Origin: a virus
Taxonomy: Duplodnaviria > Caudoviricetes
Direction: 5' to 3' (one strand)
DNA: 54,107 nucleotides
Virus record (IMG/VR): IMGVR_UViG_3300009422_000007
Span: 1 to 54,107 of that record
The position numbers and the translations under genes were made by a program. Below are positions 1 to 54,107 of this stretch, one piece after another; within the stretch, counting starts at the first letter, position 1; every line of letters starts with the position of its first letter. The notes under the pieces are model-generated. The model was not told the DNA's origin. It was given only the letters and a program-made list of their open reading frames with translations, and did no database searches.

Positions 1-135
1 GCAGAAGCAGTACAAGTACCTCCAAAAAGTGGTGTTGGTATACATTTTATGAAGTTTTGTGGTAAACATGATATGCAAAAGGCAGTAGATCAAGCACAAC
101 ATCATTCAGAATGGTTAAGTTCCGTATATGGTTAG
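1..135 (+). CDS. 3' end of a gene truncated by the window; possibly a phage RNase H / 5'-3' exonuclease C-terminus
   Basis: Frame 1 is open to TAG at 133-135: ...GVGIHFMKFCGKHDMQKAVDQAQHHSEWLSSVYG*. The product guess comes from recalled similarity only. Confidence 0.4.
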   Translation, partial: AEAVQVPPKSGVGIHFMKFCGKHDMQKAVDQAQHHSEWLSSVYG

Positions 136-189
136 GTTATAAATAGTTTTAACGGTATTAAGATGATAAATACTGTTAGAGGATAAACT

Positions 190-492
190 ATGAGCAGACC
201 TAAACCAACAGTAATACTAACACATACAGATCCAACTACTTACAAGTCAGAGGAGGTTCTTGGAGCAGATGCAATTTATGCTGTCTTCTTTAAAGACAAA
301 CCTATTAACTTGAGAACACTAAATTCACTTGTATCTTATCCTGGACCAAAGTATAAAAAAGTATCCTTTAGTAATCCAGGACATGCTTTTAATTTAGCAG
401 ATAGATTGAATAAATTATTTAGAACTAACGACTTTTCTGTTGTAGAATTGAAAAATGGCAGAAAGATCGTAGAGCATGGGTCTAGCAAATAA
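190..492 (+). CDS. conserved phage hypothetical protein
   Basis: 100 aa ORF with AGAGGA RBS and TAAATA at 167-172. PGPKYKKVSFSNPGHAFNLA motif recalled from large myoviruses. Confidence 0.8.
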   Translation: MSRPKPTVILTHTDPTTYKSEEVLGADAIYAVFFKDKPINLRTLNSLVSYPGPKYKKVSFSNPGHAFNLADRLNKLFRTNDFSVVELKNGRKIVEHGSSK

Positions 493-856
493 ACTAGTAG
501 CACACTATCTAAATATGAACCCTAGACAAGGCTTATGGGAAACTACAGAAGTGACTCCATATAGTATGTTCAAAAACTATGCACCGGGTAAGGAAAAGGG
601 ATTAAGGCTAACAAGTTTTGGCTGGGCTTTAATGCGGAAAGACTTTACAAACTATTCACATCAATTACCTACAGGATTTCGTTTAACTGCTGGACATTTA
701 ATTGGATTGCAAAATCATTGCGATTGGCCTTATTATATTGGTGCAGGGTATTTGAGGCTATTTGGAGAAGCTGATAATATAGAGGTACGGCTCGTAAACA
801 ACGATATTGTACTATGGCTTAATAGTTTAAGTACGTTAGGGCAGGGTAGATTTTAG
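476..856 (+). CDS. hypothetical protein
   Basis: 126 aa ORF overlapping the previous stop; GLRLT and WPYY motifs. Confidence 0.7.
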   Translation: MGLANKLVAHYLNMNPRQGLWETTEVTPYSMFKNYAPGKEKGLRLTSFGWALMRKDFTNYSHQLPTGFRLTAGHLIGLQNHCDWPYYIGAGYLRLFGEADNIEVRLVNNDIVLWLNSLSTLGQGRF

Positions 857-868
857 GTAAATACATAT

Positions 869-1300
869 ATGAAAGACTGGAACCCCTATATCAAGGCCGG
901 TTGGGAATTGGTTACAGAAGCGACTTCGGTTACTCCTGTATACTTAGATCCAGAAATTGAACATTTCCTAGTTTTCACAATCGCAAGAACCATTGAACGT
1001 AGCGATATAGGTAGCGAATCTGTTGCTATTAAAATACTAGAAGCACGTTCTGTTCCTAGGGGTAGAACCAGACAACCGATCCTCCGAGCTATTGGTGAAG
1101 AATGTTTGTTTATAGATGCCTGGGATATTAAAAAACCTAAATGGCCTAGCAATACATACTATAGCGAAATGGGCCAAATTGCTTTTATGCAGTCTTCTTT
1201 ATCAACTAGACCAAATAACGAACTGTTAGAGAAAGCAAGTTATAACTTTCCCTTACTATCTAAGGTGCTAAAAACCGTTCGTAACCTCGCAAATTTCTAG
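869..1300 (+). CDS. hypothetical protein (resembles a conserved proteobacterial helical protein)
   Basis: 143 aa ORF; ATG lies 5 nt after TAAATA (858-863). Confidence 0.7.
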   Translation: MKDWNPYIKAGWELVTEATSVTPVYLDPEIEHFLVFTIARTIERSDIGSESVAIKILEARSVPRGRTRQPILRAIGEECLFIDAWDIKKPKWPSNTYYSEMGQIAFMQSSLSTRPNNELLEKASYNFPLLSKVLKTVRNLANF

Positions 1301-1388
1301 ACCCGTATAGCGGTAACTTCTACAATACTCACTAAATATAGGTGTTACGGTACAGAACCGTAATAAATTTATTTTAGGAGATAAAAAA

Positions 1389-1835
1389 ATGATTGACCCA
1401 AGAATAGAAATCTATGACATGATCTGGAATATTAGCAATCAGTTAAATGAGCTAACAATGAAATTGTCAGAGATCCCACATGATATTGAAGAGTATGATA
1501 TGAACTTCCATGGACCATGTGAGGGTGATTATATGCACCCAGATACACCAACACACGCCAAGCCTGAAGGTTTTGGTGACGAAGCTTATTGGGACGCCCC
1601 ATGCCAAGTTTGGATGGAGCCATCACAATGGGAATGGGATGAGCATGATATGTTCGGTAATGCCGCAACTGACTACTGCTATGACTGTGAAACATCTGAA
1701 TGGGATTATTCAGAAGAGCCAGATTGGTCAAACGAGTACACATGGGAATATGACACATTAGAGCATGATAGTATTTCAGGTGATGATATGCCTCCAATGG
1801 ATATCGATGCACCTAAAGAAGAAGGCAAAGAGTAG
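1389..1835 (+). CDS. highly acidic Trp/Tyr-rich protein
   Basis: 148 aa, AGGAGA RBS, own late promoter (1333-1338) and downstream terminator. About 41 D/E versus 5 K/R by hand count. Confidence 0.8.
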   Translation: MIDPRIEIYDMIWNISNQLNELTMKLSEIPHDIEEYDMNFHGPCEGDYMHPDTPTHAKPEGFGDEAYWDAPCQVWMEPSQWEWDEHDMFGNAATDYCYDCETSEWDYSEEPDWSNEYTWEYDTLEHDSISGDDMPPMDIDAPKEEGKE

Positions 1836-1840
1836 TAACA

Positions 1841-1868
1841 AGTCCGCTTTTATAAGGGGGCTTTTTTT
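1841..1868 (+). terminator. probable rho-independent terminator
   Basis: Imperfect stem AGTCCGCTT...AAGGGGGCT followed by a T7 run just after the stop at 1835. Confidence 0.6.
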
Positions 1869-1891
1869 ATATCTCCTAGTTTTGGCGAGTT

Positions 1892-1928
1892 AAAAGAACC
1901 TGTATATGTTATAGTATACAGGTTTTTT
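1892..1928 (+). terminator. second hairpin/terminator, possibly bidirectional
   Basis: AACCTGTATA (1897-1906) / TATACAGGTT (1915-1924) perfect 10-bp stem flanked by A- and T-runs. Confidence 0.6.
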
Positions 1929-1941
1929 CTTGGCTAAGTCA

Positions 1942-1956
1942 TTGTAATCATTACAA
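1942..1956. promoter_or_regulatory. 7-1-7 palindrome, candidate operator
   Basis: TTGTAAT-C-ATTACAA perfect inverted repeat about 35 nt upstream of the promoter at 1992. Confidence 0.4.
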
Positions 1957-1991
1957 AACCAAAAAAAGTTTAAAAAAGAACCAGAAAAAGG

Positions 1992-2020
1992 TTGACTATA
2001 TAGGACCTTTGTGTTATATT
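1992..2020 (+). promoter_or_regulatory. sigma70-type early promoter
   Basis: TTGACT-N17-TATATT with extended TG and A-rich UP element. Confidence 0.75.
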
Positions 2021-2077
2021 ATAAACATAATGCAGTAACGAATGGCGTTGTTGCTAACAGAGTTTAAGGAGATTAGA

Positions 2078-2374
2078 GTGTCTGATATTGTTACAAATGA
2101 AGTTCTTGAAGCGGCAATTAACGAAGTTGCTAGGGGTGAAACATTTAAATTTGTTGGTTATGCAGTTAATAAGAAGGGTCGAGGTAAACTAAGGTTTACA
2201 AATGATAAGAGACGTACTCAAACGTTACTTCGAAATGGTATGACTGATGTTAAGTTTATGGAACTTCCAAACCGTATGAACAAAGAAGAAATCCTTGCTA
2301 GTACATTTGTTCAAGCAGTCAGTCCTCAAATTAATTCAGAAATAATGCAGAAAGAGGTTGACATTACTGCTTAG
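2078..2374 (+). CDS. conserved phage early hypothetical protein
   Basis: GTG at 2078 follows AAGGAG (ORF track starts at 2042). KLRFTND...LRNGMTDVKFMELP motif. Confidence 0.7.
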   Translation: MSDIVTNEVLEAAINEVARGETFKFVGYAVNKKGRGKLRFTNDKRRTQTLLRNGMTDVKFMELPNRMNKEEILASTFVQAVSPQINSEIMQKEVDITA

Positions 2375-2386
2375 TTCGTCTATAGT
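2358..2386 (+). promoter_or_regulatory. sigma70-type early promoter
   Basis: TTGACA-N17-TATAGT. Confidence 0.8.
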
Positions 2387-2427
2387 AGTAATATAATATA
2401 AAACTAACCCATAAAAGGAGCCACACA

Positions 2428-3537
2428 ATGGGACAAGCAGAGCAAAAAGTAAATGAGCCAAACACTCTAAAAATTAGTGAGTGTAAGCCAATTATCCGTA
2501 AAGCAGTTAATAAGAAACGTCCAGTGTTTATTTGGGGACCTCCCGGTTCTGGTAAATCGGATATGGTTGATCAAGTTGCTAACGAATTTGATAACAGTCT
2601 TGTTATTGATATGAGAATGGCACTTATGGATCCTACAGATATTAAAGGTGTTCCATATTACTCCTCAAACGACAACACTATGAAATGGGCACCTCCAGCA
2701 GAATTGCCTAATGCAGAAACTGCAAAAGAATATGAAATTATTTTTCTTTTCTTAGACGAGCTTAATAGTGCTCCTCCAGCAGTACAAGCCGCGGCTTATC
2801 AGTTAGTGTTGAATCGTAAAGTTGGTTCTTATCATTTGCCAGATAACGTTGTAATTATTGCCGCAGGTAATAGACTTGGTGATAAAGGTGTTACTTATAG
2901 AATGCCTAGTCCGTTAGCAAATAGATTCTTGCATATTGAGTTGAGAGTTGATTTTGATGATTGGGAATTGTGGGCAATTGAAAATGCTATCCATCCTCAA
3001 GTTGTTGGATACTTGAAGCAGTTTAAGGGAGACCTTTTTAACTTTGATCCTACAATGCACGATAGAGCTTTTGCTACTCCGCGTACCTGGGCTTTTGTAT
3101 CTGACATGTTAGATGATACAATGTCAGAAAGTGCTAATACTGATATGGTATCAGGACTTGTAAGTGAAGGTATTGCTATTAAGTTTATGTCTCACAGAAA
3201 GCATGCCGCAGATCTTCCGGATCCAGCAGAAGTGCTAAGTGGTAAAGTTACTAAGTTTGCTTCTAAGGAAGTGTCTGCTACATATGCATTAGTTGTTTCA
3301 TTATGCTATGAGCTTAGAACAAAGTATCAAGATGCTAAACGTTCTGGTAAGAGTGAGGACTTTAATAAAGCCGCTGATAATTGGTTAGGCTTTTGTATGG
3401 AAAACTTTGAACCTGAAATGGTTATTATGGGTGCCCATACTGTTCTTAAAAACTACAAGGTGATTTTTGATCGTAAGAAGATGACAAACTTCCCGGAGTT
3501 CTTTAAACGTTATGCGAGCTTGCTAACAGATGACTAA
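2428..3537 (+). CDS. MoxR-like AAA+ ATPase
   Basis: Walker A GPPGSGKS, Walker B LFLDELN, AAGN sensor 1, PLANRF arginine finger, TPRTW. Confidence 0.9.
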   Translation: MGQAEQKVNEPNTLKISECKPIIRKAVNKKRPVFIWGPPGSGKSDMVDQVANEFDNSLVIDMRMALMDPTDIKGVPYYSSNDNTMKWAPPAELPNAETAKEYEIIFLFLDELNSAPPAVQAAAYQLVLNRKVGSYHLPDNVVIIAAGNRLGDKGVTYRMPSPLANRFLHIELRVDFDDWELWAIENAIHPQVVGYLKQFKGDLFNFDPTMHDRAFATPRTWAFVSDMLDDTMSESANTDMVSGLVSEGIAIKFMSHRKHAADLPDPAEVLSGKVTKFASKEVSATYALVVSLCYELRTKYQDAKRSGKSEDFNKAADNWLGFCMENFEPEMVIMGAHTVLKNYKVIFDRKKMTNFPEFFKRYASLLTDD

Positions 3538-3865
3538 AAGGATTCGAGACTGGGCCATATCAGATAAGTTATATGGTCCAGATGCTCGTACAATATGGTT
3601 GGATCAACCCCCTGAATCTTCGGAAGTTAGCGAGTGGCTCCGCGAACAACGAAAGGGTTGGTCCAACCGACCTACTGAACACATACCTAGATGGAAGTTA
3701 AAAGTCTGGTGTAAAGATAATAATTTAAAACAATTAGATTATGATTATACTAAACTTACTATATGGTTTAGAAAAGAAGAAGATGCTATGTTATGGGATT
3801 TATCTAAACCAGATACAATAGAACCTGTTTATCATAACAGAGACGGACAAATTAGAGGACATTAA
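3530..3865 (+). CDS. hypothetical protein
   Basis: 111 aa Trp-rich ORF overlapping the ATPase stop; 'IWFRKEEDAMLWDL' is a common small phage protein motif. Confidence 0.7.
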   Translation: MTKRIRDWAISDKLYGPDARTIWLDQPPESSEVSEWLREQRKGWSNRPTEHIPRWKLKVWCKDNNLKQLDYDYTKLTIWFRKEEDAMLWDLSKPDTIEPVYHNRDGQIRGH

Positions 3866-3873
3866 AAAAAAGG

Positions 3874-3902
3874 TTGACTATTGGTCCTTTCTGTTGTATA
3901 GT
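3874..3902 (+). promoter_or_regulatory. sigma70-type early promoter
   Basis: TTGACT-N17-TATAGT with upstream A-tract. Confidence 0.8.
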
Positions 3903-3942
3903 ATATACATAATAAGAAAACTAATAAGAGCGGAGAGCCACT

Positions 3943-4557
3943 ATGTATAAAAGAATAATAATATTACTAGTAACATTATTTGCAGTTATGATAACAATAA
4001 CTATCTTAACACCTGCAGACGCAAAGCCTAAATTTGAAAAAGAGTTCAATAAAGAACAAGCAATTAAGTCTTTGCAAAAAGGTGGAATGGTTGTATTTGT
4101 AAGACACACATATGCTCCTAAAGTAGAAGGTAACAATAGTAAAGGTTACGATGGTAATAAGGTTTGTGAAAAACAAAGGAATTTACTTTCAGAGGGTATT
4201 AAGCAAGCAAAAGAGTTTGGTAAGTTTCTTAAAACAAATAACATTGCAGTTGAAAAAGCACTAGCAAGTCCTATTTGTAGATGCTGGAAAACAGCCAAAT
4301 TAGCTGGATTAGAATTTCAAAAAGATGCATTGTTTCAAGCAAAGAACTGGAAGAAGAAAGATAAGATTATTAAGATCAGAGAAGTAATTAAAAACTGGAA
4401 TGGTAAAGGAAACTTATTTGTTTTTACACACTTTAAAGTAATGAAGTCTGTATTTCCAGGATTTAAAGCAGATAACGGACAGATGCTAATAATAGATAAA
4501 AACCTAAAGAAAGTTGGAGTTATTAATACTGCATACAATTCTAGCAATATTCTTTAA
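3943..4557 (+). CDS. exported histidine phosphatase superfamily protein (SixA/Ais-PmrG-like)
   Basis: Signal peptide MYKRIIILLVTLFAVMITITILTPADA; FVRH catalytic motif, RNL...G..QA, ASPICRC..TA, second His in FVFTH. Confidence 0.8.
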   Translation: MYKRIIILLVTLFAVMITITILTPADAKPKFEKEFNKEQAIKSLQKGGMVVFVRHTYAPKVEGNNSKGYDGNKVCEKQRNLLSEGIKQAKEFGKFLKTNNIAVEKALASPICRCWKTAKLAGLEFQKDALFQAKNWKKKDKIIKIREVIKNWNGKGNLFVFTHFKVMKSVFPGFKADNGQMLIIDKNLKKVGVINTAYNSSNIL

Positions 4558-4575
4558 AATAATGCTAGAAATAGG

Positions 4576-4604
4576 TTGACTATAGTAAATATAGATGCTA
4601 TAGT
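4576..4604 (+). promoter_or_regulatory. sigma70-type early promoter
   Basis: TTGACT-N17-TATAGT with extended TG. Confidence 0.8.
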
Positions 4605-4621
4605 ATATATATAATAAGGAA

Positions 4622-5842
4622 ATGGAGCCACACATGACCACAGATATTGCAAAACAAGCAAAAAATAAGTTAATTAAAGCAAGAATAACTATGCTACTAA
4701 AGTACCCATTTTGGGGACCTTTGTCAGCAAGGCTTGTTTTAGAAGAAGCACCTTGGTGCCAGACTATTGCTACAGACGGTCGTAAGTTTTATTATAATTC
4801 AGAATTTGTATTAAAATTAGATGATCAAGAATGTGTATTTGGTTTTGCACATGAAGTTGGACACATCATTTACGAACATATGACAAGACGTGGTAATAGA
4901 GAACCTGGACTATGGAATATGGCAGGTGATTATATTATTAATAATATGCTTGTTCGTGAGAGTGTTGGTCGTACAATTACTACTGTTCCTATCCTAGTTG
5001 ATCGTCAATACGAAAATCATACTGCTGATGAAGTATATGATAAACTAGTTGATAGAAATGCAGAAGTGCAAAATACATTAGATGAGCATTTAGACTTAGA
5101 TGGTGATGGTGACGAAAAAGAAGGTCCTGGTGCAGGAGGTCAACCTGGAGGCTCTAAGCCTAAATTTAAGAAGCTCTCTTCTGAAGAAAAGAAAGCTATG
5201 AGGAATGAGTGGAAAGAAGCAGTTATTGATGCAGTTAATAAAGCAGGTGCAGATAACGTTCCAGGTGAAGTAAAACGTTTAGTTAAACAAATTACCGAGC
5301 CTGTATTAGATCTTCGTGAACTTTTCCAAATACAATTTAGTAGTTCATTAAAGTCAGATTATACTTGGATGCGTCCTAATAGAAAAGGATGGCACACTGG
5401 TGCAGTACTTCCTGGTAATTTGCCAGGTGAGCAGTTAGACGTTGTTATTGCACTTGATGCTTCAGGTAGTATTTGGGATAGCACACTATCAGACTTCTTA
5501 GGTATTGTACAAGGATCTTTAGATCAATTTGATTCTTATAATGTTAAGATTCTTACTTTTGATACACAAGTATACAACGAAGATAATTTTACACAAGATG
5601 ATGGTCGTGATATGTCCGAGTATGCAATACAAGGTGGTGGCGGAACGGATTTTGATTGTATATGGGAGTGGCTTAAATACAACGATGTTACACCACATCA
5701 ACTAGTAGTTCTAACTGATGGTTACCCTTGGGGATCATGGGGAGATGAGAACTACTGTGATACATTATTTGTAGTACACGGAAACGAAAATATTAAGGCT
5801 CCATTTGGTATTACTGCAAACTATATGCCAGCAAGGGCATAA
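4622..5842 (+). CDS. DUF2201-type metallopeptidase + VWA-like domain protein (MoxR partner)
   Basis: ATDGR, HEVGH zinc motif, WN.A.DYIIN, MIDAS DASGS, GGGGTDF, VLTDG. The start may be ATG 4634 after GGAG. Confidence 0.9.
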   Translation: MEPHMTTDIAKQAKNKLIKARITMLLKYPFWGPLSARLVLEEAPWCQTIATDGRKFYYNSEFVLKLDDQECVFGFAHEVGHIIYEHMTRRGNREPGLWNMAGDYIINNMLVRESVGRTITTVPILVDRQYENHTADEVYDKLVDRNAEVQNTLDEHLDLDGDGDEKEGPGAGGQPGGSKPKFKKLSSEEKKAMRNEWKEAVIDAVNKAGADNVPGEVKRLVKQITEPVLDLRELFQIQFSSSLKSDYTWMRPNRKGWHTGAVLPGNLPGEQLDVVIALDASGSIWDSTLSDFLGIVQGSLDQFDSYNVKILTFDTQVYNEDNFTQDDGRDMSEYAIQGGGGTDFDCIWEWLKYNDVTPHQLVVLTDGYPWGSWGDENYCDTLFVVHGNENIKAPFGITANYMPARA

Positions 5843-5857
5843 AGGTAGGAGTTTAAA

Positions 5858-6823
5858 TTGGATCAATTAACGTTATGGATGGCATTGGGCTTTCTATTTG
5901 CAGGCTATAGTGTTATAGCAAACGATAGTGTACAAACACTAGGTACTTGGATTGCAAGTAACAATCAAAGATTCCATTGGACAACTATGTGGTGCTCTGC
6001 TAGTGCAGTTTTACTTTGGGCACTTTGGTATGGTTGGACTGTAAATGGTGGTGATATTAGTTATGGTAGATTAGATAAAATACCATTCCAGGAAGTTAAA
6101 TGGTATCATGCAATGGCTCCACTTGTACTGTTATTACTAACAAGAATAGGCGTACCAGTTAGTACGTCTTTTTTAGTTTTAAGTGCATTTGCAAGTACAT
6201 TTGTATTAGAGAAGATGCTAGTAAAAAGCATAATGGGATATGCAGTTGCCGCAGTATTTGCATATGTATTATGGATACTAATTGCAAAATGGTTAGATGA
6301 ACGTAATAATCCCGTAACAGAATCACGTAAACCTTATTGGAGAGTAGCACAATGGATAACTGCTGGTTTCTTATGGTGGACTTGGCTAGCACATGATATT
6401 GCAAACATAGCAGTATTTCTACCACGCCAAGTTCCATGGGATATGATGGTACTAGTTAGCCTAGTGTTTATTATAGGTCTTGGGTTTATGTTCCGAGAAG
6501 GTGGCGGTAAGATTCAACAGATTGTATTAGAGAAACAACATACTAGATACGTTAGAAGTGCAACAATTATTAATGCCGCTTACTTTGTATGTTTACTTTT
6601 CTTTAAAGAACTAAACAATATTCCAATGTCAACGACATGGGTATTTGTTGGAATACTATGTGGACGTGAACTTGCAATAGGAACACTAAGCAACGGATCA
6701 TACAGATTAAAAAATGTGTTTCCTATAGTAGGAAGAGATTTTATGAAGATGATGGTAGGTTTAGGAGCATCATTGGGTATTGTATTACTAATACATTATG
6801 TATTGGTTCCAAACGGATTCTAA
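5858..6823 (+). CDS. multi-pass membrane protein, PiT/PHO4 phosphate permease-like
   Basis: About 9-10 hydrophobic segments; duplicated ANDSVQ / AHDIAN and GVPVSTS / IPMSTT motifs typical of PiT half-repeats. TTG start after AGGAG. Confidence 0.7.
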   Translation: MDQLTLWMALGFLFAGYSVIANDSVQTLGTWIASNNQRFHWTTMWCSASAVLLWALWYGWTVNGGDISYGRLDKIPFQEVKWYHAMAPLVLLLLTRIGVPVSTSFLVLSAFASTFVLEKMLVKSIMGYAVAAVFAYVLWILIAKWLDERNNPVTESRKPYWRVAQWITAGFLWWTWLAHDIANIAVFLPRQVPWDMMVLVSLVFIIGLGFMFREGGGKIQQIVLEKQHTRYVRSATIINAAYFVCLLFFKELNNIPMSTTWVFVGILCGRELAIGTLSNGSYRLKNVFPIVGRDFMKMMVGLGASLGIVLLIHYVLVPNGF

Positions 6824-6912
6824 ATGGTTACACACCGTACTTAAAATGGCTATAAGTATCAGTGAGCAAATAGAAGATGCTCAATAAATTTTAATTTAGG
6901 AGAATATTTAAA

Positions 6913-7236
6913 ATGGCTGAAGAACAACCTATCGAAGAGACCGCAACACCAGTAGCAGAAGCTCCAAAGGGCCCTGCTAATACCGGACTTAATTTAGAAG
7001 ATTTAAAAGTTGTATGCGGTGCAATCGAAATTGGTGCTAATAGGGGTGCATACCGTCCAAACGAATTTAAAGTTATTGGCGAAGTATGGGAAAGAGTTAC
7101 CGGCTTTATTAAAGCAACAGAACCACAAGTTGCCGCACAAAAAGAAGCTACAACAGATAACATCGGAGAAGGTGTAAATGTAGAACCTGTAAATGCAGAG
7201 CCAGTTGCAGAAGTTACCGACGAGAATGGAAGCTAG
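6913..7236 (+). CDS. conserved T4-like hypothetical protein
   Basis: AGGAGA RBS; core L..EDL.....IE....RGAY...E...IG with acidic disordered ends; TATAAGTA at 6851. Confidence 0.8.
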   Translation: MAEEQPIEETATPVAEAPKGPANTGLNLEDLKVVCGAIEIGANRGAYRPNEFKVIGEVWERVTGFIKATEPQVAAQKEATTDNIGEGVNVEPVNAEPVAEVTDENGS

Positions 7237-7245
7237 GAGTATATC

Positions 7246-7914
7246 ATGGCTAGATTTATTAAGCACGTTGGACAAGACGGAAAAGGCGCTCCAGTAGTAG
7301 TTGTATTCCGTGAGGTTCCAAATGATTCTGAAAACTGTTTGATTGTTAGAACAACAGACTTACCAGAACTACATCAAGCAGATCTTATTAAAGCAGTTGA
7401 AAGTGTTTCTGGGCAAGATGCTAATGACATTGGCGACTTTTTACATAGACAAAAGTTTAATGATGGCACAGACATGTTATCAACAATTCATGCTAAAGGA
7501 TGGTTAACTAAAGTTCCTACTAAGCATATTGTTATGGTACCATCGCCAGGTAATAAAATTAATTTACAAGATCTAAATAAAGAGTTAAAGCAAATTAACC
7601 GTCCAAAACCAGGCATTCCTGGCAAAGGAGGAGTAGCTACACGTTCAGCTGACATTGCTAATGACTCAACAACACCAGGTGGAAATCCAGGAGTTTTAGA
7701 TGATAGTGCTATTGCAAACAAACTTCGTAACCAAGCAAAAACATTTCAAGCTGAAGCAAAACGTTTATTAGCAGAAGCAGAAGAACTAGTTCCAGTTGGT
7801 ACACCGGTAGATTTATCCACTGTAGAAGCTCCTACAGTAGGTGAAGTTGCAGAAGCGTCCGTTAAGCCTAGAAGAGGTAGGCCAAAGAAGGCTAAGGTAG
7901 CGGAAAACATCTAA
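7246..7914 (+). CDS. conserved phage protein with C-terminal AT-hook-like motif
   Basis: AGGAG RBS; KHVG...VVFREVP...NCL N-terminus; PRRGRPKK at the C-terminus. Confidence 0.8.
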   Translation: MARFIKHVGQDGKGAPVVVVFREVPNDSENCLIVRTTDLPELHQADLIKAVESVSGQDANDIGDFLHRQKFNDGTDMLSTIHAKGWLTKVPTKHIVMVPSPGNKINLQDLNKELKQINRPKPGIPGKGGVATRSADIANDSTTPGGNPGVLDDSAIANKLRNQAKTFQAEAKRLLAEAEELVPVGTPVDLSTVEAPTVGEVAEASVKPRRGRPKKAKVAENI

Positions 7915-7934
7915 ATTAGGAAAAGTAGATTTTA

Positions 7935-8237
7935 ATGAGTATTCGTAAGAAAGATCGTAGCTTTGAAGAAATGTTACGAGAAATACAAGTTGATCAAGTA
8001 CCAGTCGAATACATAGATTACATTCGAGTTTACCTTGACGATGGACAGCAGATTGTTTTCCGTCAAGATGAATTAACTGGTATAAAGCATAGTAACGATA
8101 TATTAGAGATTAAACAATTACAAGAGTGTTTAGATCGTATAGTTGATTTTGAAGTTATGATGAATTCAGATTTAGTTAAGTCTAAAGTAACAAGATTTGT
8201 AGGGGCATTGCTGGCTACACACTTCTCGGAGAAATAA
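7935..8237 (+). CDS. hypothetical protein
   Basis: 100 aa ORF, co-oriented and tightly packed. Confidence 0.7.
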   Translation: MSIRKKDRSFEEMLREIQVDQVPVEYIDYIRVYLDDGQQIVFRQDELTGIKHSNDILEIKQLQECLDRIVDFEVMMNSDLVKSKVTRFVGALLATHFSEK

Positions 8238-8240
8238 TAT

Positions 8241-8873
8241 ATGGATTTTGTTTTTATCAATCCAAGTGAAGTTGCAACAAGATTTTTTCCTTTGTTTGAA
8301 AGAACACTTACATTTGGTGTAAAACTAACAGAAGATTTTGTTCCTCAATACGATACAAGTATTGTAACTGATATCCCATTACTTGATGAAGGCTTCAATG
8401 GAGGCTTTGATTCTATTGCATGGGATAGAGATGGTGTACAATTACAACAGGCTAAAAAATATCCTAAATTTAAGTTAGAAGATTATCAAGACAAAGAAGT
8501 ACCTAATGGTGTTATTTTAATTGATATGATTTGTCATCATAGAATATATGCAGTAACTAGCCAATGGATTAGAGAAGATAACAAATGGTCATTACAACGT
8601 AATGCAGATGTTAATGATGACAAAGATAATTACAAGAAACGTGCTATCGAAGAAATAGAAGCAAGACATTTGCATGGAACAGTACAAACATATCTATACC
8701 CAGATGGTACTGTTAAGTTCAAAATGCATCCAATTGATATGGCTTATATGGTTAGTAAAAATATTGTTAGTAGGCATTGGATTTCAATATATCCTACATT
8801 AGTTGCTCAAAGACATAATGAAGCAGTAAGTACAGCAATATTTAATAATTGGATTGAAAAAACTGCTATCTAG
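8241..8873 (+). CDS. hypothetical protein
   Basis: 210 aa ORF with GGAG RBS. Confidence 0.7.
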   Translation: MDFVFINPSEVATRFFPLFERTLTFGVKLTEDFVPQYDTSIVTDIPLLDEGFNGGFDSIAWDRDGVQLQQAKKYPKFKLEDYQDKEVPNGVILIDMICHHRIYAVTSQWIREDNKWSLQRNADVNDDKDNYKKRAIEEIEARHLHGTVQTYLYPDGTVKFKMHPIDMAYMVSKNIVSRHWISIYPTLVAQRHNEAVSTAIFNNWIEKTAI

Positions 8874-9327
8874 TATACGTTTTGTAACTACCAAATAGTA
8901 AATCCCAAATAGGAATAAACAGTCCATAGTTTTTAAATGGCGATACATGATGTACTAAATGCCATTTGCCTGATGTAAGTACAGGATACCAAGTAAACTT
9001 AGGATTGTGTTCTATTACTTCTTGCAAGAATGCCGCCCAAAAATAGTATGCAATACTAACCCACCATGCACCAGTTATATAACTAAAGATTAAAGTAGGA
9101 ATAACTTCTGTGATCCAGAGATCTAAAGTTGATAGCCATGTGTCATTAAACAGAAAACAATTATTCCAATGCCAGGATGTTCCGCCTGTAATGTTAATGT
9201 ACTTGTGGTGGTCGTTATGTGCTTTAAAAGACACAGGAAACCATCTGCGACCGTGTACATGTACAGTTCTGTGTACAATGTAAAGCAGTAAAGTCCATAG
9301 TAAAAATGTTAATATATAATGCATCAT
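8866..9327 (-). CDS. fatty acid hydroxylase / sterol desaturase family protein
   Basis: His boxes YIVHRTVH, HNDHH, EH, HLVHH; C-terminal NYGLF..IWD.LFGS; hydrophobic segments. Confidence 0.85.
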   Translation of the reverse strand: MMHYILTFLLWTLLLYIVHRTVHVHGRRWFPVSFKAHNDHHKYINITGGTSWHWNNCFLFNDTWLSTLDLWITEVIPTLIFSYITGAWWVSIAYYFWAAFLQEVIEHNPKFTWYPVLTSGKWHLVHHVSPFKNYGLFIPIWDLLFGSYKTYTR

Positions 9328-9378
9328 CAATACTATTTATTAGGATAAGCAAATAAGATAATTCCGATAAATAATAGT

Positions 9379-9939
9379 ATGGAAGAGATATACTACCAAA
9401 AAGTAGACATACCAAATATTGCACAATTACAGAAAGATCTTGACGAATCTCTTACCAAGCATAATATTAATGAGATGTGTAGAATTAAAGATAGTAAGTA
9501 TGACTTCTACGAGCAAATATATAGATTCAAACTATTGAATAAACATCCTGTTTGGGACGGCTTAATGTTAAAAGACGGGATTTTCTTTTTTCTTGAAAAG
9601 AATACAATACAAGGTGTACATGTTGATGGCTTTCGTGCTGATAGAAAAGATGCATCTGATATGGCACTTAACATACCAATTCGTAATTGCGGTATTGGTA
9701 GTATGGATTGGTACGGTGGTCCAAAATATACATTAGAAGAAAAAACTGTGGCGGAAAGCCGTAGAACAAAATATCTTAAACTTAATTGGGAAAGTAAACC
9801 TGAGGTTGTTGCATCTGTAACTATTGACACTCCTCATTTAGTTAGAATTGACAGACCGCATCAAGCAAAAAACTTATGCCCAGACAAACCTAGAGTAATG
9901 CTTTCCATTCGATTTACGCCAGATTTAAAATGGCTATAG
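9379..9939 (+). CDS. putative Fe(II)/2OG-dependent oxygenase (DSBH fold), paralogue A
   Basis: HVD...ALNIPI...PHQA...PRVMLSIRF (HxD...H...R.x.S pattern). Confidence 0.7.
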   Translation: MEEIYYQKVDIPNIAQLQKDLDESLTKHNINEMCRIKDSKYDFYEQIYRFKLLNKHPVWDGLMLKDGIFFFLEKNTIQGVHVDGFRADRKDASDMALNIPIRNCGIGSMDWYGGPKYTLEEKTVAESRRTKYLKLNWESKPEVVASVTIDTPHLVRIDRPHQAKNLCPDKPRVMLSIRFTPDLKWL

Positions 9940-9993
9940 TATAACATATATTTATTTGGTTAGACGTTTTTAGCCTTTCCAATAAATAGTAGT

Positions 9994-10575
9994 ATGGAAA
10001 AACTTTTTCAAAAAATTGACGATATTCCTAATATTGCAGACTTAGTGTTTAGAATTAATAAGTCGTTGTATATGCATAAAATTAATAAAACATTAACAAT
10101 TCAATCACCCGAATATAACTTTTATGAAATGATAGATGAATTTATAAAGGCAAATCCGCATCCAGTTTGGAATGGTTTAAGTTTGAAGTCTGGGTTAATT
10201 TTTGTGTTAGGTAAAGATAAGGCACAAGGCCTACATATTGATGGTTTTAGAGCAGACAGATCAGGTGCATCAAATTATGCATTAAATATTCCAATTCGTA
10301 ATACTGGTATTGGTAGTATGGATTGGTACGGAGAATCTCCGTACAGATTAGAGGTTCAAAAAATAGTAGATGCAACTGTAATAGGAAGAAAAACAAACTC
10401 TAACAAATATTTAAAACTTGAATGGGACGGAGAGCCAAAACTAATTGCGTCTGTAACTATTAAGGATCCTCACTTAGTTAGGATTGATGTTCCACATCAA
10501 GCAATTAACTTATGCAAGGAAAATCCTAGAGTAATGCTTTCTATTAGATTTAAACCGGACTTAAAATGGCTATAG
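9994..10575 (+). CDS. putative Fe(II)/2OG-dependent oxygenase, paralogue B
   Basis: HID...ALNIPI...PHQA...PRVMLSIRF; clear tandem paralogue of 9379..9939. Confidence 0.7.
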   Translation: MEKLFQKIDDIPNIADLVFRINKSLYMHKINKTLTIQSPEYNFYEMIDEFIKANPHPVWNGLSLKSGLIFVLGKDKAQGLHIDGFRADRSGASNYALNIPIRNTGIGSMDWYGESPYRLEVQKIVDATVIGRKTNSNKYLKLEWDGEPKLIASVTIKDPHLVRIDVPHQAINLCKENPRVMLSIRFKPDLKWL

Positions 10576-10601
10576 TATAACATATCATAGAAGGAGTTAA
10601 A

Positions 10602-11582
10602 ATGATATCATTAAAATTAAGCGATGCATCAGAAGAGATACCTGTTGCTAACTCTTTACATAGAAGAGCCCCTTTTATGAAAAGCACATTACAACCTCGA
10701 GAACCTTATCCAAGTTTAATTAAATTAGAATTAACTGAAACTGATACAGACTTATTAATCAAAGATACTTTAGAGGCTTTAGATAATGTAGGTATGTTTG
10801 GATATAGATTAAGAGGTAAAAGACCAGATGGATCATTAAAAAGTGATACTGGTTACTTAGGAATGGGTTTAACCTACAATCCTTTACACATTGATGGAAT
10901 TGAAACAGATCCACATGAGCAAGTACAAGGAAATCACTTTAAACATATTAAACAAGAATTTGGTGCAAAGTCAGGCGATGGTCGCGTTAGCCCTTATAGC
11001 AGAATGGACCAATCAGAGGCTAGAACATTAGCAGTAAGAAAAGATACACATTATGATACCTATAGTATGGCTTTTCGTACAGAAGGTAGTAAACACGGAT
11101 ACTTAGGAACGTTCTTAGATAGTTTAAAAAGAAGCATGGTTAGATCAAGTCTTCGCATAATCTCTTCTCATGGTTCTACTCAAGCAATGGGTCAAAAAGG
11201 AGCAGAACGTGCAGTACAAAAGCCAGGTGTTGCTTGGCACACAGACGAAATGATGTTTAACAATTTAAGAATCAATATTGCTATTAAAACATCTAAAGAG
11301 TTTGTACTAGAGCAACAAACAAACGTAGGAAAATTAATTCACTTAGAAGCTCCATATGCATATAGCTGGGACACAGGTATTCCTCATCGTGCTTATTGTT
11401 CAGAGAAACCAGAAGAGCCTTTTTTCCGTACACATATTATGTTAGGTGTTGCTCCGTGGTTTGACTTTAATGAAGAAACACAAACTTGGACACAAAACGA
11501 ATTCTATCAAAAAAAGCATCCTTGGGACATGCTATGTGATGGTGATATTATCCCTGGAGCAAAACTGGTAGTACAAGACTAG
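10602..11582 (+). CDS. putative Fe(II)/2OG oxygenase (Asp/Asn beta-hydroxylase-like C-terminal domain)
   Basis: WHTDE...LRINI...WDTGIPHRA...RTHIM; AAGGAG RBS. Confidence 0.65.
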   Translation: MISLKLSDASEEIPVANSLHRRAPFMKSTLQPREPYPSLIKLELTETDTDLLIKDTLEALDNVGMFGYRLRGKRPDGSLKSDTGYLGMGLTYNPLHIDGIETDPHEQVQGNHFKHIKQEFGAKSGDGRVSPYSRMDQSEARTLAVRKDTHYDTYSMAFRTEGSKHGYLGTFLDSLKRSMVRSSLRIISSHGSTQAMGQKGAERAVQKPGVAWHTDEMMFNNLRINIAIKTSKEFVLEQQTNVGKLIHLEAPYAYSWDTGIPHRAYCSEKPEEPFFRTHIMLGVAPWFDFNEETQTWTQNEFYQKKHPWDMLCDGDIIPGAKLVVQD

Positions 11583-11618
11583 TTTACTATATTAAATAGA
11601 TATAATAAGGAATAACAC

Positions 11619-12248
11619 ATGGAACAACATTGGATTGCTTTAGCCACTACTGCTGAAAATGAGATACTTGCCTGGCATACAAATCTAAATATTCTCGAAT
11701 CAGCTTGTGCTGGAGACTTTCGTGCTATATGTAAAGTATTTGGTGTTAGTGCTGATGAGTATGCAAAACTTAAACAAGGTAAACTTAACTATAAACTACA
11801 ATACTCTAGCCCAAGAGATACTCATTTTGTAGAAGATACTACACGTTCTGAAGAAATTACTATTGTAGGTCAGTTACTACAAGGTAGAGTAAGTTTAACA
11901 TTAGAATTACATCAACGTTTAGAACACGGATATAAAAGATTTGAACCTGTTGTTCCTTGGCAAGCAAAAGCATACCAGTTAAAAGAAGAACAAGCAAGAC
12001 GAGCTCTTGCTGGAGATACAAATGATATTGAATTTATTAAAGACGAACAGGCTATTAGAAAACTTCCAATAGAAACTATTTGTAATTTAATCATTGCTAA
12101 AGCAGACAATGATAGATATCAAATACGAAAGTTAGAAAGAATTCGTATTAAAACACAAAAAGCAATCCGTAAACTACAGACAAGAGAGGATGTTAGTGAG
12201 ATTAGAGCTACTTTAGCAGAAGAATCTTTCCTAAGCATGTTGATGTAA
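11619..12248 (+). CDS. hypothetical protein; C-terminal half resembles helical tail-fibre-assembly-like phage proteins
   Basis: Q..AY..KEEQA...LA......I.DE...R.......II.KA........LE..R pattern; TAAATA 11593-11598 and AAGGA RBS. Confidence 0.55.
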   Translation: MEQHWIALATTAENEILAWHTNLNILESACAGDFRAICKVFGVSADEYAKLKQGKLNYKLQYSSPRDTHFVEDTTRSEEITIVGQLLQGRVSLTLELHQRLEHGYKRFEPVVPWQAKAYQLKEEQARRALAGDTNDIEFIKDEQAIRKLPIETICNLIIAKADNDRYQIRKLERIRIKTQKAIRKLQTREDVSEIRATLAEESFLSMLM

Positions 12249-13315
12249 TGAAAAATTTAATATACTATATTCCACAAAGAATACTAAACTCTGATAAAGG
12301 AAGAGACATTAATAATGTACAACGTGACTTTTTAGGTATGTTTAATCCTTGGATTAGTTTAAGTGATAGAACAGGTACATTAGACTTAGGAATTAATGTA
12401 TATAATAATAGTCCTATTCCTAAAAATACACATGCTGAAACTTTTGAGTCTTGTTCAGTTGGTAGAACAACAAGTATTATTAAAGATTTCTTATTTAACT
12501 TAGAGTCTGAAATTAAACAAAAGTTAGTTATTATGTACTCAGGTGGTATTGATAGCACTTTAATTGTATGTATGTTGATTTCAAGTCCTTATTGGGAACA
12601 AATTAAAGACCATGTACTACTAGCATTTAACGAAGATAGTCAACTTGAGAATCCTGTGTTCTTTAATCAAATTATATTAAAATCATTTGGACATTGTTTA
12701 ATTAGCAGTAATAACTTTTATGATATTGTTAGTAATCCTGATTATACTGTAGTAACAGGCGAATGTGCTGATAACTTATTTGGAAGTTTAACAGTTAAAA
12801 GTTATATGGATTCAACAGGTGATTTTGATTGTTTACATAAAGACTGGGAAACAGGTAGTTTAGATTGGTTACTAGATAAATCAAATAAAGAAACCAGAGA
12901 TGTTCGTGAACAAATGTTATATGACTTAGTTAATGCAAGTCCTATAGACATTGCTAGTAATCATGAGTTTTTGTGGTGGATTAACTTTTCAATGAAATGG
13001 CAAGCAGTAAAGTATCGTATGTGTATGCATGGTCCTACAGCAAATCATGTAATTGGTATGTGTAACAACGTTATTAACTTCTTTGATACAGAAGAATATC
13101 AAGTATGGGCTTTATATACAACAGAATCAAAACTAGGCGATACATGGGCTAGTTATAAACTTCCTGCAAAAAGACTTATTAACGATGTATGGGAAAATCC
13201 TAATTATCTTATTAGTAAAACAAAGTGGCCTAGTTTGCCAACTATTACTCGTTACAATAATGCATGGGGTTACTTATACGAAGAGGATGGTGAGTTGACT
13301 GTTTCTAAAAATTAA
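12248..13315 (+). CDS. PP-loop ATP pyrophosphatase, asparagine-synthetase-like (no glutaminase domain)
   Basis: MYSGGIDST PP-loop, VTGECADNLFG (AsnB SGEGADELFG-like), YKLPAK. Confidence 0.8.
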   Translation: MKNLIYYIPQRILNSDKGRDINNVQRDFLGMFNPWISLSDRTGTLDLGINVYNNSPIPKNTHAETFESCSVGRTTSIIKDFLFNLESEIKQKLVIMYSGGIDSTLIVCMLISSPYWEQIKDHVLLAFNEDSQLENPVFFNQIILKSFGHCLISSNNFYDIVSNPDYTVVTGECADNLFGSLTVKSYMDSTGDFDCLHKDWETGSLDWLLDKSNKETRDVREQMLYDLVNASPIDIASNHEFLWWINFSMKWQAVKYRMCMHGPTANHVIGMCNNVINFFDTEEYQVWALYTTESKLGDTWASYKLPAKRLINDVWENPNYLISKTKWPSLPTITRYNNAWGYLYEEDGELTVSKN

Positions 13316-13320
13316 TGACT

Positions 13321-14127
13321 TCATATACTCCCAAATATTGATTTTTTAGCAGTTGGTTTATGTTTAATCTTTTGTTTAAATTCTTCTGTAAAGACTCCAT
13401 CAACTCTAATACTAAAAGCAGAGTAAGGACTTGTATCACTTCCGTGATAGTTAGCAGTATCAAACCATGCTACTTGGCTCTTAATATAATGTCTTGTATC
13501 ACTATCCTTGTCTTCTACAAAGAAAGACTTACGATCCATAAACATGTTAATCCAAATAAACTCATCTGGATCTGTGACCCTATTTAAAGGATTATGATCT
13601 CTATGTGTTATACATTGCTGATCCTGGTCATTATAAAATATTAAAGTTCTACCAATCTCGCTAAAGATGTTCTGTTCATCTACCCAATCCATAAAAAACT
13701 TAAAGTTCTCATAAAAGGGTCCTTCTTTATTGTTTTTTGCTAAGTGCTTATCTGCATAGTCTTTTGTAATAGGTTGCTTTATAAACATATTGTAACCAAT
13801 GCCTTGTGCTTCAGTTACTAACTTTACAAACGTTAATGCATAACTAGGTTTACCTGTTGCTAAGTATTCATGCACTTGCTCATGTCCAGGTGCAGTATTA
13901 TCTTCAGCAATTCTTTTTAATGCAGTAGATAGTTCTTCTCCTGGATTCTCTTCTGGCCAGTTTAGTCCAGCACCGGCTACAGCAGGAAGTACTTGACAAC
14001 CTATTTTTAATCCTAACCATGAGTCAGCAAAAGCCTTACATAGTTTTATTTTTAATTTATTAAGCCCTTCAATATCAATGTATTTGTCTAAGTTAACGTA
14101 AGGCTTTCCATTAATTTTGTATATCAT
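13321..14127 (-). CDS. putative Fe(II)/2OG oxygenase-like protein
   Basis: IGR.LIF...HRD...EFIW...K.F...WFD..NYHG...FSIRVDG. Confidence 0.6.
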   Translation of the reverse strand: MIYKINGKPYVNLDKYIDIEGLNKLKIKLCKAFADSWLGLKIGCQVLPAVAGAGLNWPEENPGEELSTALKRIAEDNTAPGHEQVHEYLATGKPSYALTFVKLVTEAQGIGYNMFIKQPITKDYADKHLAKNNKEGPFYENFKFFMDWVDEQNIFSEIGRTLIFYNDQDQQCITHRDHNPLNRVTDPDEFIWINMFMDRKSFFVEDKDSDTRHYIKSQVAWFDTANYHGSDTSPYSAFSIRVDGVFTEEFKQKIKHKPTAKKSIFGSI

Positions 14128-14980
14128 TCAGACCAAATTTTTCTACAATCTCTTGCATCTCTCGTTTACTAATACCAAAGTTATTGCCTATCTCATCAAT
14201 CCTTTTAATATCAATTTCTCTAAACATAAGAGATTTAACAAATACAAGTTCTTGTTTACTGAGCTTTACAGATTGTTCTTGATAATCTTCAAAAGCCTCA
14301 CATGCAACAGGAAACTTTTCTTTTACCATATCATACATTGCTCTAGCATATTCTTGTATTTCCCATTGTGCATGGCTATCCATTCGTAGTCTAGCATAAT
14401 GTAAAAAGTTTTTAAGATTAGATTTCCAGTAACATTCTGTATATCCGCCTACTGGAAGAACTTGCCTCGCAGTTTCTCTAGCCAAGTTAAGGTTATCGGA
14501 ATGTTCTGTGTAGAGGGAGTAATCACGATCCCATGACTCGTTAATATCGTCACTGATTCGTCTTTTTGTTTCTTCGTCAAGCTCTCCTTCTCTACCTTGC
14601 TTATTGGTTGCACTTTGTGGCTTGATGTTCTCTGAGTTGGGTACATATACTTCGTCTGTAAGTACCGAGTAGCGAGCCGAATATTCATTTAATGATGCCG
14701 TCCTATGTCTGACTAATTGCCTCATTACAAAAATAGGCAGTTTAATGTGAAACTTTACTTCGCACATCTCGAATGGCGTAGTGTGTTCATGTCGCATTAG
14801 ATAACGTATTAATGCTCTATCACTACTAGCCTTTTTAGTACCATCTCCGTAACTTACCCGGGCGGCTTGTACAATAGAGTTATCTGTGCCCATATAGTCA
14901 ACTAGGCCAATAAATCCTTTATCTAATACTTGTTTGTAATTCGGGTCTTTATTAAAATCTATCTCCGAACATAATGTCAT
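14111..14980 (-). CDS. thyX: flavin-dependent thymidylate synthase ThyX
   Basis: AARVSY, HTTPFE, RQLVRHRTASLNEYSARY ThyX motif, LR.DSHAQWEI. Likely start is ATG 14980 (AAGGA RBS, ATGA overlap). Confidence 0.97.
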   Translation of the reverse strand: MTLCSEIDFNKDPNYKQVLDKGFIGLVDYMGTDNSIVQAARVSYGDGTKKASSDRALIRYLMRHEHTTPFEMCEVKFHIKLPIFVMRQLVRHRTASLNEYSARYSVLTDEVYVPNSENIKPQSATNKQGREGELDEETKRRISDDINESWDRDYSLYTEHSDNLNLARETARQVLPVGGYTECYWKSNLKNFLHYARLRMDSHAQWEIQEYARAMYDMVKEKFPVACEAFEDYQEQSVKLSKQELVFVKSLMFREIDIKRIDEIGNNFGISKREMQEIVEKFGLNDIQN

Positions 14981-15888
14981 ACTGTTTCCTTTACTTCTGT
15001 TTGTCTTTCTATTATAGCACGTTTTCTGTTTCCCCACAACCTTTTTATTTCCGAAAGTGGAGCAAACGGCAACATTATAAGTAAACATGCATCAAACTCG
15101 TGCCATCTTCCACTTACACTTGCACCAAAATCAAAACTACTTGCTTCTCTGTGATGATTGTTATGCCAACCACTTCCAAAATGAAAGTATCCAATTGGCC
15201 AACAATTGGTACTGCAATCATTATTATTAAAGTTTTGATACCCAGATGCAGGAACGTGTCCAAATGTATTAACTAGCCCGTCCATATGTAAACTAGATAA
15301 TGCACCCATAATCCAAAACCAAAATGTAAACTGCCATCCAAATACTAGTGTACTAGCAAGTAATGTTATGAATATAATTTTGTTATAATGATTATGTAAA
15401 AATACAATTTTCTTATCTCTTAATAAATCAACAGCATAACGGAAACTTACAGTATCTTGTTTAATGCCAAACTGCCAACCCATGTAACTATGCCACCAGC
15501 CATTTTCTACTGGAGTGTGTATGTCTTTGCCTGGCTGATCACTAACTTTATGATGATGTCCTCTATGTAAAGATGCCCACCATAACGGGCTTCCTTCTCC
15601 TACCATAACTGCCAGCCAGTATAAGATAGGCTTCATCCATTCTCGTGGCTTCCACGACTTGTGACTTAGTAGCCTATGTAACGTTAAGTTATTTCCAATT
15701 CCATCTAGTGTAATCCATCCACATATCATTGCAACTAAATACCACCACTCCCAACCTGTATAAATTAAGTAAGGTATTAATGTAACAGCCGCTATATGAT
15801 ACGGAAACCATATTGCTACTATAAAAGGTATTTGCTTTGTTTTTTTATATAGGTCTACCTGTCCTTGAATCCAAGTACTAATCGCCAT
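14977..15888 (-). CDS. membrane acyl-CoA/acyl-lipid (delta-9 type) desaturase
   Basis: Three His boxes HRLLSH, HRGHH, GWHNNHH; WW.S.MGW; VN..GH. Confidence 0.9.
   Translation of the reverse strand: MAISTWIQGQVDLYKKTKQIPFIVAIWFPYHIAAVTLIPYLIYTGWEWWYLVAMICGWITLDGIGNNLTLHRLLSHKSWKPREWMKPILYWLAVMVGEGSPLWWASLHRGHHHKVSDQPGKDIHTPVENGWWHSYMGWQFGIKQDTVSFRYAVDLLRDKKIVFLHNHYNKIIFITLLASTLVFGWQFTFWFWIMGALSSLHMDGLVNTFGHVPASGYQNFNNNDCSTNCWPIGYFHFGSGWHNNHHREASSFDFGASVSGRWHEFDACLLIMLPFAPLSEIKRLWGNRKRAIIERQTEVKETV
15011..15039 (-). promoter_or_regulatory. internal sigma70-type promoter for thyX
   Basis: Minus strand TTGTGG-N17-TATAAT with extended TG, inside the desaturase 3' end, 30 nt upstream of the thyX ATG. 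Confidence 0.55.
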
Positions 15889-16531
15889 TTATTCTCCTAT
15901 TATTTCTGACCGCTTTGCCTCCCTCTGAGGGTGCTTCTGTGTCAGTTCTTCGTAGTATATATCTTCTAAAATTCATAGCATGTGGATGTAGTGTTCTTCC
16001 TAGCAATTCGTTAATTAAACTATAATGCGTTAAGGTTTTAGCAGGAATTGTCATCTCAACAAATGTATAATATCGCTCTCTAAGGAACAACATAATACGA
16101 CTATAAGGATCTTCTCTATCTTCTGGATAAGTTAAAAAGAACTCGTTTAATCCCATTTCTTCATGTACTTTGCATAGCTGAGTAACAATCTCTCTAAACA
16201 TAGGAACAAATCTTGTACCCATAGAAGGCGATAGTATCCAAGCAAAACACCAACTTGGTGCATGCGGTAAACGCCTAACTCCTACTGCTGAAATTAAATT
16301 ATCATCTTTAAATACTCCCCAACAAGCACGTTGGCTAAAGTTTTTAAACTTATTAGGGTCTAGCATAAACATACTAAAGAACTTTTCTCGTTCTTTAACT
16401 TGATCAATGTCAAAGCCTACTCTAAAGTCTGGATACTTGCTAGGATCTACTCCATCGTAGATAGTATCAGCAAGCTCTAATACTGTAGTTAGATCGTTAT
16501 GATCAAACTGTTTTAGTTTATATGCTGGCAT
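15878..16531 (-). CDS. hypothetical protein, possible GNAT-fold acyltransferase
   Basis: CWGVFKDDNLISAVG beta-hairpin followed by W....ILSP and G.NEFF. The fold call is inference. Confidence 0.45.
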   Translation of the reverse strand: MPAYKLKQFDHNDLTTVLELADTIYDGVDPSKYPDFRVGFDIDQVKEREKFFSMFMLDPNKFKNFSQRACWGVFKDDNLISAVGVRRLPHAPSWCFAWILSPSMGTRFVPMFREIVTQLCKVHEEMGLNEFFLTYPEDREDPYSRIMLFLRERYYTFVEMTIPAKTLTHYSLINELLGRTLHPHAMNFRRYILRRTDTEAPSEGGKAVRNNRRINGD

Positions 16532-17460
16532 ATTGTTTCTTTTCCTTGTTCTAAATTGTTCTTTAATAAGTTTGCTGATACAGTATAATCTACTGGAGAA
16601 AAACTATCTAAGGAAGGATGTCTGTTTTCTTCTACATAATCCCATAAGTGCATATAGTTTTCCATACCGTGATACTTGGGCCTTCTTCTAAACTTAAAAC
16701 CAGCTTCAGAATATATATTCATCTTACTACTAGTCCAACCATATTTGTATTCAAAGTTATTTGTTATTAATAAACTTGCAGTTGGTATATTTAAAAATGC
16801 AAGCATAGACTCTGGTGTATAAGTGTAAAAGTTATTTAATGCTACTTGTCCTGTTTTATCTGAGAACCTTCTCCATACTCCGTCTTGATCTTCTTTCTTT
16901 AAGAAAACCCAATCCCAGACTATTTCACCTGTTTCATAATTTACTGTTGGCTTTTTCTCTAACTCAACTTCATCTACTGACAGCATAGGTTGTTTAAAAT
17001 CTTCAACAACCTTCATTAGTATTTGTTGATAAAAAGTATAAGACTGATACTTCTCTGCAATTTCTAAATACTCTCCACTTAAACAAAACTCTTCTGGGTC
17101 AAACTCTATAACCTCTACTGTCTCGTTAAATTCTGATTTCATCATTTCTATCATAGGTCCAATATCATACATATTAGATTCATCTTTAAATTTAACTGTT
17201 ACTAGTCTAGGTTTAATACCTGCGGCTTTAAAACTGCGAAATGCTACTTCACTATCTAACCCACCACTCATAAAAAGTGTTAAGTCTGGATGCTGATCAA
17301 ATATCATTTGAGCATTTCTTCTCCATTCTATTTTTGCACTAAAGACTGGCCTAGTACAACCACCAATAGACATACTAGTAATATCAGACTCATGTGTTCT
17401 CCAGATAGAATCCTTATCATCATTGTACCAAAATTTTAGATGATTGTTAAACGTGTTCAT
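16513..17460 (-). CDS. PP-loop (adenine nucleotide alpha hydrolase) protein
   Basis: LFMSGGLDSE PP-loop; N..DI; K..IY...F..R.KYHG.E. Confidence 0.75.
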   Translation of the reverse strand: MNTFNNHLKFWYNDDKDSIWRTHESDITSMSIGGCTRPVFSAKIEWRRNAQMIFDQHPDLTLFMSGGLDSEVAFRSFKAAGIKPRLVTVKFKDESNMYDIGPMIEMMKSEFNETVEVIEFDPEEFCLSGEYLEIAEKYQSYTFYQQILMKVVEDFKQPMLSVDEVELEKKPTVNYETGEIVWDWVFLKKEDQDGVWRRFSDKTGQVALNNFYTYTPESMLAFLNIPTASLLITNNFEYKYGWTSSKMNIYSEAGFKFRRRPKYHGMENYMHLWDYVEENRHPSLDSFSPVDYTVSANLLKNNLEQGKETICQHIN

Positions 17461-17636
17461 TTAAAATTAAACTCCATTTGTTCTTCTTCTTCATAATTCT
17501 CACCATGTACTGTAAAGTCTAGTGCATTAATATCTGCATCATGCTCTGCTACTCTAAATTCTAAAGCCTTAATTCTAGTATACAGTTCATCAATCAATAC
17601 TGAGGAAACATATGTGTATCCATTAACTGTAGTCAT
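17457..17636 (-). CDS. 59 aa acidic protein (not in ORF track)
   Basis: Hand translation MTTVNGYTYVSSVLIDELYTRIKALEFRVAEHDADINALDFTVHGENYEEEEQMEFNFK*; AAGGA RBS; exactly fills the operon gap with an ATGA overlap. Confidence 0.75.
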   Translation of the reverse strand: MTTVNGYTYVSSVLIDELYTRIKALEFRVAEHDADINALDFTVHGENYEEEEQMEFNFK

Positions 17637-18261
17637 GTTGTATCCTTTTTATATCGTGTTTAAGTTGATCTAACGAAAAGTAAGTACAAGGTTTAATAAC
17701 TGCCCATTGTTTAGTATTATGTACTATAATAGGTTCTGCAATCGGCACACAATCACTCCACCAATCACTCCACATATTACTAAAACTGGCTACTTTGCCT
17801 TTTGCACTAATTACGTCCCATAGTATTTTGTTGTATTCGTTAAAGGTTAATATCATTCCGTTTTTATTATTTGTCATTGCCCAGTTTAAGTTTGCTGTTA
17901 GTAAGTGTTTTGTTATATTATGATTTGCTCTGTATTGCTTATCCATCCATAAACGATTTCCGCCACTAGCATAATCAGGATGTAAATTAGAATTTTCTAC
18001 AGCACTAACACCTACTATTGATCCTTTTTCTAAGTCATATAATAGATCAATTTGTCCTGTATCTGTTGTCCAACGTCTATGCTCGTTTCTTTCTTCTTTA
18101 ATAAGATATAATAGTCCTGAAGGTTCAGAATTATCCATATTAGGCATTACATGTTCTTTAGTTTCATCTTGTTGCATACGTCTTAGAAAAGACAAATATG
18201 CAGATTCGTGACTCTTAAAGTTTTCCGCATCTGTAGTTTGTATTTCCAAGTAATCAGTCAT
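17623..18261 (-). CDS. GNAT-like protein
   Basis: IVGVSAV...GGNRLWMDKQYRAN (motif A-like), ILTFNEYN. Confidence 0.55.
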   Translation of the reverse strand: MTDYLEIQTTDAENFKSHESAYLSFLRRMQQDETKEHVMPNMDNSEPSGLLYLIKEERNEHRRWTTDTGQIDLLYDLEKGSIVGVSAVENSNLHPDYASGGNRLWMDKQYRANHNITKHLLTANLNWAMTNNKNGMILTFNEYNKILWDVISAKGKVASFSNMWSDWWSDCVPIAEPIIVHNTKQWAVIKPCTYFSLDQLKHDIKRIQHDYS

Positions 18262-18276
18262 ACTAATATGTACCTT

Positions 18277-18804
18277 CTAATCCGTGTCGTTGCTGTCCAA
18301 GCTCATTAGCAAGTGCCAACGTTTTTCATTTCCACAATTTATTGCAGTATGTAGTTCTCTTGTATCTACTTTAAATACTCCGCCATTAGCAGGTATTTCT
18401 ACTAATTCAGGAGGATCAACAAATAAAAACCTAGCCTGTTTGTTAGTGTATGTTGCTATATGTAATCTTTGGTGCGGATCTACATGCATACTATAGCAAG
18501 TACGAGGTTGCATTATCATTATTCTTGTACGATATACTTTCCAAGGAAATTCATCAAAAAACTTTTCCCAATATGTTCCAATTAAGTCTGGACGTAACTT
18601 ATCCCATTGATGTTCATTATTGCCTAAGTATGTTCCTGTGCCTTCTGCAAAGTCTCCATCGCCACCTGATTGTAATGCTGTTTGTGTTCTAAAATCTCCT
18701 AGCTCTTTATCCCATGCTAGTTTTTTACATTCCTCATGTAGTCTTTCTATATCGTCAATAACGTAAGGCTTATCGTTATGTCGCATACGATACTTCTTGC
18801 TCAT
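18277..18804 (-). CDS. aspartyl/asparaginyl beta-hydroxylase-like Fe(II)/2OG oxygenase
   Basis: RTRIM.M.P..CYSMHVD...RLHI...IPA.G.V..VDT...HTAIN.G...RWHL. Confidence 0.8.
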   Translation of the reverse strand: MSKKYRMRHNDKPYVIDDIERLHEECKKLAWDKELGDFRTQTALQSGGDGDFAEGTGTYLGNNEHQWDKLRPDLIGTYWEKFFDEFPWKVYRTRIMIMQPRTCYSMHVDPHQRLHIATYTNKQARFLFVDPPELVEIPANGGVFKVDTRELHTAINCGNEKRWHLLMSLDSNDTD

Positions 18805-20073
18805 TTAAACTTCTCCTATAACCATGTACCTATTACATCTGTCTAAATTTAATTCTCCATAATAGTGTACTTTTGAAACTCCGCATTCCTCTACGAAGTC
18901 ATCTAAATTATGAAAGCAATTAACATGATCTTCAACATCAAACATATCGTTACCTTGCAAAACAACTCTAGTTCCTTTAGGAAGGGATTGTACCCAACCT
19001 CCGTGATCATGGAAGTGTTCTGTTATTGTATCAATTATAACAAGGTCTTTTATTGTTGTAAAATCCATTGTTCTTATGTCTTCGTTTGATACTTTATAAA
19101 ACTCTGTTGACACTCCTGCCATCGACATTTCATTACCATTAACGTCTGTTATGTCTGGTGCTTGTACATTCAATATACAAGATGGATCGTTAACAGTTTT
19201 ATCAATATCTACATTAAGAACTTTTCCAAATTCTTGTTTACGACAACCTGCTAAGAAAGGCAATATGCCTAGCCACCCTCCTACAATTATTGTTGTAGTA
19301 TTATCTGTTACCCAACCAGTTTCTTGTAACTTGTCTAACAACCATACTTTACTTTTAATTTGATTCCTACTTAACGCATCAAACCAGTTTAACTCTGGAC
19401 TATGCGTTATTGCTTTAGACATTCTTTTTAGTTCTGGTTCTAATTCAGGAAAGTAATTTGTACTTGCATTAGATGCTAATAACTCTATACTAGTATCAAT
19501 TAAGTTTTCTAACATTGACGTTCTACCTACAAGTAATCTTGCAAAGTAACATAATTCAAATATGTTTCCTTCTTTTGCTTCTTGTAACTTAGTAGCTCCC
19601 CATGCAATATTATCTAAAGCATCAGTTCCGTTTTCTTTTATCCAGCCACTAATATTATAAACAGCATCTGGTGTGTCTTCAATCTCTTGACATCCTTTCC
19701 AGATTGTATTAATAATATCATCATGTGCAGATTTAAATTTAATATTAGGATCCTCTCTATGATACATTCCAAGTGCTACTGCTAACTTTAGTTGTATCCA
19801 TCTAGTTTTTTCTTTAGAAGGTTCTACACAATCTAACAATTCATTGAAGTTTAGAAAGTTCTCAATTCCAACATTATAAAATAAATGTTCCATATCATCA
19901 TCTGAACCTGTTTCTAATACTCTTCTAATCCAATGTAAACTACTACGGAAGCCAATAAACTCTTCCATAAAATATAAAAATGCTATTCTATTTTTTCTAT
20001 CTATATCTTCCTTACTACCAGGAACTATTCTAATATTTTTCTTTTGCTTTACTTCCTCTAGCCTTCTTATCAT
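18805..20073 (-). CDS. protein with C-terminal class I SAM-dependent methyltransferase-like domain
   Basis: Q..SK.WL, IVGGWLGIL motif I, NVDID motif II, EH, LQGN...DHVNC, RYMVIG. ATG 20073 gives an ATGA overlap. Confidence 0.7.
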   Translation of the reverse strand: MIRRLEEVKQKKNIRIVPGSKEDIDRKNRIAFLYFMEEFIGFRSSLHWIRRVLETGSDDDMEHLFYNVGIENFLNFNELLDCVEPSKEKTRWIQLKLAVALGMYHREDPNIKFKSAHDDIINTIWKGCQEIEDTPDAVYNISGWIKENGTDALDNIAWGATKLQEAKEGNIFELCYFARLLVGRTSMLENLIDTSIELLASNASTNYFPELEPELKRMSKAITHSPELNWFDALSRNQIKSKVWLLDKLQETGWVTDNTTTIIVGGWLGILPFLAGCRKQEFGKVLNVDIDKTVNDPSCILNVQAPDITDVNGNEMSMAGVSTEFYKVSNEDIRTMDFTTIKDLVIIDTITEHFHDHGGWVQSLPKGTRVVLQGNDMFDVEDHVNCFHNLDDFVEECGVSKVHYYGELNLDRCNRYMVIGEV

Positions 20074-21053
20074 GCCCACCACCCGTATAGTTTTAAGTTA
20101 GTTCTCCAATGTACATCATTATATGTTAATGGCTTCTCAGGATGTAACTGCAAGTGTTTAAACATTAAACTAGTTTTCTCGTCTAGTATTGGTATACTAA
20201 ATCCAAAAACTTCGTCTACTGCTTCTTGTAATTCTTTCATTCCTCTATCTGTTATTTCGTTAAAGCCTTTAAAGTACTCTGCAAACCATTCGTAATCTCT
20301 AATTAATGCATGATCAAAGTTATTAAAGTGTAGTTGCCTAATAGCACTACGAGCTCCTATAATACTCCAAATTCCATTTTCAACATCAGCACCAACAGTT
20401 AGCCATGTTAAAAGTCTTTGATAGTTTGCGGCATGCATTATCTCTTTAATTTCTTCTGGCTTTATTAAAATTCCTGCTTCGGTTGAGAGCTTAACTCCTT
20501 CTCTAAAACCTACACGGAATGCTTGATACTTAGATGCATTTGTATATACGTTACAATAGCAACCAGGTAGTTCTTTATATTGTGTTTCATCCCAACAAAA
20601 ATCAACTTGATCTCTTTCGTTATTAGACTCTTCATGGCTTTTCATAGTTAGTAAGTGTTCTGTATTCCATAACTTTAATCCTCCATTGCCATACATTAAT
20701 CCATTAGTATACTGTCTACCACCCCAAGTGTAAGACATAAAGCCAATATTTTTAGGAAGATTTAGTTCAAAGAAACTAGGATCAACAACACTATCTGCAT
20801 CTACTGTAATAACATATTGCTCTCCAGGAAAAGCATTTGCCGCGGCTTTGTGTGCGGCATCAAATCCTTTTACTCCGTGTACACGTTGTATCTCTTGATG
20901 AGGAGTTGTTTGCTGTAATGTTTTCCAGTTAGCATCTGCATTTGGCTCGTCATAACTTAAAAATACTATTGGAATATCTTTAATAGTTTTAGTACCTTTT
21001 TTCCAAGTAGTAATTTTTGCTTTTTCTTCTTTAGATAACTTAAACATTGACAT
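20070..21053 (-). CDS. GT-A fold glycosyltransferase (GT2-like), paralogue 3
   Basis: FLSYDEPNA, HGVKG...AHK, VDAD (DxD), NGL.YGNGG.K, GFREGVKL. Confidence 0.75.
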   Translation of the reverse strand: MSMFKLSKEEKAKITTWKKGTKTIKDIPIVFLSYDEPNADANWKTLQQTTPHQEIQRVHGVKGFDAAHKAAANAFPGEQYVITVDADSVVDPSFFELNLPKNIGFMSYTWGGRQYTNGLMYGNGGLKLWNTEHLLTMKSHEESNNERDQVDFCWDETQYKELPGCYCNVYTNASKYQAFRVGFREGVKLSTEAGILIKPEEIKEIMHAANYQRLLTWLTVGADVENGIWSIIGARSAIRQLHFNNFDHALIRDYEWFAEYFKGFNEITDRGMKELQEAVDEVFGFSIPILDEKTSLMFKHLQLHPEKPLTYNDVHWRTNLKLYGWWA

Positions 21054-21906
21054 TGTTAAATTCCTTTTCTAACCATTCCCAGTCGTTAATTAGATTCATC
21101 TTTACACTATTTGCATATTGCAATCCATGCTTAACTCCTGCCTTTGCTCCAAGTATTACCCACTTTGCATTCTCTCCATCTGCTACAGTAGACCATACGT
21201 GATATCTAACTGACGCTTCAAACACCTCATCAAAGTAGTTGTATATAAGCAAACTCTCTTTATACTTCTCATTTATAAGACTTCTTTTGCCACCTCTATA
21301 TGATGCCCTGTTGCTTTGTTGCCATTCTTGTTTATTAATATGTTCTTCTAGTTTATTAATTTCGTCTATTCTTGCCTTGTCTCTTCTTTTAACTGCACCA
21401 AATACTGAACCTAACGATGCCAGTTTTGCACACTCTCTAAATGCTCCTATAAACGCACTATCTGGTGTTGCGTTAAATCTTGTCTCACAACTAACTTTAG
21501 ACTTAGCAATAGTAGATGCTCCTATTGTTGTAGACAAATCAATTTCCCAACTGCGACCTTCTAGGAATGGTTTTTTTGGAAATAACTTAACTCCACCATA
21601 TCCGTACTCTAATCCGTTAACTGGATTAACACTATTCCATACAATTACACATTGATCTTCTGGATGATCCCAGTACATTTCATCTGGATCTGGAACAAAG
21701 TCAAAATCAAAGTCATCTACAATCCAGGCATCAGCGTCAACTACATAAAAGTTATCTGTATCTGATAGTTCTGCACAACGTTTATGTACTTCGTATATTC
21801 CTTTTACATCTCTAACTTCTTTAACGTTCGGAACAAACTCCACAAGTCGCTGATAGTTTTCCTCGGCATTCCATTCCCCTTGGGATATAAAAAACACATC
21901 TAACAT
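21040..21906 (-). CDS. GT-A fold glycosyltransferase (GT2-like), paralogue 2
   Basis: DVFFIS..E.NA, VVDAD, NPVNGLEYGYGGVKL, AFRECAKL. Confidence 0.75.
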   Translation of the reverse strand: MLDVFFISQGEWNAEENYQRLVEFVPNVKEVRDVKGIYEVHKRCAELSDTDNFYVVDADAWIVDDFDFDFVPDPDEMYWDHPEDQCVIVWNSVNPVNGLEYGYGGVKLFPKKPFLEGRSWEIDLSTTIGASTIAKSKVSCETRFNATPDSAFIGAFRECAKLASLGSVFGAVKRRDKARIDEINKLEEHINKQEWQQSNRASYRGGKRSLINEKYKESLLIYNYFDEVFEASVRYHVWSTVADGENAKWVILGAKAGVKHGLQYANSVKMNLINDWEWLEKEFNNVNV

Positions 21907-21909
21907 ATT

Positions 21910-22884
21910 CTATCCTATAATTAATTGTTCAACATCAGTTTCTTTAACTAACGGTGCAAGCCTAATGGGATTAAAATAACTTGCTTTATAGAACTTACTT
22001 GCTTGTTCATCTAATGTTGCAATCTCTAAACTCATATCTTGTTTTAATATTCTTCCTAGTTTCTCTGTCTCACTCTGTAATATACTTTTACTCCAAGTAA
22101 AATCACTTATTGCACAATGCTCGTCTTTGCCATAAAACTTTGGCATAATTTCTTCATGCCAGTATTTGTTATGCCATTCAAAGTCTCGAACTAAAGTAAA
22201 ATCAAACTCGCTTCTTTTTAAGTTTGTCATATAGCAACCTAGTCTAGCACCATACATTGCCCATAAGCCATTTTCAACATCAGCACCAACACTCATCCAA
22301 ATTAACAAACGTCTATGATTTTTGTAATTGTTTCTCTCTGCTACTTGTCGCCAATCCATAGGCTGACCGTTATGTAATGCTAACTTAACACCTTCCCTAA
22401 ATCCTGCTCTATATGCTTGATAAGGAGTCTTATTATTATACACATCACTATAGATATTGTTTAACTGATGATAATGTATATCCCAACAAAAGTCAACAGC
22501 ACCTGCTCCGCCACTAACTTCCTCATGTGTTCTCATTTGTTCAACTACTTTTACTGGCCATAATTTAATACCACCATTGCCGTATACTAAACCATTTATA
22601 ATATTCTTCCCTGACCAACTTAGTACGTCACTTTTATCAAATGCTTCTATCTCTAGTTCAAGTTCAAAGAAGTCTTCTCTAACTTTATTATCTGCATCAA
22701 TACCAATAAAACGTTCTGTTTCTGCTAGTTTAGCGGCGGCTTTATGACAAGCATCAGAACCAAATACTCCGTGGCTTCTTTTAGCCCAAGGACAAATTGA
22801 TTGTAAGTGAGCCCAGTTCTCGTCTGCATTTGGTTCATCATAACTGATAAACACAACATCATATTCACTTATAGGCACACTCAT
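21910..22884 (-). CDS. GT-A fold glycosyltransferase (GT2-like), paralogue 1
   Basis: DVVFISYDEPNA, IDADN, NGLVYGNGGIK, RAGFREGVKL. Confidence 0.75.
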   Translation of the reverse strand: MSVPISEYDVVFISYDEPNADENWAHLQSICPWAKRSHGVFGSDACHKAAAKLAETERFIGIDADNKVREDFFELELEIEAFDKSDVLSWSGKNIINGLVYGNGGIKLWPVKVVEQMRTHEEVSGGAGAVDFCWDIHYHQLNNIYSDVYNNKTPYQAYRAGFREGVKLALHNGQPMDWRQVAERNNYKNHRRLLIWMSVGADVENGLWAMYGARLGCYMTNLKRSEFDFTLVRDFEWHNKYWHEEIMPKFYGKDEHCAISDFTWSKSILQSETEKLGRILKQDMSLEIATLDEQASKFYKASYFNPIRLAPLVKETDVEQLIIG

Positions 22885-23855
22885 GCTTCTACTCCTACGT
22901 CTAGATTGTTTGCTTTATATAACAAATTTATTGGGGTGTTGTTTGGCCAGTTAGTAGATATCTCAAACGGTACATTTTGTCTTAACATTAGTGCAGGTAA
23001 ACTAACCCATGCTACAAAGTTATCAGGATCATCTCCTGTTATTAGAGCACCTTTTAAATCTCCAGCCAAATCGTCTATTGCACTTCCTGCTGTATAATTA
23101 CTTTGTGCATAAACTTTACCATCTTTTATATATAATGTAATATGTGTTCCTGGTCCAGGATGAGATATAATTGTTTGTAGTTCTGACGTTCCGTTAAATG
23201 CATAATATTTTTCTGTCTTTACAAATACTATTCCTGTTGCTACTTGAGGTAAGTTTAAACGTACATCTTTATCATTATGTACAATGTCGTGTATAACAGA
23301 AGGATCAATTAAATCCCATAAAGAAAACTCTGCATATCCTTTTTCCATTAATTGACCTATAGCAATATCAATATTACCAAAGTATATGTGTGGATCGCTA
23401 CTATCAGTTATGTAAATTTTAAGAGGCATTGTTGCTTTATTTTCCATTGCACGAGTTGTCCAAATTCTGTTTGGTTCTACTCTCACTATTCCTTTTTCAG
23501 CAAACAATACAAATTTTATTTCAGCATTATTATTTTCTTCATGTAACGTAGTACTATGCCAATTATAACGACTATTTGTTGCAAGTTTGTAAGAATCTAG
23601 TTTACGTTTATCAACTAAATCTAATGCTCCAATTTTTTCATTAAGTGCAACCTTATAGTTACTTTGGCTATCACTACCTTCTAATAAACTTTTAATTTTA
23701 GCATATGTAACATTAAGTGCTTTTGGATTATCAGGTTGTCTTCCTGCAGATATTTTCTTAATAGTACCGGCACCGTCATATTCAACTGACCAAAATTCTT
23801 CTTTAACTCTTGTACGTTTTCTAACTGTAAATTGTATATCAGCCATTGTGTACAT
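22881..23855 (-). CDS. hypothetical protein
   Basis: 324 aa; internally repeated motif (YITDSSDPH / LITGDDPDN); overlaps both neighbours. Confidence 0.7.
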   Translation of the reverse strand: MYTMADIQFTVRKRTRVKEEFWSVEYDGAGTIKKISAGRQPDNPKALNVTYAKIKSLLEGSDSQSNYKVALNEKIGALDLVDKRKLDSYKLATNSRYNWHSTTLHEENNNAEIKFVLFAEKGIVRVEPNRIWTTRAMENKATMPLKIYITDSSDPHIYFGNIDIAIGQLMEKGYAEFSLWDLIDPSVIHDIVHNDKDVRLNLPQVATGIVFVKTEKYYAFNGTSELQTIISHPGPGTHITLYIKDGKVYAQSNYTAGSAIDDLAGDLKGALITGDDPDNFVAWVSLPALMLRQNVPFEISTNWPNNTPINLLYKANNLDVGVEA

Positions 23856-24540
23856 ACTCCAATGTTTTCTCTGATTTATCTAACCATACTGGAAATAACT
23901 GTACATGATTTTCTAATTTAAAATTACTGTTTGACGGATAATAAGAAATCCAATCATGCCATGTATTAGTTGCATACATTACAGGAGCAGTTTCTAAGTC
24001 TCTAATACTCATATCAACTAACGGAAATGTTTCATATGCTTGCCAGGACGGAAACAAAGAAACTATAGCACTTAGCCAATGTTGTAACTCTGCTTCTTCT
24101 GGAAAATAGTAAGTCCATAACTGTTCTTGTGTAAAGTTTATTACTAACATAAACGACTCAACGGCACTCATTGAATCTCCTATTAGCATGACATACGGAA
24201 TCCCCAAATGATTATTCTCTTCTTGTACTTTTCTTTTTAGTATTTTCTTTTTAGGAATTTCTAATAACCTGTGATCTACAAGTTTACCAGGAACTATGTT
24301 TATTTTGTGCTCTATCGCAATTTCTAATAACTTAAACGACATAGGTCTAATAGCAACACCTGCCTGACATAATATATCTCCGTCCTCAAGTGGAATACGA
24401 GATAGTTCAAGTAATTGCTCTTCTGGGCTTGTTTCTAATAGTTCTACAAATACAGTTTCAACATCATCTTTAAAAGACTTTATATCAGCCTCAGTTACTT
24501 TATATAGTTCCATGTTGTTTCCAAATACATAACACTTCAT
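23839..24540 (-). CDS. hypothetical protein, possibly a degenerate glycosyltransferase-like subunit
   Basis: 233 aa in the operon; no clear DxD. Confidence 0.55.
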   Translation of the reverse strand: MKCYVFGNNMELYKVTEADIKSFKDDVETVFVELLETSPEEQLLELSRIPLEDGDILCQAGVAIRPMSFKLLEIAIEHKINIVPGKLVDHRLLEIPKKKILKRKVQEENNHLGIPYVMLIGDSMSAVESFMLVINFTQEQLWTYYFPEEAELQHWLSAIVSLFPSWQAYETFPLVDMSIRDLETAPVMYATNTWHDWISYYPSNSNFKLENHVQLFPVWLDKSEKTLEYVHNG

Positions 24541-25412
24541 GACATAAAACTCATAATTTGTCTATAGTTACGAAGTATACTCATTTTGTTCATCATATGT
24601 ATATCCTCTCCTGTAACTCTTACTGCAATATTTTTATATTCCTCTTCTGAGTTACTAAGCATAACCCAATCGTTTGCTCCTTTAACTTCTACAATATCAT
24701 CACGTTGATCTTGGTAACGCATATGTAAAGGTATGCGTCCTATAAACCCTCCGTCTTGGAAGCCGTCACATAAGTGACATGCAATAGAAGCCGCATAGTC
24801 AGTACGATACAAACTTCCAGGAAACTTATATAGGAAGCGATAATATTCCCAATGATCCTTTACATGCGACCATACATTAAAGAAATGTTGTGCTTCTTCA
24901 GACTTTCTCCAATATACTACTGTTGACCACCACATGCGTATTCCTGCATAATGCAACCATCTTTCTGTAGTATAAGGTTCTTGACAACGCAGATTCATTG
25001 CATCTCGGTGCATTGCTACATCACTTTGTCCACCAAATAACATTTGTAAGTTATCGTTACCTACTAGGTAGTCTGTATCAATTAATATAGTTTCATCGAA
25101 AGGAGTCAAGTTATATATGTCGTGCTTATTTGTATTTGTAAATTGTGCATTAAAACTTTTATAAGCACCATCATTATGTATTCTAATATTAGTTTCATAT
25201 TCTGGATCAGTCATAATAACTTGATCCCAGAGTTTTGTGGTCATCTTTTTTGTAGTATATTGTTTGGATTGAATTAAACTGCGTTCGTTGGTTACTAACA
25301 CTACGGGAATATCTGGCATATATTTCTTTAGTGCTGAAGTGGCAACAATCGCTAATTTAGTATAATCTATTTGCTCATTGTTATAAGCAAACATCATAAA
25401 ACCTTTTGTCAT
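24537..25412 (-). CDS. GT-A fold glycosyltransferase (GT8-like)
   Basis: G...FAYN..IDY..LA, K..IY.LTPFDETILIDTDY (DxD), WSTVVYW, YR.DYA.SIA, H.MNK. Confidence 0.75.
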   Translation of the reverse strand: MTKGFMMFAYNNEQIDYTKLAIVATSALKKYMPDIPVVLVTNERSLIQSKQYTTKKMTTKLWDQVIMTDPEYETNIRIHNDGAYKSFNAQFTNTNKHDIYNLTPFDETILIDTDYLVGNDNLQMLFGGQSDVAMHRDAMNLRCQEPYTTERWLHYAGIRMWWSTVVYWRKSEEAQHFFNVWSHVKDHWEYYRFLYKFPGSLYRTDYAASIACHLCDGFQDGGFIGRIPLHMRYQDQRDDIVEVKGANDWVMLSNSEEEYKNIAVRVTGEDIHMMNKMSILRNYRQIMSFMS

Positions 25413-25762
25413 TTTGCTCCTACAACTGTCTTTGTTGCTCTAGCTTTTTTTAGTTTTTGTTGTTCGTCCCATTTTAGTTGCATTGCTTTATCATATGTTT
25501 CTAATAGTTTCTTTAGGAACTCTTTGCTTTTATCAATAGAACTAGTGTTACCAATGCTATCTGCAATGTATAATACTTTTTTAGGATTTAGACTTACCTG
25601 TGCAGACACATAACCAATTAAGTCTTGTGTTACTTTAAAGACATAATTGTTATAGTTTAGTAGTAACATTGATTCAACACGGGCATCAATGTTCTTCCTT
25701 TGTGTTTGCAGAGTCAGTCTATAATTTGCAAAAGCAAGTGCTTTTTTTAGTCTATCATCCAT
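25409..25762 (-). CDS. conserved phage hypothetical protein
   Basis: MDDRLKKAL.FANY..TL motif; first gene after the late promoter at 25791-25796. Confidence 0.75.
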   Translation of the reverse strand: MDDRLKKALAFANYRLTLQTQRKNIDARVESMLLLNYNNYVFKVTQDLIGYVSAQVSLNPKKVLYIADSIGNTSSIDKSKEFLKKLLETYDKAMQLKWDEQQKLKKARATKTVVGAK

Positions 25763-25823
25763 ATTACTATCCTAGAGTTATATATGCACTTATTTATTAG
25801 GAGAATGTAACGAAGTTAAACCG

Positions 25824-26825
25824 TTAAGTTTGTGTCCATACAACAGGGTTTGATACTACTGGTGTTGGAATATCTAACGTCACGTTGTTTTCTGTAACAC
25901 TATTAGGATGGACCATAGTTGCTATTACAGAAAGTTCACCTGTTGATGCAAGTGTTGTACTAGAGCTATCTAGTACTATTCTTAAGTTAAGATACTTACT
26001 ATCAGTGCCATAAACTCTTCCATAAACTTTTACTCGTATACTTGAATAATTACCATAACCAGCATATCCGCCATATCCGCCATATCCGCCATAGCTACCG
26101 CCGCCACCAGCTGGGCTAGTGTAGAGTAGTTTTTCTGTACTATTAAGCTCACTAAATCCAACATCTTGTGTAATACCAACAGAATTTAAACTTGCTATTG
26201 TATCAACACTAAGTTTAAGAATACCCATGTCTGCAAATACTGTTTTCCATGTTGTATAACCCGAACCGCTTCCGTTAGTATATGCAAGTTCTAATCTAAT
26301 ATCACCACCAGCATTAAAGAAGTGTCTAGCACTTTCATAGTAAGCTGGGTCAGTACCAAACAAATAATCTAGTTGTGTTTCAAACTTATTTGTCCAGCCT
26401 GTGGTGCTACTAAAAGTGTTTAATGTAGTTAATTGTGTTAAGTTTGGATCTACTTCGTTGCGTTTAGCTCTAGCAAGTTCGAGGTAATTATGTGCAGTAT
26501 TAAAGAAGTCTGCTGTTATTTTCCCACCACGTGATGTTACTACAAGCTCATTGTCTGTAGCATCAGTTCTAAGTGTACTAATATTAATTCTGTTAACTAA
26601 TTCGTTTGCATGTGTAGAAGTAACTTTGTCGCCTCTTGCTACTGTAGATATTGCTGTTCCTCCCCAGCCCCATCGGATACTATCTTGAACTGCGGTGTCA
26701 TCTGTTTCAGATGGTCCTTCATTTGCATGTGTGTCTGCAAACAGTTCATTTGTTTCAGCTGAAAGAGTATTAAAATAATCTTTCTCAACTTTATTGCCTT
26801 TTGCGTTTCTTGGATGGCCAGCCAT
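25824..26825 (-). CDS. virion structural protein (tail/fibre associated)
   Basis: Thr/Gly/Ser-rich; ARHFFNAGG.I motif; Gly-Tyr repeat loop; located in the tail gene block. Confidence 0.65.
   Translation of the reverse strand: MAGHPRNAKGNKVEKDYFNTLSAETNELFADTHANEGPSETDDTAVQDSIRWGWGGTAISTVARGDKVTSTHANELVNRINISTLRTDATDNELVVTSRGGKITADFFNTAHNYLELARAKRNEVDPNLTQLTTLNTFSSTTGWTNKFETQLDYLFGTDPAYYESARHFFNAGGDIRLELAYTNGSGSGYTTWKTVFADMGILKLSVDTIASLNSVGITQDVGFSELNSTEKLLYTSPAGGGGSYGGYGGYGGYAGYGNYSSIRVKVYGRVYGTDSKYLNLRIVLDSSSTTLASTGELSVIATMVHPNSVTENNVTLDIPTPVVSNPVVWTQT
26057..26108 (-). repeat. 9-bp coding tandem repeat (GGY)n
   Basis: CATATCCGC repeated; encodes GGGSYGGYGGYGGYAGY. Confidence 0.7.
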
Positions 26826-26826
26826 A

Positions 26827-27939
26827 TTATCTAACTCCTACTGTGGCCTCAATCAATCCAATATCTTTGCCGTTAAAGTCTTCTAAACTACGACCAATAA
26901 TACTAAAAAGAGGATCTTCCTTGGTTGCTTTTCTTGCAACGCCTGGTGTATCACTTGCTACTAGTCTATCACCTTTTGCAATAGGTCCTGTTACTTTAGT
27001 TGGAATACGTCCTGCTACTGCGATAGGTAACGCATGCAGTTCTCTTTTACGTCTTGCGTTTAACAAGTAAGCAGGTCTTGTTGAGACAACACCAAATATT
27101 CCTGGATCGCCATCAAACATTGTACTAGTTACTTCGTTAACTCCACCAAGTGCTACTAGTGTACCTGGCTCGTATGTTGCATCGCCTACATAAATTTCAG
27201 CAACGTCAGCAAATTCTGCTTCAATAGCAACACCACGTAATTTAAAATCACTACTTGAATTTAAGTTTAAACCTTTACCAATTACACCTGTTTGGTTGTA
27301 ATCGCCAGTTCCTAAATTAGCATCTGCACCATTTGCACTTGCACCACAAAATGATTGTAAGTTTTCACTTGCATGAGGAGTATAATCTGCATCACTACTA
27401 ACAATCGCTACAAGTATTCCGTTAACTTTAAGTTTGATTGCTTTGTGTATATACAAGTTTGGAGTTGCGGCATTATAGTTGCTATCTTTAATTGTTTCAT
27501 TTATAACAACACCTGTTTCTAATCCAGGTACGCCAAATATATTATTAAGTTGAATAAATGAGGCTCCGTCCCACATAAACACACCTTGATTTGCAGTATC
27601 AAACCACATATCGCCTTTAGCACGTTTAACTAAAGAAGGTTCAGAACCTACAAATAAATGTCCTACTGGCTTCCACACACCACCGCCTTGGTAGACGTTG
27701 ATCTGTTTTGGTTCGCCAATTACATCAGTATTCTTATACCAAATTTGCCCAACAATAGGATTTGTTGGTTCGTCATTACTATTAAAGTTTTCTAATAGTT
27801 TAACAAAATTTTCAGCAATTAATTCGCCGTATCCTAAATAGTTTTTTCCTAAAAGATTTAAACCGTAGGTTGTATCGATTTCACCCTCTTGGATATTTAG
27901 GAGAATTGTACCATCTGTTTTGTTTACTTCATATGCCAT
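26827..27939 (-). CDS. tail fibre/spike protein with C-terminal intramolecular chaperone (peptidase G2/IMC-like) domain
   Basis: N-terminal LLGKNY.GYGE..AENF..LLENF...P..P..GQ.WY anchor; C-terminal ADVAE...GVVST.PAY...GR.P.KV.G.I.KGD.LV...IG..LE. Confidence 0.75.
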   Translation of the reverse strand: MAYEVNKTDGTILLNIQEGEIDTTYGLNLLGKNYLGYGELIAENFVKLLENFNSNDEPTNPIVGQIWYKNTDVIGEPKQINVYQGGGVWKPVGHLFVGSEPSLVKRAKGDMWFDTANQGVFMWDGASFIQLNNIFGVPGLETGVVINETIKDSNYNAATPNLYIHKAIKLKVNGILVAIVSSDADYTPHASENLQSFCGASANGADANLGTGDYNQTGVIGKGLNLNSSSDFKLRGVAIEAEFADVAEIYVGDATYEPGTLVALGGVNEVTSTMFDGDPGIFGVVSTRPAYLLNARRKRELHALPIAVAGRIPTKVTGPIAKGDRLVASDTPGVARKATKEDPLFSIIGRSLEDFNGKDIGLIEATVGVR

Positions 27940-27972
27940 AGTTTATTATCCCTTACCTATTATTTAGTACAA

Positions 27973-28596
27973 CTAGGCTCTTATTCTTAGTGTGTAAATA
28001 ATTTGTATTCTTTGTTCTGCGGTTTTCGTAACCGGATGAAACCTGTAATGCGTTAATAATCTTCCACTATCTAAGCCAGTTATACCTTTGCTTTTCAAGC
28101 CAATTTCATCAAAAATTATCTCTCCGTTACTTGCTAATCCTGCATCATATGTTGCATCTGTTAAGTTAGTAATATAACCACCAGTCTGCGAATTAACATC
28201 TGGATCAGCATAATCAAGTGTTGTAGTAACAATTAAATCTGTAAATTGTGATCCTTTAATATGACTAGTTTCTACTTTATTATCTGTTGGTAATATGTTA
28301 CCAAAATCTAAAGCATCTACTAATCTGTAGTATAAAGGATGATATAGTCCTGCATTTTCTCCAAGAATATTAGCAGATTTATATGTAATAGTTCCTGCAT
28401 TAGTAGATGTTGCTCCATCACCAAAGTGTATTTCGCTAACAATACTATTACCAGAGCTCATTACTTCTGCAAGTGTTTGACTCATGTTTTCTTTATGTAC
28501 AGAGTTTTTACCTTTGCGGAGTACTTGTTTTGTATCGAGATCAATAATCTCAACAAAACCTTCGATTCCTGCGTTAATATCTTGTATATGTGTCAT
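27973..28596 (-). CDS. baseplate/tail structural protein
   Basis: N.VH.ENMS..LA, FG.G, L...LDY, FDEIGL, LLTH..FHPV.K...R.IQI.YTLRI. Confidence 0.7.
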   Translation of the reverse strand: MTHIQDINAGIEGFVEIIDLDTKQVLRKGKNSVHKENMSQTLAEVMSSGNSIVSEIHFGDGATSTNAGTITYKSANILGENAGLYHPLYYRLVDALDFGNILPTDNKVETSHIKGSQFTDLIVTTTLDYADPDVNSQTGGYITNLTDATYDAGLASNGEIIFDEIGLKSKGITGLDSGRLLTHYRFHPVTKTAEQRIQIIYTLRIRA

Positions 28597-28636
28597 TATT
28601 AATATTTAGCCCTTTTGTTATAACCCGTTATATCAA

Positions 28637-31600
28637 TCAACTCGGAACAAATCCAACTTCTCCATCTGGATTAGCATCAGTTAATGTTACAGTAGATTTA
28701 TCTGGATTTAAGAAATTAATTGTATTTCCATCTTCGTCAGTAAGTATTGCAAAATTAGTTTCATCAACATCTACACTAAGTTGGAACTCAGATGTTTCTA
28801 TTGACATTGATAACGTTTCTTCTATACCAACGTTAATTGTTTGTGTGGTTGATATTTTATTATTAAAGTTTGCAATCTTAGTATGGAAAGGTTTTACTTC
28901 CTTAACATATGTTTCAACTTGTTCTGAAAGCCTATCATAAAATAATGAAATAGTTCTTAAATCAGATCCTGATGTTTTAGATATATCTAAGTATGTTGTT
29001 TTAATTGCCCAGTTTGAACTTGGAATCTGGTTTAATGACTCCTTAACCATATCAAAAAAGAATACGTTAAAGAATCCAACATCACTGCCTACTAGTAAAT
29101 CTTGTCTTAATGCAGTCATAATACTTTCTAAAACTTCACTACCATCTTCGTCCCATGGATACTTGTCCCAACGAGCCGTGTCCCATGCATCACCTAATGT
29201 TCCGTCCCATACACTATCTAAAAATTGTATTGTTCCATTACGTTGATATACTAGTTCAATGTCTAATCCATCTTTATTAAATGAACGATCTAGTTCGCCG
29301 TTAGCATCTAGTAATCCAAATACAGTAATATCATCTGTTATTGTTGTTATTTCTGACAAGTCACTTACAAACATTTGTTCACTACCTTCAATATATCCTG
29401 ATGCAAAGTAATCAACATACTCCCAATAAGGAGTTAAGTCTTTTATATAAGGTCCAAATAAAGGCTGGTATGTTAACAAGTGTGCATCAAACGTTGCCTT
29501 GTTTACAGAATTTACTTGTAACAGATACTTGTTTGCTGAGTAAACTAAGTTACGTCTTGCTTCTCTTACATTCTTATACCAAGTTTGTGGTAAAGGAGTA
29601 TACTGATTTCCGTATCTACGAAGTGGATGTAATTTAGTATCTGGAACTCGTCTTCTTGCAGGAATTACTGCTTGATAACCCCCAGTAAGTCCGCCATCTC
29701 TCTGTAATGCAGTAGCTCCACTAACTATCATGTTCCAATCACTTGTTACATCTGCAACGTAATCAGTAGTAGAAGTAAATCCACCTGAACGTGTTACTAA
29801 CATTGGTCTATGTAGTTTTTTCTTTTGTTCTAGTTTAGGATCTGTTGATGTTGCCAATACAGTTCCGTTAACATCAGCTAAATCTCCGTTACCATCTATT
29901 GCATACTTAGGTCTAAATACTGCTTCGACTATTTCTCTTGTATCGTTTAAAAAACCAATAATAGGAATATCTCTTTCATTATAATTAGTAGATATGCTAA
30001 CTTCAGATGAATAATCAAAGTTTATAATATAGTCACCTTCGTTATAAACTGTATTAGGTGCCCATATTTTTAATGCATTTGTTCTTCTATAATTGTCTCT
30101 GCCTGCTATGCTTGTTTTAAGCCTACGGAATAGGTATTCTGGAATAACACTTCCTGACTTACCTTCACTTACTAGTAAACTATTAACGTGTTGTTGCAAT
30201 CCATCATCTCTTTCAACAATTCTTAGTATTACACTTTTTCTTGTTGATAAGAAACTGTTAAGATTTGAAACTACTAAGGCACTAGTTGCAATTGGACTTG
30301 CCCAAGTTATACCTGCAACATCTGGACTGTTTAGTGAAGATTGTATTGCAAGTGCTGAATAAGGTCTTGTTACATTGCTTGGAGTATCACTTGGATTCTT
30401 AGTCCAAAAATAATACTTTGTTACTAACGCACCATTACGAGTGTATTCTTCGTTTTGCGTATATCTAATAACAGGATCACCACTTGACATATCTACTCTA
30501 GCATTAGGGTGTGTATCAACTGACGGCTCTTCATCTGACGAAGACCATTCGTATATTTCTACTTCACTATCTGCAAATTGTTCTCCCCAATAGTTTGCTC
30601 TGTATTCAATGTTGTCTCTTTGCTCGTACTCTGCATAACGTAACTTGCTGGTATCCCACCATAGTTTGCCAACTTGTATTGTTTCCCAATATGTTGTTGC
30701 ATCTAGTTCTGGATTACCAAACTCATCTATATTATAGACTGCTGGATCTGCACCTTGTCTATAATCTAAGTATTGTGTTACTTCGTCAATAGTAAATCCT
30801 TTATAAGGATCAAACAGTTCAATATTAGTAAGTTTGTTTCCAGTAGTTCCGTCTAACAATGTAATACTATCTATTGCTTTTGAGTTTACCATGTCACCTG
30901 TTAGTGTTGTTGCTTCTTGATTTATTTCCCAAGCAGTTCCGTTAAACTCATATACTGTATATTCACCTTGAGCAGTACTATCTGGCTCTAAGTAAAACTT
31001 AGTTCCAACAGCAATGTTTGTAAAGTCAGTTGGTAAGTCTGCTGTAGTTTTACCTTTAGTGTTCATCATTATTATTGCTACTAAGTTTTCAATTTTTGTT
31101 GAAACTCTAGTAGGAATTAAAATATTATAAGAATCAATTACTTTTGTAACTATGTGAAAAGTTCTAATTGGATCTTCGTTAGTTCCAAGTATTAATAGCA
31201 TATCATCTACAGCCAAGCCATGTGCATTGGCAAATGTAACTTTGCTTTCTGCAAACTGAGGATCTGCATTAGGACATATTTCACTTATTAGTGTCGGTAC
31301 AGTACCTTTTAAAATATTCCAGCTAACTTCAGTTTCACCTGTTTCTGTTGATGTAAAATCTTTAAAGTCAAAATCACTTAACCATACACTAGGTGGATTT
31401 GTTATAGCATCTTCTGTAACTACAGTCCATTGTGCTGAGTTAAATGCTGTAGTTGGTCCGCCTGTAATTGGTACTAAGGCCTGATATAATATAGCATTAT
31501 TCCATACTCTATCTTGTTCCTTATATAAATTAAACTTACTAAAGGATCTTAATTCATTTAAACGTTCAAAGTTATCATCATTAAAAACACTAATGTCTGA

Positions 31601-34600
31601 ACCAAACAGTTCATTAACACTTCTCTTTTGTACGTTTGTTTCAATTAGGTTTCCTACACCAGCACTAGGTAGCCAATTATTCTTTGCTACATAATCTGCT
31701 GTTAAAGTTGAACGTGGTATTACTGGAAAGTTAACATCATTACTTCTTGTTACCCATCTGCTATCATTCTTTAGTATATCAATTATATTATCGCTTTTAA
31801 GGTCAACATCATTTTTGCCTTCTTTAAAACGTATAACTTGTCTAGTACTTGTTACGTCCTCTGCCCTAATTTCTATTTCCCAAACTTTTCTATTTCCTAG
31901 TTTACCAAATTCTCCATCTGTAAACATCCATTGTTCGTTAATTTCTAAGTCTTGTAATACTCCTGGAATATCGATTGCAGAGTTCCTAAACAATGCTTCA
32001 ATGGCTAAGTTTGTTCCTGAAGCAGATATTAATCCTTGCTTAAATGCAAATTCAACAGACTCATCTGCAATTATTTCTTCAATAATTGATTTCTTATCTG
32101 GAATAATATCTCCTTTACTAACATCACTTAGGAATGTATTAAATTGACTTTTCTCTGATTCTCTTGACTTAATAACATCATCTGTTAAACTTTCAAATCC
32201 TGGAAGTAGTCCTGTGTTTGTTACTACAACTCCTTGTGCAAATGGCTTACCGTCCCAACCTCTAGTTCTTCTAGCAATTAATTTCATGCTTGGAAGTCTA
32301 AACTGTAGTTGGCTATTGTTAATTACATCTCCAAATCTAGTAGAGTTATTAAAGAAAAATACATGATCATAACTTCTTATTGAAAAGTCAATAAACGTAA
32401 CTTGCTTTTGAGAAGTAATCTCAACAAGGTCTTGTTTATCGTTGTAGTTTCTTGATATTAACAAATCACTTGGTTGTGCTAACTTTCCGTCTGAGAATAC
32501 AATCTTTCCTCGTCTAGTTAAATCGTTGTCTAGTTTATCAAGATGCCCTTGCTGATGTTCATATAAGAATCCTGAAGAGTCAATAGGACCACCTAACCAG
32601 AAAGTATCTGTTCCCCAGTTCTCCCCAATCCATGTCATTGCATCTAATGCCACTTGCTCCCAGTTACCAACAGTTCCTCTTGAGTTTAAACTATCAAATA
32701 CTAATCCGTTTCTTACCTGTAATTCTTGTAATCCAATAAAGAATTCATATAGTTCTTGTTTAGTTTCAAATTTATGTCCATAAGAAACTTTTGTTACATC
32801 TTGTACATGCTGTTTAAAGAAAGTAAATGTATCTGTATCTGTTGTTACTTTACGTTGATACGTTCCACTTGCACTTCCTGTAGGTCCTTCTTTTATAGGT
32901 AATACTATATTAAAGTATCTCTCTTCTGGATCAAAGCCATATACTCTAAATCCAGCATCTTCTCTTTCTAGTCTTACTGCACTATATCGTAATTCGTTAG
33001 TTGCAACACCTTCGTCTAATGTTAAGTTAAAATCTTCTTCAGGTACAAATGTTCCATCAGCAAACTTTGCATGTGGCATTTTAAATTTAGCTTCTTGATT
33101 ACTATATCCGCCCATACCAAACATTAATACAACTCCGAGGCTTTCAATTTCGTTGATTACTTCTGAACCAGGAAAGTTTAACTCTTTATTGTTTTCAAAC
33201 AATAATGCTCCAATACCAACAGTAGGCCTTAACTGTACAAAAGGTACATCTGGAAAAATACTATATGTTCCTAGTGCTTCTGTTGAATTATTTTTGTTAC
33301 TAACAATATAAGGATTAATTCCTTTTTCTATTGCTTCGTTTACAGTTTCCTTGTTGCCTATCTTATCTAAAATTTGATGGTATGCTCCTGCAGAACTTCT
33401 AGCCCATAAATCTTCCCATACACCGTAACTGCCAATCTCCCAAGGAGCGCCTGCGGCATCTTCTGTTACAGTTATTCCTAACCATTCTTTTGGGCTTATT
33501 AATCTTGCAGAGTTAGTAACTGGAAATCCATTTGGGTAATCTCTTTTAACTGACATGTCATATACTAAAGGAGTACCAGGCTCACTTATAAGTCCTGTTG
33601 TTAACGCTTGCTCTAATGCAATACGCTGAGTTGCATCACCCCATTGGTAATGTGAATCCCACCAAGTTGGTTTATTAGTAAATTTTAATATTTCCCAAGG
33701 TCGACTGTCTGGCTGATATGTTCCAAATAATCTAACATACATTCCTCTCCAGCTCTCTCCGCTATAATTCCATGTCCAAGGATCCGTAAAATCAAAATCT
33801 TGTGTACGATCTCTAAAGTCAATATCGTTAGATTGAAACCATCTAACTTCTGCTAACGAACGTAATGGAGTTACAGTAGGACTTGCATATAACCCTGCGT
33901 TTTCTCTTGTTGCTTCATCTGAAAGAGGTGTACAACTAACATAAATTCTTCTTTCTAATTCTAGTATTAAGTAATCTCTAGCATCAGGAGCTGAATAAAT
34001 GTTATCCTGGTGTGCCATTACCTTACTTCCGTCATGTCTTATAATTAAGAAACGATCAAAGTCTCCCCAACGTTCTCTAATAAGTTCTGGCTTAGTTAGT
34101 GCTTTTAATCCTAGTTTAGTCGGACTAGCAGGCATTCCACTTAACAATGGAGTTGATAAACCTCTATAGTAAATACTTACAATACTTGCAACATCAACTG
34201 GTGTGTCAAATACAACGTTAGGACTTGTAACAGTATAACCAGTTATTTGTAATATGTTATCAATATAAACATAAACATGATCTGGATCATATTCGTCTAA
34301 TGCTAAAGTACTACTTCCAACGTTAATTGCGAATGTTGTTTCACTTGCCCCTGCTATAGTATAATCTACTTTAAGCATGTTAGTAGTAGAAAACACCATT
34401 CCACTTTCTGAATCTGGCGAGTTCCTATTAACCTCAATGTTTAGTTGGTCTAGCAATAAGTCTAATATTTCTCTAGAATTTGAAGTTGTTACATCATATG
34501 TGTTGTTATAAGTTTCTACTAACTTTATAAATCTTCTATGCCATCTCCAAGAATTCATGCTCCTATTAATAACAGCCTCACCTAAACTTGGATTAAGTCT

Positions 34601-37564
34601 TTGCGTAGCCCACATGCCTCTTATTGCTGAAATATCAGCAGTATAAGATCCGTTTAGTGATGGAATTTGAAAACCATTGTCCCAATTACTACCATCCCTT
34701 GTGTTTGCTTTTATATTCTTTGTTAAAGCAGAGTCTAGCATTGCTGGTGTAAATCCGTTTACAAACGAAATATTTTGTGTTGGATTATATGCAAGTCCTG
34801 GAATTGCAGTACAATGTTCAAGTTCTAAACCAGCCTTGTTTAAAAATTCACCTTGGTGTTTAATTTCAATAGTTGAAGAGTTACTTACATCTGTTAATGA
34901 AATATTAAACTCTGTTACAAAATTTGCTACATCTCTAATAGTAGTATGATTCCAGTTATATGGTATACCATCAACTTTTACTTCAGGAGACCTTGGATCG
35001 TTTTTAACATCAATTACCATTAATGTAGTACCATAGTAATTTGGACCAAATGTACACTTATAACAGCCTTCGCTTAATGCTAGATCAAGTTTTATAAATC
35101 CATCAACTGTTGTCGCTGTTGCTACTGTAACATTATTGTGGTCTTTAATAATTATGTCTGTTAATGTTGTAGTATTAATTACTAATGGTTCGTCTGTTGC
35201 ACCTACTAACATATTATGTACAACTGTTTGATAGTTGTCATTATGTTGTACAAGTACACCAGATTTATGTCTTACTACTGTCCAATCATAGACTGGCCAA
35301 GATGTTTCTGTAAACGTTAATCCTGTTGTTGGCATCTGCGTTGCCTGTATTCTAACACTTGCCCAACTTTTTAATCTATACCAAGCTCTTAGTAAACCTG
35401 TGCTTAATCCACTGTTTACATCTGTAGGTAAGTTTGTAATTGCGTCATTCATTCTTCTAAAGTTTATTGGTCCTGGAACATCAGCATCTCTGTCACTTGA
35501 ATCTAAAAACTTTGTAGTATCTTGCAAAGTATAATTAAACAATATATCAGCAGTTTTGTTAACAGCATTATTTGTTAACTCTGTTGAAAAGTTTGCTTTA
35601 TCAAACTTAATTCTAAATCCACTCTCTTTATCTACTGATCCAGTGCCGTCTGTAAATTCAATAATAGTTGAATTCTGTCTAGTTGGAACTTCATTATATG
35701 TTTCTTTCCATAAGTCAAGTGCTACTTGATCTCTATCATACAATCTCCATAATGGAACATGGGTTTTACTTAACCTTGTCTGTGCTGGAATGACTGCTCC
35801 ATTTTTAACTTTGTATTCTAGATATGCTTTCAAACCTGCTTTAATGTACATAGACTGGCCGTCTCTTAGTTTATCAATTATAAAATGAGTACAAATACCT
35901 TGTGCATCTGCTCGGAAGATAAGAATATTATTCATATACGTTCCAGACCTTAACCATAAAGTTTGGATAGCTCGTATTCTGTTTCCTCCTCTAAATCTTG
36001 TCGCTATTAAATTAAGATCACTAATTGCAGTTCTTGCTAATTGGTTTGTTGAAAATGTGTCTGTTAAAAAGTTTTCAATAGCAGTCTCGTCACCGTTAAG
36101 TAATGCTTGATAAATTGCTTCGTTTTGTGTTTGGTCAGCAGTACCAAGAAAGAAGTCTACCATAATTCTTAAAATAGGAGTTCCAATATAATCATTAGGC
36201 TGTTGAGTTGCCCCGGCTTCGTCTTCGACTACACAAGTAATACGTCCTTTAAATGTAGTTCCATGATTAAATGCTTCTAGTGTATTCTCAAATTCAATAA
36301 TAGGTCTTAGAGCAACGTCTTTTCTATCAGTAATATCACTTTGTCTAATATTTAAAAAGTTACAAATTTCATTAATTGTATCTTTATGTGTCCATACATT
36401 TGCTCTAGAAAACGCACTTCTATTTTCAGCACCAATTGCTTGTGTAACATAATGTTTTTCGTTTATTCCTAGTATATCACCTTCCCAAGATATTTCGTCC
36501 CATGATAAATTTGTCTGGTCCCATAACGAAGTTAGCTCTGTACTATAAACTGTTCTTCTATCTTGTTGCGTAGCTGGTAAGAATCTAATACCTGCTGGAG
36601 TTCCAACACCAGCAACTTGGAAAATTCGTTGTGTATTAACTTCTGCAGACCTAAGTGTTGTTTCTGAATTTACATAGTAATCGTTTAGTACAAGTGTTAT
36701 TGACGTACCGATTGCAGGAACAAATCCTGTTCTCCATATAATAGATTCTGACACAAAGTCAAAATTAGTACCCACTACTTGTAAAACTCCGTCTACATAG
36801 ACTTCAACACTTGCTGATTTATTGTAACCAAAGTCGCCGTCTACTTCATTATTAAAGTCTACTTGTCCTGTATCATTTGCAATATGTGTTTCTGTAATTG
36901 TTCCATTGACGCTTTCTCTACCAGTAACATCTTTCTTAAACGAAACTCTCATGCCGTTTTTAAATTGCAGTACTTTGCCGTTTGCTTGTATTGGAGTTGT
37001 ATAAGTTTGTTTTCCAATAATATCAGAATTAATATTAATAGGAGCACTTGTATCTGAAACTATAGAACCTGTAAGATGTAGAATTGGTGTTTGAGGACGT
37101 ATCCACATATAGTTACTCCAGTTAATAAACTTATCTGGATTAATTGGAAGATCGTTAACACTTACTGGAACAGCAGGTTCATCATCATGCTTATCTACAA
37201 AGCCTTGTGATAATGCAATGTTATCTGATGTTAATGTATAAGTCTTGTTATCGTTTCTTCTGACTACAATACCTTCTTCTAATTGTCTTTTCTTATTATC
37301 TGCTGTTGGTAAAAAGTCGTTAACATCTTGGATAGCACTAGCAATTCCTGATGTAGGTCTTCCAATATTATAGTTTACATTTTCTATAACATTAGGTTGG
37401 AACATATCTTCGATTGTTGCTGTAAATATTTTCTTAGTAATATCAGTTTTAAATATACTAGGTAATAAATTTACTGCAAGAGGTTCTACTTTTCCTACTT
37501 CTTTTTGCTTTGGATATGTATTGTCTCCAATAACTTTGCCATTAAACTTTTTAGGGTTTGCCAT
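28637..37564 (-). CDS. very large baseplate wedge / virion structural protein (2975 aa)
   Basis: Follows the gp6-like gene; NLLP.IF.T, PIN.DKF.NW..Y.W, A.RPIIEF, PWE.L....KP.WW, Y..EVKPFHTKI motifs recalled from jumbo myovirus wedge proteins. Confidence 0.75.
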   Translation of the reverse strand: MANPKKFNGKVIGDNTYPKQKEVGKVEPLAVNLLPSIFKTDITKKIFTATIEDMFQPNVIENVNYNIGRPTSGIASAIQDVNDFLPTADNKKRQLEEGIVVRRNDNKTYTLTSDNIALSQGFVDKHDDEPAVPVSVNDLPINPDKFINWSNYMWIRPQTPILHLTGSIVSDTSAPININSDIIGKQTYTTPIQANGKVLQFKNGMRVSFKKDVTGRESVNGTITETHIANDTGQVDFNNEVDGDFGYNKSASVEVYVDGVLQVVGTNFDFVSESIIWRTGFVPAIGTSITLVLNDYYVNSETTLRSAEVNTQRIFQVAGVGTPAGIRFLPATQQDRRTVYSTELTSLWDQTNLSWDEISWEGDILGINEKHYVTQAIGAENRSAFSRANVWTHKDTINEICNFLNIRQSDITDRKDVALRPIIEFENTLEAFNHGTTFKGRITCVVEDEAGATQQPNDYIGTPILRIMVDFFLGTADQTQNEAIYQALLNGDETAIENFLTDTFSTNQLARTAISDLNLIATRFRGGNRIRAIQTLWLRSGTYMNNILIFRADAQGICTHFIIDKLRDGQSMYIKAGLKAYLEYKVKNGAVIPAQTRLSKTHVPLWRLYDRDQVALDLWKETYNEVPTRQNSTIIEFTDGTGSVDKESGFRIKFDKANFSTELTNNAVNKTADILFNYTLQDTTKFLDSSDRDADVPGPINFRRMNDAITNLPTDVNSGLSTGLLRAWYRLKSWASVRIQATQMPTTGLTFTETSWPVYDWTVVRHKSGVLVQHNDNYQTVVHNMLVGATDEPLVINTTTLTDIIIKDHNNVTVATATTVDGFIKLDLALSEGCYKCTFGPNYYGTTLMVIDVKNDPRSPEVKVDGIPYNWNHTTIRDVANFVTEFNISLTDVSNSSTIEIKHQGEFLNKAGLELEHCTAIPGLAYNPTQNISFVNGFTPAMLDSALTKNIKANTRDGSNWDNGFQIPSLNGSYTADISAIRGMWATQRLNPSLGEAVINRSMNSWRWHRRFIKLVETYNNTYDVTTSNSREILDLLLDQLNIEVNRNSPDSESGMVFSTTNMLKVDYTIAGASETTFAINVGSSTLALDEYDPDHVYVYIDNILQITGYTVTSPNVVFDTPVDVASIVSIYYRGLSTPLLSGMPASPTKLGLKALTKPELIRERWGDFDRFLIIRHDGSKVMAHQDNIYSAPDARDYLILELERRIYVSCTPLSDEATRENAGLYASPTVTPLRSLAEVRWFQSNDIDFRDRTQDFDFTDPWTWNYSGESWRGMYVRLFGTYQPDSRPWEILKFTNKPTWWDSHYQWGDATQRIALEQALTTGLISEPGTPLVYDMSVKRDYPNGFPVTNSARLISPKEWLGITVTEDAAGAPWEIGSYGVWEDLWARSSAGAYHQILDKIGNKETVNEAIEKGINPYIVSNKNNSTEALGTYSIFPDVPFVQLRPTVGIGALLFENNKELNFPGSEVINEIESLGVVLMFGMGGYSNQEAKFKMPHAKFADGTFVPEEDFNLTLDEGVATNELRYSAVRLEREDAGFRVYGFDPEERYFNIVLPIKEGPTGSASGTYQRKVTTDTDTFTFFKQHVQDVTKVSYGHKFETKQELYEFFIGLQELQVRNGLVFDSLNSRGTVGNWEQVALDAMTWIGENWGTDTFWLGGPIDSSGFLYEHQQGHLDKLDNDLTRRGKIVFSDGKLAQPSDLLISRNYNDKQDLVEITSQKQVTFIDFSIRSYDHVFFFNNSTRFGDVINNSQLQFRLPSMKLIARRTRGWDGKPFAQGVVVTNTGLLPGFESLTDDVIKSRESEKSQFNTFLSDVSKGDIIPDKKSIIEEIIADESVEFAFKQGLISASGTNLAIEALFRNSAIDIPGVLQDLEINEQWMFTDGEFGKLGNRKVWEIEIRAEDVTSTRQVIRFKEGKNDVDLKSDNIIDILKNDSRWVTRSNDVNFPVIPRSTLTADYVAKNNWLPSAGVGNLIETNVQKRSVNELFGSDISVFNDDNFERLNELRSFSKFNLYKEQDRVWNNAILYQALVPITGGPTTAFNSAQWTVVTEDAITNPPSVWLSDFDFKDFTSTETGETEVSWNILKGTVPTLISEICPNADPQFAESKVTFANAHGLAVDDMLLILGTNEDPIRTFHIVTKVIDSYNILIPTRVSTKIENLVAIIMMNTKGKTTADLPTDFTNIAVGTKFYLEPDSTAQGEYTVYEFNGTAWEINQEATTLTGDMVNSKAIDSITLLDGTTGNKLTNIELFDPYKGFTIDEVTQYLDYRQGADPAVYNIDEFGNPELDATTYWETIQVGKLWWDTSKLRYAEYEQRDNIEYRANYWGEQFADSEVEIYEWSSSDEEPSVDTHPNARVDMSSGDPVIRYTQNEEYTRNGALVTKYYFWTKNPSDTPSNVTRPYSALAIQSSLNSPDVAGITWASPIATSALVVSNLNSFLSTRKSVILRIVERDDGLQQHVNSLLVSEGKSGSVIPEYLFRRLKTSIAGRDNYRRTNALKIWAPNTVYNEGDYIINFDYSSEVSISTNYNERDIPIIGFLNDTREIVEAVFRPKYAIDGNGDLADVNGTVLATSTDPKLEQKKKLHRPMLVTRSGGFTSTTDYVADVTSDWNMIVSGATALQRDGGLTGGYQAVIPARRRVPDTKLHPLRRYGNQYTPLPQTWYKNVREARRNLVYSANKYLLQVNSVNKATFDAHLLTYQPLFGPYIKDLTPYWEYVDYFASGYIEGSEQMFVSDLSEITTITDDITVFGLLDANGELDRSFNKDGLDIELVYQRNGTIQFLDSVWDGTLGDAWDTARWDKYPWDEDGSEVLESIMTALRQDLLVGSDVGFFNVFFFDMVKESLNQIPSSNWAIKTTYLDISKTSGSDLRTISLFYDRLSEQVETYVKEVKPFHTKIANFNNKISTTQTINVGIEETLSMSIETSEFQLSVDVDETNFAILTDEDGNTINFLNPDKSTVTLTDANPDGEVGFVPS

Positions 37565-37569
37565 TTATA

Positions 37570-40500
37570 TTAAATCCTTTTTGGTAGCGGAACTTGATCT
37601 GTTGTAATAATCTCGATATTATCAGCCGTTGCACTACTAATGAATAGTTCGTTCTCTTCGCATTTGATTTGAAAAATATCACTAACAGCCATATCTGCTT
37701 GCACAGGTACTAAAGCAACACTTGAAACTACACCAGATAGTTGTTGATGTATCCAGGATGCCATGTCTGTAAAATAAAACGTTTCTCCAAATTCCCAGTT
37801 ATCTACAGAAAAGTATTGGTTAATAGATCTAATAACTCTACTTCTAACTTCTGCATTACTTACTTTTGTTCCATCACTCTTTGTAACTCGTATTGTTACT
37901 TGGTCTCTAATATTTGAATTCTCTCCAAATATAACTTTATATTTTATTGGGTGGAATACAATAGTATCACTTACACTTTTAAAAGGAGCAATACTAGACA
38001 TAAAGTCTTCTAGTTCAGATGATGTTACAGGAATTGGCTTGTCATCAAATTCTGTTCCTGTTTCTAACCAGTTTCTAAAATTTGAATCATATTCGTCTGT
38101 TAAAATAAACATGTCAATAATATTAGTAGTTGTTGCATCTACTCTATTCTCTCTTAAAGGAACATGATTATGTTGTATTGTTAAACTCTTACGTCCAGTA
38201 ACATTAATGGATGGACTTGTTACATCATCATCCGCTCTTGGTGAAAGAGTAAACTGTCCTTGTGCGTCATCAAATTCTTTTTCCATTAATTCTATTGTTT
38301 GTGTTACTCCACTAAGTGTAAAAATTAAATTAAACAAATTTGGATTTGTTGGAATTAAATCATCACTAATACCAGGAAGTTGAACTATAACACGTTTAGG
38401 ATCATACCTACCATCATCTAGTGTAAAATATTCTGATACTTCAAGTTCTGCTTTTTTAGTAACACCTGGATTATTAGCACCACTGTTTGAAAGTATTTGT
38501 ACAGTATCTTTAATAACACGTCTAGTTACAGCATCTAATGACTGTCCAAACTTCTGATTATGAAATACTATTTGCTGTTCGCTTCCAAGTACTACAATAT
38601 CACGTCTTGTAGTTAATGTCCACTTATTACCTTCGTTAGCATGTGTTAAACGTAGTAACCAACTTGATCCGTTAACAGAGCCATCATAGATTCCAGTAGT
38701 AATTATTTCATCAGCATTTACAATCTTCCATACATCATTAACATTATCATACTTTAGTCCAAAGTTTCTTTGTGCTTTGAACTCATCAAGTATGTTACGT
38801 TTCTCTCCATCTGTAAACACTACTCTTAAATTTGGCATCCAGTTTACTACATCTTGGTTAGCTGAGATACCTTTTATGAAAATTGCACCTTCTCCGTTTG
38901 CACGTCTACCTGTGTTTATTCCGTCTGGCGATGTTAAGCCAAATCCATCTCTAAACACATCTTGTACTTTATAGTATCCTAAATCTGCTAACTTGACTAA
39001 AGAGTTTTTCTTTAAAGTTCTTATATCTGTTTCAACTGCACTTCTGCCAATTCTTCTAGGAGCAACATCATTTGTAAAGTATCCATGACTTGATCCAATT
39101 GTTGTATCTACTGTTACCCACTTAACTGGTACTGTAGGTGTAATTGGTAAAAATCTACGATAGTATAATTGATGCAATGGACGATATTGCATGCCGTCTA
39201 AAAGCCATTTATAAAGTTTATTTGTTCCTACTGAATCAGATATCTTACTATCTATAGTTGATTCGTTTGTGTATATAAATGCATCATCTGCTAAACTAAT
39301 TACAGGTCTGTATGTTGCAGTTGGATCAGCCAAATCTGCATATAAACTTTGTCCTGTGTGAATTCTGTTTACTGATTTTATTCTTGAAATGCCTGATACT
39401 TTTCCTTGCGGATAGTTATTATAATCATCAGCAGTAATCATTCTGTTTTGACTAGAAGCGGTTCTACTTGCATTATTTCTAATTTCTTCAAGTGACTCGC
39501 TTTCAATACCTGCTAAGTTATTTTTAGGACTAATGTTACAGATTAGTTCTTGTGTTTTACCTAAAGAGTCTACATAAACTAAATTTAAGTTTATTTCTGA
39601 TGTATCGTTCTTTTGTATTAAAAAGTCCTCGTTAGCACTAACTCTAAACCAAATTCTAATTTTACCAGTTGGTATATTACCAAATGATCCGTTACCAAAT
39701 TTAATTGATACTTGGTCGTTTGTTCTTGTAATTACTTCAAATATGTTTCTTGACTCTTTATCAATGTCGTTAAATGCAATGTTACTTCCTACAGCACTTT
39801 GTACTTGCTCCCAACTTGTTAACGGAGTTCCAGTATCATCAACAGTTTGTACCCATATATCACTATCATTGATATTATCTACATTAATATCAATTACTCT
39901 GTTTTCAACTACATTATTAATAGTAACATCTTGGAATAATAATTCTCCTTGCTTACAGTTAAAGAACCAACCATTTGAATCTCCTGCAAAGCCTGTACCA
40001 TCGTTATTAAACATGAGACTCTTTGTATTTTGCGGAGTAGGTGCTCTTTCAAGTAATGCTCCATTTAGTAGTTCTACAGGGATAATATCAAATACATATG
40101 CCTCACCTGACCTACTAGTTAAGGAAACATTCTCTATTAAATTAGAGTCTTCTGTTTCATCAAATTCATAAATTTCTCTTGTTAACGCACCTGATTGAAA
40201 TGTGCTTATTGGTCTTCCAACAGGATTGCTTTTATTAAATGCTTCATTTAATATTAAATTATATTGTTCTTGGAAGTCGCTATTTAAAGGGTCAGCCCAT
40301 ACAATGCTCTCGCCTGCTAAGTTTACTCCTCTACTGTCGTAAATTTCTTGTGAGGATGCAATACTATTAATTCTTAAAAAGCCTTCTGCTGTTTTATTTC
40401 TATGAGGCTTATAACCAATTTGTCTAGCAATAGATAATACGTTTTCTCTTACTTCAGCAGTTTCTAAGAAAGTTTCTCTTAAATTTAAATCTGATCTAAA

Positions 40501-40728
40501 TGCTAAATTTTGTCCTAAAAAAGAAATTAAATCAACAAGTGCAACATACTCACTACTGTTAATAAAGTCATTAAAGTCTTCTCCGTAGTTTACTTGTATG
40601 TGGTTTAGTAATGCTTCACGCAATGACTCAAAGTCATATGCTTTGAAATCTGCGTTAACTAAATTTCTATAATTATTAAGCCAACTCTCTGCGGCGTTTA
40701 ATTGACTAAGACGCTTTGTCTGGCTCAT
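37570..40728 (-). CDS. gp6: baseplate wedge subunit, T4 gp6-like
   Basis: DF..YDFE.LR, DF..SSE..AL, E.FLETA..R..V...A...GY.P, ES.EEIR.NA....QNRMITADDY. Confidence 0.85.
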   Translation of the reverse strand: MSQTKRLSQLNAAESWLNNYRNLVNADFKAYDFESLREALLNHIQVNYGEDFNDFINSSEYVALVDLISFLGQNLAFRSDLNLRETFLETAEVRENVLSIARQIGYKPHRNKTAEGFLRINSIASSQEIYDSRGVNLAGESIVWADPLNSDFQEQYNLILNEAFNKSNPVGRPISTFQSGALTREIYEFDETEDSNLIENVSLTSRSGEAYVFDIIPVELLNGALLERAPTPQNTKSLMFNNDGTGFAGDSNGWFFNCKQGELLFQDVTINNVVENRVIDINVDNINDSDIWVQTVDDTGTPLTSWEQVQSAVGSNIAFNDIDKESRNIFEVITRTNDQVSIKFGNGSFGNIPTGKIRIWFRVSANEDFLIQKNDTSEINLNLVYVDSLGKTQELICNISPKNNLAGIESESLEEIRNNASRTASSQNRMITADDYNNYPQGKVSGISRIKSVNRIHTGQSLYADLADPTATYRPVISLADDAFIYTNESTIDSKISDSVGTNKLYKWLLDGMQYRPLHQLYYRRFLPITPTVPVKWVTVDTTIGSSHGYFTNDVAPRRIGRSAVETDIRTLKKNSLVKLADLGYYKVQDVFRDGFGLTSPDGINTGRRANGEGAIFIKGISANQDVVNWMPNLRVVFTDGEKRNILDEFKAQRNFGLKYDNVNDVWKIVNADEIITTGIYDGSVNGSSWLLRLTHANEGNKWTLTTRRDIVVLGSEQQIVFHNQKFGQSLDAVTRRVIKDTVQILSNSGANNPGVTKKAELEVSEYFTLDDGRYDPKRVIVQLPGISDDLIPTNPNLFNLIFTLSGVTQTIELMEKEFDDAQGQFTLSPRADDDVTSPSINVTGRKSLTIQHNHVPLRENRVDATTTNIIDMFILTDEYDSNFRNWLETGTEFDDKPIPVTSSELEDFMSSIAPFKSVSDTIVFHPIKYKVIFGENSNIRDQVTIRVTKSDGTKVSNAEVRSRVIRSINQYFSVDNWEFGETFYFTDMASWIHQQLSGVVSSVALVPVQADMAVSDIFQIKCEENELFISSATADNIEIITTDQVPLPKRI

Positions 40729-41102
40729 TAAAATTCTCCCTTGTCAAATTCCAGAGGAAGTGTTGTTACTTCATTTTCTGGACGGTATATTAGTGTTACA
40801 TCAACAGTAACTGAATGTTCGCTATCTAGTGTATTTACTTCTACAAATTCCCATCTAGGGTCTTCGGAAATAATCCTGACAACATCATTTCTAATTAATG
40901 CTCTTGTGTTATCGTCTAAAGGATCAAAAAGTAATTCCCATATAATACTACCATGTGACGGTAACATAATACGTTCACCTAATTTTGTACCAAACTGATT
41001 TAATAAATCTCGTTTAGCTAAGTCAAAATCTGTTAACACTGGTTTTGAAAAACTAGTGCCTATCGTACTGTATCCTTTGTATTTTGTTGTCAATGTAGTC
41101 AT
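40728..41102 (-). CDS. gp25: baseplate wedge subunit, gp25-like
   Basis: DL.N.F.T..GER.M.P..GS.IW..LFDP....I..DPR. Confidence 0.9.
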   Translation of the reverse strand: MTTLTTKYKGYSTIGTSFSKPVLTDFDLAKRDLLNQFGTKLGERIMLPSHGSIIWELLFDPLDDNTRALIRNDVVRIISEDPRWEFVEVNTLDSEHSVTVDVTLIYRPENEVTTLPLEFDKGEF

Positions 41103-41141
41103 AACTATATTTAGCCAGCTTATTATACTGGGTTATTACTC

Positions 41142-43325
41142 CTATGCTGTTGTAGGTGCATTTGGTGGATTGTTTTCATCTGTATGTGGATTTCCGTGTT
41201 TATTTTGTAGAGATGCAACCTGCGTTACAGAAGATCCCGGAGGAATCTTTCCTATATTTAAAAAGAAACTTCTTTCAAATTGTGCTCGTTGCAGTTTATT
41301 AGGAGGAAGATATTTTGACTGTAATCTTTTACCTGTTTGTGGTCCATTTCCTAGTTCAGTTTTCCACTGATCGTTTTGTGGCTGACGCAATCTTTGTTTC
41401 ATAAAGCTCTTTGTATCAGCATTAACTCCCTCTGTCATTAATTCGCTTGCAGACTTCTTAGCACCTTGTACTTCTCCGGTCATTGCATACTTTGCTTCTG
41501 CGTTACGTTGAGAACCGTTTGGAGTATAATGCGAGTTTGCCCATATAGTAGCAATGTCTTTATGTTGTGGTCTACCATCGCCGCTTGCTTTTCCGCTATC
41601 AACTAATGCATCTGCCATTCTGTAAGCCTTACTTGGATTTCCAAATGAAGCCATGCATAACGCATCAAACATTGTTTGCGTAATACAAACAGTATCATTT
41701 CCAATACGTTTAATAATTCTCTGTCTTAGAGGAGGTGTTATATGTCTATCAATAATTTGTCTACTTGCAATTCTTGCTTCTGCTTCACTAGGTCCATTGA
41801 CTAATGCTTGTTTTATACTTCCGTCTAGTTTACTTGCTGGATTTTGCGGTCCCCAAATATCTATCCTAGTTCCATACCCAATGCTATAACCTTGAAAGTC
41901 TGCATACATTATTCCTCTATATGCTTCTCTACTTTTCATCATATCAAATGCTTTGTCACTCATTACTGCACCTTTTATACTTAAAGCAGGCATACACGAA
42001 ACAGCATCAGCAGAAACTAAAATTCCTGTTTGTTGTGATACTAATTCACCTTCTGCATTTTCTACAGGTTCTAATGTTTCATAACTTTCTGGTGCTGGTG
42101 CTACTGTTGGATTACCTGGTATACTGGCAAGAACTGCTGTTGGAGATTCAGGACTTAATGTTCCAACTGGTAGAGATATTTCTTCCCCTCCCTCAAACTT
42201 TCCATGTCCTGCCCACGGCTCGTGTTCTGGCACTCTAGCAGAAACACTTTCTCCTACTAGTTCATTAACAATATGATTATGTACTTCAGGCTTTGATGCT
42301 TTTCCTGCTACAGGCCCGTTCATATCAATTCTTGTAGCAGTTTCTTTATATGTTGCCGCAACATTAACGTCCATATTAGTAGCAGACGTTTCAAACAAAC
42401 CTTTGGCGGCTGTTACATTATAACTCTCTCCTGTTTCAAATCTAGTATGTTCTTTAGACTTAACATTAATGTCCTTTACTGCTTCTACATTTATATTCTT
42501 ACCGGCATGCATGTTAATATTTTCTTCAGCATGTAAAGAGATATCTTTCTTTGAGTATAAATCAATATTACCTTCCTCGTCCATCTCAATCCAAGCAGTA
42601 CCTGTTGCATTAATAATATTAATATAGCCACCTTCTTCATGCATTTGTATTTGATGTCCTGAAGAAGTACGAAGACGTATTTGTCCATCTAATCCTTCCT
42701 CTCCGTCATCTAACATAAAGCTATGTTGATTTGGACTTAATATCCCATACACTAAACCAGGATGTGTTTTGTTATCTCTAAATGGTCCTGCGTTAGATTG
42801 TCCTCTTCGTAAATCTTTGTCTATGCCTTGCTCGCTTAATCTAAAACTAGTAGGGTGTTCTGGCCTACGCATAATATTTTTATCTGCTGTATTAAATCTA
42901 TTTCTATCACCAATAGGTTTAACTAATCCTTCGTGTGTGGATCCTGATGCTACACCTGGTAATGCATGTGTCTTGTCATCATGTGGCATACAAGCCCACC
43001 ATACTCCTAAGTTTTTATCTCCGTTAATAAAAGAACATATTACCCAAACATTTAAATCTGGCGGAACATGCCATATACCATAAGCTCTATCTGTTTCTTC
43101 AAAAGCTGTAGCACTCTTTGATGGTTTTTCTGCTTGGTGATTTGATGATCCTGCAAACGGAGGACAGTACTTGACTTTTCTCCATGACTGAGGTTTATCC
43201 TCATCACCTAAGAACTCTTTTATGTAGACTTGCAAAACACCCATGCCATAAGGATCAGTATTGTCTTTAACTTTACCTAAGTACACTCCTGTTAAATTGT
43301 CACCGTCACTAAAAGGATTTGCCAT
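41142..43325 (-). CDS. gp5: baseplate hub/spike gp5-like protein with C-terminal lysozyme-like domain
   Basis: N-terminal OB fold (G.V.DN.DP..MG.L.V; YG.W.VPPD), beta-helix repeats, RVP.HEPW.GH, then REAY....YAD..GYSIGYG...TQ.MFDAL (GH24-like). Confidence 0.75.
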   Translation of the reverse strand: MANPFSDGDNLTGVYLGKVKDNTDPYGMGVLQVYIKEFLGDEDKPQSWRKVKYCPPFAGSSNHQAEKPSKSATAFEETDRAYGIWHVPPDLNVWVICSFINGDKNLGVWWACMPHDDKTHALPGVASGSTHEGLVKPIGDRNRFNTADKNIMRRPEHPTSFRLSEQGIDKDLRRGQSNAGPFRDNKTHPGLVYGILSPNQHSFMLDDGEEGLDGQIRLRTSSGHQIQMHEEGGYINIINATGTAWIEMDEEGNIDLYSKKDISLHAEENINMHAGKNINVEAVKDINVKSKEHTRFETGESYNVTAAKGLFETSATNMDVNVAATYKETATRIDMNGPVAGKASKPEVHNHIVNELVGESVSARVPEHEPWAGHGKFEGGEEISLPVGTLSPESPTAVLASIPGNPTVAPAPESYETLEPVENAEGELVSQQTGILVSADAVSCMPALSIKGAVMSDKAFDMMKSREAYRGIMYADFQGYSIGYGTRIDIWGPQNPASKLDGSIKQALVNGPSEAEARIASRQIIDRHITPPLRQRIIKRIGNDTVCITQTMFDALCMASFGNPSKAYRMADALVDSGKASGDGRPQHKDIATIWANSHYTPNGSQRNAEAKYAMTGEVQGAKKSASELMTEGVNADTKSFMKQRLRQPQNDQWKTELGNGPQTGKRLQSKYLPPNKLQRAQFERSFFLNIGKIPPGSSVTQVASLQNKHGNPHTDENNPPNAPTTA

Positions 43326-45391
43326 TATGATTTTGCTCCTTGCTTCTTATTTTGTGTCTTTGCTTGATTACCTTTTGCTACTTTTGTAAATGAAGCAAAT
43401 ATTTCATTGCTTGCTTTCTTCTTTTGCATTGCTTCTTTTGCTTTCTGTCCTAGAAGCTGATCCTTAGTTCCATTTAACTTTGATGTAAACTTTCCACCTG
43501 CAAACGTATGTACTACAGAGAAAATTCTGTATACTCCTGTTATTGAATCATCGCCATCTATATCCATTAAGTCTTGGTCGTTTCTATCATTGCTAGGTAC
43601 TTGTACTTCTAAATATATTGTATTGTCTACATTATGCCCTGCTGTTTCTTCTAAGTATTGTTTTATTGACTCTTTATAGTTTCCTAAGTTTTTTATATAA
43701 AATTCAACATTATCTGATACTGGTCCAGGGCCTTTTGCTCCTGCAGGTATCTGATGTAACCAATAAGGATCGCCTAGTACATCTAGTTCTATTGTTTGTA
43801 AATCACCACTTCCTGTACTAGCACCAGCATGTAATTGTTTAAAAATATACTTTGATGCAAATTCTGGCTTCTTACTATCTGATTGTGTTACTTTTTCTTT
43901 ACCTTGTGTATTAACAGGAGTAAACCTAGGCTGGTATCTATTACTGCTATCTTGTTGCTCTTTATTAACATCTTCCTCTGACATAGTTTCAGCAAATCTA
44001 AATTTATTATTTCCTGGACTAGCCACTCCTGCACTAGTAATTTTAGTACTAGCATCTGGTTTTGTTTGCGATTGCTGTTGAGCATACGTCATTGCTTGGT
44101 CACTTATAATTGGTAAAGGAACTCTCCAAAGATTATTAAACTTTAAGTCTACACTAAGTATTTCAGTATTTTCACCTGTATAAATCCATTTATATGCTTT
44201 TCTTATTATGCCGTTTTCAATATAATCATCAAGTCTAGCTGATACTGTATCAATAGATGCTGTATCTAATAACTCTATAGGAGAAATAATAGGTTTAGGA
44301 TTAGGCCTAGCACCAATGAATATTTGTACATCTACTGCCTTTTTCTTACGTTTCTCATCATATGAATCTCCAGATTGTGTAGTAACTCCAGTAACAATCA
44401 TTAATGTTTTGTTTAATTTTTTAATAGAGCCTTTCTTTGGATCAACTTTTCCTTTTGGCCAAGCATCGTTAACTAAAAAGTTTACAAGCTCAGGAGATGT
44501 ACCAAACATTTGATGTACAAAGCCTTGTACTGTTTCGCCTGGTGCTAGTGCAATATTACCATCTGTAAATAAACTACTGAAGAATCCTTCTTCTTTTGTT
44601 GGAATCTTAGATGAAGCAAAGTCAAACTTTAAACCTAGTAGTGTTGGGCAAACAAAAAATTTATAAGTGTCTGCTTTCTGTTGTGTATTCTTTTCAACTA
44701 GTTCTTTTTGATACTCGTTTAATCCTTTTTCTAATCTATTAACCAAACCTCTGATATTGTTTTGTCCACTTGCGTCATTGTCTTTACTAACCTGTACACC
44801 TTTTTCTATTTGCAGGTGTTCTGTATTACTTGACGCTCCTAAGTTTGTAACTAATTGCATATTGTATGTTGAGCCTCTAAGATCTAATTTCATTTCTAAG
44901 TCAGTTAATGTAACAAACCATTTGTAGATCATTTCGTTCTCATTGGCATCTAAACAAACTACTGGATAGTCAGTTTCACCTACATATCCTTTAAAGTTTA
45001 TCTCTAAAAGATAAAGTGCTTCTGCTGTATTTTGATAGTTAAATGCTCGACCTGCTCTAGCAATCATCTCTGGAAACTTTCCTCCAATAGGTTCGTTTGC
45101 TACTAATTTAAAAGTATGATCGATTGCTGACATATAAAACTCTCCTGGGTGTCCAGGATTTGCTGTTGTAATTTCAAGTGACTCTGTAACAACTGAACCA
45201 ACTTGTGCTGTATCTATTAACGTAATACCTGCTTTATGATCCCACTCTCTTTCAGCTTCTTTCATAGTCAGAAGCTCTCCTGGCATCATTGTAAGTATTA
45301 TATTGTAAGTGACACTTCGGTATTGTAGTAAGGCGTTATCGCCAACTTCGCTTGCAATTTTTGGCGGTGGTGACTTGATATCATTAGCCAT
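43325..45391 (-). CDS. baseplate hub protein (gp27-like position)
   Basis: Y.W.YTG.N.EIL, L.V.GDPYWL, G.Y....V.H.F.GG.F motifs; lies between gp53-like and gp5-like genes. Confidence 0.6.
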   Translation of the reverse strand: MANDIKSPPPKIASEVGDNALLQYRSVTYNIILTMMPGELLTMKEAEREWDHKAGITLIDTAQVGSVVTESLEITTANPGHPGEFYMSAIDHTFKLVANEPIGGKFPEMIARAGRAFNYQNTAEALYLLEINFKGYVGETDYPVVCLDANENEMIYKWFVTLTDLEMKLDLRGSTYNMQLVTNLGASSNTEHLQIEKGVQVSKDNDASGQNNIRGLVNRLEKGLNEYQKELVEKNTQQKADTYKFFVCPTLLGLKFDFASSKIPTKEEGFFSSLFTDGNIALAPGETVQGFVHQMFGTSPELVNFLVNDAWPKGKVDPKKGSIKKLNKTLMIVTGVTTQSGDSYDEKRKKKAVDVQIFIGARPNPKPIISPIELLDTASIDTVSARLDDYIENGIIRKAYKWIYTGENTEILSVDLKFNNLWRVPLPIISDQAMTYAQQQSQTKPDASTKITSAGVASPGNNKFRFAETMSEEDVNKEQQDSSNRYQPRFTPVNTQGKEKVTQSDSKKPEFASKYIFKQLHAGASTGSGDLQTIELDVLGDPYWLHQIPAGAKGPGPVSDNVEFYIKNLGNYKESIKQYLEETAGHNVDNTIYLEVQVPSNDRNDQDLMDIDGDDSITGVYRIFSVVHTFAGGKFTSKLNGTKDQLLGQKAKEAMQKKKASNEIFASFTKVAKGNQAKTQNKKQGAKS

Positions 45392-45392
45392 A

Positions 45393-45683
45393 TTAAACTC
45401 CAGATGTGCTGGTGAGGACTTCGAGTACTAACCCAGCCTTTAAATCTCTAATAGGATCTGTAAGTGCATTCCTATTAAGCATTGCAATAGTCCACCAATA
45501 TTTACTGTTTCCATATAAATCAAAACTTAGTTTGTCTGGCCTATGTGCTTGGGCTGGTGTTACTATATGTTGTTTTGTTTCTGTTCCTGTTGCAACTAAA
45601 TCATTAACAGTCTTAGGTTTATAAATGTCTAAGAAGAAATCTTTAATTTCTGTAGTTCCGTAATGTGCCTTTCCTGTTGCCAT
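45393..45683 (-). CDS. gp53: baseplate wedge gp53-like (LysM-like) protein
   Basis: HRPD.LSFDLYG.SKYWW.IA..N...DPI.D..AG. Confidence 0.8.
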   Translation of the reverse strand: MATGKAHYGTTEIKDFFLDIYKPKTVNDLVATGTETKQHIVTPAQAHRPDKLSFDLYGNSKYWWTIAMLNRNALTDPIRDLKAGLVLEVLTSTSGV

Positions 45684-46279
45684 TAGATGTATCCTTTTTG
45701 TAATAACTTACCTGATGCAAAATCTTCTAGTTTAAAATCTTTAACTACCTCAAGCGGTGTAAGTTGAACAAGCAATGTTACACTAATATCAAATAATACA
45801 GGGACAGTTTGAAATCCATCTGCCATGCCTACTGTAATGTAATCAACATCTTGCGGATAGTCATAGTTAAACGATTGCACTACTACAGGCGTATCGTTGT
45901 ATAAACCATAAGCATTTAATCTACCAATTGGAGGAGGAGTTCCTCTTACTTTTTTGTCTTCTCTTCTACCATAGAACATCATTGTTGCTGTTCTTAGCAA
46001 GTGAATTGCATTTAATGTTTTACGACCTTCTTCTTCATCTCTACTAACAAACGGTCCAGTAATTGATATAGTTGGAACTTTTCTACTACCAAATGCACTT
46101 GGCTGATAGTTTGTATGTTGCAAGTCAATAGTATTATAATTAACTTCAATTCCTTGAGTTACTCGAGGTGTATACTCCCATTCTATGGTATTTGTATTGA
46201 AGGCACCAGGCTTTGCCTCTACTACTTCTGGAGTCAATGCTTTAAAGGAAACTCTTACCTTGTCTGCTACTTGTGCCAT
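45683..46279 (-). CDS. tail tube initiator / baseplate (gp48/gp54-like) protein
   Basis: YTP, HTNY, GTPPP...LNAYG, PVVV..F..DYP.DVDYI. Confidence 0.6.
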   Translation of the reverse strand: MAQVADKVRVSFKALTPEVVEAKPGAFNTNTIEWEYTPRVTQGIEVNYNTIDLQHTNYQPSAFGSRKVPTISITGPFVSRDEEEGRKTLNAIHLLRTATMMFYGRREDKKVRGTPPPIGRLNAYGLYNDTPVVVQSFNYDYPQDVDYITVGMADGFQTVPVLFDISVTLLVQLTPLEVVKDFKLEDFASGKLLQKGYI

Positions 46280-46280
46280 A

Positions 46281-46931
46281 TTATCCTAATCTCCTGCTAA
46301 AAATAGCAAGTATCTTTTGTATTGTACCATCGTCGGCGTTTGGGTATAAATCTTTTATAATTTGTTCTTGTTCTTCGCTACTTGCACCTGCAAACATATT
46401 TCTAATCTCTGATGCACTTCCTGCTGTCTTACCTGCAACAGTAAATTTATAATCCTTTACTGGGTAAATGTACCCATGTCCTGGACGTTCTGTTCCTTCA
46501 CCTTTGTCATTAGTATAAGGTTTCATGTTACCACCTGTATACTTCTGAAAATAAGATGCTTGACCACTTTTTAATGGTGTAAACTGAAATCTAGGATCTT
46601 CTGCCATATCCTTTGAACCTACACCAAAAACCATTACATCAGTATTAGGATCAAGACCAAGTGCGTTTGGAAGTGCTGTTGGGTTGTAAGGTGATCGTTC
46701 TTCAATAACATTACCAGGATTAACACCAGATGCTTGCATCATTAATTTCTTTTCACTAAAGCTAAATGGGCTCTTTTCCGGCTCTACTTTACCGCTAGAC
46801 GCTATATAAGTATTGTTAATGCCAAACTTAGTTGACAATTCTTTATATGCAGAAGCATGCCCATGATGGAACGGATGAAACCTTCCGGCATAGATGGCAA
46901 TTACTCGAGCTTGCAAATCGCTAATTTTCAT
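46281..46931 (-). CDS. cytidylyltransferase-like (HxGH) nucleotidyltransferase
   Basis: YAGRFHPFHHGH, SPF.F.EK, G.KD, SASEIR. Confidence 0.8.
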   Translation of the reverse strand: MKISDLQARVIAIYAGRFHPFHHGHASAYKELSTKFGINNTYIASSGKVEPEKSPFSFSEKKLMMQASGVNPGNVIEERSPYNPTALPNALGLDPNTDVMVFGVGSKDMAEDPRFQFTPLKSGQASYFQKYTGGNMKPYTNDKGEGTERPGHGYIYPVKDYKFTVAGKTAGSASEIRNMFAGASSEEQEQIIKDLYPNADDGTIQKILAIFSRRLG

Positions 46932-46950
46932 GTTATAATATCTCCAACTA

Positions 46951-46956
46951 TATTTA
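46951..46956 (-). promoter_or_regulatory. late promoter core TAAATA heading the baseplate operon (representative of a recurring motif)
   Basis: Same hexamer in intergenic DNA before genes at + 167, 858, 1333, 9368, 9983, 11593, 53783/53812 and - 9334, 25791, 27961, 28603, 41108; TATAAGTA variants at + 6851 and - 53818. Resembles the T4 gp55 promoter TATAAATA. Confidence 0.75.
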
Positions 46957-46985
46957 CCGTTTTAATAAAGTGGGTACATAACCAG

Positions 46986-47014
46986 TTGACATTAGCTTTA
47001 AAGTCTGCTATACT
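46986..47014 (+). promoter_or_regulatory. sigma70-type promoter for gp55
   Basis: TTGACA-N17-TATACT with extended TG. Confidence 0.8.
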
Positions 47015-47029
47015 AATTAAAATAAGGAA

Positions 47030-48004
47030 ATGGGATATAATATGACAACAAATTTAAAAAACGTTTACTTGAAGAATAAGGACCTACTTGCTCAGATACA
47101 TAAGAGCAAATTGAAGTTTTGTTGGAAAGAGGACCTAAAGGCTTATGGAGATTATGATGTTATCTTACATGACCTTGCACACTTTCATAATCGTAAAACT
47201 AAAGCATTTCCAGATGGTGCTCTTAATATTGCACGAATTGCCAGAGCCAAAAGGTTTGGTGAAATTGCACATAAAGAAGCATTGAAAGTTTGGGAAGAAG
47301 AAGGAAAAAGGCCCAGCAAGAAACCTAAGTTGGACCAATTTCTTGTAGATACTAAAACTATTCCACAAGAAGAAATAGTAGTTAGGCTTGTTACTTGGGA
47401 TCATATTCCAGAAGAGCCAGGACGTAAAACTAATCCTAAGACACCTGCAGATTATAGGGCCAAAGTTAACTTTCCTCCCTTTAAACATTTTGTTAAAAAG
47501 GAAGGCGAGTGGAAAGAAGTAGTTCGTAGTCATTGGAAAGGTGATTTAGAAACTGGAAACTTTAGTATCGATCATGGAAAGATTACTAATCAATTAGGAG
47601 CAATGTTTTTAAAGTTATGCGAACGTTATAGTTTAAGAAGTAACTGGCGTGGATATAGTTATATTGACGAAATGCGAGGTCAAGCACTAATTCAGTTGGC
47701 CCAAATTGCTTTACAGTTTGATGAAACTAAAAGTCAAAATCCGTTTGCATACTATACTGCTTCAGTTACAAATAGTTTTACTCGTGTATTAAATGTTGAA
47801 AAGCGTCAAAGAGATATCAGAGACGACTTACTACAAGAAGCAGGTCAAATGCCTAGTTGGACTAGACAATCTGAGCATATAGAAAAAGTTAAAGCAGAAG
47901 TTGAAAGACAACTTGCTTTGAAACAAGAAGAGAAAAAAGAAATTGTAAAAGAGGAAGAGCCTTTATCAGAAATGATTGGGCATAACAATCCGCCACAAGA
48001 CTAA
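47030..48004 (+). CDS. gp55: late transcription sigma factor, T4 gp55-like
   Basis: YL.NKDLL, LG.MFLKLCERYS...NWRGYSY.DEM, FDE.KSQNPFAYYT....NSF.R.LN.EK.Q. Confidence 0.85.
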   Translation: MGYNMTTNLKNVYLKNKDLLAQIHKSKLKFCWKEDLKAYGDYDVILHDLAHFHNRKTKAFPDGALNIARIARAKRFGEIAHKEALKVWEEEGKRPSKKPKLDQFLVDTKTIPQEEIVVRLVTWDHIPEEPGRKTNPKTPADYRAKVNFPPFKHFVKKEGEWKEVVRSHWKGDLETGNFSIDHGKITNQLGAMFLKLCERYSLRSNWRGYSYIDEMRGQALIQLAQIALQFDETKSQNPFAYYTASVTNSFTRVLNVEKRQRDIRDDLLQEAGQMPSWTRQSEHIEKVKAEVERQLALKQEEKKEIVKEEEPLSEMIGHNNPPQD

Positions 48005-48022
48005 AGTAAGGAGACCACCAAG

Positions 48023-48406
48023 ATGACGAATCCATTTGAAGATCAAGAACGTTTTATGACAGCTTGCGATCAAACTGTTTATGGGGAGAACATTCCTCAA
48101 TACCAACTGTATCTAAAGCTGATAGAAGAAGAAACTCGAGAACTTGTTGACGCAATTAAGGCTAGCGATAAACAGGAACAACTAGACGCATTAATTGATA
48201 TTCTTGTTGTTACTATTGGTGCAATCCATTCTATGGGTGCTGATGGTGAAGGAGCATGGAAAGAAGTAATGTGGACAAACTTTGCTAAAATTGATGACAT
48301 TACAGGCAAGGTTAATAAAAGAAGTGATGGTAAGATTCTAAAGCCAAAGGACTGGAAAAGCCCAGAGTTACAACAGTATTTGGAGAGAAAAAATGAAGAT
48401 GAGTAA
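48023..48406 (+). CDS. MazG-like / PRA-PH family NTP pyrophosphohydrolase
   Basis: LIEEE..EL, DALID...V..G, W.EV..TN..K, R.DGKILKP..W..P.L. Confidence 0.85.
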   Translation: MTNPFEDQERFMTACDQTVYGENIPQYQLYLKLIEEETRELVDAIKASDKQEQLDALIDILVVTIGAIHSMGADGEGAWKEVMWTNFAKIDDITGKVNKRSDGKILKPKDWKSPELQQYLERKNEDE

Positions 48407-48557
48407 CAGCCCACACTACCTCAAAATTAAACACGAAGCCCTTAAAGTTCTTGTTGAGGAAGCAACAGGAGATAAACTTAAGGTGCTTAAGAAAGAAAAA
48501 CTTTTTGTTAAAGATATGTTAGAAAAGTCTTTACAACTATCAAATAACGTGTTATAA
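48393..48557 (+). CDS. 54 aa DUF465/YdcH-like protein (not in ORF track)
   Basis: Hand translation MKMSNSPHYLKIKHEALKVLVEEATGDKLKVLKKEKLFVKDMLEKSLQLSNNVL*; L..KH..L and LKKEKL..KD motifs; GGAG RBS. Confidence 0.65.
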   Translation: MKMSNSPHYLKIKHEALKVLVEEATGDKLKVLKKEKLFVKDMLEKSLQLSNNVL

Positions 48558-48558
48558 T
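48530..48558 (+). promoter_or_regulatory. sigma70-type promoter for gp47/gp46
   Basis: TTTACA-N17-TATAAT with extended TG, 5 nt before ATG 48564. Confidence 0.65.
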
Positions 48559-48563
48559 AAATT

Positions 48564-49586
48564 ATGATTCAACCTTTTAAAAAAGCGGCATGCTTTACAG
48601 ATATTCACTTTGGGTTACGGAATAACAGTAGAGCCCACAATGATGACTGTACTAATTTTATTAAGTGGTTTGTTGAACAAGCACATAACGAAGGATGTGA
48701 AACTTGCATTTTTCTTGGTGATTGGCACAATAGCCGTAGTAATATTAATGTTAGTACTCTTAACTATACTACAACAAATTTAGAATATTTAAGCCAAAAC
48801 TTTGAAAAAGTATATGCTATTATGGGAAACCATGATTTAGCTTATAGAGAAAAACGTGAGATTAACTCTCTACCTTTTGGTGATTATTTGCCTAATTTGC
48901 AAATTATTAACGATATTACTACAATAGGTGACATGACTATTGTTCCTTGGCTAGTAGGTGATGAGTGGACAGATATGAGAAATATTGAGTCTCGTTATAT
49001 ATTTGGTCACTTTGAGTTGCCTCGCTTTAAGATGAATGCAATGGTAGAGATGCCGGACCATGGAGGACTAAATGAAGGACACTTTCCTAATCAGGAACTA
49101 GTGTTTAGTGGTCACTTCCATAAACGTCAACGTAGAGGTAACATTGTTTATATGGGCAATGCATTTCCTCATAACTTTGCTGATGCAGGCGATGACGAAA
49201 GAGGTATGATGATACTACCTCATGGTGAAGATTATGAATTTAGGACCTGGCCTGATGCTCCTAAATTTAAAACTATGTCACTGACACATGCTATTGATAA
49301 CCACGAACATTTGTTTGATCATACAACATTTGCTCGTGTTACCATTGATGTAGACATTAGTTTTGAAGAAGCTTCTTATATCAAAGAAAAGTGGTATGAT
49401 GAGTACGGAATGCGTGAATTGTCTCTTATCCCAAATGCTAAAGAAGAACATTCTAAAGAATGGGAAGGTGGAGAAATTAAGTTTGAAAGTGTTGATGCTA
49501 TTGTTTTAAATCAGATTCAGTCTATTGATTCTGCCCAGATAGATAAACGTTTATTAGTTGAAATTTATCAAGGATTGAATAAATGA
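48564..49586 (+). CDS. gp47: recombination endonuclease subunit gp47 (SbcD/Mre11-like)
   Basis: TDIHFG, LGDW, GNHD, GHFE, SGHFH metallophosphoesterase motifs. Confidence 0.92.
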   Translation: MIQPFKKAACFTDIHFGLRNNSRAHNDDCTNFIKWFVEQAHNEGCETCIFLGDWHNSRSNINVSTLNYTTTNLEYLSQNFEKVYAIMGNHDLAYREKREINSLPFGDYLPNLQIINDITTIGDMTIVPWLVGDEWTDMRNIESRYIFGHFELPRFKMNAMVEMPDHGGLNEGHFPNQELVFSGHFHKRQRRGNIVYMGNAFPHNFADAGDDERGMMILPHGEDYEFRTWPDAPKFKTMSLTHAIDNHEHLFDHTTFARVTIDVDISFEEASYIKEKWYDEYGMRELSLIPNAKEEHSKEWEGGEIKFESVDAIVLNQIQSIDSAQIDKRLLVEIYQGLNK

Positions 49587-51352
49587 TTGTTTTTAAAAAT
49601 ATAACTATTAAAAACTTTATGAGTGTAGGAAATGTTACACAAGCATTAAATTTAAATGCTGACGGACTTACACTTGTCTTAGGCAACAACTTAGATTTAG
49701 GTGGTGATGGTGCTAGAAATGGTGTTGGTAAGACAACTATTGTTAATGCATTATCGTTTGCACTATATGGTGATGCATTAACTACAATCCGTAAACACAA
49801 TTTAATTAACAAAACTAATGGCAAGAATATGCTTGTTACATTAGAGTTTGAAAAGAACGGTGAAAAGTTTAAAATTGAACGTGGCCGCAGTCCTAATGTA
49901 TTACATTTTTATATTAACGATAACAAGCTCGGCGAAGCAACAGATGAGGGCCAGGGTGAAAATAGGGTCACACAAAAAGAAATAGACAGGCTCATTGGTA
50001 TGGGCAAAGAAATGTTCAAACACCTTGTTGCATTGAACACTTATACACAACCTTTCTTAGCATTACGAGCTAACGATCAAAGAGAAATTATTGAAGAACT
50101 ATTAGGAATTACCCAGCTCAGTGAAAAAGCAGACATACTCAAGGAAAATATTCGTAATACTAAAGATTTAGTTAAAGATGAAGAATCAAGGCATCGTGCA
50201 TTAGAAGAAAGTAATTCTAGGGTAAAGCAAACTATTGACGATTTGAAAAGACGTAGTAGGACTTGGACCAAGAAAAAAGATGAGGACCTTACTAATATCC
50301 TAGCAGGTATCACTGAACTAGAATCCACAGATATTGATGCAGAGATACAAGCTCATAGAGATTTAGAAGTTTTTAAAGAAAACGATAATCGCCTAAAGTT
50401 AGCAAATAATGAATTAGGATTACGACAGAGTAATATTAATAAGTTGAAAGAATCTTTTAAAGTTTCTGAATCAAATCTACTATCTTTGCAAGAAAATAAG
50501 TGTCATACATGTGGACAAGATATACATGATGATAAACAGAAAACTTTGCTTGACGATGCAAATAAATTAGTGGTCCAGATTAAAGATGCATTAAAAGATG
50601 AACATGGATTACTTGCACAAGCAGACCTTTCAGTTAGAGAAATTGGAGATATGGGTACTAGACCAGTTACAAAGTATCCTAACATCGAAGAAGCAATTAA
50701 ACATCAAAGTAACTTAGATAATTTAAAAAGTACATTGGTGTCTAAGGAAGGAGAGGCAGATCCTTACCAGGAGCAAATAGAAGCTCTTGAAACTACTGCC
50801 CTTGCAGAAATTTCATGGGATAACATGAATAAGTTTACAAGACTGCAAGAACATCAGGAATTTTTGCTTAAATTGCTTACTAATAAGGACTCATTTGTCC
50901 GTAAACGTATTATAGAGCAGAATTTAGCATATTTGAACCACAGACTAGGTTATTACTTAGATAAGTTACAATTACCACATGAAGTGGAATTTAAAAGCGA
51001 CTTAGAGGTCGACATTACTCAGTTAGGTCAAACATTTGATTTTGACAACCTAAGTAGAGGAGAACGCAACAGGCTAATCCTAGCTCTAAGTTGGAGTTTT
51101 AGAGATGTATACGAGAGTTTTACAGAGCCTATGAATTTATTGTTTATCGATGAATTAGTAGACTCAGGCATGGACCAAGTTGGTATTGAGTTATCAATGG
51201 GTGTCTTAAAGAAAATGGGCCGTGAAATGAACCGTAATGTCTTTTTAATCAGCCACCGAGACGAACTCGCTGGTCGTGTAAACAACGTACTAATGGTTGT
51301 CAAGCAAAACGGTTTTACTATGCTTGATAACTCGACAGAAATTATTTTATAA
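49583..51352 (+). CDS. gp46: recombination ATPase subunit gp46 (SbcC/Rad50-like)
   Basis: KNFMSVGN, NGVGKTT Walker A, coiled coil with CHTCGQ zinc hook, LSRGE signature, FIDE Walker B, ISH. Confidence 0.95.
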   Translation: MIVFKNITIKNFMSVGNVTQALNLNADGLTLVLGNNLDLGGDGARNGVGKTTIVNALSFALYGDALTTIRKHNLINKTNGKNMLVTLEFEKNGEKFKIERGRSPNVLHFYINDNKLGEATDEGQGENRVTQKEIDRLIGMGKEMFKHLVALNTYTQPFLALRANDQREIIEELLGITQLSEKADILKENIRNTKDLVKDEESRHRALEESNSRVKQTIDDLKRRSRTWTKKKDEDLTNILAGITELESTDIDAEIQAHRDLEVFKENDNRLKLANNELGLRQSNINKLKESFKVSESNLLSLQENKCHTCGQDIHDDKQKTLLDDANKLVVQIKDALKDEHGLLAQADLSVREIGDMGTRPVTKYPNIEEAIKHQSNLDNLKSTLVSKEGEADPYQEQIEALETTALAEISWDNMNKFTRLQEHQEFLLKLLTNKDSFVRKRIIEQNLAYLNHRLGYYLDKLQLPHEVEFKSDLEVDITQLGQTFDFDNLSRGERNRLILALSWSFRDVYESFTEPMNLLFIDELVDSGMDQVGIELSMGVLKKMGREMNRNVFLISHRDELAGRVNNVLMVVKQNGFTMLDNSTEIIL

Positions 51353-51362
51353 GGAGAATAAC

Positions 51363-51563
51363 ATGTCAGATAAAGATCCAAGAGATTCAGCACATCATTT
51401 GTCACTAATGGAAAATATGGATACCTATATTGCTGAAAATAGAAAGTTTGTAGAAAAAGGTGTTAAGGCAAGTGCAACTAGAGCTCGTAAAGCTCTTCAA
51501 GCTATTGCTGTCGCTGTAAAAGAAAGACGTAAAGAAATTACAGAAGAAAAAAACGCCCTTTAG
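51363..51563 (+). CDS. small basic histone H1-like (Hc1-type) protein
   Basis: ATG 51363 after AAGGAG; F.EKG.KASATRARKAL......K..RKEI. Confidence 0.7.
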   Translation: MSDKDPRDSAHHLSLMENMDTYIAENRKFVEKGVKASATRARKALQAIAVAVKERRKEITEEKNAL

Positions 51564-52076
51564 ATGCCTAGTAAAAGTAAGACTAAAGGATCAAGTTTTG
51601 AGAGGGAGGTTGCGACACATCTCTCAGAAATTTACAACGAAAGTTTTGTTCGAGTTCCAAACTCAGGAGCGTTCGTTGGTGGAATGAATAATGTCCGTAG
51701 AAGCTATCTAAGTGAAGAACAAATTAGAGGCTTCAAAGGAGATATCATTCCAGGTCCTAGTTTTCCTTTGCTAGTATTTGAGTGCAAATTTTATGCAGAC
51801 TTTCCTTTCCATCAATTACTCCAAAATACGGACGTACTGATATTAGATGAATGGATAAATCAAACTATAGACTGCATGGATGATAATGACTTAGGACTTC
51901 TTTGTATGAAGTTTAATAGAAAAGGTCGTTACATTGCATACGAGGACAAGTTTAAGTTTAAAACAACAAGATCTATAAACTACAAAAATTGGCTCATTAC
52001 AGAATACGATTCCTTTTGGGAATTAAACATAGAACAAGTAAAAACATACTCACAGCTCACAGAGACCATCTCTTAA
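51564..52076 (+). CDS. Holliday junction resolvase (PD-(D/E)XK nuclease)
   Basis: SK.KG..FEREVA..L, F.RVP.SGA, GDI, ECK.Y. Confidence 0.8.
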   Translation: MPSKSKTKGSSFEREVATHLSEIYNESFVRVPNSGAFVGGMNNVRRSYLSEEQIRGFKGDIIPGPSFPLLVFECKFYADFPFHQLLQNTDVLILDEWINQTIDCMDDNDLGLLCMKFNRKGRYIAYEDKFKFKTTRSINYKNWLITEYDSFWELNIEQVKTYSQLTETIS

Positions 52077-52490
52077 ACACATTGGCAAGCTATCTACTGA
52101 TAGGTTAGTGCAAGCCGTTTATATTGCACCCATAAAATCTGGATCAATTGAGGATCACAGAGGACGGAAATTCTGAGCAGTAGCAGAGACATATCACCAC
52201 TATCCTTGACAGGACGTAGTTCAAACAGCATGAAACTGGACTGGTGTATGTATATTATTGCTAAAATGAGTAGGCTCTGGTGAACTATTACAACCTACAT
52301 AACATTAGAATTGGTTTGGTTCGGTTCTATTGTTTGCGTTATTACAGTCGAGAGTAAAAGGGTACAGCGTAACCGCCCTAACATAATATGTTTCTTTAAC
52401 CAAAGTGTGGTACGAGTCTGGGTCAAGACAAACCATTTACCTTAGCCCCCAAACGGGGCTAAGTGTGGATACTCATCCAGCTCAAGCTAT
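52077..52490 (+). ncRNA. candidate large structured non-coding RNA (family unidentified)
   Basis: Largest intergenic gap in the window; more G+C-rich than its flanks; at least 9 local helices plus long-range complementary pairs; G-U pairs favour the + strand. Confidence 0.55.
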
Positions 52491-52564
52491 AATTATTATT
52501 CATGTATATAAAAAAAATTACAGTATCATAACAATACCATTAATTATCTTTCGAAGTTTAAATG

Positions 52565-52614
52565 TGAATGAGTTAAGCGAAGCGAAACGATATTCAAGAA
52601 CGAAGTATTCGTTC
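52565..52614 (+). other. hairpin cluster with GCGAAGC mini-hairpin (origin-like or terminator)
   Basis: GCGAAGC at 52577-52583; GAACGAA-GTA-TTCGTTC at 52598-52614; AT-rich tract at 52490-52560. Confidence 0.4.
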
Positions 52615-52652
52615 TATTACTGATACTTAACATTGTTAATGGAGTATTACGA

Positions 52653-52880
52653 CTAACCTACTCTGTTAGCTATGCCTTTCTTACCATACATCGTGTCAAT
52701 CTTCTCTTTAACGACTTCTGATAAGACGGCTCTGTCAGTATAAGGCATATCCCAAAGTACGTTTATTGGGTTATTTGACCATACACTTAAATTACATATG
52801 TCTTGGGTTAGGGCTCTTGCGTCAGTTTCAAAACTTTCGATATACTTGTTAATCTTATTTGAATCAGTTCCTAGACTCAA
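52653..52880 (-). CDS. gp51-like baseplate hub / tail assembly chaperone C-terminal ORF, probably reached by -1 frameshift
   Basis: W.MP..DR motif; TTG start without RBS, in the -1 frame of the upstream gene. Confidence 0.6.
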   Translation of the reverse strand: MSLGTDSNKINKYIESFETDARALTQDICNLSVWSNNPINVLWDMPYTDRAVLSEVVKEKIDTMYGKKGIANRVG

Positions 52881-53764
52881 GAGCCTGCGGAAAAAAAACT
52901 TGTTGGATCAAATAGCATATCTGTTTTATATTGTTCTTTACAATAATCACATTCAGCAGTTATTTCTCTAATAATTCCATATTCTTGAAATGCTTTAAGT
53001 TCTTCTTCAAGTCTATCTACGGAACCTCTATCTAAATTCATTAACCAATCACCAATATGCTTTCTATCTGTAATTTCATTGTCAGCATCATCTCCTGGAA
53101 TAACAACTTTAAGAATAGCACCAATTAATAAGTCTTGGCTTAGGTCAACTAATTGTGCAAAGCCAGTGTTTGCAATTTCTGTTTGTCTTTCAACTGCTTC
53201 TTCACGTTGCTCACTTGCTTGTAAAGAACGCATAGAATCAAATTGCATTTTTAATAAACGTGACTGATCCTTTAAGTTATAAGGTCTTAAATGTATTTGT
53301 AAGTTATTTGATAGTTTAACGATGCCTAATTTATCTGGAATTGGCTTTAATGTACCAATTATCTGTCCTAAACTTACATTTATTCTCTGAGACTTGCCGT
53401 CTGCTTCGTTACAGCCGTGACTAATATCCATTGGCATGTCATCTCCGTAACTTGCCATCTTAATAGCAACTAAGATCATATCAACATCTGCTGACGGAAT
53501 TTCATCAACATTAACAATGTCTGGGCAAGAACTTTTGATTACACTTCGCATAGCCTCGCCGTTAAATAAAGCGTCAGGGTTTTTAAGACGTAGTTCGTCT
53601 TTTGCAGTCATTGGATAGATAGCAAGTTCATTGCTATCTGTTAACTTAGGTGCTTCCTTGTAATATCTTCCATTTGAAGGAAGAGATATGTATGTACCGG
53701 GCTGTCTGAAATAATCCGATAAAGGGTTGGCAGTTTGTCCGGAAAGTGGGTTTTTATTATCCAT
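52877..53764 (-). CDS. gp26: baseplate hub assembly protein, gp26-like
   Basis: NPL..YFRQP..YI.LPS.G.YY, PMTAKDE...K.PDAL.NG, D.D.IL.AI..ASYG, C..C, FDPTSFF. Confidence 0.8.
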   Translation of the reverse strand: MDNKNPLSGQTANPLSDYFRQPGTYISLPSNGRYYKEAPKLTDSNELAIYPMTAKDELRLKNPDALFNGEAMRSVIKSSCPDIVNVDEIPSADVDMILVAIKMASYGDDMPMDISHGCNEADGKSQRINVSLGQIIGTLKPIPDKLGIVKLSNNLQIHLRPYNLKDQSRLLKMQFDSMRSLQASEQREEAVERQTEIANTGFAQLVDLSQDLLIGAILKVVIPGDDADNEITDRKHIGDWLMNLDRGSVDRLEEELKAFQEYGIIREITAECDYCKEQYKTDMLFDPTSFFSAGS

Positions 53765-53860
53765 GTAGTTAATCCTATAAGGTAAATAGGCTTATAGAAG
53801 CCTAATATGTGTAAATATACTTATACCGGGTTATAACGAATCAAAGGTCCAAATTAATAA

Positions 53861-54107
53861 ATGGAAGAAGAATTATTACAAGCGATTAATAAATTAACGG
53901 ACGAGATTGCCAAAATGTCTGCACGAACTGGTGCTAGGACAGGTGGAACTCGTGCAAAGCAACCTGCTGACGCTACAGCCGCATCAATGGATAAGCTAAA
54001 GCAAGGAGTGCAAGGAACTACTGCCAGTTTAAAGAAAACAGCTGAATCTAATGACAAACTTATACAAACATCTAAAAGACTTACTTGGGAACAAAGATCA
54101 CAAATAA
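53861..54107 (+). CDS. N-terminus of a probable tape measure protein (truncated by the window)
   Basis: Open from ATG 53861 to the window end (MEEELLQAINKLTDEIAKMSARTGARTGG...); Ala/Thr/Lys helical composition; adjacent to the gp26-like gene; TAAATA upstream. Confidence 0.5.
   Translation, partial: MEEELLQAINKLTDEIAKMSARTGARTGGTRAKQPADATAASMDKLKQGVQGTTASLKKTAESNDKLIQTSKRLTWEQRSQI

What the first reader, a model, noticed from the sequence alone, without database searches (positions are those of the whole stretch)
52077..52490. ~400-nt ornate non-coding element downstream of the Holliday junction resolvase
Seen: the only long gap in a gene-dense window, packed with helices: CTATC/GATAG (52090-52103); GTGCAA/TTGCAC (52108-52129); CAGAG/TTCTG (52158-52175); a long arm TAGCAG..ACATATCACCA (52181-52199) / TGGTGTATGT..TTGCTA (52242-52263) enclosing TCCT-TGAC-AGGA; GTAGG/CCTAC (52270-52298); AACA-TAGAATTGG / TCGGTTCTA-TGTT (52301-52334, several G-U pairs); AGGG..GCG-TAAC-CGCCCT (52359-52379); CTTAGCCCC/GGGGCTAAG (52441-52463); TGGAT/ATCCA (52466-52479). 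Long-range complements: ACAC-A-TTGG (52077) / CCAA-A-GTGT (52400), CTTGAC (52205) / GTCAAG (52422), ATGAGTA (52266) / TACTCAT (52470), suggesting multi-way junctions and pseudoknots. I do not recognise tRNA, tmRNA, RNase P or intron cores. Inference: a large structured phage RNA (compare ROOL/GOLLD/ARRPOF classes), or a folded primer RNA for an R-loop replication origin given the AT-rich tract and hairpins that follow.
Basis: partly seen in the sequence, partly recalled or inferred. Interest (0 to 1): 0.85.

Follow-up and report, generated by a model that had tools for sequence, protein, structure and literature searches.

The report
Full-length Polynucleobacter-1 twin-box phage RNA
The gene-free gap behind a small nuclease gene of this uncultured giant T4-like phage encodes a real, knotted non-coding RNA of about 400 bases whose first third is an orphan motif catalogued in 2010, whose larger uncatalogued part carries one short word twice, and whose job is still unknown.

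Summary
The element is real. Window 52094-52486 (+ strand) is one conserved, structured RNA.

- **Known part:** 52103-52251 is a full-length match to Rfam RF01718, Polynucleobacter-1 (92.3 bits, cut-off 37).
- **Uncatalogued part:** 52252-52486 matches no Rfam family. It is conserved in 100 fetched phage loci (76 distinct sequences), including clades where RF01718 no longer scores, and in small Burkholderiales genomes.
- **Covariation:** 3' domain, 19 pairs, 95.4% paired against 79.4% in shuffles, 13 pairs changed on both sides. 5' domain, 41 pairs, 90.4% against 78.3%.
- **New pseudoknot:** the 5' tail (52094-52099) pairs with the P3 loop (52178-52183). It has compensatory variants.
- **Twin boxes:** two short boxes (52422-52427, 52481-52486) share the same variable letter in 68 of 68 sequences. 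I found no partner for them.

The RNA lies at a fixed place: gp47, gp46, Hc1-like gene, small nuclease, RNA, then convergent baseplate-hub genes. Distant clades have a consensus sigma-70 promoter in front of it. It is neither ROOL nor GOLLD, and origin primer RNA is not supported. Function is unknown. My best guess is a stand-alone RNA that presents two identical reading sites to one co-evolving partner.

This scan had already followed up the same RNA on at least nine other genomes.

The parts
52070..52093 (+). Conserved 5' leader. It overlaps the stop codon of the nuclease ORF. 52077-52080 is the tentative 5' strand of a closing helix, P0.
   Evidence: The leader motif is shared by type A and type B relatives. 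P0's outer pairs are mostly kept, with one pair covarying. Duplex energies are no better than shuffles, so this is tentative.
52094..52099 (+). 5' strand of pseudoknot PK1. It pairs with the P3 loop at 52178-52183.
   Evidence: Six pairs, 100% paired in 54 distinct sequences. One pair shows UA 45, CG 7, GC 1, UG 1; another shows CG 53, UA 1. This strand lies outside the RF01718 model, which starts at 52103.
52103..52251 (+). 5' domain, equal to Rfam RF01718 (Polynucleobacter-1). Helices: P1 52108-52129, P2 52139-52160, P3 52172-52187, P4 52189-52251, P4a 52203-52214, P4b 52218-52242.
   Evidence: cmscan gives 92.3 bits against a gathering score of 37, E 1.5e-18, model positions 1-141 of 141. 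With PK1 that is 41 pairs, 90.4% paired against 78.3% in shuffles (0 of 500 reach it), and 23 pairs changed on both sides.
52252..52269 (+). A-rich linker between the two domains.
   Evidence: Conserved in A2 and A4. Types B and C carry an extra hairpin here.
52270..52298 (+). P5 (52270-52274 with 52294-52298), with inner helix P5b (52278-52280 with 52290-52292).
   Evidence: P5 is 100% paired, with 4 of 5 pairs changed on both sides. P5b has 2 of 3 pairs changed on both sides.
52299..52335 (+). P6, a long hairpin of variable sequence.
   Evidence: 50 of 50 distinct versions fold to a single hairpin of at least 9 pairs. Median z is -2.9, and 39 of 50 have z <= -2.
52335..52349 (+). Conserved single-stranded block that begins TGCGTT.
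   Evidence: The GCGT core is invariant in 68 sequences. No partner was found.
52350..52396 (+). P7 (52350-52354 with 52392-52396). It encloses an A-rich strand, P9 (52359-52362 with 52376-52379) and P8 (52381-52384 with 52388-52391).
   Evidence: P7: 4 of 5 pairs changed on both sides, 91.9% paired. P9: 100% paired, 2 of 4 pairs changed on both sides. P8 outer pair: AU 37, CG 11, GU 7.
52405..52410 (+). Flank 1 (GTGTGG). It is the tentative 3' strand of P0.
   Evidence: In the A' clade both flanks and their presumed 5' partners change together, seen by eye only.
52416..52429 (+). Hairpin H1 (52416-52419 with 52426-52429). It presents box 1 (52422-52427, GTCAAG) in its loop and 3' strand.
   Evidence: A stem of at least 4 pairs encloses box 1 in 40 of 52 distinct sequences, and the stem sequences differ between clades.
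52441..52463 (+). P10 hairpin.
   Evidence: 94% paired, with the apical pairs changed on both sides (GC 15, CG 11, UA 2). In types B, C and A' and in the bacterial copies, flank 2 lengthens this helix (seen by eye).
52464..52479 (+). Flank 2 (TGTGG) and hairpin H2 (52466-52470 with 52475-52479).
   Evidence: H2 holds in the window's clade only: 53.6% paired in type A.
52481..52486 (+). Box 2 (CTCAAG), the twin of box 1. It is the last conserved letters of the core.
   Evidence: Variable letter 2 of the box is the same in both boxes in 68 of 68 sequences (U 42, A 18, G 7, C 1). Letter 3 matches in 66 of 68. The A after it is invariant. Conservation among close relatives breaks right behind it.
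52565..52615 (.). Two downstream hairpins, T1 (52565-52596) and T2 (52597-52615), between the convergent units. They may be the end of the transcription unit.
   Evidence: They are conserved in type A with compensatory stem variants. Matching hairpins stand behind the bacterial copy, where the second is followed by a T-rich run on the RNA's strand. All pairs are Watson-Crick, so the strand cannot be told. The terminator scan of the window found none.

Best explanation
Window 52094-52486 (+ strand) is the phage copy of a stand-alone, pseudoknotted non-coding RNA of about 400 nt. A leader from about 52070, and perhaps the two hairpins up to 52615, may belong to it. It is the full-length form of the orphan Rfam motif Polynucleobacter-1.

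**Shown:**
- A 5' domain (RF01718) locked by a pseudoknot between the 5' tail and the P3 loop.
- A larger, more widely conserved 3' domain: P5, P6, then a P7 junction that holds P9 and P8.
- A 3' end built from two like modules. In each, a helix whose 3' strand reads GTGTG is followed by a short box.

**Inferred:**
- In clades B and C the RNA is made from its own early, host-type promoter. In the window's clade it is perhaps read through from the nuclease gene.
- It acts in trans. The folded core serves to present the two boxes.
- The boxes always carry the same variable letters, so they are read by one partner that changes from lineage to lineage. That partner could be two copies of a protein, or a nucleic acid that pairs with them.

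I commit to a two-site scaffold or decoy RNA. I give the mechanism itself only about one chance in three. What the RNA does for the phage is not known.
For: **Identity.** RF01718 scores 92.3 bits against a cut-off of 37, over the full model.

**Extent.** The whole stretch 52094-52486 is conserved in 31 type-A sequences. An nhmmer profile finds the 3' domain in 100 of 155 fetched loci, which give 76 distinct sequences. In 11 of 15 divergent loci scanned, no Rfam family reaches its cut-off, although the 3' domain is there.

**Structure.**
- 3' domain: 19 pairs, 95.4% paired against 79.4% in shuffles (0 of 500), against 32-54% with partners slid, 13 pairs changed on both sides.
- 5' domain with PK1: 41 pairs, 90.4% against 78.3%.
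- P6: 50 of 50 distinct versions fold to one hairpin.

**Strand.** Several conserved pairs are G-U on the plus strand, for example GU 45 with AU 12 at one P7 pair, and UG 30 of 31 and UG 31 of 31 at two further pairs. The plus strand also folds better (z -2.24 against -1.41).

**Not a leader of a gene.** In 26 of 30 loci examined the next genes are convergent, and the other 4 contigs end before them. The gp47-gp46 to hub synteny holds in the more distant loci too.

**Own promoter.** In all 15 type B and C loci listed (14 full-length, 1 cut at its 5' end), 14 have a sigma-70 match of 11-12 of 12 upstream on the same strand. The one cut at its 5' end scores 8.

**RNA libraries.** Contigs of 4 of 4 laid metatranscriptome runs, from 4 studies, lie on the element. 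One runs unbroken across both boxes. There are no joints.

**Twin boxes.** Identity in 68 of 68 and 66 of 68 sequences, with changes between close relatives. The bacterial copies carry yet another state, again the same in both boxes.

**Independence from the phage context.** Three of 151 Burkholderiales genomes carry both domains.
Against: - Nothing shows a discrete transcript, its ends or its level. The laid runs are contigs of low depth (2-3.4), RNA libraries can hold DNA, and one contig runs from the nuclease ORF into the RNA.
- No promoter better than 8-10 of 12 stands before type-A copies. In the window the RNA starts 17 nt behind a stop codon, so it may there be a 3' UTR.
- No partner of the boxes was found. 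No column of the RNA covaries with them in a complementary way. No consistent complement lies within 400 nt upstream or 300 nt downstream. No phage tRNA fits. The complement is not enriched in a genome-specific way.
- In the bacterial copy the RNA, a hairpin followed by a T-rich run, and a gene follow each other on one strand, as in a cis-regulator.
- P0, the lengthening of P10 and the module reading rest on inspection. Formal counts were not possible because the alignments are out of register.
Confidence: 0.75

Rival explanations
1. It is a cis-regulatory leader or riboswitch, as the 2010 catalogue judged likely for the motif. The fold would sense something and control the gene behind it through a terminator.
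For: Table 1 of PMC2864571 marks the motif 'probably' cis-regulatory and leaves 'riboswitch' open (I saw passages of the main text). In bacterial genome G050 the RNA is followed on its own strand by a hairpin with a T-rich run, and about 45 nt later by the start of a 224-aa ORF. In G003 a YbjN-like ORF follows.
Against: In 26 of 30 phage loci examined the genes behind the RNA are convergent, and 4 contigs end first, so there is nothing to regulate downstream. The two bacterial downstream proteins are unrelated (E 2.4). A knotted RNA of 400 nt with two domains is far larger than known leaders.
Confidence: 0.1
2. It is the RNA partner or guide of the small nuclease encoded just upstream. The twin boxes would name a nucleic-acid target.
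For: A small nuclease gene stands directly before the RNA in every phage locus where that side is on the contig: 28 of 30. It is of two unrelated kinds. Most are a SegE-like GIY-YIG domain of 142 aa (E 1.7e-31). The window's clade and L143 have PDDEXK_15. Two unrelated nucleases at one place could mean a functional tie.
Against: The bacterial copies have no nuclease neighbour. They sit beside a DUF6641 gene instead. Types B and C put a promoter between the nuclease gene and the RNA. Free-standing homing endonucleases of different families often settle beside highly conserved genes (established knowledge of T4 seg and mob genes), which explains the neighbourhood without a partnership.
Confidence: 0.08
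3. It is a counter-defence or defence-linked decoy RNA. The early, abundant RNA would titrate a host factor by mimicry, the boxes being the mimicked word.
For: Types B and C have a consensus early promoter. One bacterial copy lies on a small island with a tyrosine integrase, directly beside a complete type I Zorya system (ZorA1 1.9e-216, ZorB1 2.9e-86, ZorC1 2.9e-101, ZorD1 E 0). The boxes change from lineage to lineage, as an arms race would predict.
Against: Only one of the two bacterial contexts examined has a defence system nearby. None of the neighbours other than Zorya matches PADLOC. The fixed synteny over deep divergence (gp46 down to 47-54% identity) looks like a core gene, not an accessory one. 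Nothing was tested.
Confidence: 0.1
4. It is a DNA-level element: a replication origin with a primer RNA, or recombination sites, the twin boxes being crossover cores.
For: Two direct repeats with an identical variable core recall the crossover sites of site-specific recombinases, and one bacterial copy has an integrase two genes away.
Against: Conserved G-U pairs show selection on the plus-strand RNA. No contig shows a form lacking the stretch between the boxes: no joints in 4 runs, and all 68 full-length sequences have both boxes. The phages have no recombinase at the locus.
Confidence: 0.03

Closest known systems
Polynucleobacter-1 RNA motif (Rfam RF01718; Weinberg et al. 2010, Genome Biol 11:R31, PMC2864571)
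   Same: Window 52103-52251 matches the whole 141-position model at 92.3 bits. Helices P1 to P4 covary. Copies occur in small Burkholderiales genomes, as the paper's Table 1 says.
   Different: The model covers only about a third of the conserved RNA. It lacks the 5' strand of the pseudoknot, the whole 3' domain and the twin boxes. Most copies found here are in giant T4-like phages, not in bacteria. In phages the RNA does not precede a gene. In clades B and C the model no longer scores although the 3' domain is present.
Large ornate phage-associated RNAs
   Same: It is large, richly structured, phage-borne and of unknown function.
   Different: No Rfam family other than RF01718 matched the element. 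The size is about 400 nt, against the larger sizes I recall for those classes. No tRNA genes lie nearby. That those classes are in Rfam, and their sizes, are recalled.
Lambdoid nut sites: two near-identical boxB hairpins read by one phage-specific N protein (recalled textbook knowledge)
   Same: It works alike in one respect. Two copies of a short RNA word are kept identical within a phage and differ between phages, because one co-evolving reader binds both.
   Different: Here the words are embedded in a single large folded RNA, not in two separate transcripts. No N-like protein or antitermination context was found. This is an analogy, not a membership.
T-box leader and IS110 bridge RNA: RNAs with short programmable words read by a nucleic-acid partner (recalled)
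   Same: A conserved fold presents a few freely varying letters flanked by invariant ones.
   Different: No T-box match in Rfam. No downstream aminoacyl-tRNA synthetase gene or terminator switch in the phages. No DEDD recombinase. No matching tRNA in the one phage genome tested that carries tRNAs.

Membership tests
Rfam RF01718 Polynucleobacter-1 | Score at or above the curated gathering score, over the full model | tested here: met
   92.3 bits against 37, model positions 1-141 of 141, E 1.5e-18. All 7 close relatives score 87.6-95.8 bits.
Rfam RF01718 Polynucleobacter-1 | The model's helices are kept by compensatory change | tested here: met
   P1, P2, P3, P4 and P4b have 3, 3, 3, 7 and 4 pairs changed on both sides, P4a has 1, in 54 distinct sequences.
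Rfam RF01718 Polynucleobacter-1 | Position in front of a gene (judged 'probably cis-regulatory' in Table 1 of PMC2864571) | tested here: not met
   In phages the next genes are convergent in 26 of 30 loci, and 4 contigs end first. The condition is met in bacterial copy G050. This is the authors' judgement, not a defining property of the model.
Rfam RF01718 Polynucleobacter-1 | Taxa: Burkholderiales, fresh water or estuary (Table 1) | tested here: inconclusive
   Three of 151 Burkholderiales genomes are over the cut-off. The window itself is a phage, and its best DNA holders are labelled marine or seawater.
ROOL, GOLLD and other catalogued large RNAs | A match to the family's covariance model | tested here: not met
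   Apart from RF01718, no family reached its gathering score in the window, and none reached E <= 1 within the element. That these classes are in the library is recalled.
tRNA / tmRNA | Detected by ARAGORN | tested here: not met
   0 genes in the window.
Type III toxin-antitoxin RNA (ToxI-like) | A tandem array of identical repeats of about 36 nt, then a terminator and a toxin gene on the same strand (recalled definition) | tested here: not met
   Only two boxes of 6-9 nt share sequence. There is no downstream same-strand gene in phages. The downstream proteins of the two bacterial copies are unrelated.
RNA-guided nuclease with its guide RNA | The RNA and the nuclease gene always occur together | tested here: not met
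   They are together in phages. Neither of the two bacterial copies examined has a nuclease neighbour.

The most novel reading that the evidence does not exclude
The twin boxes are a programmable word. The conserved knotted core would be a platform that holds two copies of a 2-3-letter address, flanked by an invariant G and A, for base pairing with a lineage-specific nucleic acid. That partner could be a host tRNA loop, an mRNA or a DNA core. The RNA would then be a new kind of two-site guide or decoy, used by giant phages early in infection and borrowed by small mobile islands of Polynucleobacter-like bacteria, one of which sits beside a Zorya defence system.
Probability: 0.15. Interest if true: 0.9.

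Novelty: new variant of a known kind. Interest (0 to 1): 0.6.

Why it matters
A catalogued orphan motif turns out to be the smaller, less conserved third of a much larger RNA. That RNA is a fixed part of a deep clade of uncultured giant T4-like phages and also occurs in bacterial chromosomes.

Large, knotted RNAs with strongly conserved unpaired strands usually do something biochemically demanding, and few are known in phages.

The twin boxes are kept identical through at least six independent changes. This is an unusual, clean evolutionary signal of a reader that nobody has identified. It gives a direct experimental handle: mutate one box, or both.

The full-length alignment would also let Rfam replace a truncated model.

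The limits are plain. There is no cultured phage, no proof of the transcript's ends and no function. This scan had already reached the same reading on other genomes, so this window adds a member and some tests rather than a first discovery.

Tried and rejected
**Searches for the RNA elsewhere**
- blastn of the gap, and of a type-B element, against 50,697 named phage records gave no match.
- The nearest cultured phages by gp46 are Sinorhizobium phage Phosso (47.5% identity), Pseudomonas phage PA5oct (45.7%) and Agrobacterium phage Atu_ph07 (44.4%). Neither nhmmer nor covariance model R1 with filters off found the RNA between their gp46 and hub genes. Best was Phosso at E 0.59.
- A pattern scan of 185,579 species genomes gave 9 hits. 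One is real (L166, a 4.9-kb contig of a Limnohabitans MAG). One checked by reading (L160) lies in a protein-coding stretch. The others were not confirmed by nhmmer.

**Search for the partner of the boxes**
- Reverse complement of each box within 400 nt upstream and 300 nt downstream: no consistent place.
- Mutual information against every alignment column: only the other box scores 1.0, and the next best is 0.58 and not complementary.
- tRNA genes of two large relatives: none in G157, six in G156, none fitting its box as codon or anticodon.
- Counts of the box and its complement in three phage genomes and the window: the one enrichment (28 seen, 7.3 expected) also appears in a genome with a different box (16 seen, 5.3 expected), so it is not specific.
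- Pairing of box 1 with flank 2, and of each box with its own flank, was rejected by eye. The flanks do not change when the boxes do.

**Other tests**
- DUF6641, the bacterial neighbour, was not found in the window or in 5 larger phage records. The control search rang nowhere, so this says little.
- Leader to flank-1 duplex energies are no better than shuffles (z from -3.2 to +1.8).
- No RNA contig covers 52524-52900. This is no evidence of silence.
- A full-length covariance model was not attempted, because the tool's column and time limits exclude about 400 positions. mafft-qinsi is not installed.
They may already note flanking conservation or gene context.
- In print: 'Polynucleobacter-1' and 'RF01718' each find only the 2010 paper. 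'DUF6641' finds none. A four-term search on jumbo-phage non-coding RNA listed five papers. From titles and abstract beginnings alone, none is about this RNA.

Full report
**What is there.** The window is a 54-kb fragment of an uncultured virus record, rated 16% complete. Around the finding it encodes:
- gp47-like (48564-49586) and gp46-like (49583-51352) recombination nuclease subunits;
- a small Hc1-like basic protein (51297-51563);
- a 170-aa PDDEXK_15 nuclease (51564-52076);
- on the minus strand, a 75-aa ORF and a T4 baseplate-hub protein (52653-53764).

The nearest cultured phages by gp46 are giant myoviruses at only 44-47% identity. The stretch 52077-52652 has no credible ORF.

**Known part.** cmscan against Rfam places RF01718, Polynucleobacter-1, at 52103-52251 on the plus strand. 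It scores 92.3 bits against a cut-off of 37 and covers the whole model. Nothing else in the window reaches a gathering score. ARAGORN finds no tRNA or tmRNA. The only paper in the held library that names the motif or its accession is the 2010 catalogue. Its Table 1 rates the motif a probable RNA, probably cis-regulatory, from Burkholderiales and fresh water or estuary. I saw passages of the main text; its supplements are closed.

**The RNA is much longer than the model.**
- Seven close relatives keep the whole stretch up to 52486 almost unchanged, then diverge abruptly.
- A pattern from the 5' domain brought in 41 viral loci. In 31 distinct full-length sequences the conservation runs from the tail at 52094 to box 2 at 52486.
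- A pattern from the 3' domain, filtered with nhmmer, added 52 loci. That makes 100 loci with the 3' domain, 76 distinct sequences and 68 full-length ones.
- They fall into type A (as the window), A', B and C.
- In 11 of 15 divergent loci scanned, no Rfam family reaches its cut-off, yet the 3' domain aligns well.

The uncatalogued part is therefore the more widely conserved one.

**Structure.**
- *3' domain, part 1.* On 68 sequences, the helices P5, P5b, P7, P9 and P8 have 95.4% of cells paired. Shuffles give 79.4% (0 of 500 reach the observed value) and slid partners give 32-54%. Thirteen of 19 pairs change on both sides.
- *P7* is a long-range helix (52350-52354 with 52392-52396). It closes a junction that holds an A-rich strand, P9 and P8.
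- *P6* is too variable to count by column, but all 50 distinct versions fold to a single hairpin.
- *5' domain.* On 57 sequences, three of them bacterial, the Rfam helices and a new pseudoknot have 90.4% of cells paired against 78.3% in shuffles.
- *PK1* joins the tail (52094-52099) to the P3 loop (52178-52183). It is paired in every one of 54 distinct sequences and shows four pair types at one position and two at another.
- *P10* holds (94%). H2 holds only in the window's clade.
- *Strand.* Conserved G-U pairs on the plus strand fix the strand.

Of the three long-range pairs, one is partly kept and two fail.

**The twin boxes.** Near the 3' end a short word occurs twice: 52422-52427 and 52481-52486. 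Each follows a flank that reads GTGTG.
- Across 68 sequences, the second letter of the box is the same in both copies in 68 of 68 (four states). The third is the same in 66 of 68. The following A is invariant.
- Close relatives differ in both boxes at once, for example L059 against L093 and L013 against L051.
- The bacterial copies carry a further state, again matched.
- Box 1 sits in the loop and 3' strand of a hairpin whose stem differs between clades (40 of 52).
- By eye, flank 2 lengthens P10 in types B, C and A' and in bacteria. Flank 1 may pair with the leader (P0). Each box would then follow the end of a long helix. This part is inference.
- I found no partner. The tests in cis, by mutual information, against phage tRNAs and by word counts were all negative.

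**Context.**
- The order gp47, gp46, small genes, RNA, convergent hub genes holds in all loci with enough flank, down to 47-54% gp46 identity.
- The gene just before the RNA is a 142-aa SegE-like GIY-YIG domain in most lineages, and PDDEXK_15 in the window's clade and in L143.
- Types B and C have a consensus sigma-70 promoter between that gene and the RNA. Type A has none that I could see.
- Two hairpins about 80 nt behind the core are conserved with compensatory changes. They match a pair of hairpins behind the bacterial copy, the second followed by a T-rich run. This speaks against the origin reading of the neighbouring note.

**Outside phages.**
- Three of 151 sampled Burkholderiales genomes (1.8-1.9 Mb) carry RF01718 over the cut-off. 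All three also carry the 3' domain.
- In the two contexts examined (G050 and G003) the RNA faces a DUF6641 gene, which also matches phrog_31551.
- In G050 it lies between a complete type I Zorya system and a 224-aa ORF plus a short tyrosine integrase. In G003 a YbjN-like ORF follows.

**Expression.** The best DNA holders of the window are labelled marine or seawater. Contigs from four metatranscriptome runs of four studies lie on the element. One covers 52236-52486 without a break. No joints were seen. These are contigs of low depth. They show presence in RNA libraries, not a transcript.

**Reading.** This is a real, stand-alone-looking, pseudoknotted RNA, the full-length form of an orphan motif. 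The cis-regulator, nuclease-partner, decoy and DNA-element readings are weighed under rivals; none is shown. I commit to a trans-acting RNA that presents two identical sites to one co-evolving reader, with about one chance in three for that mechanism.

**Earlier notes.** The scan's earlier notes describe the same RNA on at least nine other genomes with the same open question. I reached the bacterial copies and the boxes before reading those notes. They agree with my reading, which is not independent proof.

Noticed in passing
window 52653-52900 (minus strand): The 75-aa ORF and the 295-aa baseplate-hub ORF overlap by 4 bases (52877-52880). Another first-stage note proposes a programmed -1 frameshift here. 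In relatives the pair is a 74-76-aa ORF plus a 298-aa ORF.
   Followed up: no
L172:11765-19894 (bacterial genome G050): A complete type I Zorya system (ZorA1, ZorB1, ZorC1, ZorD1) stands about 1.5 kb from the bacterial copy of the RNA. A 138-aa ORF and a DUF6641 gene lie between them, and a 212-aa tyrosine integrase lies on the other side.
   Followed up: partly
L172:10373-10837 and L173:1466-1963: A DUF6641 protein (also phrog_31551, E 1.1e-23) is the only neighbour shared by the two bacterial copies examined. It is transcribed divergently from the RNA.
   Followed up: partly
L156:9868-10530 (Pseudomonas phage PA5oct) and L157:9411-10424 (Sinorhizobium phage Phosso): These cultured relatives have unannotated gaps of about 660 and 1,010 bases between gp46 and the baseplate hub, at the place where this RNA sits. 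No homologue was detected.
   Followed up: partly
L029, about 10-55 bases behind box 2: A 10-base unit is repeated four times in tandem just behind the RNA core of one relative (printed).
   Followed up: no
window 51297-51563: A small Hc1-like (histone H1-like) protein gene overlaps the end of gp46. It is kept at this place in most relatives.
   Followed up: no
L166:3273-3418 (4.9-kb contig binned as Limnohabitans): A GC-richer, divergent fourth form of the 3' domain. Its two boxes do not look identical. The contig may be phage DNA binned with a bacterial genome.
   Followed up: partly
window 51993-52029: A weak match to a CRISPR repeat model (23.6 bits, E 0.51) inside the nuclease ORF. I take it for chance.
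   Followed up: no
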